Source: Mobula hypostoma
Lineage: Eukaryota
Length of the DNA stretch: 64,000 bases
Direction: 5' to 3'
NCBI RefSeq assembly: GCF_963921235.1
Contig: NC_086108.1
Location: 7,068,001 to 7,132,000, forward strand
Shown: piece by piece, positions 1 to 64,000 of the stretch
Layout of the letters: every line of letters begins with the position of its first letter
How positions within the stretch are numbered: the stretch's first letter is position 1
Notes under the pieces: model-generated
What the model saw: the letters and a program-made list of their open reading frames with translations, nothing else
Told to the model about the DNA's origin: nothing
Database searches by the model: none
Made by a program: the position numbers and the translations under genes

Positions 1-49
1 CATCACTGTCTAGTATGGGGGGTGGGGAGGAAGCACTGTACATGAATGA

Positions 50-460
50 AATAAGCTGCAGAACGTTGTGAACTCAGTCAGCCCCATCATGGGCTTTAGC
101 CTTCGGAGTATTCAGGACATCTTCAAGGAGCAATGCCTCAAAAAGGCTCTATCCATCACCAAGGACCCCCATCACCCAGGCCACGCCCTCTTCTCATTGT
201 TACCATCAGGGAGGAGGTACAGGAGCCTGAAGGCACACACTCAATGATTCAGGAACAGCTTCTTCCCCTCTGCCATCAGGTTTCTGAATGGACATTAAAC
301 CTATGAATGCTATCTCACTTTTTTTGGCACTGCTTATTATTTTAACTACTTAATATATATTTACTGTAATTCAGTTTTCAATTATGTATTGCAAAGTACT
401 GCTGCCACATAACAAAAAATTTCACGACATATGCCAGTGATATTAAACCTGATTCTGAGG
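50..460 (+). mobile_element. Rex1/Babar-type LINE 3' fragment
   Basis: Encodes the IxKDPHHPGHALFSLLPSGRRYRSLKAHTQxFRNSFFPSAIRFLN C-terminal motif, followed by the shared tail ending aaacctgattctga. Confidence 0.75.
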
Positions 461-529
461 TGTCATCTGGTAACTTCAGTCCTCAGGCCATTGGGAATTT
501 CCTCGACAAGGACGTTGCTGGTACTTGAC

Positions 530-1355
530 CTGAGTTACTAGGAAAGATTGAACACATTAGTACTCTATTCCCTAGAGCTTAAAAGAATGAGTAGAGATTT
601 GACATCATTGTCGTTACATGCCGTGTTGTTTGACGTAGACAGCCATGGTCCCATGACCATGATTGTTCTTAGCAAATGTTTCTACATAACTGGTTTACCA
701 TTGCCACCTTCTGGGCATTGTCTTCACAAGATGGGTGACTCAGCCATTATCAATACTCTTCAGAGATTGTCTGCCTGGTGTTCGTGGCCACATAATCAGG
801 ACTTGTGATATGCACCAGCCGCTCAGACAACCATCTATCACCTGCTCCCATGGCTTCACCTGGGGGGGGGGTGCTTAAGCATGCTACACCTTGCCCAAGG
901 GTGACCTGCAGGCTGGCAGAAGGAAGGAGCTCCTATGCCTGACACCTCCTTTGATAGCGATGTATTTTCACCCTGCCACTTGCAGATTTGATATAGGTAT
1001 ACAAAATTATGAGGGATACCGATAGACTAAGTGCAAGCGGGCTTTTTCCACTGAGATTGGGTGAGACTGTAACTAGAGGTAATGGGTTATGAGGGGAAAC
1101 ATGAAATATTTATGGGGAACATGAGCGAAGAACCTGTTCTTTCAGAGGGGTGGTGTGAGTGTGGAATGAGCTGCCAGTGGAAATGGTGGATACAAGTTCA
1201 GTTTCAACTTTAGGAAATTTGGATAGGTACTTGGATGGGAGGGGTATGGAGAGCTATGGTCCAGGTGCAGGTCGATGGGACGAGGGAGAATAGTTTGGCA
1301 TGGACTAGATTGACCAAAAAGCTGGTTTCTGTGCTGTAGTGCTCTATGACTCAAT
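530..1355 (+). mobile_element. CR1 LINE 3' end interrupted by a SINE
   Basis: CR1 ORF2 C-terminal remnants (LYSLELKRM..., ..TRGNGL.., RVVxVWNELP) and a tail with tgtagtgctctatgactc; halves rejoin across 603-983. Confidence 0.7.
603..983 (-). mobile_element. RTE-associated SINE-like element
   Basis: Same family as 11920-12297; flanked by the direct repeat agatttga (595-602 and 984-991). Confidence 0.75.
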
Positions 1356-2712
1356 AACTAACACAGTGTGAGGATTGTGCTCGGGGCATCCCACAAATGG
1401 TACCTACATTAGCAAGCTCATAACTTAATGATATTGTAGCCCACAACACTGTTGTAGCCTGATCTATTTTAATCTCTTACAGTATGAAATTCAGCTTTGT
1501 TCATAAACAAATTAAAAAAAAATACTGTCAGTTACAAAAACAATTAGTGCAGAAGACAAATAGTGAAGTGGCATTGGTGTACTGTTCAGAAATTCGATTT
1601 CACCCCCCCCCCCCCACATCCCTGGCTCTCATGGTCTCATTATTTATTGCTATTTATTTATTTTTGCATTTGCACAATTTGCTGTCTTCTGCACTCTGGT
1701 TGATCTTTCATTGATCCTGTTAGAGTTACTGTTCTATAGATTTGCTGAGTATGCCTGCAAAAGGATAAGGATGAATCTCAGTTGTACAATACGTGGCGAC
1801 ATATATGTACTGATAATAAAATTTACTTTGAACTTTAGAAATTTGCAAGAATATTTGACATACTAATTCTCCTCAACCTCCTAAATAAGTAGAGCCACTG
1901 GCAAGTCCTCTTACTGATGACATCAATGGGTTGGGCCCAGGATAGATCCTCTGAGAAGTTGGTGCCCAGGAATGCCCCTGATGCAAAGATCACTCTTACT
2001 CCTGTGTCAATTTGTGTAGGAGAGCAACAGATTTGCTCTGTGAACGGTGGGAAAGCTTAAAATGTTCTTCAGCACAGTAGAATGTCGGAGAGTGTAAGAA
2101 CTGAATGTATGACAGTACTGTCTAGCGGATGCTGCCTGGATTCCAGCTTCTGTGGACTTGCTTACATAAGGCATTCCCATGATAACTGATTAAGTAGGCA
2201 GATTCAATGTTAAATGTACACAATAGAGAGTATTTGTTTTTGGTACACCATGCGGTTGGACACCATATTAATATGTCATAAACACTTTGATATTAAAGCA
2301 CCACTCCCTGTTGTTATCTCCACATCCGATCTGTTCAAAATCCATCTGGTGAGCAAGATGTTCCTGTCACATTTCAGTGGACGAATGAGCTGCTTTTGCG
2401 TTTGCACAGAATATCAGCTCTAGTTAATTGTTGGCGCTTTCTCCAGGGACGAGAGCACTCAGATTCCTACGTCCGCCAGCTCGGCAAGATAAATGGAACC
2501 GCGCAGTAAACAACGCCCTTTTGCACACAGGCGTGTCTGCGTGTTTAATTGTTTTCAGGTGCTCATCTCCATGGATGTCCACGCTCTTATGTCTATGTGA
2601 TGTGTGATGAACAAGCATAAGACAAAGACCGCTTACCTGTAGCACATAAATTCAGAGTCAGAAATGATGGCGATCAATAGCTCCATTTAATATCAGAGAA
2701 TGTATACAATAT

Positions 2713-5700
2713 CATCATCATCATCATCATCATCAGGTGCCGTGCCCAGTTTGAGCTTTGACTGCCATGGCCCACACACTCCTGTTTCGGGTTAAGTGGA
2801 TCAATTCATTGGTATTCATTTCCAGTTCTCTGGTTGCTGTCTCCATCATCATTTGTCTTTGTCTTCCTTTAGCTTTCTTCCCTTCAATCTTTCCCATAAT
2901 TACAGTGCATTCTAACTCCTCTTTCCTAATCACATGTCCAATGAAGTTACGTTGCCTTTTCATGATCTCATACATTATTCCTCTTTTTGTGTTTGCTCTG
3001 TTCATGACATCCTCGTTAGATATTCGTTTCGTCCATTATATTCTTTGCATCCTCCTCAAAAGCCACATCTCGGCTGCTACAATTCGTCTCCTCATGTTAC
3101 TAGATCAGACATCCCACCTCTCCCGGAAGTTCCAGGAGTCTCCCGCATATTAATAGTGGCTCCCTGATGCCCGCAAATTATATACAATGTCCCAGAAATT
3201 GATTTTTTTTTGAGAGCGAGTGTGAGAGAACACGCGAAAAAGAGCGAGCACAAGAGCAAGAAAGCAAGCGAGAAAGAGACCATGAGAGAGACCATGAGAG
3301 AGAGAGAGAGAGAGCAAGAGCGAGAAAGCAAGCGCGAGAGAAAGCGACCACGAGCGAGAGAGCGCGCTCAAGACCAAGAGCGGGAGTGTTCCAAAAAAAG
3401 AAAATATGAAACGTACGTCACCCCAGACTACACTAAAGTGTACCCCTGCCTAATAGGGGTCAAAAATAATGACAGTGTTGCTCGCTGCACTGTTTGCAAC
3501 AGTGACTTTTCTATTGCCCATGGTGGGTAAAGACTGTAAAAGACATGGTGAGGTGAGTTTAACAGGTGTCATTCGTTCATTAGCATAGCTAACGTTATTT
3601 AAACTAGCTGGCCAGCTGCTAAGGAGCTACTCCATTGCAGACATCCCACCTCTCCCGGAAGTCTCCCGCAAATTGATGGTGCTACCTCCCTGAAATGAAT
3701 TTTGCGGGGTGGGATGTCTGCTAGATATTGTCCAACATTCTTAGCCATATAACATAACTGGATAAACATAACATTTCAGTTCCCTGAGGCAGGTTGTCAT
3801 GTTTAGTATTGGTCAGTATACTCTTCATTCTCGTAAAGGTGCCTTTTGCCATCCCTATTCTTCTTTTGATGTCCATGTCGCACCTGCCATCTGATGTCAC
3901 CCAGCTTCTGAAGTAGCAAAAGTTCTGTACTTGTTTTATGTCTTCCCTGTTTATTCTCAGCCTGCAGATAGGATTCTCCTTTTTGGATCTCACCATATAT
4001 TCTGTCTTTTTGCAATTGATAGTCCTATTTTTGCACTTTCTTCAACAATTATATCAATTAAAATTTTGTAGTTCTTCCTCCGTACTTGCAATTAACACAG
4101 TGTCATCTGCATATCTGAAATTATTGATGTTTTCACCACCAACTTTGATTCCCAAGATGTCTCTTATTTTTGTAATATTGTTTCACTGTACACACTAAAT
4201 AAATCGGGAGAAAACACACCCTTGTCTAACGCCTCTCTTGATTTTCGTAAGCTGACTCACTTCTCCATCTATTCTTACGGCGGCAGTTTGTTCCCAGTAC
4301 AGATTTCTGATTCGACAGAGGTCTTTCGAATCTAGATCTAGAGTTTTCTGTAATATTTCAAATAACTTATTGTGCTTCACTTTATCAAATGCTTTTGTGT
4401 AGTCGATAAAACAAACAAACAAATCTTTTTGCACTTGAATAGCTCATTCTGATAGTATCCTTAACATCAATATTGTGTTTCTTGTACCTTTATCTTTCAC
4501 AAAACCACATTGTTCTTTGCCTATTTCAGTTTGTATCTTACTTTTAGTTCTTGTCATCAAAATCCTTAAAAGTATCTTGGTGATATGACTCATTAAACTT
4601 ATGGTCCTATGTAATTCACATTCTATTGCTCCAGGTTTCTTAGGAAGAGTGATAAATACTGATTTTTTTTTTCCCCCATCTCTTCCTGTATTATTTCAGT
4701 CTCATAAATGTCATTGATTAAATCAGTAAGTTTTTCAATTCCATAATCTTCAAGGGCAAAAATTTGTTCTATTACTAATTCACCAGGACCTGCTGCCTTT
4801 CTTCATCTTATTTATTGCATTATGAACTTCAGATTTTAAAATACTTGGACCTTCAATGTTTTTCTTAATTTCTGGTTTTTCGCCTCGATCGTCTTCAAAC
4901 AATTCCTGAACATACTCAGTCCATCGGTTCATAATCTCATTTTTTTCCATGACAATGGTACCATCCTTTGCTTTCAAACATCCACCTGAAGAACAGAGGA
5001 GCTTTTTACCAGTGATATTCTTGATTTGTTGATGTAACCTTTTTGGATCAGTAATAGGGATTCTTTCTATTTGCTCACATTCCTGGTTTAACCATTCTTC
5101 TTTGGCTTTTTGACATAAGCTTTTAACTTTTTTATCTAAGGACTTGTATTCTATAGGATTTGCTTTCTTCCATCTCCCTTCTTCCATTAGATTTTTGATT
5201 TCATCTGTCATCCATTTATTCTTTGTGCTTTTTTCTTTTTTAGGAATCACTGACTTTGCTGATTCTACCAAGGTATCCTTTAGAGAGTTAAATTTCATTT
5301 CTACATGATTGCTATCATCTTCAACCAATTCTATTTCTAGACTTTGAAATCTATTCCTTACTTCAATTGTAAATTTTTGTCCCTTAAGTTTTCTTCTTTA
5401 ATTAATTGCGAGTAGTCAAGGGATTGTTCAGGTTTTTGCTTCTTTAGTTTTTTAAGTTTTACTTTTACATGACATACTACTGGGTTACGGTCACTATTAC
5501 AGTCTACACCTGGATATGTTTTGTATTGAGTCACTGAGTTTCTAAATCTTTGGTTTATAGCAATAAGGTCAATTTGATTTCTAGTGTTATCACCTGGACT
5601 TTTCCAGGACCACAAGCATCTTGGATGGTTTTTAAAGTAGGTATTCATAATGACCTGATTATTCATCTTGCACCATTCTACCCATTTCTCACCTCTTTCA

Positions 5701-6063
5701 TTTCTTTCCCCTAGTCCAAATTTTCCTATGGTATTTCCATCAGCACCTTGTCCTACTTTAGCATTTAGATCTTCCATGACAATAACAATATCTTGAGATT
5801 TGCATCCATTCTTTGCTTGTTCAAGCTCTTCATAGAATTTATCTATATCCTCATTTGTTCTATCTGTTGTTGGTGCATATACCTATATAAACTGCTAAAT
5901 CAAATGGTTGTCCTCTGAATCTAACAAGGACCACTCTTTCTGATATTGCCCAATGTCCTAAAACACTTTCTGCCATGTTTTCATCCATAAGAATTCTTAC
6001 TCCATTAGGATGTATGGGATGTTCCACAAGAATAAATTATTGTTTTATTTATATTCTGACGTG
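2713..6063 (-). mobile_element. 5'-truncated RTE-clade LINE (APE endonuclease remnant plus reverse transcriptase, frameshifted)
   Basis: ORF fragments DLNAKVG..FGLGERNERGE..TRNQIDLIAI (APE), FVCFIDYTKAFDKV..KRGVRQGCV and RYADD (RT), C-terminal GKIEGKKAKGRQR; (TGA)n tail at 2713-2735; 12-bp TSD tgtatacaatat at 2701-2712 and 6064-6075. Confidence 0.92.
3106..3720 (+). mobile_element. Non-autonomous hAT-like DNA transposon with BED-type zinc-finger remnant, inserted in the RTE
   Basis: 13-bp TIRs CAGACATCCCACC / GGTGGGATGTCTG; 6-bp TSD ctagat (3100-3105, 3721-3726); removing it restores the RTE frame ECWTISSNMRRR. Internal peptide ARCTVCNSDFSIAHGG*DCKRH. Confidence 0.85.
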
Positions 6064-6559
6064 TGTATACAATATACAGCCTGAAATTCTTGCTCCTCAC
6101 AAACATCCACAAAAACAGAAGAGTATCCCAAAGAATGAGTAATCGTAAAAACATTAGAACCCCAAAGCCACCCTTCTTCCTCCCACGCACAAGCAGCAGC
6201 AAAGCATCAAACCTTCCCCCTCCCTCACCCCACTTAATTCAGCAAGAAACATCAGCACCCAGCACTCACCAAACAAGCAATAGAAAAGCCTCCAAGGGAC
6301 CATGATATCTGCAGTACAACAAAAACTCATCATTCACCCGACAATTTGATTTCACAGTCTCTCTCGCCCTCTCTAAGAAAGGGGCAGAGAGGACTCGCTC
6401 AGCAAGAGCGGATAAAAACAAAACAACTGACTATTTGTGGTGCCGCATTGGTGTTTCTTAAGTTCTCCGATTTCAGAATCGGCCGCAAACTCTCTCCTAC
6501 CACAGAGAGAGCGAACGATTTGTCAGGTACCAAGACCTCTGACAGTTGAGCGGCTGTTC

Positions 6560-7280
6560 CCGATATTTCATTTTCTCCCACGATGCTTCAGTCACTGGAG
6601 AGGATCAGCAACTTTAAATTCCTGGGTGTATCTGTCTCAGAGGACCTGTCCCGGACCCATCATGTAAATATAATTGCAAAGAAAGCATGACAGCGCCTCT
6701 ACTTCCTCAGGAGTCTTAGGAGATTCGGCATGTCATCAGAAACTTTGGCAAACTTCAATAGATGTGTGGTGTTAAGTGTGCTGACTGGCTGCATTATGGC
6801 CTAGTATGGGAACACCAATGCCTTTGAGTGGATTTGGCCCAGTATATCATGGGTAAAACCCTCCCAACCATTGAGCACATCTACATGAAATGTTGCCATA
6901 GAAAAACAGCTTCCATCATCAAAGATCCCCACCACCCAGGCTATGCTCTTTTCTCCCTGCTGCCATCGGGTGGAAGGTACAGGTGCCTCAGAACACCACC
7001 AGCTTCAAGAGCAGTTACTACCTCTCACCCAACAGGCTCCTGAACAAAAGGGGTAAGATAACTACACCCATTCGACTTCTGGTGTTCCGACAACCGGTGG
7101 TCTTACATTTCATGCTCATTATTTCTTTGCTATTTCTTTATATTTGCATTTGGACAGTCTGTTGTCCATTGATCCTTTTTACAATTATTGTTCTACAGAT
7201 TTGTTAAGTATGCCTGCAGGAAAAGGAATCTAGGGGTTGTATGTAGTGACACATATGTATTCTAACAGATTTTGCTTAAA
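6560..7280 (+). mobile_element. Rex1/Babar-type LINE 3' fragment
   Basis: FKFLGV..SEDLS.., AKKAxQRLYFLRSL, IIKDPHHPGYALFSLLPSG motifs. Confidence 0.75.
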
Positions 7281-7409
7281 GCTTTTAGTCAGCGACACTG
7301 GCTAGGAATTGGTTCATCCACAGGGCCGTGAAGCCTCAGAACCCTGAAGGTGGGGTTGTCTTCTAGGCTGCATCCTTGGATAGCCCAGATTCTGAGCTAT
7401 ATTATTATA

Positions 7410-7471
7410 TATCCCAAAATCCAAACACTTCTTCAGGCCCCAAGCATTTGGGATAAGGAGCACTCAACCTG
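7410..7471 (-). mobile_element. Tigger/pogo-type terminal fragment (MER46/Tigger4-like end)
   Basis: Reverse complement reads CAGGTTGAGTGCTCCTTATCCCAAATGCTTGGGGCCTGAAGAAGTGTTTGGATTTT; no partner end seen. Confidence 0.5.
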
Positions 7472-7694
7472 TTTTAGAATATCGTGGCTTCTGTGAATTA
7501 CTGAAATAAGTCGAGGCATGGTTATGATTCATGATCATACAGTTTGCAGCAATAAAGTTCTGGTGAGCTTGCAAGTCATCCTGTGTGCAATATCCTCATG
7601 TCAGTAGTGATTCACTGGTTAGCACTCTCATCTCTATGTTAAATCCACTTTGGGGACTTGATGGCAATTTTAACTGAGTAGGTGCTGAGCTATT

Positions 7695-8595
7695 AATAGA
7701 CCATAAGTCATAAGAGCAGAATTGAGCGATTTGGCTCATCAAATCTGCTCCACCATGGCTGATTTATTATTCCTCCCCCCCAACCCCATTCTCCTGCCTT
7801 CTCCCAGTAATCTTTGACATCGTGACTAATCAAGAACCTATTAACCTCCACTTTGAATACACCCAATGAACTGGCCTCCACAGCTGACTATGACAATGAA
7901 TTCCACAGATTCACAACGATTCTGGCTAAAGTAGTTCCCCCTTAACATTGTCCTACTACAAAAAACATCTTCCCCACTTCCACTCTTATCCAGATCTTTC
8001 AATATTGGATAGGTTTCTTCCCTTCCCTTCCCCCCACCCCCCATTCTATTAAACTTCCAGCAAGTTCAGGCCCAGAACCATTAAACCCTCCTCATACGTT
8101 AACCCTCTCATTCCCTGAATCATTCTTGTGAGCTTCTGTATCCTCTCTGATACTGACACATCCTTTCCTAGAGAGGGGCCCAACACTGCTCACAGTATTC
8201 CTAGTATAGCCTGAACAATTCCTGATGAAACCTCAGCATTACATCCTTGCTTTTATATTAAAACGAATGCTAATGAATTTATGAAAGAAATTAATGCTGT
8301 CTTGTGAGGTATTAAACCTGGGATTTTGAGTAGATTAAACAAAAATAGATGAAGCTTATAGTCCTTTTATACTTGTTTACGGAAACTGCTGAGTACATGC
8401 AAGCTATAGGCTTCCTGTATAGTAGACCATAAGACGTAGGAGCAGAATTAGGACATTCTGTCCATTGAGTCTCCAGCATTCTATCATGCCTGATTTGTTT
8501 TATCTTCTCAACCCCTTTCTGCTGGCTTCTCTCCAAATCTTTGATGCCCTGAGTAATCAGCCTCTACTTTAAATATACCCAATGATTTGACCTAT
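7695..8595 (-). mobile_element. Two CR1 LINE 3' fragments (7695-8270 and 8420-8595)
   Basis: CR1 tails (agaccataag..aggagcagaatt..) and ORF2 C-terminal remnants. Confidence 0.7.
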
Positions 8596-8730
8596 TTTTT
8601 TTTCTTCAGACAGCAAATACCTTGAGTACAGCAGTAGAGTTTTACTAGCAGTTTGGGATCAGCTGAGGAGCTGAAAATTATGTTGAATGGCAAGGTAGTC
8701 TTGATGGACCAGTAGGCTAGATCCACTCTT

Positions 8731-8945
8731 AAGCAACACACAAATGCTGGAGGTACTCAGCAGGTCAGGCAGAGTATAGTTAAGAATTTAACAGTTGACG
8801 TTTTGGGCCAAGACCCTTCTTCAGGACTGGAAAGGAAGGGGAAAGATGCCAGAATAAAAAGTTGGGGCGAGGGGGAGGAGGAGAGCCAGAAGCTGATAGG
8901 TGAAGCCAGGTGGGTAGGAATGATGAGGGCTGTAGAGGAAGGCAT
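8731..8945 (-). mobile_element. Penelope-like pLTR fragment with decayed hammerhead
   Basis: Minus strand reads agtc-CTGAAGA-agggtcttggccc-AAAA-cgtc-aact, then the family's tgcctgacctgctgag..ctccagcatttgtgtgttgc end. Confidence 0.7.
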
Positions 8946-10822
8946 CTCCAGTTTCCTTGTCGTTTGGTACGTAGCTGAGCCTGGATGTTACTGACTATAG
9001 GATATATTCATGGTTGAAATAAGAATGCAGCATCTTGCCAACCATTCAGATCTGTTGACTTCCAGCAGCAGTCGCTGGCGTAACACTCAGTGGCCACTTT
9101 CCTCCTCCCAGCTCGGACGTAGCGCCGGTGGGAACCCTCCCAGCGTCTGTACCTGGGTGATGGTGGAGAGCAGAGCAACAATTTGCGAAAGTGAAAAATA
9201 GATCTGTGTTTTGAGAATTGCTTGAAATTACTTGCAGTAATACCACTTTTCCTTTAAGCATTATTGGATTCATTCCACCAGGTCCTGGTTACATAAATAT
9301 TGTATTTTAGTGAATATTTCATGACTGGCCTACAGTTCCACTGAACTTCACGTACAGTCTCATTACTGGCTTAGCCATGTCACCATATTTCCAGTGGAGG
9401 AAACAGCTGCTAAACTCCTTTCACTGTCCCTGCAGCTATTTTTCCCCATTTTCTTCTGTGTGTCTCCAAAGAATGTTCTTCTGTGTGCCATCCTGTTTAT
9501 TTTGTTTTTCTTATCTTGTTTCCTCCTGTCTAATCTTCTTTCGGAGCTTTTAGCAATTAGTAATCTGATACTTATTGATTTAATCTTTTAGCTTTTCTTT
9601 TCCCTGCCCTTTCCCTACCCACAGCTTTGAGTCCTTTCCCTACCCACAGCTTTGAGTCCTTTCGCAGCTTGCCCGGAGGTGGTTCGGCCATCTGACCAAA
9701 TTTACAACAGCTTGCCCCGAGGTGATTCGGCCATTCTGGGAGGGCCTGTGACAGCTTGCCCTGAGGCAGCTCAGCTATTCTGAACAAACCTACAACCGGC
9801 TTGCCCTGGGGTGGTTTCCCACATGTCTCTGAGTTATGACTAGCAGTGTGCTTGTACTTCCAGAATCTCCAGTTGAACTAATTGAATAGAGTTGAGTTGC
9901 ACTAAATGCATCAAAACAAAGCAGAGCTCGCTTTCATAAAATTTTAACATAATTGAAATTTTTTAAAAAACGCAGTTACATTGAATTTAATATAACTTCA
10001 GATAACTGGCCATTCCTGCCTTGCCTCTCACATTTCCTGCATTTTTTTTATTCCCTCGCTCTAAATTTCAGCTTTTATTCATATCTCTTTACACCTCCCC
10101 AAGCATACTTCTTACTTCCAGCCTTTATAGAAGTTTCTTTCACTTCTTAAATCTTTTTCTTTTAAATGTGGTTCTGGTACTGTTGGAGCCTGTTACCTAC
10201 AGTTTGATCGTGTGTTTTCGAGCCAATTGAACAATCTGGCGCTTTGCTGTCTCTGAGAGGATTCCAGGAGGCGAGTGGGCACAAGCCCCGTGATTGACTC
10301 CATTTCTCACCAATTAAAGCAACAAGGAAGATTGATAACATCGAGGTGAATGCAGAAGATGAGTGAGTGTTCAGCGCCATCAACAAGCCTCTCGCTCATT
10401 GTTGCCAGAGGAAGGTGTCTGCAAGTGACTGTCTCTGTCTCCCTCTTGCTCACTGCTCCTGGGGCGAAGTTCTGGATCTGCAGTTTGTAGATCGGACTGT
10501 AGTTCATATTGATATGTTTCTGGTTACTCCTTTTTCTGTTGCTATTGGGCGGCTTTGAATCGGGGCACTTGCAGATAATGAACACTAAGCTGAACTGAAT
10601 ATGGAGTCTTTCCATCGTGTGTGTTATACCCTGTGTTTCCGCTTGTTCTTTCTTGTTGCCGTTTGCGTGATTTGTTTTTGCGCTTGGGCGGGTGTTTGAT
10701 GCTTTCCTTTGAATGGGTTCCGTGTTTTCTTAGTTTCGTGGCTGCCTGTAGGAGAAGACAAATCTCAGGGTTGTATACTGCAAACATACTTCGATAATAA
10801 ATGCATATCGAATCCTCTATAG

Positions 10823-11554
10823 TGTTACATACCTCATGGATATCTTGTGACTGTGGTATCTTATGATCATGAAGTAATGGTCGTTGATGGTGGGGTGATG
10901 TAATTTTCCCGCCAGTGTGAGGTCACGTGATGACATGTTCGCCACGGGTATAAAAGGTGTCATGTCATTACAATACTTCTATTGTAAGTAGTATTGGAGA
11001 GTGAAGACCTTACCAAAGTACAGGAATTCGCCGAGTCGAGTAAAGCTGATATCGTTCGGCGATTTTGGAGAGGATCAACCTTTATTGAACCTTCGTTCAA
11101 GAAATGGTGATCTGCATGAGATAAACCTCTGCTCAAGCAGGAAGGGTTGTGCAGTGTCTATTCTCCAGAAGAAAAGGTCAGTTCCTTTAAACCGTTTTAT
11201 TTCCGTCATGGTGAATCCTGCGGACAAGGCAGTTTCTGGCTGGGATCAGCAGTAATGTCACGTCTTGGAGGAATTCTTTACTTCAGGAAAGTCTCTCCTA
11301 ATTGACTGTATAAATCTCTTGGACTTCCAAATTTACCATTCTAAGAACTGTGTTCGAATTTACCACTTTTAAGAACTGTTTTCGCATTTACCCTTTTCAG
11401 AACTGTTCCAGAGTTACCGTATAGCAGTTAACTTCCGGTTAAGTTAGTTGTTTAAATACATTTCGCTATTTTTTTGAGCAGAGTTTAGTAAATGTCTGTT
11501 TGTTTTTATAAAACCTGACTCAATTCTATATTCATTGTTGCCGGTCACGTGACA
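10823..11554 (+). mobile_element. Solo LTR (Gypsy/ERV-type), 732 bp
   Basis: TGTTAC...GTGACA termini, perfect 4-bp TSD atag (10819-10822, 11555-11558), TATA-like gggtataaaagg near 10946, AGTAAA near 11487. Confidence 0.85.
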
Positions 11555-11919
11555 ATAGTCAACCTGTGTCGCTCGCCTTTCTGGTTATCCAGCCAAACAC
11601 ACACTTTTTCATTCTCTTTCCAAGTCCCCATTTTCTGCAGTGTTAAACTTCCATTCGAGTCTTTTCCCTATTCTGTAGGGTGATTAATCTGCATTATTTC
11701 CTCTACCCTCCTTCCACAGATGCTGTTGAGTGCTTACAGAACTTTGTGTTATTTTGGTTTCATTTGGAAGAGATAAAGTCTCTTTCTGGAATTAATTAGA
11801 AAACTTCCCAATGTTGTTTTTATACATGAAGCTTTATTATTTTGACAGATGAGATCCAGTAGCTTCTGTTGACTCAAATCAGCTGCATTTTATTTTTAAC
11901 TTGGTTAATGTTTCCCTTC

Positions 11920-12297
11920 GGGTGGCGGGGTAAAGATCATCTCTACCATAGGAAGTGTAAAGTGCTCCTTCCCTCCGCTCGCCTGCAGGTCACTCTTGGG
12001 CAAGGTGTAGCACCTGCCTAGGCCTTCCTCCCCCTGGATCAGGGTCACGGGATATGGGAGCAGGTGGTGGATGGTTGTATGAGCAGCTGGTGCATATCGC
12101 AAGTCCTGGTTATGCGACCACTGACACCAGGCAGACAATCTCTGAAGAGTATTGATAATGGCTGGGTCACCCATCTTGTAAAGACACTGCCCAGAAGGCG
12201 ATGGTAAATCTCTTCTGTAGAAAAAGAATTTCCATAAACAATCTTGGTCAAAGACCATGATCGTCCACGGCATGTGACATGGCACATGATGATGATG
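11920..12297 (+). mobile_element. RTE-associated SINE-like element (near full length)
   Basis: About 380-bp unit recurring at 603, 31110/31586, 41601, 41850 and 60178; BovB/Sauria-like gaaggcaatggcaaaccacttc motif; (TGA)n tail. Confidence 0.75.
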
Positions 12298-12439
12298 GTG
12301 TTCTATTTATAGAAACATAGAAAATTAGAAACAGACCATTCAGTCCTTCGTGTCCACCAATCAATGTTACCTCAGTGTCCTATCCCTCCATGTGTGTTTT
12401 ATGGGTTCACTGCCAAAAAACACAATTATTGATAAACAG

Positions 12440-12935
12440 AAAAAAAATCTGCGGATACTGGAAATCCTGAGTAACACACACAAAATGCTGAACTCAGCAG
12501 GTCAGGCAGCATCTATGGAGAGGAACAAACAGTTGATGTTTTGGGCCAGGACCCTTCACCAGAACTGGAAAAGAAGACGGCGGGGAGGCCAGAACAAAGA
12601 GGTGGGAGGAGGGGAGAGAGGAGTACAAGCTGGAAGGTGATAGGTGGGGCAGTAAGTGGGTTGTTGGGAGGTGGCAGGTGATGGGTGAGACTAGGTGAGG
12701 GGTAAGTAGGTTGTTTAGGAGGGGGTTGACGTAAGAAGCTGGGAAGTGATAGGTGGAAGAGATCAAGCGCTGAAAGAGGAGGAATCTGATAGGAGAGAAG
12801 AGTGGACCGTGGGAAAAGGGGAGGGGGAGGAGCACCAGATGGATATAGTAGGCAGGTGAGGAGAAACCAGAACGGGGATTGATAAAAGAGAAAAGGTGAA
12901 GGGTTGGTGGGGGTGGGAGAGAAATTACGGGTCAT
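12440..12935 (-). mobile_element. Penelope-like element 3' UTR/pLTR fragment
   Basis: Pyrimidine-rich tract on the minus strand followed by a decayed hammerhead and the family end. Confidence 0.7.
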
Positions 12936-14170
12936 TTAAGAAAACTGAACTATTGAGCAATTTTCTGAAATGAGGTAATTACTTTTTCCGTGCACATTAT
13001 TTGTCCCACATCTTGAAGACACAGAGCCAGACTGTCTGTTCTGCTGCTGTTAGGAACCTTCCAGAAAACTATTCTTCATTGTGAGGACCTGCGATTGTGA
13101 GTGATGTTATTTAACCACCCCAGGCATCACAGGTGGGCCCCACCTTTTCCCACCCAGCAATGATTCAGATGAAAGAACTAGTGCCCAGAAAAGAGTGAGC
13201 TTTATTACCCTTGTGTTTCTCTTTGTGCCTCAAGCACAAAAGGGCGCAGATCAGGACAGTTTATTTAGCCAGTGTGCTTTTATTTTGCCTTGGCATTATG
13301 ATCCCACTGTTTAAAATTGTAAGTTTTAAAATACATGATTTCTGGGTACCACAAACTCATTGCTGGAGGAACTTAGCAAGTAAGGCAGTGTTCTGGCTTC
13401 TTCCCCCCTTTCCAGCCCTGATATAGGATCCTCCCTGTGGAATGTCAACAGTTCATTTTCTCCAGAGATGCCGTCTGAATTGTAGAGTTCCTCCATCTTC
13501 TTGTGTGTGTTGCTCTAAATTTGTAGCATCTTTATTGAGATTCACTAACGTTATATAAAAAAAAAGCTAACATTGCTCTCTGCTGTTGGGGTCCTTGTAT
13601 TTGACATGGAAAAACATTTTGGGACTGGTACTGTCAGCATTGTTACCAAATCATCAGAATCAGGTGTATTATCACTGATACACAGTACTTGTATATATAT
13701 ACGTACATTACACACACATATATTAATACATATATTTAAGATGCCTCAGACTTTTGCACAGGACTGTATTTGTCAATATGGAGCGGAGAGCAGGCTTGTA
13801 ACTGGCTGGAACAAAGGGTGTTGGGAATGGTGAGGGTGGAGCACCGGCAGGATGGGATGGGTGAGTGACAGCAGAGGAGGAGTACCAGGAGCAGGGGGTG
13901 ACGTGGGTACGGACACACCCAGCCCTGAGACACCAGGTAAGGTCATTTGATTCGAAACAATTGGTTTATTAATCATTGTGCAGTGTGTCTGGTACTTCCC
14001 GCTCCCTCCCCACTCTCTCCCCCTTTTTCTAACCATGATTCTCCTCTCCCTACCCCCTTCCCACTCTCAGTACACAATAGAGACTTTTATCAGAATCAGG
14101 ATTATCATCACTCACATTTGACATGATTTTTTTTTGATGCAGCAGTACAAGACAATACATAAAATTATGA

Positions 14171-14238
14171 AAGTACTGTGCAAAAGTCCTTGGGACCCTA
14201 GCAATATATATGTCATAAGACTTTTTACACAGTACTGT
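14171..14238. mobile_element. Tc1-type mini-MITE (about 68 bp)
   Basis: Inverted ends agtactgtgcaaaagtc...gactttttacacagtactg followed by TA; related ends near 13750, 45585, 45970, 55680 and 58185. Confidence 0.6.
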
Positions 14239-14304
14239 ACTTCATGAAATTTGTTGTTTTGTAGCAGCAGTACAGTGCAATACATAAACAATTATGTATA
14301 GTGT

Positions 14305-14490
14305 CAGCAACACATAAATGCTGGTGAACGCAGCAGGCCAGGCAGCATCTATTGGAAGAGGTACAGCTGATGTTTCAGGTCGAAGGGTCTCAGCCCGAAA
14401 CATCAACTGTACCTCTTCCAATAGATGCTGGGTTCACCAGCATTTTATGTGTGTTGCTTGGATTTCCAGCATCTACAGATTTCCTCGTGT
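14305..14490. mobile_element. Palindromic (head-to-head) Penelope-like pLTR pair
   Basis: Arms gcatctattggaagaggtacagctgatgtttc / gaaacatcaactgtacctcttccaatagatgc centred on the hammerhead stem II. Confidence 0.75.
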
Positions 14491-15699
14491 CTATGTATAG
14501 TGTCTGTGTCTCTCTTGCTTGCTGCTCCCAGGGGAAGGTCTCTGTGTTTGGGTGGTCTCTCTCTGTCCCAAGATGCTGTCGGAGGATGATATCGATGTTC
14601 TGGGTCTGTAAATTATGCATTGGACTGTGGTTCTTTCAGTTTTATGTTTTATATTCTGTGTTTTTGCCCGTTCTTTCTTGTTGCTGTTTGCGCGATTGTT
14701 TTTTTTTGTGTGCACCAGTGGAGCTTGGGGGGTTTGATGTTCTTGTTGCCATTTGCGCGATTTGTTTTTTTGCGCATGGAGAGGGTGGTTGATGTCCATG
14801 TTGCTGTTTCCGTGACTTTCTTTGGTGCATGGGAGGGTTAACATTTTTCTTTGAACTGCTTCCATGGTTTTCTTTGTTTCGTAGTTGCCTGGAGAAGACA
14901 AATCTCAGTGATATACTGCATGCATACTTTGATAATAAATGTACCTTGTACCTTGAACCTTGAAGCTGTTCCTAAAACATTGAGGGTGTCTCTCCAAGGC
15001 TCCTGTGCCTCCTCTCTGACGGTAGTATGAGAAGCGGGCATATCCTGGGTGGTGAGGGACCTTAATGATGGATGCCGCCTTGAGGCACCACCTATTGAAG
15101 ATGTGCTCGTTGGTGGGGAGGTTACTGCCAATGCTGGAGCTGGCTGAGTTCACAACCCATTTGAATGAAAATCATTCAAGCTTCTACACATTTATTGAAA
15201 GTGTTGGTGCATAACACAGATGTCTATTTAATCAACATTGTATGTTAACCTATGGTTAAATTATGAAATACAAAGGTCTGAAGGTCCATTTATTATCAAA
15301 GTCTGCATGCAGTACACAACTGAGATTTGTCTTCTCCAGACAGCCATAAAACAAACAATGAAAGTCATTCAAAGAAAAGCATTAACACCCCACAACAAAA
15401 ACAATAAATCTCACAATAGCGCCAAATGGCAACAAGACCATCAAACCTAAAACCTCTCCCGTGCACAAAAAACTAACAAATCGCTTCAAATGGCAACAAG
15501 AAAGAACGTGCAAAAACGCAGAATGCAAGAACCATAAAACTGAAAGAGTCCAGTTTGAACAATTCAATAGTCCACAGTGACCCAGAAAACCTGTATTCAA
15601 TGTTAACCAGCTGTGGAAAAGAGGCAATTAATCCCAATCATTTAAATCGTTTTAAATTATTTTTATGTATTTATTTCCCCATTTAAAGGATGTTGGGGA

Positions 15700-16135
15700 A
15701 TCTGCTTCCTCTTTCTCTCTGACCTGATGAAAGGTCCTGGCTTGAAACATTGACGGTTTATTCCTTTCCTGAGATGGCTGCCTGACCTGCTGAGTTCTTC
15801 CAGTATTTTGTGTGTGTTACTCTGGGGTTGAAGTGCTGTGTATTGTACTTGAAGACTGTGTATGTGAGTGAGTGAGTGAAAGCGGAGGAAGAACGGGGCT
15901 TGTTGTACTGTTGTGAATTTTTGGTAGTGTCGCCTATCACCTGCCAGCTTGTCATCCTTCCCCCTCACTCTCATCTTCTGGTTTCCGACCCATCCTTTCC
16001 AGTCCAGATGAAGAGTTTCTGCCTGAAATGTCAACTGTTTATTCCTCTCTGTAGACGCTGCCTGACCTGCTAAGTTTCTCCAGCACCGTGTGTACTGCTC
16101 CAGATTTCCAGCATCTGCAGAATCCCTTGTATTCA
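15700..16135 (+). mobile_element. Two tandem Penelope-like pLTR fragments
   Basis: cctgatgaaaggtcctggcttgaaacattgac (about 15724) and ccagatgaagagtttctgcctgaaatgtcaac (about 16005), each followed by the family end. Confidence 0.7.
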
Positions 16136-16889
16136 TGCTTCCTCTCTGTTGTGGTGGTGAAATTTCACCCCCTAATGACCTCATCCAAAGAATTCTACTG
16201 ATTTTCAAGTTTTTAAATAAAAGAGCAATTTAAATGATAGCACACACAAAATGCTGGAAGAACTCAGCAGGTCAGATAGCTTCAGTGGGAGGAATAAAGA
16301 CCCAACGTTTCAGGCTGAGGCCCTTCATCGGGATTTACATGATAGCTGTTGCATTCATTCAAAAAAAAAATTAACTTTAATTATCTGAGATGTTGTGTAA
16401 ATCTGCTGCCAGACTGGTAAGCCAGTTCGGGAGTGAAGTGCTGCAGTGTTACTTGCGATATATAGATTCAGCAAGGATTTGCTGACTAGAGGCTGAGCTG
16501 GGTTTGTGTCGCCCTTTGACTGTTCATCCATGATGGAGTCTGTTCACCTTTTTGTTAGCATTGTCATCCCCATGTCTCACCAAGCTAAGCATTGGAACTT
16601 CAGCCACATCACAGCACTTTCCATTCTTAAGGACCCCCGCCCACCCCACTCCATCCTGAAGGACCCCCACCACCCAGGACATGCCTATTCTCATTGCTAC
16701 CATCAGGGAGGAGGTACAGGAGCCTGAAGGTACACATTCAATGATTCAGGAACAGCTTCTTCCCCTCTGCCTTCCGATTTCTGAGTGGACATTGAACCCA
16801 GGAACACTACCTCACTACTTTTTTTTCTCTTTTTGCACCACTTATTTAACTTAACCTTTTTAATATATACTAACTGTAATTTACTGCAA

Positions 16890-18340
16890 TGTACTGCCAC
16901 CCCATAACATAGACCAGTACAGCTCAGGAACAGGCTATTTGACAAACAACGTTGTGCTGAACCAACTAAAAGCAAATGAAAAACACAAATCCCTAATCCC
17001 TCTTTACCTACACCATGTCCATATCCCTCCATCTTCCTCACATCCATGTACCTACCCAAACGTCTCTTAAAAGCTTCTAATGTATTGCCTCTACCACCAT
17101 ACCAGGCAGCACATTCCAGGCATCCATGATTCAACTTGCATCCCCCTCGAGCCCCCGCTCGCCTTCAATGCATACCCTCTAGTATTAGACATTTCAGCCC
17201 TGGGAAACAGATACTTCTGGTCCCCTCTATTTCTGCCTCTCTTAATCTTATTCAACCTCTTATCAGATCTCCCCTTAACCTCCACTGCTCCAGAGAAAAC
17301 AACCCAACTTTATCCAGCCTCTTGTGATAGCACATGCCCTCAAACCAGGCACCATCCTGGTAACACACATGAAAGTTGCTGGTGAACGCAGCAGGCCAGG
17401 CAGCATCTCTAGAAAGAGGTACAGTTGATGTTTCGGGCCGAGACCCTTCGTCAGGATTACCATCCTGGTAATCCTCTTCTGCACCCTCTCCAAAGCCTCA
17501 ACATCCTTCCTGTAGTGGGGTGACCAGAACTGTATGTAATACTCCAGATGTGGTCTAACTAGAGCTTTATAAATTTGCAACATAACTTCCTGACATTTGA
17601 ACTCAGTGCCTCGACTATTAAAAACAAGCATTCCTTCCATAAGCGGCCATAACCGCTTTATCAACCTGTGTAGCCACTTTCAAGGAACTATCAACTTGGA
17701 TCCCAAAATCCCTCTGCTTAGCAACACTGTTAGAGACCTTTCCCTTAACAGTGTACTGTCTCCTTGCATTTGCCCTACCGAGGTGCAACACCTCACAATT
17801 ATTTGAGTTAAACACCAGGTGCCATTTCTCAGCACATATCTGCAACTGATCTATATCATGCTGTATTCTTTGCCAGTCTTCTACATTATCCACAACCCCA
17901 CCAATCTTGGAATTATCTGCAAATTTACTCACCCACCCATCTATATTTTCATCCAGGTCATTTATATACATCACAAGTGACAGAGGTCCCAGCACAGATC
18001 CCTGTGGAACGCCACTAATTACAGACCTCCAGCTCAAATCATTACCCTGTGTCTTCTATTCACTAGCTGGTTGTGAATTCAAACAACCAATTCACTGTGG
18101 ATTCCATGCATCTTGATCTTCTGGATGACCCTCCTATGAGGGACTTTGTCAAACACCTAACTAAAATCCATGTAGGCAGCATCCACTGCCCTACCCTCAT
18201 CAATCTCTCTTGCCACCTTGTTTAAAAAAAAAAGTCAATCAAGTTGGCTAGGTGTGACCTGACATGCACAAAGTCATGCTGGCTCTCCCTAATGAGTTTC
18301 CAAATGGTCATATATCCTATTCCTACGAATTTTCTCCAGC
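16890..18340 (-). mobile_element. CR1 LINE, 5'-truncated, decayed RT
   Basis: SGVPQGSVLGP..YINDLD..SKFADNSKIGG; LVRPHLEYYIQFWSPHYRKDVEALERVQKR. Confidence 0.88.
17364..17458 (-). mobile_element. 95-bp Penelope-like insertion consisting of hammerhead motif plus 3' end
   Basis: 13-bp TSD accatcctggtaa (17351-17363, 17459-17471) within the CR1; minus strand CTGACGA-agggtctcggccc-GAAA-catc. Confidence 0.85.
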
Positions 18341-18344
18341 GCGT

Positions 18345-18597
18345 CAGTGATTGGATGTTGCACTGAGCTTGGCAATTAGCTTGTAGATGTTTCATCATCG
18401 GTCGAGATGACATCCTCAGTGCACAGCTTTTTCCACTCTGAGTGCTCGCGTTAATATAGGTCCCCGTTCACTTGCCTCAGTCCTGATTGGCTACCCCTTC
18501 AGGTGACCTTTGAAATCTATTGGCTTGTGATTCTTTGACACTTAGGGAATTCATAGCATCTATTTTGATACGTTTGTTTACAGTGGAGAAACAAGGT
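18345..18597 (-). mobile_element. Second Penelope-like family fragment with hammerhead motif at 18382-18424
   Basis: Minus strand tgca-CTGAGGA-t-gtcatc-tcgacc-gatgat-GAAA-catc-taca; upstream peptide remnant FSTVNKRIKIDAM resembles a PLE ORF C-terminus. Confidence 0.65.
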
Positions 18598-18829
18598 TGT
18601 AAAACCAATGTTCACTACTATATGACAGTGAGATTAAATATAATTTTGATTACATTTCTTCCTCATTCCGATGTTTGGTCTGAACAACTGAACCTCTTGA
18701 CCATGTCTGCATGCTTTTATGCACAGGGTTACTGCCACACAATTGGCTGATTAGATATTTGCCTTAACAAGCAGGTGTAGCTAATAAAGTGGCCACCATA
18801 TATATCTTCTGCCCCAATAATTTATTTAG

Positions 18830-19200
18830 AGGTACAGCTCAGTTCCATCTGGTATGGGGGGTGGGGGGGTCAGTACACAGGATCAGAAAAGGCTGCAGAG
18901 GGTTGAAAACTCAGCCAACTCCATCGTGGACACTACCCTCCCCAGCATCCAGGACATCTTCAAGGAGCGATGCCTCAGAAAGGTGGCATCCATCATTAAG
19001 GATCCTCATCACCCAGGACATGCCCGCTTCTCATTGCTACCATCAGGGAGGGTGTACTTTTGCACTACTTATTCAATTTAACTAATATATATACTGGTTA
19101 TATGGTTGTAATTCACAGTTTTATATTAAGTATTGCAATGCACTGCTGCCACTTAACAACAAATTTCACAACATATGCCAGTGATATTAAACCCAATTGA
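18830..19200 (+). mobile_element. Rex1/Babar-type LINE 3' fragment
   Basis: KRLQRVENSANSIVDTTLPSIQDIFKERCLRKVASIIKDPHHPGHARFSLLPSGR. Confidence 0.75.
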
Positions 19201-19899
19201 GATTTATTATACAGCATGTCTGGTTGCTAGTAAGGCGAGTTTATGACCTAATCCTTTGATTGTGGATCTGTCGCCTCCATCACAACTGTTCTGAGATGTG
19301 GTCTGTGCTCTGAAATCCAGATAGCATTGCTCTGTGGCTGACTAAGCAACAATATTTAACTTTTGGTGGCTGCAGAGCAGCTCGTAAATCTATTCCCATT
19401 GTTCAGTGATTGAATCTCGATTCATGTCTGTTAAAATGGTAATGGGGGTGTGTTCAGGACTACCTTTCTGATGACCATATCTTTTCTGGGTTCTCCTTCC
19501 AGGGCAGAATGTGGACTCGATTCAAAGGCACGCTTGCTTCTAGCCCGAGTTAGTAGCTTGATGCATTGCACTCCAGAAGGTATTATCTTTACTGTTCCCA
19601 CCACTTTCAGTGTGCTGCAGTATTTTCACTGATTGGATCTATCAGGAAAAAAAGGTGGCTTATTCCCTTCTGAAAGGTATTGTTTTATCCTTGCTTTGAT
19701 ATGGGATGCAGGATTTATAACAAAATTATAATGTACGATAGAATCAAATATTCAAAAAACGTACTGTGCTCAAATTTCTGGGAATCTTAAATTTCGTCTA
19801 ATTTTAACATTGGCAGTAAATCTTCTCGAATGGAGTTTTTAGTAAAAATTTGCAACCTGCTGCTAAAGGTATTAGTTCAAAAATACATTCTTAATTGTT

Positions 19900-20085
19900 T
19901 TTATTATTACTTAGAGATACTGAGCGGAACAGGCTCCTCCGGCCCAACGTGCTGCATTGCCCAGCAATCCACCTATTTAACAGCAGCCTAATTTACAGTG
20001 ACCAATTAACCTGCTCACAGGTACGCCTTTGGACTGTGGGAGGAAACCGGAGCACTGGGAGGAAATCCACACGTTTCACAGGGAG
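19900..20085 (-). mobile_element. HE1/V-SINE-like SINE 3' part
   Basis: Minus strand gtgctccggtttcctcccacagtccaaag core domain and CR1-like tail. Confidence 0.65.
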
Positions 20086-20525
20086 AAAGTACAGGGAAGG
20101 AGGATAGTGAGAAGGTGATGGGTGAAACCTGGTGGGTGAAGGGCTGGAGAGGAAGGAATCTGATGTGAGAGGAGGGTGGACCATAGGAGAAAGAGGAGGA
20201 GGAGGAGGGACCTGGGGGAGGTGATAGGTGAGAAGAGGTAAGAATGGCAATTGAGGGGGGGAGGTAATTTTTTTTAACTGGAAGGAGAAATCAATGTTCA
20301 AGCCATTAAGTTGGAGGCTACCCAGAAAGAATATAAGCTGTTGGTCCTCCACCCTGAGGGTGGCCTCATCATGACTCAAGAGGAAGCCGTAGACCGCATG
20401 TCAGAACGGGAATGGGAATTAAGATGCTTAGCCACCAGGAAATTCCTGTTTTGGTGTATGGAGCGGAGGTGCGCGACAAAGCAGTCCCCCAATTAATGAT
20501 GGATCTCACCAATGTAGAGGAGGCA
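20086..20525 (-). mobile_element. Penelope-like GIY-YIG C-terminus plus 3' UTR
   Basis: HDEATLRVEDQQLIFFLGSLQLNGLNIDFSF. Confidence 0.75.
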
Positions 20526-21268
20526 TCACAAGTTACATCATAAAGTGAAAGGTTTGCTTTCACATCGGACTTTTTTATGGTCAAGTCCAGTGACAATAAT
20601 GCCCAAGTGAAGTGCTCTGTGCCTAGAGGTGCTGATTCAACCACTCTAGAGTTCCCAATCCTTGAAAGAAAATTGAACTCTGGTGAAAGGCCATTGATGT
20701 GGTTTGCTTCTTCCACAACAGCTGCTCCCTGACTGGCTGTGAATTTTCTCTCAGACCCCCGGCAATTTTCCTGTGCCACAAGCACTGGCACAGCTTGGGC
20801 AGCACTGGCACACTAGTTAGCCTGACAGCTCTAGGGTGTCAATTTCAATCTCCACATTGGTTTCTGTCAGAGCACCATTTCCACGGTCTCCTCCCAAAGC
20901 CTAATGATAGAATTACCCTGTGGTGTTGCTCCTCCACCCTGAGAGTGGCCTCATCTTGACACGAGGAGATCATGGACTGACATGTCAGAATGGGAATTAA
21001 TCAGAATTGATGTGTATCTCTTTCCTGCCACCTCATCCGGTCTCAGTCCTAAACTCAGATATTATCTGTGTGATGTTGCATATTATTGCCATGACTGCAT
21101 GGGTCGCCCCCTCAGATCCTCCACTTTTCTCCCACATCACAAAAACGTGCAGGATGTGGATTAATTGGCCACTCTGAATCATCTCTAGTGTGTAGGTGAG
21201 TGGTAGAATTTGGGGAAAGTTGATGAGAGGGCAGGGGGAATAAAAATAAAAATCAGATTATGACATGC

Positions 21269-21350
21269 CAGGGGTTCCCAACCTGGGGTCCATGGACCCC
21301 TTGGTTAATGATAAGGCTCCATGGCATTAAAAATAGGTTGGGAATCCCTG
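21269..21350. mobile_element. 82-bp hAT-type MITE
   Basis: TIRs CAGGGGTTCCCAACCT / AGGTTGGGAATCCCTG; truncated second copy at 28678-28747; TSD not clear. Confidence 0.7.
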
Positions 21351-21804
21351 TGTAGATCCTGGTTAATGCAAAGTAGCATAATTTTAAGGTAACTCACACA
21401 AAATGCTGAAGAAACTTGGCAGGATCTATGGAAATGAATGAACAGTCGACGTTTTGGGCCAAGACCCTTCAGTCCTGCTGAGTTCCTTCAGCATTTTATG
21501 TGCGTGTTACTTTGGATTTCCACCATTTGTAGACTTTCTCATGTTTATAATTGTTATGTGTTCTGAGGAAAGTATAAGGGGAGTGTTAGAGATGGCGTTT
21601 TTTTTACATGGAGAGTGGTAGGTACATGGGATGTGCTGCCAGGAGTGGTGGTAGAGCAAGGTACATTAGGAACATTTAAGACTTTTGTGCAGGCACATAT
21701 AAGGAAAGTGGAGGACTATGTGAGAGGGAAGTGTTCAATTTGATCTTAGAGTAGGTGAAAGGGATGGCACAACATCGTGGACCAGTACTTTGCTATATTA
21801 TAGA

Positions 21805-22092
21805 AGTGGCACAGTCATGTAGTAGTTAGCACAATCCTTTACGGTACCAGCGACCCAGGTTCAATTCCCACCATTGCCTGTAAGGAGTTTCTATGTTCTC
21901 CCCGTGATATGTGGGCTTCCTCTAGGTGCTACAAATTCCTCCCAAAGTCCAAAGACATACTAGTCAGTAGATTAATTGGTCATTGTAAATTGTCCCATGA
22001 TTAGGCTCGGGTTAAATCGGAGGATTGTTGAACAGTGCGGCTCAAAGGGCTGGAAGGGTCTATTCTGCTCAGGATATCAATGTAAATAAATA
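21805..22092 (+). mobile_element. HE1/V-SINE-like tRNA-derived SINE
   Basis: A-box-like tggcacagt..tagttagc, B-box ggttcaattcc, central ttcctcccaaagtccaaagac domain, taaa tail. Other copies near 24790-24935 (-), 28445-28670 (+) and 36925-37120 (-). Confidence 0.75.
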
Positions 22093-22745
22093 ATTCTGTT
22101 TTATATTAGACTGTATCTATGCACTATCCCTCTCTGATGCTCAATTTCGACCCCTGTAAGTAATGGTTTTAATTTTACTTGTCTGTTTGCACAATTATCT
22201 TTTGATCTTGAAAGCAGCCTGGGTAATGTGTTTCTACCTCTAAATGAAGTAGATTGTATTTATTTGCTTTAGGACTGACCTAATATACATGAATAAGATT
22301 CTCTCCCTGGGGTCCCAGCTACAGATGTTAAAATAACAGTTGGGAATTGGGGGCAAGAGGCAGGAATATTTGGTTCCTGATGAACCAGTGATAGATTCAT
22401 TCAGGCTCAAAGGTCTTGTTTGAGGCTCTTAGCAAGTAGGTCACATGCATGTACAGTGTTTGCACACTGTTTTAACCAACCTTACTCGCTCCATTGCATT
22501 TCCTTCAAATTCTGCGTGCCTTTCAATTGTCTACCAAAGAAGGTTGTGGAGTCTGGATCATTCAAGGGGATGATGAACGAGAAAGAGGTATTTGAAATAT
22601 TACAGAGGCGGAGTATTCTTTGAAACATCTGTAATTGAGGACTGTGGAGAACTGACACAGAAAGGGGATGGAGTCCAGTGCAGGTCAGCCATGATCCGAA
22701 TGAAAGATGAGCAGACATGAGGGGCCAGGTGGCCTACTATGTTTA

Positions 22746-23067
22746 AATAAAATAATAAAGGCATCCGTTAGTCTTGCGAGACCATGGATCTGCGTCTGGG
22801 AAGTCTTCACTCTCCAGGGCGCAGGCCTGGGCAAGGTTGTATGGAAGACCGGCAGTTGCCCATGCTGCAAGTCTCCCCTCTCCACGACACCGATGTTGTC
22901 CAAGGGAAGGGCATTAGGACCCATACAGCTTGGCACCAGTGTCGTCGCAGAGCAATGTGTGCTTAAGTGCCTTGCTCAAGGACACAACACGCTGCCTCGG
23001 CTGGGGCTCGAACTCACGACCTTCAGGTAGCTAGTCCAATGCCTTAACCACTTGGCCATGTATTCAC
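22746..23067 (-). mobile_element. tRNA-derived SINE of a second family, full length
   Basis: Minus strand tggccaagtggttaaggcattggactag..gttcgagccc (A and B boxes); 13-bp TSD cctactatgttta (22733-22745, 23068-23080). Confidence 0.85.
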
Positions 23068-24169
23068 CCTACTATGTTTATTTTCTTGTATTCAGTGGTT
23101 CCATTTAATATCAGAGAAATAACTGTATAACCTGAAATTCTTACTTTTCACAGATATCCACAAAACATTAAAAAAAACTAAAAACCAAAAAATGAGTGAT
23201 AGTGATATCAGACCCCTAAAGCCAACCCCTCCCATGAAATGGTATCGACCCTTTCTCCACTTACACCAGCAAAAGCACCACCACCCTCTTCCCACCATGC
23301 AGACAATAGTAAAGCCCCCAAAGAGACATTGATTTTAGAGTCCATCAAAAACTATCTCACTACTCTCTAAACTACTCTCTCACCAGTGAGGGAGAGAAAT
23401 CTCTCTTACTGCAACAACATGAGTAGGAGACTGGAAGCTTGCTATTTCGATGTTACAATCTTCCACGTCGCTTCTCATTCACCATCAAAAATAGAGGGGA
23501 TCGCTGGAGTGCAGGGCCCGCCTTCTGACAGCAGCGCACACCGCCTGCTGTCTTGATGCTTGTCTCCCGTGATGCTTCAATCACCAACAATGTCGGGGAA
23601 AGGCGTGCACCTTCCAGGCCAAACCTGGAGATATCGAAACCCTGGATCGCACGGCGAGTCCGAGAACGAGAACCCACCGCCCATGGAGAACCGTAGTTTG
23701 AGATGCATCTGTAGATCATGGATTCCGACAGGACCCCAGCCACCTTGAAAAGACGAGAGACATAAGAAAAGAAGAATGAACTGTTTTGCAAACGAACTGG
23801 AAGAAGTCACCTAGGTTTGCAAAAACCTCTGCAATCTTTTAACTTGTTTTGACTAACCTTGCTCACTCTGTTGCCTTGGCTTCAAGTGCTATGTGGCTTT
23901 GAATTGTGTACCAAGAAAGGTTGTCTAGATCATTGGGGAGTGATTAACTAAGTCAATTATTTTTTGAAAAATCTGTAATTGAGGGCCGTGGAGAATTGAA
24001 ACAGAAAGGAAATGCTGTCTAGGACAGATCAGTCATGATCAGATTGAAAGATGGGCAGGCACACGGGGCTGAGTGGTCAACTATGTTTATTTTCTTGTAT
24101 TCAAAAGAAAGAAAGATGAGCTTTTTAGCGAAACTGCATTATGCTAGGGACAGCTCACAGGTGTCATCA

Positions 24170-24795
24170 TACAGAGTTCCTGGTGAGAAAGGCAAATGCA
24201 ATGTCAGCATTCATTTTGAGAGGACTAGAATGTAAAAGCAAGGATGTAATGTTAAGGCTTTATAAAGCACATGTGAGGCCTCACTTGGAGTATTACGAGC
24301 AGAATTGTGTCCCTTATCTAAGAAAGGATGTGTTTGTATTGGAGAAGGTTCAGAGGAGGTTCACAAGAATGATTCTGGGAATGAAAGGGATATCATATGC
24401 AGAATGTTTGATGGCTCTGGGCCTGTACTACTTGGAACTTAGAAGAATAAGGTGGGCGGGGGGGAATCTCATTGAAACCTATCGGATGTTGATAGGCCTG
24501 GATAGAGTGGATGTGGAGAGGGTATTTCCCTCAGAATAGAGGGATGACCATTTAGAATGGAAATGAGGAAGAAATTCTTTAGCCAGATGGGGAATCTTGA
24601 ATTCATTGTCACATGCAGCTGTGGAGATCAGGTCATTAGGGTGTATTTATGACAGATTGATAGGGTCTGATGAATCGAGGCATGAAAGGTTACAGATAGA
24701 AGGTGGGAGAATGGGGTTGAGAGGGAAAATGGATCAGCCATAATGAAATGGCGGAGCAGACTCGATGGGATGAATGGCCTAACTCTGCTATGGTC
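24170..24795 (+). mobile_element. CR1 LINE 3' fragment
   Basis: KANAMSAFILRGLECKSKDVMLRLYKAHVRPHLEY..VQRRFTRMI. Confidence 0.85.
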
Positions 24796-25654
24796 TTTCA
24801 CCACCAACATAGCATGCCCACAACTTAGCTTAAACAGCTAAGCTTAAATGTAAATCTTCGCTATGTGGGAGGAAACGAGAACACCCAGAGCAAACCCATA
24901 TGGTCATGGGTGAAACGTACAAACTCTTTATGGACAGCGACAGGTAACAAAGTACATTTTAAAATTAAAGTATGTATACCTTATACCACCTTGAGATTCG
25001 TCGCCTTACAGGCAGTCATGAAGCAAAGAACCCCTATAGAACCTATTAAAAACAAAAGACGATCGTCAAACACCCATTGTGCAGACAGAAAAAGAAGCAT
25101 ATCGTGGAAACAACATTCAGAACTGAAGTTCACAACAGCAGGCATTACTACAGCCAATCCAGACCTCCACTACTTGCAGGCCACAGCCTCAGTTGAGCAC
25201 AGATTTGAGCAAATCTTGCAGAGCAGTGAGCTGAATCAGCCTGTCTCTTGCCTTACAACTGTGACCCCAAACATTTCAATCTGGCTCAGGGCTTAAGTCA
25301 TCCAAACCTCAGGTCATTCCTCAAGCAAACGCCAAATGGTAATTGTTGGTGTTGCAAAGTGATTGCACTAACTGCATTGCTGGCGTGCCACAGAATGCAA
25401 CAGCCTACAGGCAACCCAGCATTCCAGCATTGTAGTGGTGATGGAGATAAATACTCTGCATTTAGTTATATTTGATCATTTGTGCAAGGACAATATTCTG
25501 AGGTGATAGAGATCTCAGAGCTTCTCCCAGGCTAACTCGTAATGTCAGACCTCCATGCTTTAGGGCCATTATCAGGTAACTTATTCTAAACCCACAGCAG
25601 AAAATTTGAGGTGTATATATTGGTGTGTGCTAATTCTTATAAAGCAAATGCTAA

Positions 25655-26250
25655 CGCAACACATATGAAATGCTGGAGGAACTCAGCAGACCAGGCAGCA
25701 TCTATGGAAGAGAGTAAGCAATCGACATTTCAGACTGAGACCCTTTTCAGGATGGAAAAGAAGGGGGGAAAGTCTGAGTAAGAAGGTGGGTAGAGGGAGG
25801 GAGAAGTGGCATGTGATAGGTGAAACGGGGAGGGGGCGGTTAAAAGCTGGGAAGTTGATTGGTGGAGGAGATAAAGGGCTGGAGAAGGGGGAATCTGATA
25901 GAGGGTAAAAGACCATGGGAGAAAGGGAAGGTGATGGGCAGGTAAGGAGATAAAGTGAGAGAGGGAAACAGGAATGGAAAATACTGAAAGGAGGAGGTGG
26001 TGGTGGTGGTGGGGCGGGGGGTGTGGCAATTACCGGAAGTTTAAGAAATCAGTGCTCGTGCCATCGGGTTGGAGGCTACCCAGACTGAATATAATGTGTT
26101 GTTCCTCCAGCCTGACTGTAGCAGTAGAGGAGGCCATCGATTTACATATGGGAATGGGATGTAGAATTGAATTGGGTAACCACTGGGAAATCCCACTTTT
26201 GTAGCAGACGGAGCGAAGGTACCCAACAAAGTGGTCTCCCAATCTACTCC
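25655..26250 (-). mobile_element. Penelope-like element: GIY-YIG C-terminus, 3' UTR, decayed hammerhead
   Basis: SRLGDHFVGYLRSV...RLEEQHIIFSLGSLQPDGTSTDFLNFR. Confidence 0.8.
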
Positions 26251-26766
26251 AAAGCTGTTTTCTATTTACCACTGATTTTGTCAGCCAGCACATGTATCTT
26301 GCTGCATCGGGACTGCAGGCTGTAAACTGACACCATTGAGTTTAGGCACAATACTGATGGAAGGTCTCGGCCCAAAGTGTCGTCCATTTATACATCTCCA
26401 TATATTCTGCCTCTCCTGCTGAGTTCCTCTAGCATTCTGTATGTGCTGCTTGAGATTTCCAGCATCTGCAGCAATGTTCCCTCCAAGGTGTGCATGTGTG
26501 TGCATGCACACATCTTTTGCTACTAGCGTACAAAGGAATTTTAACTGCGCACAAAAAGTTGTCACCCTCTACCTGGTTGGCATGTTAAGTAGATTTCCCA
26601 ATCATATGCAATCATACTTCCTTTTTTGTTTTCTGATGCAGAATCTTTTGTGTGTATGAATGCAGCTGCCCTGAGCTTTTCCTAATGCTTTAACTGATTC
26701 TGAGGCTTACAGTTGCCGTGTGCAAGTATAAATATCAACAATACAAAGCACGCCCTCATTCCTATG

Positions 26767-27352
26767 TGTTACTTAACACTTGATGAAATTCTTATGTGGG
26801 GGCGTGGTTTATTTGCTGGTTGAAAGCTGCTTCTTCATCTCGGGCAGTGATTGGTTTGTTTAAAGCTTGCAACACTCTTTTTCCCATGAGTTACAGTGCC
26901 TGCCCGGCACCCATTTCTAGTTCTGGGTGCCTTTGGGGTTATAAGAGTGGCATGTGCAAGAAGTTCACTCTCTCTCTTTCCTGGCATCCACATGGCCCGC
27001 TTCAGGCTGAAGTCACAACCAACGCTGAAAGACCATTGAGAAAGAGTGTTGCAGATTTAGATGCCCCCTCCCCCCCATGTTTGTTCAGTTAAATATCAGT
27101 TTGTAGCATGTATGGTTTTTCAGTTTTGTAATTCAGGGAGATTTATCAGAGTATCCATTCAGTTAAAGGGTAACCGAATGCATAGTACTTTTGGGTAGTT
27201 TAGACAAACGCTTGTTTAGCTAGACACCGGTTTGGTGTTTCACTGTTTACTTTTTAAATAGCTAACGTACCCAGTTTTAACTCTTGTCTTTTTCAGTCAT
27301 TTGATCCTCGTACCTGCCCTCCCACTTTACAGTAATCGAGTCGAACTTAACA
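26767..27352 (+). mobile_element. Possible solo LTR
   Basis: TGTTA...TAACA termini and an internal ggttataaga followed by a CT-rich tract; no TSD found. Confidence 0.35.
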
Positions 27353-27519
27353 TCAGTGTCTTCATTAAAAACACAGAATAATTAAAGCTTTTATTTATAT
27401 TTTATAGTCCAACTATTCCAAAGGAATCATTTAGGATTGCTTAAAATTTATAGCACCATTTTACGTTAGATCCTGATTTAAAAATCTTTCAAAATAATTG
27501 GATGAAATAGAGTTGAGGT

Positions 27520-28005
27520 TTTATGTGATTCCCATTCCCACTCTGACCATGGCTGCCTCTTGTGCTGAGATGAGGCCACCCTCAGGGTGGAGGAGCAAGA
27601 TGGTATATTCCATCTGGGTTGCCTCCGACCTGATGCCATGAATATCGATTTCTCCTTCCAGTAAAACTGTTCCCTCCTCTTGCCCTCCCCCCTTCTGTTC
27701 CCCACTCTGGCCTCTTTCCTATTCTCACCTGCCTTTCAGCTCCCCATGTCCTCCTTCCTTTTCTGCAATGGTTCATCTCCTCTCCTATCAGATCCCTTCC
27801 TCTCCAACCCTTTACCTTTTCTACCTACCTGACTTCACCTATCACCTCTAGCTAGCCTCCTTTCCCTCCCTCCACCCTTTTTATTCTGGCATCTTCCCCT
27901 TTCCTTTCCAGTCCTAAAGAAGGGTCTTGGCCCAAAAGATGAACTGTTTATTCTTTTCCACAGATGCTGCCTGACCTGCTGAGTTCCTCCAGCATTTAGT
28001 GTGTT
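27520..28005 (+). mobile_element. Penelope-like element 3' fragment
   Basis: DEATLRVEEQDGIFHLGCLRPDAMNIDFS remnant, pyrimidine-rich UTR, decayed hammerhead near 27910. Confidence 0.75.
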
Positions 28006-28747
28006 TATGGGACCAGGCATTTTAAGTGGTATGGCACAGACTAGATGGACCAAAGGGTCTGTTTATGTGCTGTGCTATGATTCCGACTCTAATTATGTTG
28101 AGAAACACACAAAATGCTAGAGGAATTCAGCAGGTTAGGCAGTGTGTATGGAGGGGAAAAACAGTTAATGCTTTAGGCTGAGAACCTTTATCAGAAGTCC
28201 AAAACCTGTTTGTGCTCCCATATCCATTAATTCTTTTGGACAACATAAACTCTACAAAGTACTGAAGTCAAAGATGTTGCAACTTTTGTTTATATAGTGA
28301 ATCAGCTCAATACCCAGCTGGTGAGGGAGAAGAAAGATTGGTCAAAGTTCCTATCGCCTAATCTAGTTTCGTGTGCGTGTGTGCGCACATTTGGAAGGGT
28401 CACTTGAGTTTGAAGATCGCTCGCTAAGTTCGCTGTCAGGATGACAGCACCGCGATAGTGTCATGCTAACCACGACACTATAGACAGAGTTCAGAATTCA
28501 ATTCTGGCGCTGCCTGTAAGGAGTTTATACGTTCACCCCATGAACCGAGTGGGTTTCCTCCCATCCTCCATAGCACAAACCTGCACTGGTTAGTACGTTA
28601 ATTGTCCTGTCATCGGGTTAGGGTTGAATAGATGGGTTGTTGGACCAGAAGGGCCTGTTCTGCACTCTCTTCTATATCAGGGGTTCTCAACCTGGGATAC
28701 ACAGGCCCCTTGCTTAATGTTATTGGTCCACGGCAGAAAAAAAGGTT

Positions 28748-29050
28748 AAATGCCTAATACTAGAGGGCATGCATTGCTGGTGAGAGGGGGTAGGTTCATG
28801 GGGGATGTGAGGGGTAAGTTATTCACTCGGGAGTTGTAGATTCCTGGAATGCACTGCCTGGTATGGTGGTAGAGGCAAATACATTTGAGACTTTTAAGAG
28901 ATGTTTGGATAGGCATGTGGAAAATGGAGGGATATGGACATGGTGTAGGTAGGAGGGATTGGTGTTTGGGGGTTTTTAATTTGCTTTTTGGCTGGTTTTG
29001 CATAACAATGTTGGCTGAGTGGCCTGATCCTGTGCTATACTGTTCTAACA
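28748..29050 (+). mobile_element. CR1 LINE 3' end
   Basis: aatactagagggcatgcatt..; same subfamily as the tail at 16890-17200. Confidence 0.7.
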
Positions 29051-29834
29051 CCTGTTTTAAACAGATAAATAAAGATTTAAACACGGAAACTTGGCCCTTG
29101 GGCAAAGCATCAATTCTGCCAGCAACTGTACGTGGGGAGAAAAATATGAGCAGTTACACTCTGCTGTGCTGAACTGTACGACTAGCAGTGAAACACCCAC
29201 ACCTGACTGCATTCTGATATTAATTAAGAATAACTCATTGGATTAGTAGGTCACGTGTACATCAGCATTCAGTGAAATGCATCATTTACATTAACAACCA
29301 ACGCAAACTGAGGATCTGCTGGGGCAGCCCAAAAGATAAGAACCCACAGTATTACAGGAAAGATACTAGCATGAGTGGCTGAGTGGCAGGAGGCAAACAG
29401 TGGGAATAAAGGGGGCCCTTTCTGGTTGGCTGCTCGTTTTCCACAGGGTGTTGGGACTGCTTCTTTTCATGTTATATGTCAGTGGTTTGGATGACAGAAT
29501 TGATGGCATTTTGACCAGGTTTGCACACAATACGAAGATAGGTGGAGGGGCAGGTAGTGTTGAGGAAGCAGGGAGTCGGTAAAAGCACCTGGAATGATTA
29601 GGAGAATGGACAAAGTAGTGGTAGATGGAGCATAGTGTTGAGAAGTGCATGGTTCTGCACTTCAGTAGAAGAGATAAAGGCATAGACTGTTTTCTAAGTG
29701 GAGAGAAAATTCATAAAATCTGAGTTAGGGATTTGGGAGACCTCATGCAGGATTCCCTAAAGGTTAATTTGCAGGTTGAGTCGGTGGTGAGGAAGGCAAA
29801 TGCAATGATAGCATTCTTTTCGAGAGGTCCAGAA

Positions 29835-32800
29835 CAGTGGTTATCAACCTGTGTCTGCTTGTGGCCCACTTGTGACTTAGAAACATAGAAAATAGGTGCA
29901 GGAGTAGGCCATTCAGCCCTTCGAGCCTGCACCGCCATTTATTATGATCATGGCTGATCATCCAACTCAGAACCCTGTACCAGCCCTCCCTCCATACCCC
30001 CTGATCCCTGTAGCCACAAGGGCCATATCTAACTCCCTCTTAAATATAGCCAATGAACTGGCCTCAACTGTTTCCTGTGGCAGAGAATTCCACAGATTCA
30101 CCGCTCTCTGTGTGAAGAAGTTTTTCTTAATCTCGGTCCTAAAAGGCTTCCCCTTTATCCTGAAACTGTGACCCCTCGTTCTGGACTTCCCCAACATTGG
30201 GAACAATCTTCCTGCATCTAGCCTGTCCAATCCCTTTAGGATTTTATACGTTTCAATCAGATCCCCCCTCGATCTTCTAAATTCCAACGAGTACAAGCCC
30301 AGTTCATCCAGTCTTTCTTCATATGAAAGTCCTGCCATCCCAGGAATCAATCTGGTGAACCTTCTTTGTACTCCCTCTATGGTAAGGATGTCTTTCCTCA
30401 GATTAGGGGACCAAAACTGCACACAATACTCCAGGTGTGGTCTCACAAAGGCCTTGTACAACTGCAGTAGTACCTCCCTGCTCCTGTACTCGAATCCTCT
30501 CGCTATAAATGCCAGCATACCATTTGCCTTTTTCACCGCCTGCTGTACCTGCATGCCCACTTTCAATGACTGGTGTATAATGACACCCAGGTCTCGTTGC
30601 ACCTCCCCTTTTCCTAATCGGCCACCATTCAGATAATAATCTGTTTTCCTATTTTTGCCACCAAAGTGGATAACTTCACATTTATCCACATTAAATTGCA
30701 TCTGCCATGAATTTGCCCACTCACCTAACCTATCCAAGTCACCCTGCATCCTCTTAGCATCCTCCTCACAGATAACACTGCCGCCCAGCTTCGTGTCATC
30801 CGCAAACTTGGAGATGCTGCATTTAATTCCCTCATCCAAGTCATTAATATATCTTGTAAACAACTGGGGTCCCAGCACTGAGCCTTGCGGTACCCCACTA
30901 GTCATTGCTTGCCATTCTGAAAAGGTCCCGTTTATTCCCACTCTGCTTGCTTAAGTTTTTTTTGGTTAACTGTACTAATCATTCTAATAGAAAAATAAAT
31001 ATGTATGTTTTAACTGGTTATAGGTGTAATTATATGTTGAATATGTTACAGGTGTATATGGAAAATAAAACCATTTCAAAGCTCTAAATAGGATATTTTA
31101 TTAATAATGTGGGGTGGAGATACATCTCTATCAAAGAAGGTATAAGGTGTCCCTTCCCTATGCTAGCCTGCAGGTCGCCCTTGGGCAGGGTGTAGTACCC
31201 CACCCCCCCCCCCCCCCCCAGTCAGGGTCATGTAAAGCCATTGGAACAGGTGATGGATGGTTGTATGAGGAGCTAGTGCATATCACAAGTGTGGGTTCTG
31301 TGACCACTGATACCAGGCAGACAATCTCTGCAGAGTATTGATTATTATTATGATTATGAGGACACACAGTCCCGTTTTATTGTCATTTAGTAATGCATGC
31401 ATTAAGAAATGATAAAAATGTTTTTCCAGAATGATATCACGAAAACACATGACAAACCCACTTAAAAACTAACAAGAACCACATAATTATAACATATAGT
31501 TACAACAATGCAAAGCAATACCGTAATTTGATAAGAACAGACCATGGCACAGTAAAAGTCTGAGTCTCTTCATCTTCTCCTCCCTCCTAATGGCGGGGTC
31601 ACCCGTCTTGTAAAGACATTGCCTAGAAGAAGGCAATGGCAAACCACTTCTGTTGGAAAATTTGCCAAGAACAATCATAGCCATGGATCGGGAAAGCAGT
31701 CGGATTAATGACAGGTGGAAGACTATGATTGCCCTGGTCATACAACACGGCATGTATTGATGATGACATATATAATACTGTTCTAACCAGCAACGAAAAC
31801 ACACTAATACTGTTACTTTGGGTATTTAGTGAGATCCTTACAACTGATACAAACTTGTGAGTTTTTGAACATCTGATTGCAATTTGGTTAAAGATAATCA
31901 AAGATTACCTCATCGTCAGGACGGTTAAGGGCTTTTGATAGCAGGTGAAGAGCTTGACTAAAACCACATTCAACTGGATAAGAGTTAGGAAATCCAATTA
32001 AAAACAACTTTGCTTTCTCCCAGAGCTGTCGAAACTTATTTTGAATATCACTAGTCATCCAGAAATTTTGCTTGCTGCATTTATGTTTTGCTTGAGCAGT
32101 TAAATGACTCTGTGGCTCATTAAGACATTCTTGGAATGTGGTATCAACATCCTTCATGTTCACCCCAAATGAATCCATCTCCCAATCTGGATTATGCATC
32201 TCCAGCAGGTCTCTGAACTGAAATCCCTTATCAGTGTGCAGTTGTTTCAAATGATCAAGATCATTGTCTTGCCTTTCGATTTTAAGAGTGCCAGTGATCG
32301 GTTTAAGTGCCATGCCAGATCAGAAAGTTCGGGTACAGTTCAAATCGAGGTGGTGGGGTGCAGGCCCCAGGGCTTAGCGAAGTGATTGAACCCAATGTCT
32401 GAATGTTGATTTAGGCGCCAGTCCAAATTGGAAAGGTCAGGGTGTTGAAGCCAGAGGCAAGGGATAGGCCAGTTCAGCTGACTGCTCCATGACCTTTATT
32501 CAGCTCTGCAGTGAACTATGGGTGTCAGACTCTCTCTGTGGACTTCAGTTCAGAACACGATTTGCTTCTGTTTATTATTTGCATGATTTGTTTCTTCCTC
32601 TCTACACATTGGGTGTTTGATGTCTTTTTTTGATGGGTTCTTTTGGGCTTCTTTGTTTTGTGGCTGCCTGTAAGGAGACCGATCTCAATGTTGTATAATG
32701 TATACCTATTTTTATAATAGATGTACTTCAAACTTTTGAAAGAAATTCGATAAACTCACAATGTCCGATATTACTACCGAAAAGTTTGAGTTTTCCAAGG

Positions 32801-33332
32801 AAAGTGGTCATATCCTCTTTGCATGATATGAGATTGCAGTTTCTTTTTCCCTTCTAAGTGTTTGTTTAATTAATTCAGCTTTTCAAATATATCTGACAGG
32901 CAAAATGTGGCGTATTTAGCAGTAATAATTTGTTTTGCAAGCTGCTTAGACAGGCTACAATACTATCTCAAAGTTTAACAAAACAACAAAGGCAATTACC
33001 TTTTGATAACCATGGTGTGAACTGGTGATCTGTGCATGATCAAGCAGAAGAGATAACCCCTCCCACCCTCTCCCACAGACAGACACACACACACACACAC
33101 ACCTATTTTGCTGCCTCATTTGCATCATTTAGTTTGTTTTCACACACCTTTCAGGATTTTAACTAAATTTCACAATTTCTTTTTTATTTATATACAGTTT
33201 ACTGTTTAATAAAACAGTACATGTATCATGGCCCATCAAGAAACTCCTGTGGCTCCTAGTTTCTTGTCTTTTACTTGTTGCCCCTGTGAGGTCTGGGGAG
33301 TAGGGTGCATATCCCAGGTTGGAAAACCACTG
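29835..33332 (-). mobile_element. hAT-Charlie DNA transposon (internally deleted, carrying nested insertions)
   Basis: TIRs CAGTGGTTATCAACCTG / CAGGTTGGAAAACCACTG; decayed 8-bp TSD gtccagaa/aactagaa; transposase dimerisation-domain remnant at 31888-32313 (LWEKAKLFLIGFPNSYPVECGFS). Confidence 0.82.
29877..30946 (-). mobile_element. Young 5'-truncated CR1 LINE with uninterrupted ORF2 C-terminus (324 aa, 29967-30941)
   Basis: SGVPQGSVLGPQLF..KFADDTKLGG..RPHLEYCVQFWSP..VNLWNSLP without stops; tail cctattttctatgtttcta. Confidence 0.93.
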
Positions 33333-34391
33333 AACTAGAATATAAAAGCAAGGTTGTACTGCTGAGGTTTTATAAGGCACAGGTCAGAACACTCAGAGCA
33401 TTGTGGTCCTTATCTGGATTCCTTATCTAAAAAAAATGTGCTAGCATTAGAAAGGATCCAGAGGAGGCTCCCAAGAATTATTCTAGGAAAGATTTGTTTT
33501 GTGGCTCCCTGTAAGAAGATGAATATCAAGATTGTATAATGTATACACTTTGATAATAGGGGTACTTTGAAAGGATTAATGTATGAGAAGCATTTGATGT
33601 CTCTAGGCCTGTACTTGAGTTCAGAAGAATGAGGGGGGATCTCTTTGAAGCCTATCGAATATTGAAAGGCCTAGATCGAGCTGATGTTGAGTGGATGTTT
33701 CCTATGGTGGGGGAGTCTAACACCTCTATAAAAGTCTAAGCCTCAGAGTACAAGGATGTCCCTTTAGAACAGAGATGAGGAGGAATTTCTTTAGCCAGAG
33801 GGTGGTGAATCTGTGGAATTCATTGCCACAGGTGGCTGTGGAGGCCAAGTCATTGGCTGTATTTAAAGTGGAGGTTGATAGGTTCTTGATTAATAAGGGC
33901 ATCAGAGGTTACAGGGTGAATGCAGAAGAATGGGTTTGTGAAAGATATGAAATCAGTCATGATGGAATGGCGAAGCAGACTTGATAAGCCAATTCTGCAT
34001 CTATGTCTTTTGTTATAAGTGTTGCCGCGCTTCCAGCGCTGACATTGCTTGTGCACAATGTTCAGTAGAACAACACAGACCCAACACAAAACAAACCCCT
34101 TCTCACCCTTCACCCCTACCACCCTGTCCCCCAAACCAGGGATCACCAGCTCTTGACCCCTGGGCCTACCGAACTAGCTCATCAAACTGTAGAGTACATT
34201 TCTTATAATGTAGACATTTTTAATTGCCTTCGACTGGAGATTTTTATTGACTTTTGTATTTATATTATAGTTTCTCTGGACTCTGAAATTTCAGAAGGCT
34301 TCAGACTGTTTTCTTTCTGCATGTTCTCTTGAAAAACAAAAGCTCACAATGTTTTTCTTCATCCTGCCAGGACTTTACATTCATCTCAAAC

Positions 34392-34595
34392 ATGTTCAGC
34401 AAGAAGAAGAAGCGGGTAGAGATCTCAGCACCTGTGAATTTCGAGCACCGTGTCCACACTGGCTTTGATCAGCAGGAACAGAAGTTTACTGGGCTTCCAA
34501 GGCAATGGCAGAGCCTCCTTGAGGACACGGCCAAACGGCCCAAGCCCCTGGTGGACCCATCGTACATCACACCCATTCAGCTTGCTCCGCGTAAG
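34392..34595 (+). CDS. PAK4: PAK4 first coding exon (N-terminal basic NLS, CRIB/GTPase-binding domain, RPKPLV pseudosubstrate); exon starts at 34371 with 21 nt before the ATG
   Basis: Translates as [68 protein letters not shown] (68 codons). Pyrimidine tract plus acceptor ttcttcatcctgccag ends at 34370; donor AAG|GTAGGT at 34596, phase 0. RVEISAP and GLPRQWQSL favour PAK4 over PAK5/6. Confidence 0.95.
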
Positions 34596-35082
34596 GTAGG
34601 TTTCTGTGATTGAGATTGTGGGGAAACTGCTTGTGTTACTGGGACTGGCCACGAAGAGAGGTTGGGCTGTTTCAGATTGATGTCAATGGGACCCTTCAGG
34701 TCTTGGCCCAAAGTATCGACTGTTAACTCCTCTCCGTAGATGTTGCCTGACCTGCTGAGTTCCTCTAGCATCCACAACTTGAAATGTGGATATAAAGCTT
34801 TGTAATGACTTTCCAGAAGTCTGAACTGAAGAAGCTGGAATTAACACAATAGGCTGAATGGCCCCTCTTTTTGTTATAAAGCTTTGCAGGTTAATATAAA
34901 ATAAAATTCATTCATTCTTAATTAAAGTTTATGAAAGCAAGTCATTAGAAGCACTCTGCCTGGTGCTACGTTGAGCTACAGATGTTCATGGGTCTCAGGT
35001 CTCCATTGAACTAGCAGTTCTCATCCAGGCATTGGCTTTCAAGATTCAAATTTATTTATCACGAGTATATCAAAACTTAACC

Positions 35083-35225
35083 GGCCAGTGGTGTAGTAGC
35101 ATCTGAACTGGACTTCAAGGCGAGTGGTCCTGGGTTTGAATCTGGCTGGCTCCTTGCTCGCTTTCCATCTGTGCTAGGTTGAGTGTCATACTAGCAACTT
35201 CGCCTAGTAAAAAAACAGACTAAAA
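35083..35225 (+). mobile_element. Short tRNA-derived SINE
   Basis: ggccagtggtgtagtagc (A box-like), gggtttgaatct (B box-like), A-rich end. Confidence 0.5.
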
Positions 35226-35246
35226 ATGCTAAAAAAAAAAAAAATG

Positions 35247-35445
35247 GCAATGCGCATAAAATGCTGGAGGAACTCAGCAGACCAGGCAGCATATATGGAA
35301 AAAAGTAAACATTTGACGTTTCGGGCTGAGACCCTTTTTAACTATTTTCTCTTTTCCATATATGCTCCCTGGCCTGCTGAGTTCCTCCAGCATTTTGTGT
35401 GCATTGCTTTAGTTTCCAGTATCTGCAGATTTTTCCCTTGTTTGT
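35247..35445. mobile_element. Palindromic Penelope-like pLTR pair
   Basis: Arms gcaatgcgcataaaatgctggaggaactcagcag..gcatatatggaaaa / ttttccatatatgc..ctgctgagttcctccagcattttgtgtgcattgc. Confidence 0.75.
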
Positions 35446-35854
35446 GAAAGAAATAGCAAGATTGCCACCTGATGCGCCACAAGGCGTGGAAAGGAACAAC
35501 GAAATCAAAACTTACAGTGAGAGCCACCATTAATGTTAACAACCAATATATCCAAGGGTGTGCTGGGGGCAACCTGCAAGTGGCCCCACACATTCTGGTG
35601 CCAGTGTGGCATGCCCACAATGCTTGGCAGAGCAACACAGAACACAACAAGCAATAAAACAACCGCAGCAAAACAAGTCCTGTTCCTCCCACAGCCTCAT
35701 TCCTCCTGCCATATTGGATTGAGTATTACAGTTGGCTTTACTTGTCTCTTACCTCTGCCTCTGATCAGCAGGCACCTTGAAACAAAGTGAATCACATCTG
35801 CCCAATGAGGTGAGAGAAATTCTCGACATGCGTTGACCTTGAGGGCAATTATTA

Positions 35855-36390
35855 ATCAGAATCGGGTTTAATTTCACCAGCATATGTTGTGAAATTTGTT
35901 GACTTTGCGGCAGCTGTACAATGCACTACATAATAATAGAAAGGGAAAAAAACTGAATTAAAGTGCGCGTGTGTGTATATGTATATATGTTGTGCAAAAA
36001 TAGAAATAAAGAAAGTAGTGAGGTAGTGTTCGTGGGTTCACTGTCCATTCAGAAACCAGATGGCAGAGGAGATGAAGCTGTTCCTGAATCGTTGAGTGTG
36101 AGCGTGAAGCTTCTGTACCTCCTCCCTGATGGTGGCAATGAGAACAAGGCATGACCTGGGTGAAGGGTGTCCTTAATGATTTATGCCACCTTTTTGAGGC
36201 ATCGCTCATTAAAGATGTCCTGGATACTACGGAGGTTAGTGCCCATGATGGAGCTGACTAAGTTTACAACTCTCTCTGGCTTATTTTGATATTGTAGAGT
36301 AGCCCACTCTCCACCCCCATAGCAGGCGGTGATGCAGTCAGTCAGTCAGAATGCTCTCCACAGTACATCTGTAGAAATTTGTGAGTGCTT
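35855..36390 (-). mobile_element. Rex1/Babar-type LINE 3' fragment
   Basis: Same C-terminal motif and tail as 50-460. Further copies near 14960-15160, 16610-16900, 44880-45290, 47875-48420, 62180-62670, 62695-63290 and 63290-63800. Confidence 0.75.
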
Positions 36391-37168
36391 TGAAAAACAA
36401 CTGAAGGCCAAATGTAATTATTGCACTCTCAGATTATATGGAGAATTCGGAAGCCGCCTGTGGTCCAGGGAAGTGTTGAAGCACTGTATGTATCTTTATG
36501 TATTGCACTGTACTGCTGCCACAGAACAACAATTTTCACAACGTTGCTATAAACCTGATTCTGCTTTACTGACTATACTAATAGATCTGGATATTTCCAA
36601 TCTGCAGTAATCCCCTAACAAAGTTTCTGAGTTCACAATATTAAACTAGAGGGAAAATTTATTGTTCTTTTTTAATTTATTGAGATACAGCACAAATTTG
36701 GCAATTCAATATAATATAGATTATTTTTAACACAGGGATCTCGAAATTCACCACTTGATACTTTGATAATGCCTTTTTCCTTTACCCTAATTCTCTCTCA
36801 TGGTTAAGATCTAATCGTTTAGTTGCATCATCTTCTGAAAAAACTTCTATTGTTTCCTCAAAGCCTGCACATTTCTAAATAATTTATTTATTTATTTTAT
36901 TATCTGTTAAAATTTTTATTTATTTGTTTATTTGAGATGCAGTGTGGAATAGGCCCTTCTTGGCCCTTCAAGCCACGCTGCCCAGCAACCCCCGATTTAA
37001 TCCTAGCCTAGTCACAGGACAATTTGCAGTGATTAATTAACCTACCAACTGCTAGGCCCTTGGACTGTGGGAGGAGACTGAAGCACCTGGGGGAAAACCA
37101 CGCGGTCGTGCGGGAGAACACGAGCAAGATCCCAAAAACAAGATCTTTTACTGTCTCTTCCTTCAGTT

Positions 37169-37204
37169 AGTCCTGACGAAGGGTCTCGGCCCGAAACGTC
37201 GACT
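37169..37204 (+). ncRNA. Minimal type I hammerhead ribozyme motif in a Penelope-like repeat (about 37140-37264)
   Basis: AGTC-CTGACGA-A-GGGT(CTCG)GCCC-GAAA-CG-TC^GACT: helix I AGTC/GACT, intact core boxes, helix II, palindromic ACGT in place of helix III, GUC cleavage triplet ending at 37200. Confidence 0.8.
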
Positions 37205-38794
37205 GTACCTCTTCCCAGAGATGCTGCCTGGCCTGCTGCGTTCACTAGCAACTTTGATGTGTGTAGGATGGAGGGAGTGTGTTGATATTCTTGTTGCTGT
37301 TTGCACTGGTTTTTTTTGTGTGTGGGGAGAGGTTTGATATTTTGAACAGCCTGGCCTCCATGGTTTAGAAGAATCTCTGAGTTGTATACCGTGTACATAC
37401 TTTGATAATACATGAACCTTGTTTCTTGAACATCTTGTTTGCCAATTAATTAGGAGCCTGATTTGGCATGTTTTAAACATAGTTATGGTTGCTACGGGTT
37501 CTTTACTGCTGAGAACTGATTTATTGGTGTTTCTGTTGGCATTCTATAGTTTGTGGGCACACACACTCTCTGTATAGTCCTCAAGTGTGTTTAGCTTCTG
37601 TTTTGGCAAGAGCCAAAAATCTTAAAAGTAGCTCAACTGTCTGGCTTCAGGGATAGACTGTCAAAGCAAAAACTGGTTACGGTGCTGGAAAAGTGAATTG
37701 TGAAATGAAAATGCTGATTGGGTCAGCCAGCACCAGTGGTGAGCAAAACAGATTGGTGACCTTTTGTTAGCTGTGCTACTTGCTCAGCAGGAAAATAAAA
37801 CACGTATTTTATTAATTATCTATTCAACCGTGTGCTTGTGAACCTGGTTTTCCAATTAATTTAATTCTTTCTTTCTTTCTTTCCTAAGTTATTTTGTGTT
37901 ATGTATACTACTGTGCTTTACACCATGGTCTGGAGAAAATTTGACAGTATACATGTATATAGTTAAATGACAATAAACTTAATTTGACATGAAGTTTCAT
38001 CCACAGTAAAGTCATTTACTTCATAAGTTAACTCTGAAATCCATTGAAAATTCTAGAGGAAGCAGATTAAACTTGGTTGTCACTCCCCCCCCCCCCCCCC
38101 CCCAAGCTATCTTGCCCTCTTTTAATTGGGCCATCTGATACTTGGGATTAGTGAAGTCCAAGTATACTGTAGAAGCTAAAGTCATGATTTTCAAAAGTTA
38201 TTCATGAATGTTTTATTGACCTGTAGATTTAAAGTGTCTATGCTGAAACCAACCCTTCGATAACTTCTAATTCAAAATTATTCCTCAGTGCTCTAAGTTC
38301 AAAGTATATTTATTATCAAATCATGTATACATTATACAACTTTGAGATTCATCTCCTAACATGTAGCCACGAAACAAAGAAACCCAAAAGAAGCTGTTTT
38401 TTAAAAAAAGACCATCAAACACCCCAATGTGCAGAGAAAAGAAAGAAAAAAAATCATGCAAAACAGGCAAATAACATTCTGAACTGACGTTCACAAAGAG
38501 AGCCCAAGACTTGTAGTTCAGCACAGAGCCAAGTAAACATCATGGAGCAGAGAGCTGAACCGGCCCCTGACATTTTCAATCGGCTCAGCGCCTAAATCGC
38601 GTCCAAACCTCGGGTTCTATCGCTTCGATGCCTGGACGCCACCGCCTCTATTCAGCCTGTGACACGGCATGTAAGGAACAAGCAAATACATAAAGGTTTT
38701 CCAAACAACCATTGTGCAAATTAAAAAAATAATACTGAGAACATGAGTTGTGGAGTCCTTGAAAGCGAGTTGAGTGCTGTGAAATCAGTTCAGA

Positions 38795-39174
38795 GTTGTG
38801 GGGAGTGAAGTTATCCACACTGGTTCAGGAGCCTGATGGTTGAGGGGGTAATAACTGTTCCTGAACTTGGTGGTGTGGAACCTGAGGCTCATTGTGGTGA
38901 GTGAAGTTATCCACACTGGTTCAGGAGCCTGATGGTTGTGGGGTAATAACTGTTCCTGAACCTGGTGGTGTGGGACCTGAGGCTCATTGTGGTGAGTGAA
39001 GTTATCCACACCGGTTCAGGAGCCTGATGATTGTGGGGTGATAACTGTTCCTGAACCTGGTGGTGTGGGACCTGAGGCTCATTGTGGTGAGTGAAGTTAT
39101 CCACACTGGTTCAGGAGCCTGATGGTTGTGGGGTAATAACTGTTCCTGAACCTGGTGGTGTGGGACCTGAGGCT
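38795..39174 (-). repeat. Tandem array of about four 95-96-bp units derived from a Rex-type ORF 3' end (host fragment about 38690-39420)
   Basis: The anchor gagtgaagttatccacac recurs at 38803, 38899, 38994 and 39089. Confidence 0.9.
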
Positions 39175-40869
39175 GCTATGGCTCCTATCCGATGGTAGTA
39201 GTGAGAAGAGAGCATTGCCTGGATGGTGGGGGTTCTTCATGATGGATGCTGCTTTCTTGTGGCAGCACTCGTAAATATGCTTAGTGGCACAGAGGGATTT
39301 TCCTGCGATGGACTGGGCTGTGTCCTCTGCTTTCTGCAGCTTTGACTGTGTGTGGGCCTCCCTGTTTCTATTCCAGACAATGATAAAGTGCTCAATAAAT
39401 GCTTCATGACTGCTGCATGTCAGCAACACTTGGATCTCAAGAAAGAATTTAAAAAATTGAAACAAGCTTGGTTGTGTCAATAAAAACACATCTGTCAAAT
39501 GTGGCATACGAATGTAACATCGTCCGTATTCTTTGAATAAATATTTCTTTCACCTTTTTTTTCCCTCTAACCTTCCTTTATCATTCTTGGTACTTTAAGA
39601 TGCTTTCTCTTAATCATCTGTTCCTTTATCTGTTTCATTTTAAGTGATAATTACTGGGTGTTAGAGAGTGAATCAGAGTTTGATATAATTTTTCTGATCT
39701 TTTTTCACTCGGAAGATGCTGTGTTTCCTCCTGAATACTGAGTAAAAGCAGATTAATGTAGCCCATGGGGAGGAAAAAGCACTCATAAAAAGACACTACT
39801 GAATTATAAGGCATACAGAATTTTTTTTTTAAATGTGCTTTTAAATAGGCCTCACTGCATCTGGTGTTAGCCAGTGCCTGGAACTGACTGGTACTGGGCA
39901 GCAGAGACATTCCGTCCAGTGGATTATGTGAAATTGCAGCTTGCTCATTTCAGATAACAACATTTTCTTTTCTAAATTGGCAAATGTATATTGGGATTTA
40001 AATCAATCAAGGTTATTTATTTTGCTTCAGTGCTACTTACTGCCTGTTACGCCTCTGGCATTCAGGGTAGCAGTGAAGGTCCTCCATCTCTGGTGGTGTT
40101 CAAAGTACATTTATTATCAAAGTATGTATATATTATAGAACCTCAAGATTCGTCTCCTAACAGGCAGCTGTGAAGCAATGAAACCTTTTTGAAAAAAACA
40201 TATGTATATTAAAAAAGGAAGACCATCAAATACCCAATGTGCAGAGAAAAAGAAAACCCGCAAGCAAATAGCATTCTGAACTAAAGTTTGCAGTTCGGTG
40301 TAGAGCTGAGTAAATCTCACGGAGCAACAATCAGAATGGGCCTGTCCCTCGTCTCGGGCCCTGACACCCTGACCTTTTCAATCTGGCCTGACACCTAAAC
40401 TGACAAGCAAACATCCGGTTCAATCACCTCGATACGGTCTGGGGACCTGGACCTTGCACCCCAATTCGGATTGTAACCAACAATTTCCTTCATCATGTCA
40501 GTAGCTTCCTCTCAGTTTTCACTACTATCAGTCACACGGATTACAGATAGAGACTCAGGAATAATGTCACAGGCAGATGAGGAAAGTTTCTTCATTGTTG
40601 TTTTGCATAACAGTTTTGTTTGACCAGTCAATGTTGTTAGCCCTGAGCTAAACCCTCTAGCCCCCTCCCGCCCAGAACCTGGAGGACCAGTGGACCACTC
40701 TTAGTCTGCCCTCTAGTCTTTTACCTGTTTGGCTTGAGTGACCCTACCAAAAGCCAAAGCATAAAGTCTTGACTCCAGCCAACATAGCTCTCCCAGTCAT
40801 TGAGGCACGCAGCGTCCAAACTCAATGAGAATGATATATTTGCTTCAGTGCCTCATTAGAATTATTTCA

Positions 40870-41460
40870 GTTTATAAGACCATAAATTCTATTATATGTC
40901 CTCTCTTGGATCTTATGTTGGCTTTGACTTCTCTTAATAGCCATGGTTCTGTCAACTTGCCTTTAGGAAGCTCTTGGGATATATCCTGTGCCTTCCGAAT
41001 TGCTTCCAGAAATTCCAGCTATTGCTGCTCTGCTGTTATCCCTGCCAGTGTTCTTTTCCAATCAGTTCTGGCCGACTCCCATGCCTTTACTCCACTGTAA
41101 TACTGATACACCTGACTTTATCTTTTCCTTCTCAAATTTCAAAGTGAATTGGATCATATGATCACTACTAAGGGTTCTTTTTGCTTAAGCTCTCTAATCA
41201 AATCCAGTTCATTGCACAACACCCCATCCAGAATAGTTAATCCCTTGGTTGGCTCAATCAAGAGCTGCTCTAAAAAGCCATCTTGTAGGTATTCTAGAAA
41301 TTTCCACTCTTAAAATCGAGCACCAGCCTAATTTTCCCAATCTACCTGCATATTGAAATCCTCTGTGACTATTGTGTCATTGCCTTTTTGGCGTGCATTT
41401 TCTATCTCCTGTTGTAATTTGTAGACCACATCCTTACTATTGTTTGGGAGTCCATATACA
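40870..41460 (-). mobile_element. CR1 LINE internal fragment (APE endonuclease region)
   Basis: Minus-strand remnants resembling YRPPNS, GDFN, and LGSSDHM-type APE motifs. Confidence 0.6.
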
Positions 41461-41600
41461 GGGTCAGGGTCATTTGATGGATCGTCCTATGCTGAAGAGT
41501 TAGTATGTGAGGACACTGTACAGTCAGGAGTGCTGAATTTACCCATATCAGTCATTTGCTTTTTCATCCACTTGGTTGTATTAAACAAAATAGATTATTT

Positions 41601-42188
41601 GGGTGGCAGGGTGGAGATGCTTCTCTACCAAAGGAGGTGTAAGGTGCTCCTTCTCTCCACTAACCTGCAGGTCGCCCTTGGGCAAGGTGTATCACCTGCC
41701 TAGCTTCCCCCTTCTCCCCCCCCCACCCTCCCACCAGCCTGATGGATGGTCATGCACATTACAAGTCTAGTTATGTGACCACACTGATGCCAGACAATCT
41801 GAAGAGTATTGATAATGGCTAGGGGTGGTGGTCACCCGTCTTGTAAAGGCGATCCTTCCTCCGCTAGCCCGCAGCGCAGGTCACCCCGAGGCAAGGTATA
41901 GCACCTGCATAGCTACCCCCCCCACCCCCCAATCAGGGTCACGTGAAGCCATGGGAATAGGTGGTGGATGGTTGTATGAGCAGCGGTGCATACCACAAGT
42001 CCTGGCTATGCGACCACTGACATCAGTCTCTGAAGAATATTGATCATGGCTGGGGTCACCCACTTTTTAGAGACACTGTCCAGAAGAAGGCAATGGCAAA
42101 CCACTTCTGTAGAAAAATTTGCCAAGGACAGTTGTGGTCATCGACTATGATTGCCCATGTCATATGACATGGCATATAATGATGATGA
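41601..42188 (+). mobile_element. Tandem/dimeric RTE-associated SINE-like element
   Basis: Partial unit 41601-41850 directly followed by a 5'-truncated unit ending ggcatataatgatgatga. Confidence 0.7.
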
Positions 42189-42369
42189 GGACTCAGCTCT
42201 TCAAAGCTTTAACAGCTTTTGTGACTCTTCAGAAACGCCTCAAAGACTCCGGTTTTAGGGGTTGTTGACTTTATGTTCATTGAACTGCAGTTAGTTTGAT
42301 TTTGCACAAAAATTGGAAAGAACTTTCGTTTAAATTATCACAAACATGAGAAAATCTGCAGATGCTAGA

Positions 42370-42920
42370 AATCTTCCGGTGACCACCCATTTCAATTCTA
42401 TTTTCCATTCTCATTCTGACAAATCCGCTCATGGCCTCCTTTACTGCCACGATGAGGCCGCACTCAGGTTGGAGGAACAACACCTTGTATCCCGACTGTG
42501 TAGCCTCCAACCTGATGATATGAACAGTGATTTTTCAAGCTTGCTCGCCCCCACCCCTACACCATCCCCAATTCCCATCTTCCTTATCTCCTTACCTGAC
42601 CAGCACCTCCTTGTGGTGCCCCTCCCCTTTCTATTTCTTCCATGGTCTTCTGCCCTCTCCTATCAGATTCTCTCTTCTCCTGCCATTTATCTTTCACCAA
42701 TCAACTTCACAGCTCTTTTCTTCACCCGCTTCCTCCTCCTCCTCCCAGTTTCACCTATCACCTGTCACCTTGTACTACTTTCTCCCCTTCCCCACCGTCT
42801 TATTCAGACTCCTCTTCCTTTCCAGTTGTGATGAAGGGTCTCGGCCTGAAGTGTTGGCTCTTTACTCTTTTCTGTAGATGCTGCCTGACCTGCTGAGCTC
42901 CTCCAGCATTTTGTGTGTGC
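42370..42920 (+). mobile_element. Penelope-like element: GIY-YIG C-terminus, 3' UTR, decayed hammerhead
   Basis: LPVTTHFNSIFHSHSDKSAHGLLYCHDEAALRLEEQHLVSRLCSLQPDDMNSDFS. Confidence 0.8.
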
Positions 42921-43029
42921 TAATTTTAAATTATGTTTATTATGTCCATAGCCATGAATCAGATCAGGATCTGATAGCCTGTCAGGAGGGAAAGGCCATA
43001 ATATGTTCATTAAGTAGGGTGAGAGCCAA

Positions 43030-43553
43030 CAGCGCCTTTATTTCCTGCGAAGCATCAAGAAAGCTCACCTCTGTCCCAGGATACTAATGGACTTTAACCA
43101 CTGTACCATTGAGAGCATACTCACCAACTGCATTTCAGTGTGGTGTGGCAATTGTCCCGTATCGGCACCCAGTTGCCCACCATTGGGAACATCTACCATA
43201 AACACTGCCTGGGCAAGGCGAAAAGCATTATCAAGGATGCATCTCACCTTACCGTGGTCTTTTTACTCTCCTCCCCTCCTGTAGGCGCTACAGGAGCCTC
43301 CACTCCCACACAGAAAGAGCTTCTTCCCTGAGGCTGTGACCCTGCTGAACCTCACATCACAGCGCTAAGCAGTATTGCACTCATATTGTACTGTCTCAGT
43401 ACTTTTGTATTTATGTGCTGTAGCACTTACTTTTTATTTGCAGTTATCTTGTAAATAACACTATTCTTTGCATTTCTGGTTAGATGCTAACTGCATTTCA
43501 TTGGCTTTGTATCTGTACTCGGCACAATGACAATAAAGTTGAATCTAATCTAA
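43030..43553 (+). mobile_element. Rex1/Babar-type LINE 3' fragment with (AATCT)n tail
   Basis: IESILTNCISVWCGNC; tail aataaagttgaatctaatctaat; inverted sibling at 51997-52780. Confidence 0.78.
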
Positions 43554-43671
43554 TGTCCTCTTCATAGATGCTGCCTGGCCCTCTAAGTTGCTCCAGCATT
43601 TTGTGTGTGTTGCTCTGCATTTCCAGTATCTACAGAACCTCTTGTGAAAAAGGATCTATTGTTTTCCCAGC

Positions 43672-43985
43672 ATATATGACGAGTAAACTCTTCTCGGTCT
43701 TTCAGCCGGGTGCAGATATTGATTTTAACTGATATTTTGATGACAAACTACCATCTTCATCAAGGATGATGACTGGGCATGCCTAGTCCAGTGGTATATA
43801 TACCCTATCACCTGTCCCTCCTGATTGATTTGTCCTCAGCCAATCAGGTTTCCGCTGTCCCACCTTATTTATAATCAAATTACAATCGCGCCAATGGCTT
43901 TTGGGATTACTTGGTGAAGGAAGCCAATGTAACAAAACTGGAGAAGAATTTTAACAAAGATGAAGTTCTCACTCTAATTAAAGAT
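43672..43985. mobile_element. Third Penelope-like family fragment (pLTR on minus, GIY-YIG remnant on plus)
   Basis: Minus strand TTGATGA-a-gatggta-gtt-tgtcatc-AAAA-tatc (decayed hammerhead, about 43727-43766); plus strand GFWDYLVKEA..KLEKNFNKDE. Confidence 0.55.
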
Positions 43986-44847
43986 CTGGAACTATCAGGC
44001 TCTTGAACCAGAGGGGATAACTCCACTCAACTTCACTTGCCCCATCACTGAAGTGCTCGCACAACCTATGGACTCATTTCAAAGGACTCCTGATCGTATG
44101 TCCTCGATATTTATTGCTTGATGATGGATGCTGCTTTCTTGTGGCAGAGCTCCTCGTAGATGTGCTCCATGACCAAACCATGCCCAGATCCACGGCAGCA
44201 ATTCTTATTGCCTCACTTCACAACTGTGGCTATTTACAGTTCTCCACTTACCCTTCAAGAGGCTAATTTTAAAAAAATATTGATGGACCATTCACACTTG
44301 AACCCATCTTTACCCAAACATTTGTTTTGCAGCCTGTGTAAGTCTGCCTGCAGTCTTAACTACAAGCTGGCTCACTGCCCAGGTTACACACTGAATGAAA
44401 TATTGTATTGCTGTCCCTAGCCGTTGATTCACAGTGAATGAGTAAGCCCCATGGGACGACGCTGTCCTCCTTCCAATCTGATGATTGCATTGTGAATGCC
44501 ATGTTTTTTCTATGTAAGTAGGAAGGCTTCCTGTATCACGGAAAGGGACCGCTAAGCATTTATAATTGAGGCAACAAGATTAATATTGACTGAGTTGTTC
44601 CAGAAAGTTCCATTTTTATTATGTGATTCAAACCTGGGCTTTCGGCCTCTCCTCCGCACACACATACATATTTATGCACATGCACGCGCACACCTAATGT
44701 AATTCACATTTTGTTTCTGTTGTTATGTTTTGCATTGTACTGTTGCCTCAAAGGCAACAACACAATAGGACAGTGAAAAGCAGAGGAGATGCTGAAAGCC
44801 CAGTGTATGTATTATTGCGTACGTGTGTGTGTATGTGTGTGTGTATA

Positions 44848-44878
<31 letters not shown>

Positions 44879-46445
44879 ATAAAATAGTTAAATTAGTAGT
44901 GCAAAAATAAAAATAATAAAAGTGGTGAGTTCGTGTTCATGGGCTCAATGTCTATTCAGAAATCTGATGGTGGAGGGGGAAAAAGCTGTTCCTGAATCAT
45001 TGAGTGTGCGTCTTCAGGCTTCTGTACCTCCTCCCTGATGGTAGCAATGAGAAGAGGGCAGGTTTTGGGTGGTGGGGGTCCTTAATAATGGATGCCACTT
45101 TTTTGAGGCATCGTCCCTTGAGAATGTCTTGGAATCTATGCAGGCTTGTATCCACGCTGGGGCCGACTAAGTTTACAATCCTCTGCATCTGACTTCAATC
45201 CTGTGCAGTAGCGAATCCCCACCCCCCACCCCCATGCCAGAAAGTGATGCAGCCAGTTAGAATGCACTCCATGGTACATCTGAAGAAATTTCAAGGGGGG
45301 GATTGTCAGGGCGTATCGTGTAGCTTCTCAATTCCCTAGCCACAAGGGCCAGCGGGAATCTAGGAATCCTTAAAAATTTTCATGATATTCTCATTGGTGT
45401 CTTGTCATAATTTTGCAACCTTTCCAAGTCTCTGTTCAGATGTAAACCTCCCCCCAGCACCGTACAAATAAACCTTTCTGCATCTCTGTTTTGTGACTTT
45501 AAGTTTTTTGTAACACGAAGACCAAAATTGTTAGCTGTTCAAAGTACATATACAACTCTGGGATTCATTTTCTTGCAGACCTACAGCACTGTGCAAAAGT
45601 ATTGCAGTGTGCTGCCTCCAAAAAAACAACAGATTTCATGACACCTGATCTTGATTCTATTGTGGACTGAGAGTGGGAAAGGAGCAGGGAGAGGGGAATT
45701 CATAGTTGGGGAGAGGGGACGGAGTGGGAAGCACCAGCAAGACATTCTGTAATGATCAATAACACAATTGTTTGGAATCAGATGACCTTGCCTGGTGATT
45801 CAGGGCTGGGTGTGTCTTCACCTGGGCTACCCCCCTGCCCCCCAGCTCCTGGCACTCTTTCTCTCCCACCTGTCCCACATTCCTCCCATGGCACTCCACC
45901 CTCACCATTCCTAACCTCCTTTGCCTCTGCCAAATTCATAAACTTGTTCTCTGCTCCACATTGACAAATACAGTACTATGTAAAAGTGCTCGACATTGTT
46001 TAATTTCTGATCCATAGGGTTCTTCCAGGAGTCAAGAATGGCGAGCAGTCTTAATTCCCAAATTTCAGTTCATTTTAAGAGTCCAAATGAGCATACAAAT
46101 ACTAAGCAAACTAAATGAAGAGCTGAGAAACAGTGCTAAGAGGGGAATTCATGCTAAGAGGTTTAAGACAAAGGAATAATGAAGAAATGAAAGATGGTGC
46201 CTAAAAATCTGTCATATTCATAGACAAGGGAAATTCCTTGGAGAATAAACTAGTGTAAACAATTACATCACATGGTTTTTGCTAATATTTAGCAAATGAA
46301 AAATGGGACAGGTGATAAAACTTAGTTCAGCTGTGATATTGCTGTTTCAGATGAGTTTGTTTAAGAAGTACAAATCTTATAAAAAGTACTAGTAAAAACA
46401 GTGCTATTTAACACTACTATTAAAAATAGTCCCGCCTTTTAATTC

Positions 46446-47870
46446 TATAAGAGAAGCTTGTAGTGGCTGGCGTGTATCCACTTACTTTTACCTTCTACCT
46501 TAACTGCTGAATTGTTAATTAAAGGTACTTGGTAAAGAACTTCCCACCGAGCTCCCGGGGTTCCTTATGCAGTTTCTTAACCAGAACCCACTCGCCAAGA
46601 AGCAAGGTGTGTCTTCCTGATGAACCACGCCAAGCAGCGTAAACCTACTGAGAAGCAGACTGAAAAGCTTGTGTTACTTTTGCACAATAATCAACTAAAC
46701 TATCTGTCATATCGTGTACATCAGCCCCTCTCAGATTGAAGCTCACAGTAGTGACGTAGGTCGCCCCATCACCACAGATGGACTCAATTTTGTTTTCTTG
46801 CTTTGGATTGCCCTGATGCTGTATACATCTGAAGGAAGAGCTGTAGTCTATGGTATGCCTTCCTCGTGATACTTAGTCATTGTTTGATGATGCAATTCAG
46901 TCTTTTAACATGTCCTGATGACTCTGGATGACGTGGGCAACAAAAAGTACCATTCAATGTTCATCAGTCAGCATAATTCTTGACAAAGACTTGGTTGGAG
47001 TCACTGTGTCTTGGCAATCACCATCCAGGAATATAGTCCTTAATCAGTGTTTTGGCTGTCTGTGGCAGTAGCTTTTCTTGCTAGGATGGCTTCCACCCAT
47101 CTTGATAATTTGCCCACTAATAATAATACATCTGAATATCCTTGACACTTCAGTAAAGTAATGCAGTCCACTTGTAGATGTAAAATGTACCAGATGGGGC
47201 AGGAGTACTTAGTTGAAGTAGCTTTTCCATTGAGGTAGATTTGTTTTCTGGCATGTCATACATCTTGCAACTGTTTGTCGAGCTTACATCCTGAACTTTG
47301 GATTCCACCAACATTGAGAGAATCCTGTCAACCATCTTTTCACTCCAATGTGTATCTGCTGTGCCAGGTGAGGAGGCAGCTCAGTGGGGGCTGCCAGCCT
47401 GTGACTAGTGCCATATCTCCATGATTCATTGTCATTTAATAACCACCCCCCCCGCCCCCCATTTTCTATCCAGTGCCACTTTCTTCATTGGAGCACTGAT
47501 CTTGCATTTCTTGAGTATCTCACATGTTCGTCTGTGACACAGTTTCAGTTATTGTGCTTTATTCCATTTTTTCAATTTTCTTTATATTCCTTCTCTTGCA
47601 ACCCTTTTTGCAGTTTTGTCTGCAAATGCATTTCCTTGGCTTTCCATTGTGGTTATTTTTAGTGACCTTTACATTTCAATGCTGCAACTTCTGTTAGTAG
47701 TTGCAAGTTCTTGTACTAGTTCGCCATTCTTGATTGGAGTTCTCACAGCTGTAAGAAATCCTTTTTTCTCCAGAAATTTCCAAAATCATGAACGACTCCA
47801 AAAGCATATTGAGAATATGTGTAGATATTAGCTTATCTTCCTTTAATTCCTCTCTCAATGTTTTACTAAT
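46446..47870 (-). pseudogene. ERV pol remnant: RNase H and integrase
   Basis: Manual translation across frameshifts: NIYTYSQYAFGVVHDFGNFWRKKGFLTAVRTPIKNGELV..KCKGH..GNAFAD (RNase H); ..WWNPKF..ARCMTCQK (zinc finger); HLQVDCITL..SRWVEAI; HPESSGHVKRLN; GEWVLVKK..AVKVEGKSKWIHASHYK*. Confidence 0.88.
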
Positions 47871-50639
47871 TAGCTTCAGAATTTGAATCAGATTTAGTAT
47901 CTCCAGCATATGTCGTGAAATTTGTTAACTTTGTAGCAGCAATGCAATACATGATAAATGAACAAAAGGCTGAATTATAGTAAGTACATTTGTATATTAA
48001 ATAGTTAAATTAAAATAGTGCAAAAAATGGTAAGGTTGTGTTCATAGGTTCAATGTCCATTTAGAAATTGGATGACAGAAGGGGAAGAAGCTGTTCCTGA
48101 ATCATTGATGTGTGCCTTCAGGCTTCTGTACCTCCTCCCTGATGGTAGCAGTGAGAAGAGGGCATGTCCTGGGTGATGAGGAGGGTCATTAATGATGGAC
48201 GCCGCCTTTCTGAGGCATCGCTCCTTGAAGATGTCCTGGATACTACAGTGGCTGGTACCCATGATGGATCTGATTAATTTTAACATGCTCTGCAGTTTTC
48301 TTTGACCCTGTCCCCCACCTTCCCCCATACCAGACGGTGATGCAGCTAGTCAGATTGTTCTCCACGATACATCTGTAGAAGTTTTCAAGCATTTTGGATG
48401 GTAAACCAAATCTTCAACTTCCTTTGCCCAAGATCAGTGATGTCAGTCAGAACCTTATCAGTCGAACTGACACTGAGCGGCTCAGAGAGTGAGATTCTGT
48501 TACAGTGGGATCATCCAGTTTAAAAGATCCATCTCCTTCCTGTTCATTGAACATATCTTGAGTCCTATTAAGACAATTGTGACACCGCTTGGTGATGCAC
48601 TACAGTGCTCTCCATAATCCAATTTATTCTTCACTTACGTTGCTTGTTGGCACACTGACCTTTGCCAGAACATCCGGAACTTGCTTTCTTATTTCTGGGT
48701 GTCTTCCTCCTGCTTTTTGGCTCGTGAGGAACATAGTCATGTGGAGAATGGGGTTTTTAAAAAAAAAAGAGGAGCTACTGTCCTATTTAAACCTGTCTTT
48801 AATGATTGCAAGATCCTGCTCTACATTAAGAACTTAAAGTAGTGTGGGACTACATCATCAGTGAGTTGCTCACTGGCAGAGAAATTGAAGAAGCTGCACA
48901 ACGTGCCGCTACCTTAGTCGATGGAGGCGTACAGTTTAATTGTGAGTGGTCACCATGGTTGTTTTTCTTGTAATTGCAAGGCCCTTTTGGACATTTTAAA
49001 TCTGGTGTGCCACAAGTTCGATATGCTGATTTATTGGCTGAGAGCAGGGGCGGATGGCAGGGGAGCTGCGTGGACTCAGCCGTAACAAGAATTAGGCCTC
49101 AAGTCACCTGCTTTACAGCCAACGGGAGAGAAATGTCTAAGCCAGTGCGTTGCACTGGGGTGGCATGGCACAGCATCCAGGCTGGAGTCAGGGCTACCCC
49201 CACTGTGTGTGTTCGGGTGAAGACTAGCTCTTTTGTGGTCGACTGCAGATTTTGGTGGCACTCAAAGGAGTCTGCCCCAAGCTGTGTGGTCACCTGTTTT
49301 ACAGCCGCTGGGAGAGAGGTGTCGCAGTTGGGACTATCCCCACAGTAATTGCTTAGCTGAAGACAAGCTCTTTTGTGGTCAATTGAAGATTTCAATACCC
49401 TCAGGGTCTGGACTATATACATGTATATTTGTGTGGTATTTTTATTGATGTTCTATATGGGCTTGTTATATATGTGAGGACCTCAAGCCATGGTATTGCC
49501 TGGGGATGAGGAAGGCTTTGGGGCTAGTGCGCCCCACTGGGGGGTTGGGGGTACCTTGTAGTCCACTGTAGTTTTGGATGGGCCTGGGAGTCTGACTACT
49601 AACAAACTTGCAGTCTTCATGCTCTGGCATGTGATTTCATATTGTGGATTTTGGATTTGCTTGCCCAGGATCACCTCTCTAAATATGTGTGGATGCTGTA
49701 AATATGCAGCCTGTCTGCCTTGTCCTCTTTCCATCACAAGCAACACACAACACAAAGGGTGGGCTCATTTTTGTGTTGCTTCCCCGACACCCCTAGACTG
49801 AAGCCAACAGGGGATCGTAACGCTGATTTGATACGGGCTTGTGGTCAGGTCTGTGCAGACTGGGCCTCAAGCTGCGGCGTCGCCTCTGGGGAGGTGGGTT
49901 CAGGCTGGAGGAGACGGGCTCTATTGTGGTCGACTGTACAGTGATGGCGTGGGTTTTTGACTCTATTGTGTTATTGTGATACTATTTGTGCTTGCTGTCT
50001 TATGTGCTGCATGTGACTGTTGGAACTGTTTTGCACCTTGACCCCATAGTAACACTTTCATTTGGCTGTATTCATGCTCATTCATGTATAGCTGAATGAC
50101 AATTAAACTTGAATTGAACCTGACAGTATTAGACTACTATCAATCATGTGTACTGAAGGAGGTTCAGTTTTTGGGCTTCTTGATCATGAAAGGAACCTAT
50201 TCTAACGTTGGAGTTTTGAGGCAATTGGCTAAGCAGATAGAAGATCTTCTCCTGGGGTTGCTGTCCTTGTTCCAGCAGCTGTTGCTGATACTCAGTCTCC
50301 ATTTCAGCTCTGCGGTTTTGTTTTCCAATTAAATTGTTTTGCAACTTGGCTTTTGTCTGCATCCTTCAGTTTTTGTAATGGATCATGCAGACACTTATTT
50401 GTGGAATCAGCCTTAACTCCAGCAGCAATCCCTTCCAATGTTCAATTCTTCACGTTTTTCAGAAGCGTCTGTTCCTCTAACACATCAAGCAAACACTTTC
50501 TTGTGGCAGCAGCCTTAACTCTAGCAGCAGTCCTTTTCGTTCCATGGTTCAATTTTTTGTGCTCCAAGCTTGGTAGCTCTGCTTGCATGTGAGTTATTTT
50601 TATTGGTCCTTTGTAATAAATCCCTCTCTTCATTAATGA

Positions 50640-51180
50640 TAGTCATTAAGGCAGTCTCTTCTTGGGCATTGGTATAATTGTTGCCCTTTTGAAGCAGGTG
50701 GGAACTTCCAACTGTAGCAGTGAGAGATTGAAAATGTCATCGATTACCCCTGCCAGTTAGTTGGCACAGATTTTCAGAGATGGGGCCTTACTGAGTGCCC
50801 CATCGGTGTCTTCCACCTTCCAAGGGTTCACCCTCCTTGAAGACAGCCTGACTTCGCCCTCTGAGACAAGGGTCACTGGGTGCTGCAGGATCCTCACAGC
50901 TTTAGTTTTATTCTTCCTTTCACAATGGGCATGAAAGGCGTTGAGTCCATCTGGTAGTGAGGCATTCACCATGTTGGGTTTTGCTTTGTAGGAAGAAATG
51001 ACCTGCAAACCCTGCCAGACTTGACGTACATCCATTGTTGCCTCCAACATTGCTCAGAGTTGTTTCTTAGCTCTTGAAATAGCCCTCCACAAGTCATACC
51101 CGCTTTTCTGGTACAGACCTAGGTCGCCAGACTTAAATCTCACAGATTTAGCGCTCAGCAGGCAACGAACTTCCTGGTTC
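50640..51180 (-). mobile_element. Rex1/Babar-type LINE internal fragment
   Basis: DVRQVWQGLQVISSYK..SLPDGLNAFHAH..VSEGEVRLSSRRVNPWK. Confidence 0.7.
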
Positions 51181-51819
51181 TTCTACATTGTTTGACTTGG
51201 GAATGTACAGTAAGTTTTCGTAGTAGCTAAAATTTGAATGCCATCATATGGTAGCAATTTGTATATATTCTTAATTCGTTGGAGTTCAGCCCAAGTCTTT
51301 AAGCTTCCTTTTTTAGGATGTGACCACTTGTCAATTTTTTTTCTGGGTATGGTGGTTGATGACAAACCTATTTCCTTTCCTACTCTCCATCACCAGTCTG
51401 GTGGGTTTTCACTCTCTTAGTTTTTATTGGGTCCGGTGTTTGAACAGTTTAAACGCCAGCACAGAAAGGCAGGGTGGCAGAATTGGAAGCAAGGTTTGGG
51501 CAGATTTCGCTCACTCTCCTGCAATGTTTTTCCTTTCTCCACGTCATTGAGGCTGTGAGACTGCCCTGGCTGCTGTGCTTTGTGTCTGCAAGCTTCACCG
51601 TGATTTTTTTTTCCCCGCTGTAATTACCTGAGACCGAGGCTTTGGGCCTACTCTGGCTGCTCTGGGAATTTGGATCCAATGACTCGATTCGGTTCGGAAC
51701 GCTGTTCCTCGCTCCTATTTGCCTAATTGTGATTTTCCTCTTTCTCTGCGCTTTGGGTGTTAGTCTGGCTTTTTTCCTCAATGTTGTATAATTTATACAT
51801 TGATAATAAATGTACTTTA

Positions 51820-53540
51820 TGAACCCTCAACACAGGGGCCCCCCAGGGATGTGTAGTAAGCCCTCCCCTTTACTCACTGTATACCCATGACTGTGTCGTC
51901 ACCTATAGCTCAAATCTGCTAATTAAATTTGCAGATGATACTAAATTGATGGCTTTATCTCAAATAGTAATGAGGCAGCCTACAGAGAAGAAGTCATTAG
52001 ATTAGATTAGATTACATTCAACTTTATTGTTATTGTGCCGAGTGCAGATACAAAGCCAATGAAATGCAGTTAGCATTTAACCAGAAATACAAAGAATAGT
52101 GTTATTTACAAAATAACTGCAAATAAAAAGTAAGTGCTACAGCACACAAATATGTAAGTACTGAGACAGTACAAACTGGGTGCAATACTGCTTAGTGCTG
52201 TGATGTGAGGTTCAGGGTCACAGGGTCACAGCCTCAGGGAAGAAGCTCTTCCTGTGCTTGCTGGTTTGGGAGCGGAAGCTTTGTGGTCCAATATGGGACA
52301 ATTGCCATACCACACTGAGATGCAGTTGGTGAGTATGCTCTCAACGGTACAGCGGTTAAAGTCCATTAGTATCCTGGGACAGAGGTGAGCTTTCTTGATG
52401 CTCCACAGGAAATAAAGGCGCTGTTGTGCCTTTTTGATCAGGATGGAGGAGTTCAGGGACGAGGTGTGAGTGTGCTTCCTAGCATGCCTTAAGTCCACAA
52501 TGATCTCCTTGGTCTTAAGGGCCAGGTTGTTGTCAGCACACCACGCAGCCAGGTGCTGGACCTCGTCCCTGTAGTCTGTCTCATCATCCCCTCTGATCAG
52601 GCCGACCACCGTGGTGTCGTCTGCAAAGTTGATTATGGAGTTAGAACCAGGTACAGGAACGCAGTCATAGGTGAAAAGGGAGTACAGAAGAGGGCTCAGC
52701 ACACAGCCTTGAGGCACGCCAGTGTTCAGGGTGAGAGTGGAGGAGGAGAGGTTGTCTAACTTAACTGATTGGGGTCTTTTAGTTACCCAGACATACTGAT
52801 GTCAAGAAAACAACCTCTCCCTCAATGTCGCAGAAATAAAGGAGCTGTTTGTGGACTACAGGAGGAATGGAGACAGGCTCACCCCTATTGACAATAATGG
52901 ATCTGGGGTTGAGAGGATGAACAGCTTTAAGTTCCTCGGTATACACTTCACCAAGGATCTCACTTGGTATGTACATACCGGGTGTGGTGAAAAAAGCACA
53001 ACAGCACCTCTTTCACCTCAGACGGTTGAAGAAGTTTGACCTGATCCTAAGGACTTTCTACAGGCACATAATTGAGAGCATCCTGACTGGCTGCATCATT
53101 GCCTGGTATGGGAACTGTACTTCCCTCAATTGCAGGACTCTGCAGACAGTGGTGCGGACAGCCCAGCGCATCTGTAGATGTGAACTTCCCTCTATTCAGG
53201 ACATTTACAAAGACAGCTGCGTACAAGGGGTCTAAAGGATTATTGGGGACCCGAGTCACCCCAACCACAAACTGTTGCAGCTGCCACCATCCGGGAAAGG
53301 GTACCGCAGCATTAAAGCCAGGACCAACAGTCTTTGGGACAGCTTCTTCCACCAGGCCATCAGACTGATTAATTCATGCTGACACAATTGTATTTCTATG
53401 CTGTATTGACTGTTCTGTATATCTTACTGTACATACTATTTATTGCAAATTACTATAATTTGCACATTCAGACAGATACATAACGTAAAGATTTTTACTC
53501 CTTATGTATGTGAAGGATGTAAGAAATAGTCAATTCAATT
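51820..53540 (+). mobile_element. Rex1/Babar-type LINE RT fragment interrupted by an opposite-strand Rex element
   Basis: NTGAPQGCVVSP..KFADDT (51820-51996) resumes near 52781 with ENNLSLNV..KKAQQHLFHLRRL; (TTCAA)n tail. Confidence 0.8.
51997..52780 (-). mobile_element. Rex1/Babar-type LINE RT fragment (nested)
   Basis: PQGCVLSPLLYSLFTYDC..NFADDTTVVGLI..KKAQQRLYFL; (AATCT)n tail. Confidence 0.85.
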
Positions 53541-53585
53541 CAATGGAATTTGGTGCATGTCTTGCCATGGCTGCCAGACCAATTA

Positions 53586-54980
53586 CAGGTGTCCCCCGCT
53601 TTCCGAACGTTCACTTTACGAAACCTCACTGTTACGAAAGACCTACATTAGCACCCTGTTTTCGCTTTCAGAAGGTGTTTTTACTGTTATGAAGAAAGGT
53701 AGCGCGCGATGTAAGGAGATGTAAGCAGCCGCTCTCCCCCGGATTCAGAACGGCATTGCTTAAACACGTTGCATTGAGCAGCCGTTAGCAAGATGTGATC
53801 TAAGGTGTCGGAAAAGCCTGAAAGAGTAAGGGTGTTACACTTAGCGTAAAACTAGACATAATTAAGTGTTTCGATCGTGGTGAACGAAGCAAGGACAAAG
53901 TGAGTTTGGCTTGTGGAAGCTGACGAAGATGATGTTGAAGGGGTTTTGGCATCTCATGACCAAGATCTGATAGATGAAGAGCTGATGCAATTGGAAGAGG
54001 AAAGGATAACGATCGAAACCGAATGCAGTAACGAAAGTGAAGCAACTGCGTGAGATTTTCACTGCAATGATAAAGTACGACTTTAATTTTGAAAGGGTAC
54101 GTAGGTTTAGGGGATATTTGCAGGATGGTTTGAGTGCTTACAAAGAACTGTGTGATAGAAAAATGCACAAGGCTCAGCAGTCAAGCAAGCCTTCCACAGC
54201 AGACGATGAACCTCGACCTTCAACATCGAGGTGGGCAGTCATAGGAGAAGATGAGCTGCCTGCCCTGATCAACGATGAGATGACACCCCCGTGTTCCACC
54301 ACCCCAACCCCCGGGCCCCAGACAGATACTGTACCGATTCGCGGAGAATGCAGCGGTAGCTGAGAGGCACACAGCACATCTTTAAGAAAAAAGCCGAAAT
54401 AAACACGCTAATTAATTATGTGCCGCCTAGCATGTAATTGTCGGCCCAGATCAGAGGTGATTTAATCGGCAATCACCTCTGATCTGCGCCGACATTTACG
54501 TGCCGGGCGGCACCTAATTAATTAGCGTGTTTATTTCGGTTTTTTTCTTAAAGATGTGCTGCGTGCCTCCCAGCTGCTACTGCATTCTTCGTGGCAATGT
54601 ATCGGGTCGGCGGCCCGGAGGGTGGGGGCCACTGCGCTACCCCAACCTGCGACGACTCAGTCTAACACATCATCATCAGTGTGCTCGGTGCTGTCCCGAT
54701 TCTGGTAAGTGATACTACATTGTACATACATTATTTCTACTTTATATAGGCTGGGTATTTTTACGTATTACTTGGTAGATTTGGCAGCTTCATAGTTTAA
54801 AGGTTACTGGAAAGCACGTTTATGCCAACAGCGCTTGCGTGAGATTTTCTGCCGAGATTTTTGCTACAGAGATCTGTGCAGGCAATCGTTGTAGAGAAGT
54901 ATTTCTACTTTATATAGGCTGTGTATTTATCATATCATTCCTGCTTTTACTATATGTTACTGTTATTTTAGGTTTTACGT
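53586..54980 (+). mobile_element. Internally deleted Tigger/pogo DNA transposon, right end missing
   Basis: TA followed by CAGGTGTCCCCCGCTTTCCGAAC; remnants VTLSVKLDIIKCFDRGERSKD (CENP-B-like HTH) and EADEDDVEGVLASHDQDLIDEELMQLEEE. Confidence 0.8.
54345..54588. repeat. Long inverted repeat (118-bp arms, 8-nt loop)
   Basis: Arms 54345-54462 and 54471-54588 are complementary with scattered mismatches around the loop taatcggc. Confidence 0.92.
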
Positions 54981-55614
54981 GTACAGGGCCAAATTGTTGG
55001 ATCTGTTTAATTTCTGATCCTTTGGGTTCTTCCAGGAGTCCAGAATGGCAAGCAGTGTTAATTCCAAGATTTCAGTTTATTTTAGAGTACAAACAAGCAT
55101 ACAAATACTAAGCAAACCAAATAAAGGTCTGAAAAATTATGTTAAAAGAGTAAGATACTTAAGGGAAAGGAATAAAGAAGAAATAAAAAAATGGCACTCT
55201 TGAAAAATCTATCACTTTTATAGAAAAAAATTCCTTGGATAGTGATGAATTAATAGTCTACATAATTAAAACAGTTACATCACGTAGTTAATGAAAAACG
55301 AGAAAAGTTAAATAAACTTTAGTTTAACTGTTATGCCTCTGTTTTACATGATTTTGTTTAAAAATACAAATCTTCAATGGTTCTATTTAACATCAGAGAA
55401 TGTATACAATCTACAACCTGCAATTCTTGCTCTTTGTAGACATCCACAGAAGGGTATTTAAAGAATGAATGACAGTAAAAATGTTAGAACCCCAAAACCC
55501 CACTCACCCTCCCCCACACACACAAGCAGCAGCAAAGCATCGACCCTCCCCCTTAAATCTTTTAAAAAGTATTATTTAAAAAAATAGTGGTTTCTAACAG
55601 CACCCTACCTCTAG

Positions 55615-55620
<6 letters not shown>

Positions 55621-55664
<44 letters not shown>
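55621..55664. repeat. (GT)n microsatellite
   Basis: About 22 perfect GT units. Other simple repeats at 33083-33102 (AC), 38084-38103 (poly-C) and 44822-44877 (GT/AT). Confidence 0.95.
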
Positions 55665-55673
<9 letters not shown>

Positions 55674-58248
55674 ATGCATAAGACCTTTGCACAGGCCTAT
55701 ACTTGATAGAATAATAACCAAAACAGAATCAATTAAAGACCACACCAACTTGGGCATTCAACCAGTGTGCAAAAGACAACAGACTACAAATACAAAAAGA
55801 AAGAAATAGTAATAAATAATAAGGATCAGGAACATGAGATGAAGAGTCCTTGAGACTCTTCTTCTGGTGATGAATCAGCATATAGGAGGGAGATTGAAAA
55901 TCTGGCTGAGTGGTGCCATAGCAACCTGTTACTCAATATTGGTAAGACAAAGGAGCTGATTGTTGACTTCAGGAGGAGGAAACCAGAGGTCCATGAGCCA
56001 GTTCTCATCAGAAGATCAGAGCCAGGAACTTTAAATTCCTCGGTGTATTTCAGAGGACCTGTCCTGGGCCCTACACATATGTGCAATTATGACGAAAGCA
56101 CAATAGCACCCCCTTCTTTAGGAGTTTGCGTAAATTTAGCATGACATCTAAAGCTTTGACAAACTTCAATTAATAGAATTCAAAGTTGTCTGTATTCTGT
56201 TGGTGAATGTGCCTTATCGATAGCTTGTGAAATTAAGGGTACCCAGTACGTTTATTTCTCCTACTGGGGGCTGGAGTTCTACAGCCGACAGTATTTCAAT
56301 GGTCCCATTTAATATCAGAGAATGTGTACAATCTGAAATTCTTACTCGCCACCAATATCTACGAAACAGAAGAGGACCCCAAAGCATGAAAGACAGCAAA
56401 ACATTGTAACCCCAAAGCACCCTCTCACTCTCCCAAAGAATGAATGACAGAAAAATATTAGAACTCCAAAGCCCCCCTCTCACACACCCCCCCCCCTCAC
56501 TTGCAGGAAGCATTAGCCTCCCCCCACCCCCCCACACCACCCACCAAGCAACCAATAGCAAAGCCCCCAAAAAGAGATCTGCAGCCCAACAAACACTATT
56601 GTTTATGCAGCAATTCAACTTGCCTCTCCCAACCCCCCCCCCCCACAGTGGTGTTCGCCACAGTGAGAGAGGAGACCAACAAAACAGTCGCTGTTATGAT
56701 GTTGCAGTCTGTGACATCGCTTTTATTCTGGGTTTCTCTGACTCAAAATAAAAGTGATGCAGCAGATTTTAACAGCAACTGTTTTGTTGGTCTCCCCTCT
56801 TGCTGTGGCCAACACTTTTTGTTTCTTGTTAGTGACCTTTGGTATGTCGAATTGTTGGGTGAACAGTAGTTTAAAAGGTCAGCACAATATTGGACTGAAG
56901 GGCATGCACTGGGCTGAACTGCTGTATGTCCTACGCTTTCCTTAAAACCTAGAGTAGAAGCAGTCCCTTTAGTCTGCAATATTGTGCTGACCTTTTAACC
57001 TACTCCAAGATCAATCTTAACGAGCCCTCCATTTTTCTGTCATCCATGTGGCTCTCTAAGATTCTCTTGAATGTCCCCGATGTATCTGCTTCTACCAGCT
57101 GTGCATGCACGCACACCTCCATGTAAAAACCTACCTCTGACCTTCTGCCTATACCCTTATACAAAATCCAAAAGATCTGTGTATGACACTGTTCTGCTGC
57201 AAAGCAGCAAATTTTACTACACGTCAGTGATAATAAACCTGATTCTGTTTCTCTCCTGGACCCTGCAAATTATCAGAGGTGATGTTCCTTCTGTAACGTG
57301 TGGCAATTTGCAAGTAGGCCCAAACCAGATAACCATGCAAGCCTGCCCCAAAAGGCATTGGTAATTGGGCCCTGCAAAAATGAATCACCTGCTAGCTTTT
57401 TCTTTTCAAAATTTATTTAATTAGCTGAATTTAAATTCCCTCTTTAACCTCGTGTGGATTTACATATGAAGGTGGTCAGTCTAGACTCCTAGTTCTCAAG
57501 TTGAATAAATGTCACTGCTCTGACAGTAAGAATGCTTGTCATAACATTGCACAATGAATGGGACTCAAGTGTCCTAGTATTCTGACCAGAAAAAGAACAT
57601 AGTTACAATAGGGGTTACATTGATCTCTAGTGGCACTGTGTCTCACCCAATTCACCCGGTCTACCCCACAGAATATATTACTGTGAGCTCTGTGTCAACA
57701 TCTTAGCCTGACTTGTTTGAATAGACCCTGGGGTATCAATGTTTGAACAGAGCATGCTATTTATCTTTCGTCCAGCCAGCACTCCAATCACATTCCTTTG
57801 CAGACTGGAGACCTAAGATCTGGGGGAGAGATAAAACTTGGAAGGAAGTTTGATTGCATTTAGCATTGAGCAGAGATCCCTTGAGGAGCAGCAGGACCAC
57901 GATCTGGCGGCAGTATTCGTTGATATTCTGCAGACAGGCTATGGCACAGCTGTTTTCGCTTTAGAGTCACAGGAAAGTACAGCACACGAACAGGCCCTTC
58001 AGCCCATTTAGTCCGTGCCATTTAAACTGTATAGTCCTATCGTCCTTTGAAATTTTAAATCTTGAGGAAAGCGTTGGCGCTGTTGGTATTTAATTCATAT
58101 GGCACAAACAACCGCCTTGGTCTAGCTAGTCTGTGTTGACCATGAAGAAGTTCAGAGTAAAATTTATTATCAAAATATGTATCCACAGCACTGGGCAAAA
58201 AGTCTGAGATGCATGGAAAAAATTCTGTAAAGGTGCTTTCAAAAATAG

Positions 58249-59003
58249 CACTGGTTGACAAATTTCTTCAAAAGTATTGCTTCTTCAGAATTTTCTGTTT
58301 ATGATAGACCGCTTGAAGCTGAGCACAAATATATCAGACTACGTCTATCACATAGGAATTTGGAGAAATAAGAAATTAACTTTTATTGAATATAATGCAT
58401 TTAATTGCATAACGGAGATAACGCTTTGCAATGTCTCAGCTAAAAATGTTTTGTTGATGATTTTCATTTGTACTCAGTGTCTGAGGCTTCTCACTTAAGT
58501 GTCCAACAATTATCAGCCAGCATTGATGGATTCCAGTTGCCCTGAGACCGTTTCTCCATGACCACAATGTCCTGGTGAAATCTTTCACCATTCTCGTCAC
58601 TGACAGTGCCAAGATTTGCAGGGAAGAAGTCTAAATGGGAACACAGAAAATGAATCTTTAGTGACATGTTGCACTTCATGGTTCTGTATGCTTGAAGTAA
58701 TTGCCAAGAAATTTTTCACCAACAGCCTTGAATGCCTTCCGTGTGATTTTATCCGGGTCCACTAGAAGTTCTTATAATTGCCTGTCATTGATGCCGTTTG
58801 ATTTGTAGCCCAACAAAAATGCCTTCCTTAATCTTGGCATCAATTATTCTGACTTGAATTATCAATTCAAATAACAAATATAGGCAATTTCAGAAAAACA
58901 GCATGTGATTGAGGAATTTCATGGTGATTTTCATGATTAGCAGCCCAAGATCTATGAGATACACCCAAAGGTATCCAGGAAGGAAAAACTTTGTTGTCTA
59001 GTG
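58249..59003 (-). mobile_element. Non-autonomous Chapaev3-type (CMC superfamily) DNA transposon
   Basis: CAC...GTG ends with imperfect TIRs (CACTGGTTGACAAA / CACTAGACAACAAA); transposase remnants DAKIKEGIFVGLQIK..KFLGNY and CNMSLKIHFLCSHLDFFPANLGTVSDENGERFHQDI..MLADNCWTL. Confidence 0.75.
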
Positions 59004-59029
59004 CATTGAATTGAAAAGTTTTTAAATAT

Positions 59030-59150
59030 AAAAAAACTATAAATGGCAGTAAACAGTAAAAAAAACTATAAATGGCAGTAAATAGTAAAAAAAACTATAA
59101 ATGGCAGTAAATAGTAAAAAAAAACTATAAATGGCAGTAAATAGTAAAAA
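59030..59150. repeat. Minisatellite, four units of 29-30 bp
   Basis: (aaaaaaaactataaatggcagtaaatagt) repeated four times. Confidence 0.92.
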
Positions 59151-59402
59151 TCTAAATCAATTCAGTGTTTTGGTGTGACCATCCTTTGCCTTTAAAACTG
59201 CATCAGTTCTCTTAGGTACACTGTTGGGCAGTTTATAAGAAAATCGGATGGTAGGTTGTTCCAAGCTTGGAGAATTTGCCACAGTTCTTCTGCAGACTTT
59301 CACTGTCTTGCTTGTTTCTGTCTCTCCAGGTAATCCCAGACAGCCTTGATGATGTTGAGATCATGACTCTGTGAAGGCCAAAACATCTGAAACCATAGTG
59401 TA

Positions 59403-60079
59403 CACTTGCTGACCACTTTATTAGATCCAGGGGTGGAACTCAATGTGTTCTTCTGCTGTAGCCCATCTACTTCAAGATCTGAAGTGTTGTACTTTCAGAC
59501 ATGTTCTTCTATATTCCACTATTGTAACACGTGGTTATTTGAGCTACTGCTACCTTCCTGTCAGCTTGAACCAGTCTGGCCTTTCAAATCTGACCTCTCT
59601 CAGTAACAAGGCATTTTCACCAATAGAACTGCTGTTCACTGGATGTTTTTTTTTCCCTTTTTTTACACACCAAGCTCTGTAAGCCTTGCTTACTTGGGTT
59701 CTTGGCTCCCATAGGCTCAAGTATGGTTAGAGTTCAACACTTCTGTAATTCATTGCATCCACTGTACAGGGGACTGCACCAGATCCCTGCTGCCTGGCCT
59801 CATCTGTTTCCACCTCTCACAATGGGGGCATAGAGGCTGGGCATCAGCAGCTTCTGAGATACTCAAACCACCCTATCTGGCACCAGCAGTCATTCCACAT
59901 TCAAAGTCACTTAGACCACATTTCTTCCCCATTCTGATGTTTGGTCTGAGCAACAACTGAACCTCTTGACCATGTCTGCATGCTTTTATGCATCGAGTTG
60001 CTGCCACATGATTGACTGATTAGATATTTGCATCAACGAGCAGGTGCACAGGTATACCTAATGAAGTGGCCACTGAGTC
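59403..60079. mobile_element. Tc1/mariner-type non-autonomous element
   Basis: TA then cacttgctgaccactttattag ... ctaatgaagtggccactgagt; same end sequence at about 18650-18797 and 9084. Confidence 0.7.
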
Positions 60080-60177
60080 GAATACTGTATGCTATCTGGA
60101 GATTCATCTTGCAGGCATTTACAGTAAAGTAAATACAATAGAATTTATGGAAAGCTATACATAAATAATACATAAAA

Positions 60178-60522
60178 GGGTGGTTGGGTAGAGATATGCC
60201 TCTACCAAAGGAGGTACAAGGTGCTCCTTCCCTCCTCTAGCCTGCAGAGCACCCTTGGGTAAAGTGTAGCACTTGTTTAGCCCCCACTCCACCAGAGCAG
60301 GTGGTGTGCATCACAATTCCTGGTTATGCGATCACTGATGCCAGGCAGACAACCTCTGAAGAGTATTGATAATGGCTGGGGTCACCCGTCTTTGTAAAGG
60401 CACTGTCCAGTGGCAGTGAAGGCAATGGCAAACCACTTCTGTAGGAAAGCTTGTCAGAAACAATCATGGTCATGGAAAGACCATGATCGCCCACATCATA
60501 CGACATGGCGCAGAATGATGAT
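60178..60522 (+). mobile_element. RTE-associated SINE-like element
   Basis: Same family as 11920-12297. Confidence 0.72.
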
Positions 60523-60767
60523 AAAGATATACGTTGTATGTGCATAAAGTGACGCTAGACACAGGAGTGTCTGTGCATAACGTGACTGACAGGAAATTAT
60601 AAATACCGGTGATTGGGGGTGTGGAGGGGTGTGTTCGTGGGTGGTGGTGTTAATCAGCCTTCCTGCTTGGGGAAAAGAACTCTCTTTCAGCTTTGTTTGG
60701 CAATTAATTCCTCAAAAAGTATTTCTGTGAATTAAAATATATATTTTCTTTCTTTTCTTCACTTCAG

Positions 60768-61520
60768 GCCATTGTAAGGGGAAGCAAAGTTGGAATCGAC
60801 GGCTCACTGAACTGGCTTCTGGATGAATTTGAGAATGTTTCTGTTACTCGTTCCAATTCCCTGCGGAGAGGGAGCCCACCTTCACTGCCCCATCGGGACC
60901 AGTCGCAGGATGGCGTGCACAAGAACGGAGTGCACAATAGCCACACTAAGGGTGTCTACTCATCTGAGTTGGAGAGATACCACGATAACAAGGCGAGGAC
61001 TGAGGGGAGTAAGCCAGGGTCCAGGGATGAGCGGGACCAGGGTAGGGACGACAGGCACAGGAACCGAAATGCTGAGCGGGACAGCGGTCGTGGTCACCCG
61101 CAGCAGCCCAGGGGTCAGGAGCCGAGCAGGCCCAACCACCGTGACAGGGAGCTCCGCCCCGATTACCACAGGCACCCTGACAACAGGGGCAAGTCACACC
61201 ATAAAGTGGACAGCAGGAGAGACCACCACCCGGGCGACCAGGAAGGAAACCACGTTGGTTTCAATGAGCCCGCCAGTTCACAGGAGCGCTCAGCACGGCG
61301 AGAGAAGATTGAAGCCGCAGACAAGAGGCCAACGTCCACATACACTGGCGAGATCAGCCCACAGTCCCCAAAGGACAAGCGACCTCTCTCTGGTCCAAAT
61401 ATCCGCTCTCCGAATGTTCCAGATGCTGATGGAACGCGAAAGGGCCTGCATCCATCTGGGAGACCCTTCAATACGTACCCGATGGCTGACGCTGGAACAA
61501 GCAGAGGCACCAACAGCCAG
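60768..61520 (+). CDS. PAK4: PAK4 second coding exon (end of GBD region and low-complexity central linker)
   Basis: Strong acceptor ttttctttcttttcttcacttcag ending 60767; 753 nt open in phase 0: AIVRGSKVGIDGSLNWLLDEFENVSVTRSNSLRRGSPP...DKRPLSGPN...GRPFNTYPMADAGTSRGTNSQ; donor CAG|GTTTGT at 61521. Joins the previous exon in frame. TRSNSLRR, KRPLSGP and RPFNTYP are PAK4 motifs. Confidence 0.93.
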
Positions 61521-61619
61521 GTTTGTATGGCATGCTGCAACTCTCCTTTTTTCCCAAGTTGTTCATTGATCTTTTAATTGCTTAAATAAGCACGTGGAGT
61601 TGTGTCAACGAAGGTTTGA

Positions 61620-62180
61620 ACACAAGAGATTTTGTAGATGCTTGAAATCCAGAGCAACACACACAAAATGCTGGAAGAACTGGGCAGGCAAGGCAGCATC
61701 CGTGAAGAAGAGTAAACAGTTAATGTTTTGGGTCAGGACTGAAAAGGAAGTGGGTGGGTGTGGGGAAGGAGTACAAGCTGGCAGGTGATAGGTGAGGAGG
61801 AAGGAGGGGGTGGGGATGGGAGAGTGAAGTAAGAAGCTGGAAGGTGATAGGTTGAAGAGGAAGGGGGTGGGGATGGGAGTGAAGTAAGAAGCTGGAAGGT
61901 GATAGGTTGAAGAAGAAGGAGGGGGCTGGGGATGGGAGTGAAGTAAGAAGCTGGAAGGTGATTGGTTGAAGAGGTCTCACTTACCACCTCCCAGCTGGTA
62001 CTCATCCCCTTCCCACCACCTTATTCTGGCTTCTGCCCCTTTCCAGTTCTGATGAAGGTTTCAGCCAAAACATTGACTGTTTATTCCTTTCCATAGATGC
62101 TGCCTGGCCTGCTGAGTTCCTCCAGCATTTTGTGTCTGTTGCTTAGGATTTCCAGCATTTGCAGATTCTCTTGTGTTTAT
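61620..62180. mobile_element. Inverted pair of Penelope-like pLTR fragments enclosing a 3x about 57-bp tandem repeat
   Basis: Minus copy from 61620, units ggatgggagtgaagtaagaagctggaaggtgataggttgaag at 61800-61972, plus copy 61975-62180. Confidence 0.75.
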
Positions 62181-63807
62181 GGAATTTGTTGTTTTCCGGC
62201 AGCATTACCACATGAAGATATAAAAAGTACTGTACATAGTGCAAAAGCAAAGGGATAACGAGATAGTATTTATGAGTTCATTACTGTTGAGAAATCTGAT
62301 GGTGGAGGGGAAGAAGCTGTTTCTGAACCACTGAATGAGGACCTTGAAGCTCCTGTACACGGTAGTAACGAGAAGAGGGCATGTCTTGTGTGGTGAGGGT
62401 CCTTAGCGATAGATGATGCCTTCTTGAGGCACCATATTCTGCAGATGTCCTCAGTGGTGAGGTGGATTGTGCTTGTGATGCGGTTGGCTGAGTCTGTAAC
62501 CCAGCTTCTTGCAATCCTGTGCATTGGAGGTTGAATACCAGGTTTTTGCAAGAATTTGGCGACGTATTAGATCTGCTGGAACTCCTAACAAAGCAGGCCG
62601 CTGGTGTGTCTTTGTGATTGCATTGATGTGTTGGACTCAGGATAGACCCTCCGAGATGCTGAGCCCAGGAACTTAGATCGGCTTCCTGAAAGAAGAATCA
62701 GAATCCGGTTTCATATCACTGTCGTATGCTGTGAAAATTTGTTAACTTTGCAGCAGCAGTACATAATAGAAAAAAGTGAATTACAGTAACTATATGTACT
62801 AAATAGTTGAAGTTAAATAAGCAGTGCAAAAATAAATGAAGTAGTGAGTAGTCATTGTCCATTCAGAAATCTGATGGCAGAGGTGAAGAAGCTGTTCCTG
62901 AATCATTGAGTGTGTGTCTTCAGGCTCCTGTGCCTCCTCCTGATGGTAGGTAGCAATGAAAACAAGTCCTGGGTGATGGGCTCCTTAATGATGGACACCC
63001 CCACCATTGAAGCATCACTCCTTGAAGTTGCCTGGATACTAGAGACGCTGGTGCCTGTGTTGGAGCTGACTAAGTTTACAACTCTGCAGTTTATTTCGAT
63101 CCTATGCAGTAGCACACTTCCCCCCGCCCGGATACCAGACAGCAACGTAGCCAGTTAGAATGTTCTCCATGGTACATATGTGGAAATTTGCAAGTTGACT
63201 TTGGTGTTAAATAAAATCTCCTCAATCTCCTAATGAAGTATAGTCACTGTCATGACCTCTTTGTAGCTGCATCGATATGTTGATATCAAAAACCGACAAT
63301 TTTTTATAGATGTGTAGTGGAGAGGTTATTGAATGGCTCCACCACACTCTGGTATGGAAACATCAATGCCCTTGAATGGAAAATCCAACAAAAAGTAGTG
63401 GATATGGCCCAGTTCATCACGGGTAAAGCCTGCCCCACCAGTTAGCCCATCTACACAAAGCGTTGTCACAGGAAGGCATCATCCGTTATCCAGAACCTCC
63501 ACCACCCAGGGGCATGCTCTCTTCTCGCTGTTGCCGTCGGTGGGATGGTTCAGAAGCCTCAGGACTCACCACCACCAAGTTTAGGAATGGTTATTGCCCC
63601 GTGACCAACAGGGACTTGAACCAGTGGAGATTACTCAACTTCACTTCGCCCACAGCAACTGGACTGGCTTTCAAGGGCTCTTCATCTCATGGTCGTGATA
63701 TTTATTGCTTATTTTTTATTTATTCTTTTTGTATTTGCAGTTTGTCTTTGGCATACTGATTATCCATCCTGTTGGTGAGGTCTTTCATTGATTTTTATTA
63801 TGGTCAT

Positions 63808-63950
63808 GGATAGCTCTATGGACAGGAAAGGAATGGAGGGTTGTGGGCTGAGTGCAGGTGGGTGGGACTAGGAGGGAGTAAGAGTTCGGCACGGACTAGA
63901 AGGGCCGAGATGGCCTGTTTCCGTGCTGCAATTGTTACATGGTTATATGT
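63808..63950 (+). mobile_element. CR1 LINE 3' terminus
   Basis: ggcacggactagaagggccgagatggcctgtttccgtgctg tail hairpin. Confidence 0.6.
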
Positions 63951-64000
63951 TGGCCCTAGGATACACCCTCAGAGATGTTGACACCTGGGAACTTGAGATT

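What the first reader, a model, noticed from the sequence alone, without database searches (positions are those of the whole stretch)
37169..37204. Intact minimal hammerhead ribozyme motif in sense orientation inside the PAK4 intron
Seen: AGTC-CTGACGA-A-GGGT(CTCG)GCCC-GAAA-CG-TC^GACT, with both catalytic boxes, helix I, helix II with one extra A after A9, and a palindromic ACGT where helix III should be. Established: Penelope-like elements carry minimal hammerheads of this kind in their pLTRs, and these cleave poorly as monomers but better as dimers through the palindromic helix III. Inference: this is the only fully intact copy I found, it is transcribed as part of the PAK4 pre-mRNA, and it could cut the intron after C37200 if it pairs with a second copy.
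Basis: partly seen in the sequence, partly recalled or inferred. Interest (0 to 1): 0.75.

Follow-up and report, generated by a model that had tools for sequence, protein, structure and literature searches.

The report
Penelope retroelement hammerhead in PAK4 intron
The motif is a real, intact copy of the small "dimer-type" self-cutting RNA carried at the end of Penelope-like jumping genes, but it is one of tens of thousands of such copies in this genome and is most likely an inert passenger in the PAK4 intron.

Summary
In detail: 37169-37204 is a complete minimal type I hammerhead on the sense strand of PAK4 intron 34596-60767, the only intact one of 19 related copies in the window. It lies in a ~120-nt, 5'-truncated end of a Penelope-like retroelement; a full copy has RT, a CX4CX2C linker, GIY-YIG and this motif in both pseudo-LTRs, 3518 nt apart. 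The genome holds 4,891 identical and 57,731 descriptor-intact copies, about one per 64-kb window, so this copy is not special. Cleavage here is unlikely: no intact sense partner lies in 34371-84000, the monomer folds into a core-blocking hairpin (p about 0.7), and the modelled active dimer is 9 kcal/mol worse than two hairpins. Genome-wide, 284 copies break at the cleavage site, against 234 and 175 at neighbouring control sites and 41,454 uncut: no clear cleavage footprint. RNA evidence was not obtained. The kind is published (PMC4209133), and this scan has noted the family many times on other DNA. New member of a known kind; low interest.

The parts
37143..37266 (+). 5'-truncated 3' end (pseudo-LTR piece) of a Penelope-like retroelement, short-end form without the 40-nt tail; boundaries +/- 5 nt
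   Evidence: matches relatives from about 37143 to 37264-37266; 4 mismatches in 119 nt to the nearest copies; no target-site duplication found
37169..37204 (+). minimal type I hammerhead motif
37173..37179 (+). CUGANGA catalytic box (N7 = C), followed by the extra A at 37180
   Evidence: extra nucleotide between 9 and 10.1 described in PMC4209133
37181..37192 (+). helix II, 4 bp with 4-nt loop, G10.1-C11.1 intact
   Evidence: pair probabilities 0.64-0.71 in 200-nt context
37193..37200 (+). GAAA box, palindromic ACGU in place of helix III, and C17 (predicted cut between 37200 and 37201)
   Evidence: in the model ACGU is mostly paired with the CUGANGA box
37147..37170 (+). 3' splice-site-like stretch of the element: branch-like YTNAY 37147-37151, pyrimidine tract, AG at 37165-37166 and 37169-37170 (the second is in helix I); use untested
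   Evidence: read; similar in related copies; the element's 3' UTR is 80% pyrimidine with 3 AG in 297 nt, so chance is not excluded
34371..34595 (+). PAK4 first coding exon (CRIB), ATG at 34392, donor after 34595
60768..61520 (+). PAK4 next coding exon; closes the 26.2-kb host intron
   Evidence: kinase exons downstream

Best explanation
A recently inserted, 5'-truncated tail of a hugely amplified Neptune-type Penelope-like element. The hammerhead belongs to the element: in full copies it sits in both pseudo-LTRs, 3518 nt apart and about 140 nt upstream of the ORF's first ATG (shown). There the two motifs of one tandem transcript probably swap strands through the ACGU palindrome, slowly and perhaps with protein help, to cut out a unit-length RNA (inferred from PMC4209133, not shown). 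The PAK4 copy is intact because it is young, not because it is used (inferred). It has no near partner, folds on itself and is spliced out with the intron, so it rarely if ever cleaves and does not affect PAK4 (inferred).
For: Parent element: L059 has a 1175-nt direct repeat (97%) around an open frame of 1043 codons with RT, CX4CX2C and GIY-YIG motifs, and the motif in both repeats. Abundance: 4,891 exact, 57,731 descriptor-intact, 121,096 within 3 mismatches, evenly split by strand, reversed-pattern controls 0; 1.06 intact copies expected per 64 kb and a 20% chance of a sense copy in an intron of this size. Youth: 4 mismatches in 119 nt to the nearest copies. Older neighbours decay through the core, mostly at CpG sites. 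No partner: the other 6 sense copies in 34371-84000 all fail the descriptor; the nearest intact sense copy found is about 77 kb upstream. Folding: bases 37175-37178 pair with 37197-37200 at p about 0.7; active dimer -16.7, two hairpins -25.8, inactive duplex -34.1 kcal/mol. Sense copies are not depleted in the gene: 7 sense, 3 antisense (small sample). No clear excess of copies starting or ending at the cleavage site.
Against: No RNA or biochemical evidence was obtained. The copy keeps G10.1-C11.1, which only about 20 of the first 100 listed intact copies do (hand count), so equally canonical copies are nearer one per 300 kb. The count at the cleavage site (284) is 1.2 and 1.6 times the two controls (234, 175), so a weak signal is not excluded. 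Nearest-neighbour energies ignore core tertiary contacts, Mg2+ and proteins. The PAK4 start site was not located, so the intact sense copy 77 kb upstream could be on the same pre-mRNA. Conservation of this insertion in other species could not be tested (no relatives held).
Confidence: 0.85

Rival explanations
1. The local copy cuts the nascent PAK4 intron at a low rate by pairing with another family RNA in trans (or a distant copy in cis), helped by RNA chaperones, with little effect on splicing.
For: All core positions, G10.1-C11.1 and the palindrome are intact; potential partners are very many (57,731); dimers and trimers showed low activity in vitro (PMC4209133).
Against: Only 5 + 4 base pairs hold a trans partner; the one-site complex is about 11 kcal/mol worse than two hairpins; 8 of 9 natural Xenopus retrozyme dimers gave no cleavage in vitro (bioRxiv 10.64898/2026.07.22.740005); no clear footprint in copy ends.
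Confidence: 0.08
2. The motif is catalytically vestigial even in the parent family; it is kept as a structural or splicing signal (protein-binding hairpin, or a 3' splice site ending in helix I), and the element copies uncut RNA.
For: 41,454 copies run through the cleavage site against 284 that break there; about 80 of the first 100 listed intact copies, and both motifs of L059, carry U11.1 in place of the conserved C; copy 3' ends lie 26-72 nt (35 of 64) or 91-107 nt (29 of 64) past the motif; PMC8557442 calls HHR function in these elements unclear. This rival concerns the family and is compatible with the local copy being inert.
Against: The core and palindrome are kept across subfamilies whose flanks differ and in a second family with a different, longer helix II (4 of the first 100 rows). 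Re-ligated or circular templates would also give uncut junctions. U11.1 may partly be CpG decay.
Confidence: 0.25
3. A domesticated intronic ribozyme that regulates PAK4, like the conserved amniote intronic hammerheads.
For: Intact, sense, near a donor site; domesticated intronic hammerheads exist (RECK and others, passages of PMC6155905).
Against: It is a minimal motif without helix III, in a young insertion 97% identical to dispersed copies, and its presence is expected by chance.
Confidence: 0.02

Closest known systems
Minimal hammerheads (min-HHR) in the pLTRs of metazoan Penelope-like elements (Cervera and De la Pena 2014, PMC4209133; main text read, supplement not read)
   Same: Type I; intact boxes; extra nucleotide between 9 and 10.1; G10.1-C11.1; palindromic 15.2-16.2 with no loop III; 4-5 bp helix I; pairs about 3 kb apart around an RT ORF; mostly solo copies from truncated elements; reported for Xena, Poseidon and Neptune of fishes.
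   Different: Helix II is 4 bp, not the 7-8 bp of the schistosome motifs; copy number (57,731 intact) exceeds the about 4,000 (coelacanth) and 9,000 (Xenopus) given there, and copies are far more uniform; cartilaginous fishes are not named in its main text.
Neptune/Nematis-type EN+ Penelope-like elements (Craig et al. 2021, PMC8557442; passages read)
   Same: RT, CX2-5CxxC linker, C-terminal GIY-YIG; partial-tandem pLTR, inverted 5'-truncated copies, optional 30-40-bp tail.
   Different: Neptune versus Nematis was not resolved by a tree; the local copy has no coding sequence.
Non-LTR retrozymes of animals (bioRxiv 10.64898/2026.07.22.740005; parts 1-3 of 5 read)
   Same: Type I hammerhead from a PLE pLTR; found in the one chondrichthyan sampled; 42-44% of Xenopus copies lie in introns.
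   Different: Retrozymes are head-to-tail tandem units; this copy is a solo truncated end (no tandem array here).
Conserved intronic hammerheads of amniotes (RECK and others; passages of PMC6155905)
   Same: Type I motif in the sense strand of an intron.
   Different: Those are few, deeply conserved and (recalled) have helix III and tertiary loops; this one is minimal, young and one of tens of thousands.

Membership tests
PLE minimal hammerhead (min-HHR) | CUGANGA and GAAA boxes, U16.1-H17, helices I and II | tested here: met
PLE minimal hammerhead (min-HHR) | one nucleotide between 9 and 10.1; G10.1-C11.1; palindromic 15.2-16.2 | tested here: met
   against the four features listed in PMC4209133
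PLE minimal hammerhead (min-HHR) | located in the pLTRs of a PLE | tested here: met
   window piece aligns at 90-91% to both pLTR copies of L059
PLE minimal hammerhead (min-HHR) | self-cleavage as a dimer | not testable with these tools
   needs an assay; folding model unfavourable
Rfam hammerhead families | match to a covariance model | tested here: not met
   no match at gathering score or at E <= 10
EN+ Penelope-like element (parent) | single ORF with RT and C-terminal GIY-YIG | tested here: met
   L059 frame of 1043 codons with YIDD and VIY...YIG motifs; Pfam RVT_1 E 7e-5 and GIY-YIG E 0.004, both under their curated cut-offs
EN+ Penelope-like element (parent) | partial-tandem pLTR, inverted truncated copies, optional tail | tested here: met
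Neptune clade | CX2-5CxxC linker between RT and endonuclease | tested here: met
   CX4CX2C in L012, L026, L028, L059; also a feature of Nematis (PMC8557442)
Neptune clade | RT groups with Neptune references in a tree | not tested
   no reference sequences were fetched
Non-LTR retrozyme | two or more head-to-tail units, each with a hammerhead | tested here: not met
   solo copy; no tandem array at the site
Domesticated intronic hammerhead | orthologous conservation across species | not testable with these tools
   no related genomes held

The most novel reading that the evidence does not exclude
With about 29,000 intact motifs on each strand, thousands must lie in introns in sense orientation. 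If host chaperones let them pair in trans, this genome has a diffuse, genome-wide nicking of pre-mRNA introns, PAK4 included, and is the best system to settle whether Penelope minimal hammerheads cut in vivo; the splice-acceptor-like AG inside helix I could in addition let splicing switch the ribozyme, as described for Drosophila Penelope.
Probability: 0.07. Interest if true: 0.6.

Novelty: new member of a known kind. Interest (0 to 1): 0.12.

Why it matters
For PAK4 it probably does not matter. The family matters modestly: the in vivo role of PLE minimal hammerheads is still described as unknown (passages of PMC7761336, PMC8557442), and a genome with over 100,000 recognisable copies allows counting tests. 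The one done here gives a constraint: more than 99% of young copies with the tested 3' anchor were copied from RNA that was uncut or re-joined at the site.

Tried and rejected
Rfam: no hammerhead match; two weak unrelated hits judged chance. Chance motif: rejected (0 of 300 simulated windows). Retrozyme tandem: rejected. Target-site duplication: none found allowing up to 1 mismatch. Cleavage footprint in DNA: 5' breaks 284 at the site versus 234 at -4 and 175 at +3; by hand count of the first 100 rows each, fold-back junctions make up 20 at the site and 21 at the -4 register, so the hairpin's microhomology explains them; after also removing small indels about 40 of 100 (site) and 56 of 100 (+3) remain, about 114 versus 98. 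3' breaks 83 at the site versus 329 at a control that is not well matched. Expression: no RNA holder listed on record; no read or contig evidence was obtained, so transcription, cleavage ends and use of the splice-site-like stretch are open. Solved structures: no match for the element's protein. Lunse, Weinberg and Breaker (RNA Biol 14:1499) is not held; I saw only its title and citing sentences in PMC6765202 and PMC7761336. Searches for a paper on this family in cartilaginous fish: hammerhead+Penelope+ribozyme+shark, Penelope+hammerhead+chondrichthy+retrotransposon, Penelope+elasmobranch+repeat+genome+Neptune (0 papers), hammerhead ribozyme+Penelope+Callorhinchus+minimal (Callorhinchus 0 in the 12 of 27 listed): none describes it in what I saw; supplements and repeat databases were not seen and may list it. 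Only 1 of the 12 long-ORF loci I wanted was examined (L059).

Full report
Observation. The motif is present as described at 37169-37204 on the + strand: helix I of 4-5 bp, CUGANGA at 37173-37179, one extra A, a 4-bp helix II closed by G10.1-C11.1, GAAA, palindromic ACGU, and C17 at 37200. A strict descriptor finds it once in the window and never in 300 simulated windows. Rfam does not report it. The host intron runs from 34596 to 60767 between two in-phase coding exons; the first matches PAK4 best and the kinase exons follow on the same strand. The orientation is sense. The window is part of a 3.48-Gb genome; that it is a cartilaginous fish is my recall of the repeat types and the wording of earlier scan notes, not a test.

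What it belongs to. The motif lies in a piece of about 120 nt (37143 to about 37266) that is repeated throughout the genome. In other copies the sequence continues upstream through a pyrimidine-rich 3' UTR into a GIY-YIG and RT coding frame. [quoted passage not shown] The motif is in both repeats, 3518 nt apart. Partial tandems, inverted truncated copies and an optional tail of about 40 nt (3' ends 26-72 nt past the motif in 35 of 64 aligned copies, 91-107 nt in 29 of 64, a sample filtered to cover the whole motif) are the structures given for these elements in PMC8557442, where the linker marks Neptune and Nematis. The PAK4 copy is a heavily 5'-truncated short-end insertion without a detectable target-site duplication.

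Is this copy special? In the window it is the only intact one of 19 copies; in 194 kb, 3 of 45 are intact. Genome-wide there are 4,891 identical 36-mers, 57,731 copies that keep both boxes, the palindrome and pairable helices and 121,096 within three mismatches, split evenly by strand with zero control hits. One intact copy per 64 kb is the expectation (1.06), and a 26-kb intron has a 20% chance of a sense copy. Against this: about 80 of the first 100 intact copies listed have U at 11.1 (hand count), so copies as canonical as this one are nearer one per 300 kb. The local piece differs from its nearest relatives at 4 of 119 positions, so youth explains its state; older neighbours have lost core bases, mostly at CpG sites.

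Would it cut? In PMC4209133 (main text read) a single minimal motif showed no cleavage and dimers or trimers showed low activity; in the 2026 preprint 10.64898/2026.07.22.740005 (parts 1-3 read) 1 of 9 natural dimers cleaved. A partner is needed. The other six sense copies between 34371 and 84000 fail the descriptor; the best, at 83279, keeps both boxes but has lost the palindrome and lies 46 kb away beyond the intron's end. The nearest intact sense copy found is about 77 kb upstream, and whether it is inside the PAK4 transcript is unknown. In the folding model the CUGANGA box pairs with 37197-37200 (p about 0.7 in 200 nt of context); the double hammerhead scores -16.7 kcal/mol, two separate hairpins -25.8 and an inactive duplex -34.1. 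These energies omit tertiary contacts, Mg2+ and proteins, so they show competition, not impossibility. Even a cut may not matter: PMC2995048 (passages read) cites in vivo work in which an intron cut by a hammerhead was spliced normally, whereas a fast HDV ribozyme blocked splicing. Sense copies are not depleted in this gene (7 sense, 3 antisense), a weak point from a small sample.

Does the family show that it cuts? If cleaved RNA were a common template, many insertions would begin or end at the site. Copies with unrelated letters just upstream of the site number 284, against 234 four bases earlier and 175 three bases later, while 41,454 run through. Fold-back junctions are as common at the non-cleavage register (21 of the first 100) as at the site (20 of the first 100), and many other rows are small indels (hand counts). 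Breaks on the 3' side give 83 against 329 for a poorly matched control. There is no clear spike; a small excess is not excluded. This does not show inactivity, since cleavage of the 5' motif alone, or re-ligation into a circle as proposed in PMC4209133, leaves uncut junctions. For selection on the motif: subfamilies with different flanks share the core, with N7 varying freely (A 10, C 8, T 8, G 1 of 27 copies), and a second family with a longer, different helix II keeps the boxes (4 of the first 100 rows; the pattern demanded the palindrome).

Mechanism, with status. Shown: the motif is the pLTR hammerhead of a Penelope-like element, paired at unit length in a full copy, solo here. Inferred: in tandem transcripts the two motifs swap strands through the palindrome and cut slowly. 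Inferred: this solo copy is transcribed with the intron, folds on itself and is discarded. Untested lead: a branch-like sequence, pyrimidine tract and AG end inside helix I, as the Drosophila Penelope intron does (PMC4209133); the region is pyrimidine-rich anyway. No RNA evidence was obtained.

Verdict. Observation confirmed; interpretation right about identity and orientation, weak about local cleavage. The kind is published, I found no paper on this family in the four searches named under Tried and rejected (supplements not seen), and this scan has 53 notes fitting 'hammerhead Penelope' in this genome, which are not independent evidence. New member of a known kind; interest 0.12.

Noticed in passing
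window 18390-18423, minus strand: Decayed copy of a second hammerhead-bearing family with a longer (6-bp) helix II; relatives appear among the rows. Parent element not identified.
   Followed up: partly
window 37147-37170 and 37205-37218: Two splice-acceptor-like stretches in the element, in sense to PAK4: one ends in helix I, one 18 nt past the cleavage site. Possible element intron end or cryptic exon.
   Followed up: no
L059:1620-1655 and 5138-5173; genome-wide rows: Most intact copies (about 80 of the first 100 listed), and both motifs of the long-ORF copy, have G10.1-U11.1 in place of the conserved G-C pair while other CpG sites are mostly kept: possibly a weakened ribozyme in the dominant subfamily.
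   Followed up: partly
window 14313-14430 and 35262-35384; L019, L021, L029, L033: Fold-back (inverted) insertions whose junction lies in or near the hammerhead hairpin, with microhomology from its helices.
   Followed up: partly
G000: Several copies of the element keep open frames of 900-1054 codons at about 91% identity to the query, pointing to recent activity.
   Followed up: partly
L031 (G000:C1:11077234 and 11078522): Two identical intact motifs 1288 nt apart on the same strand: a better natural candidate for a cis dimer than the PAK4 copy.
   Followed up: partly
window 38796-39174: Four tandem copies of a 95-nt unit (96% matches) in the same PAK4 intron.
   Followed up: no
window 29967-30950, 17275-18055, 4780-5882, 52226-52801: Ordinary LINE fragments (RT and endonuclease pieces).
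   Followed up: partly
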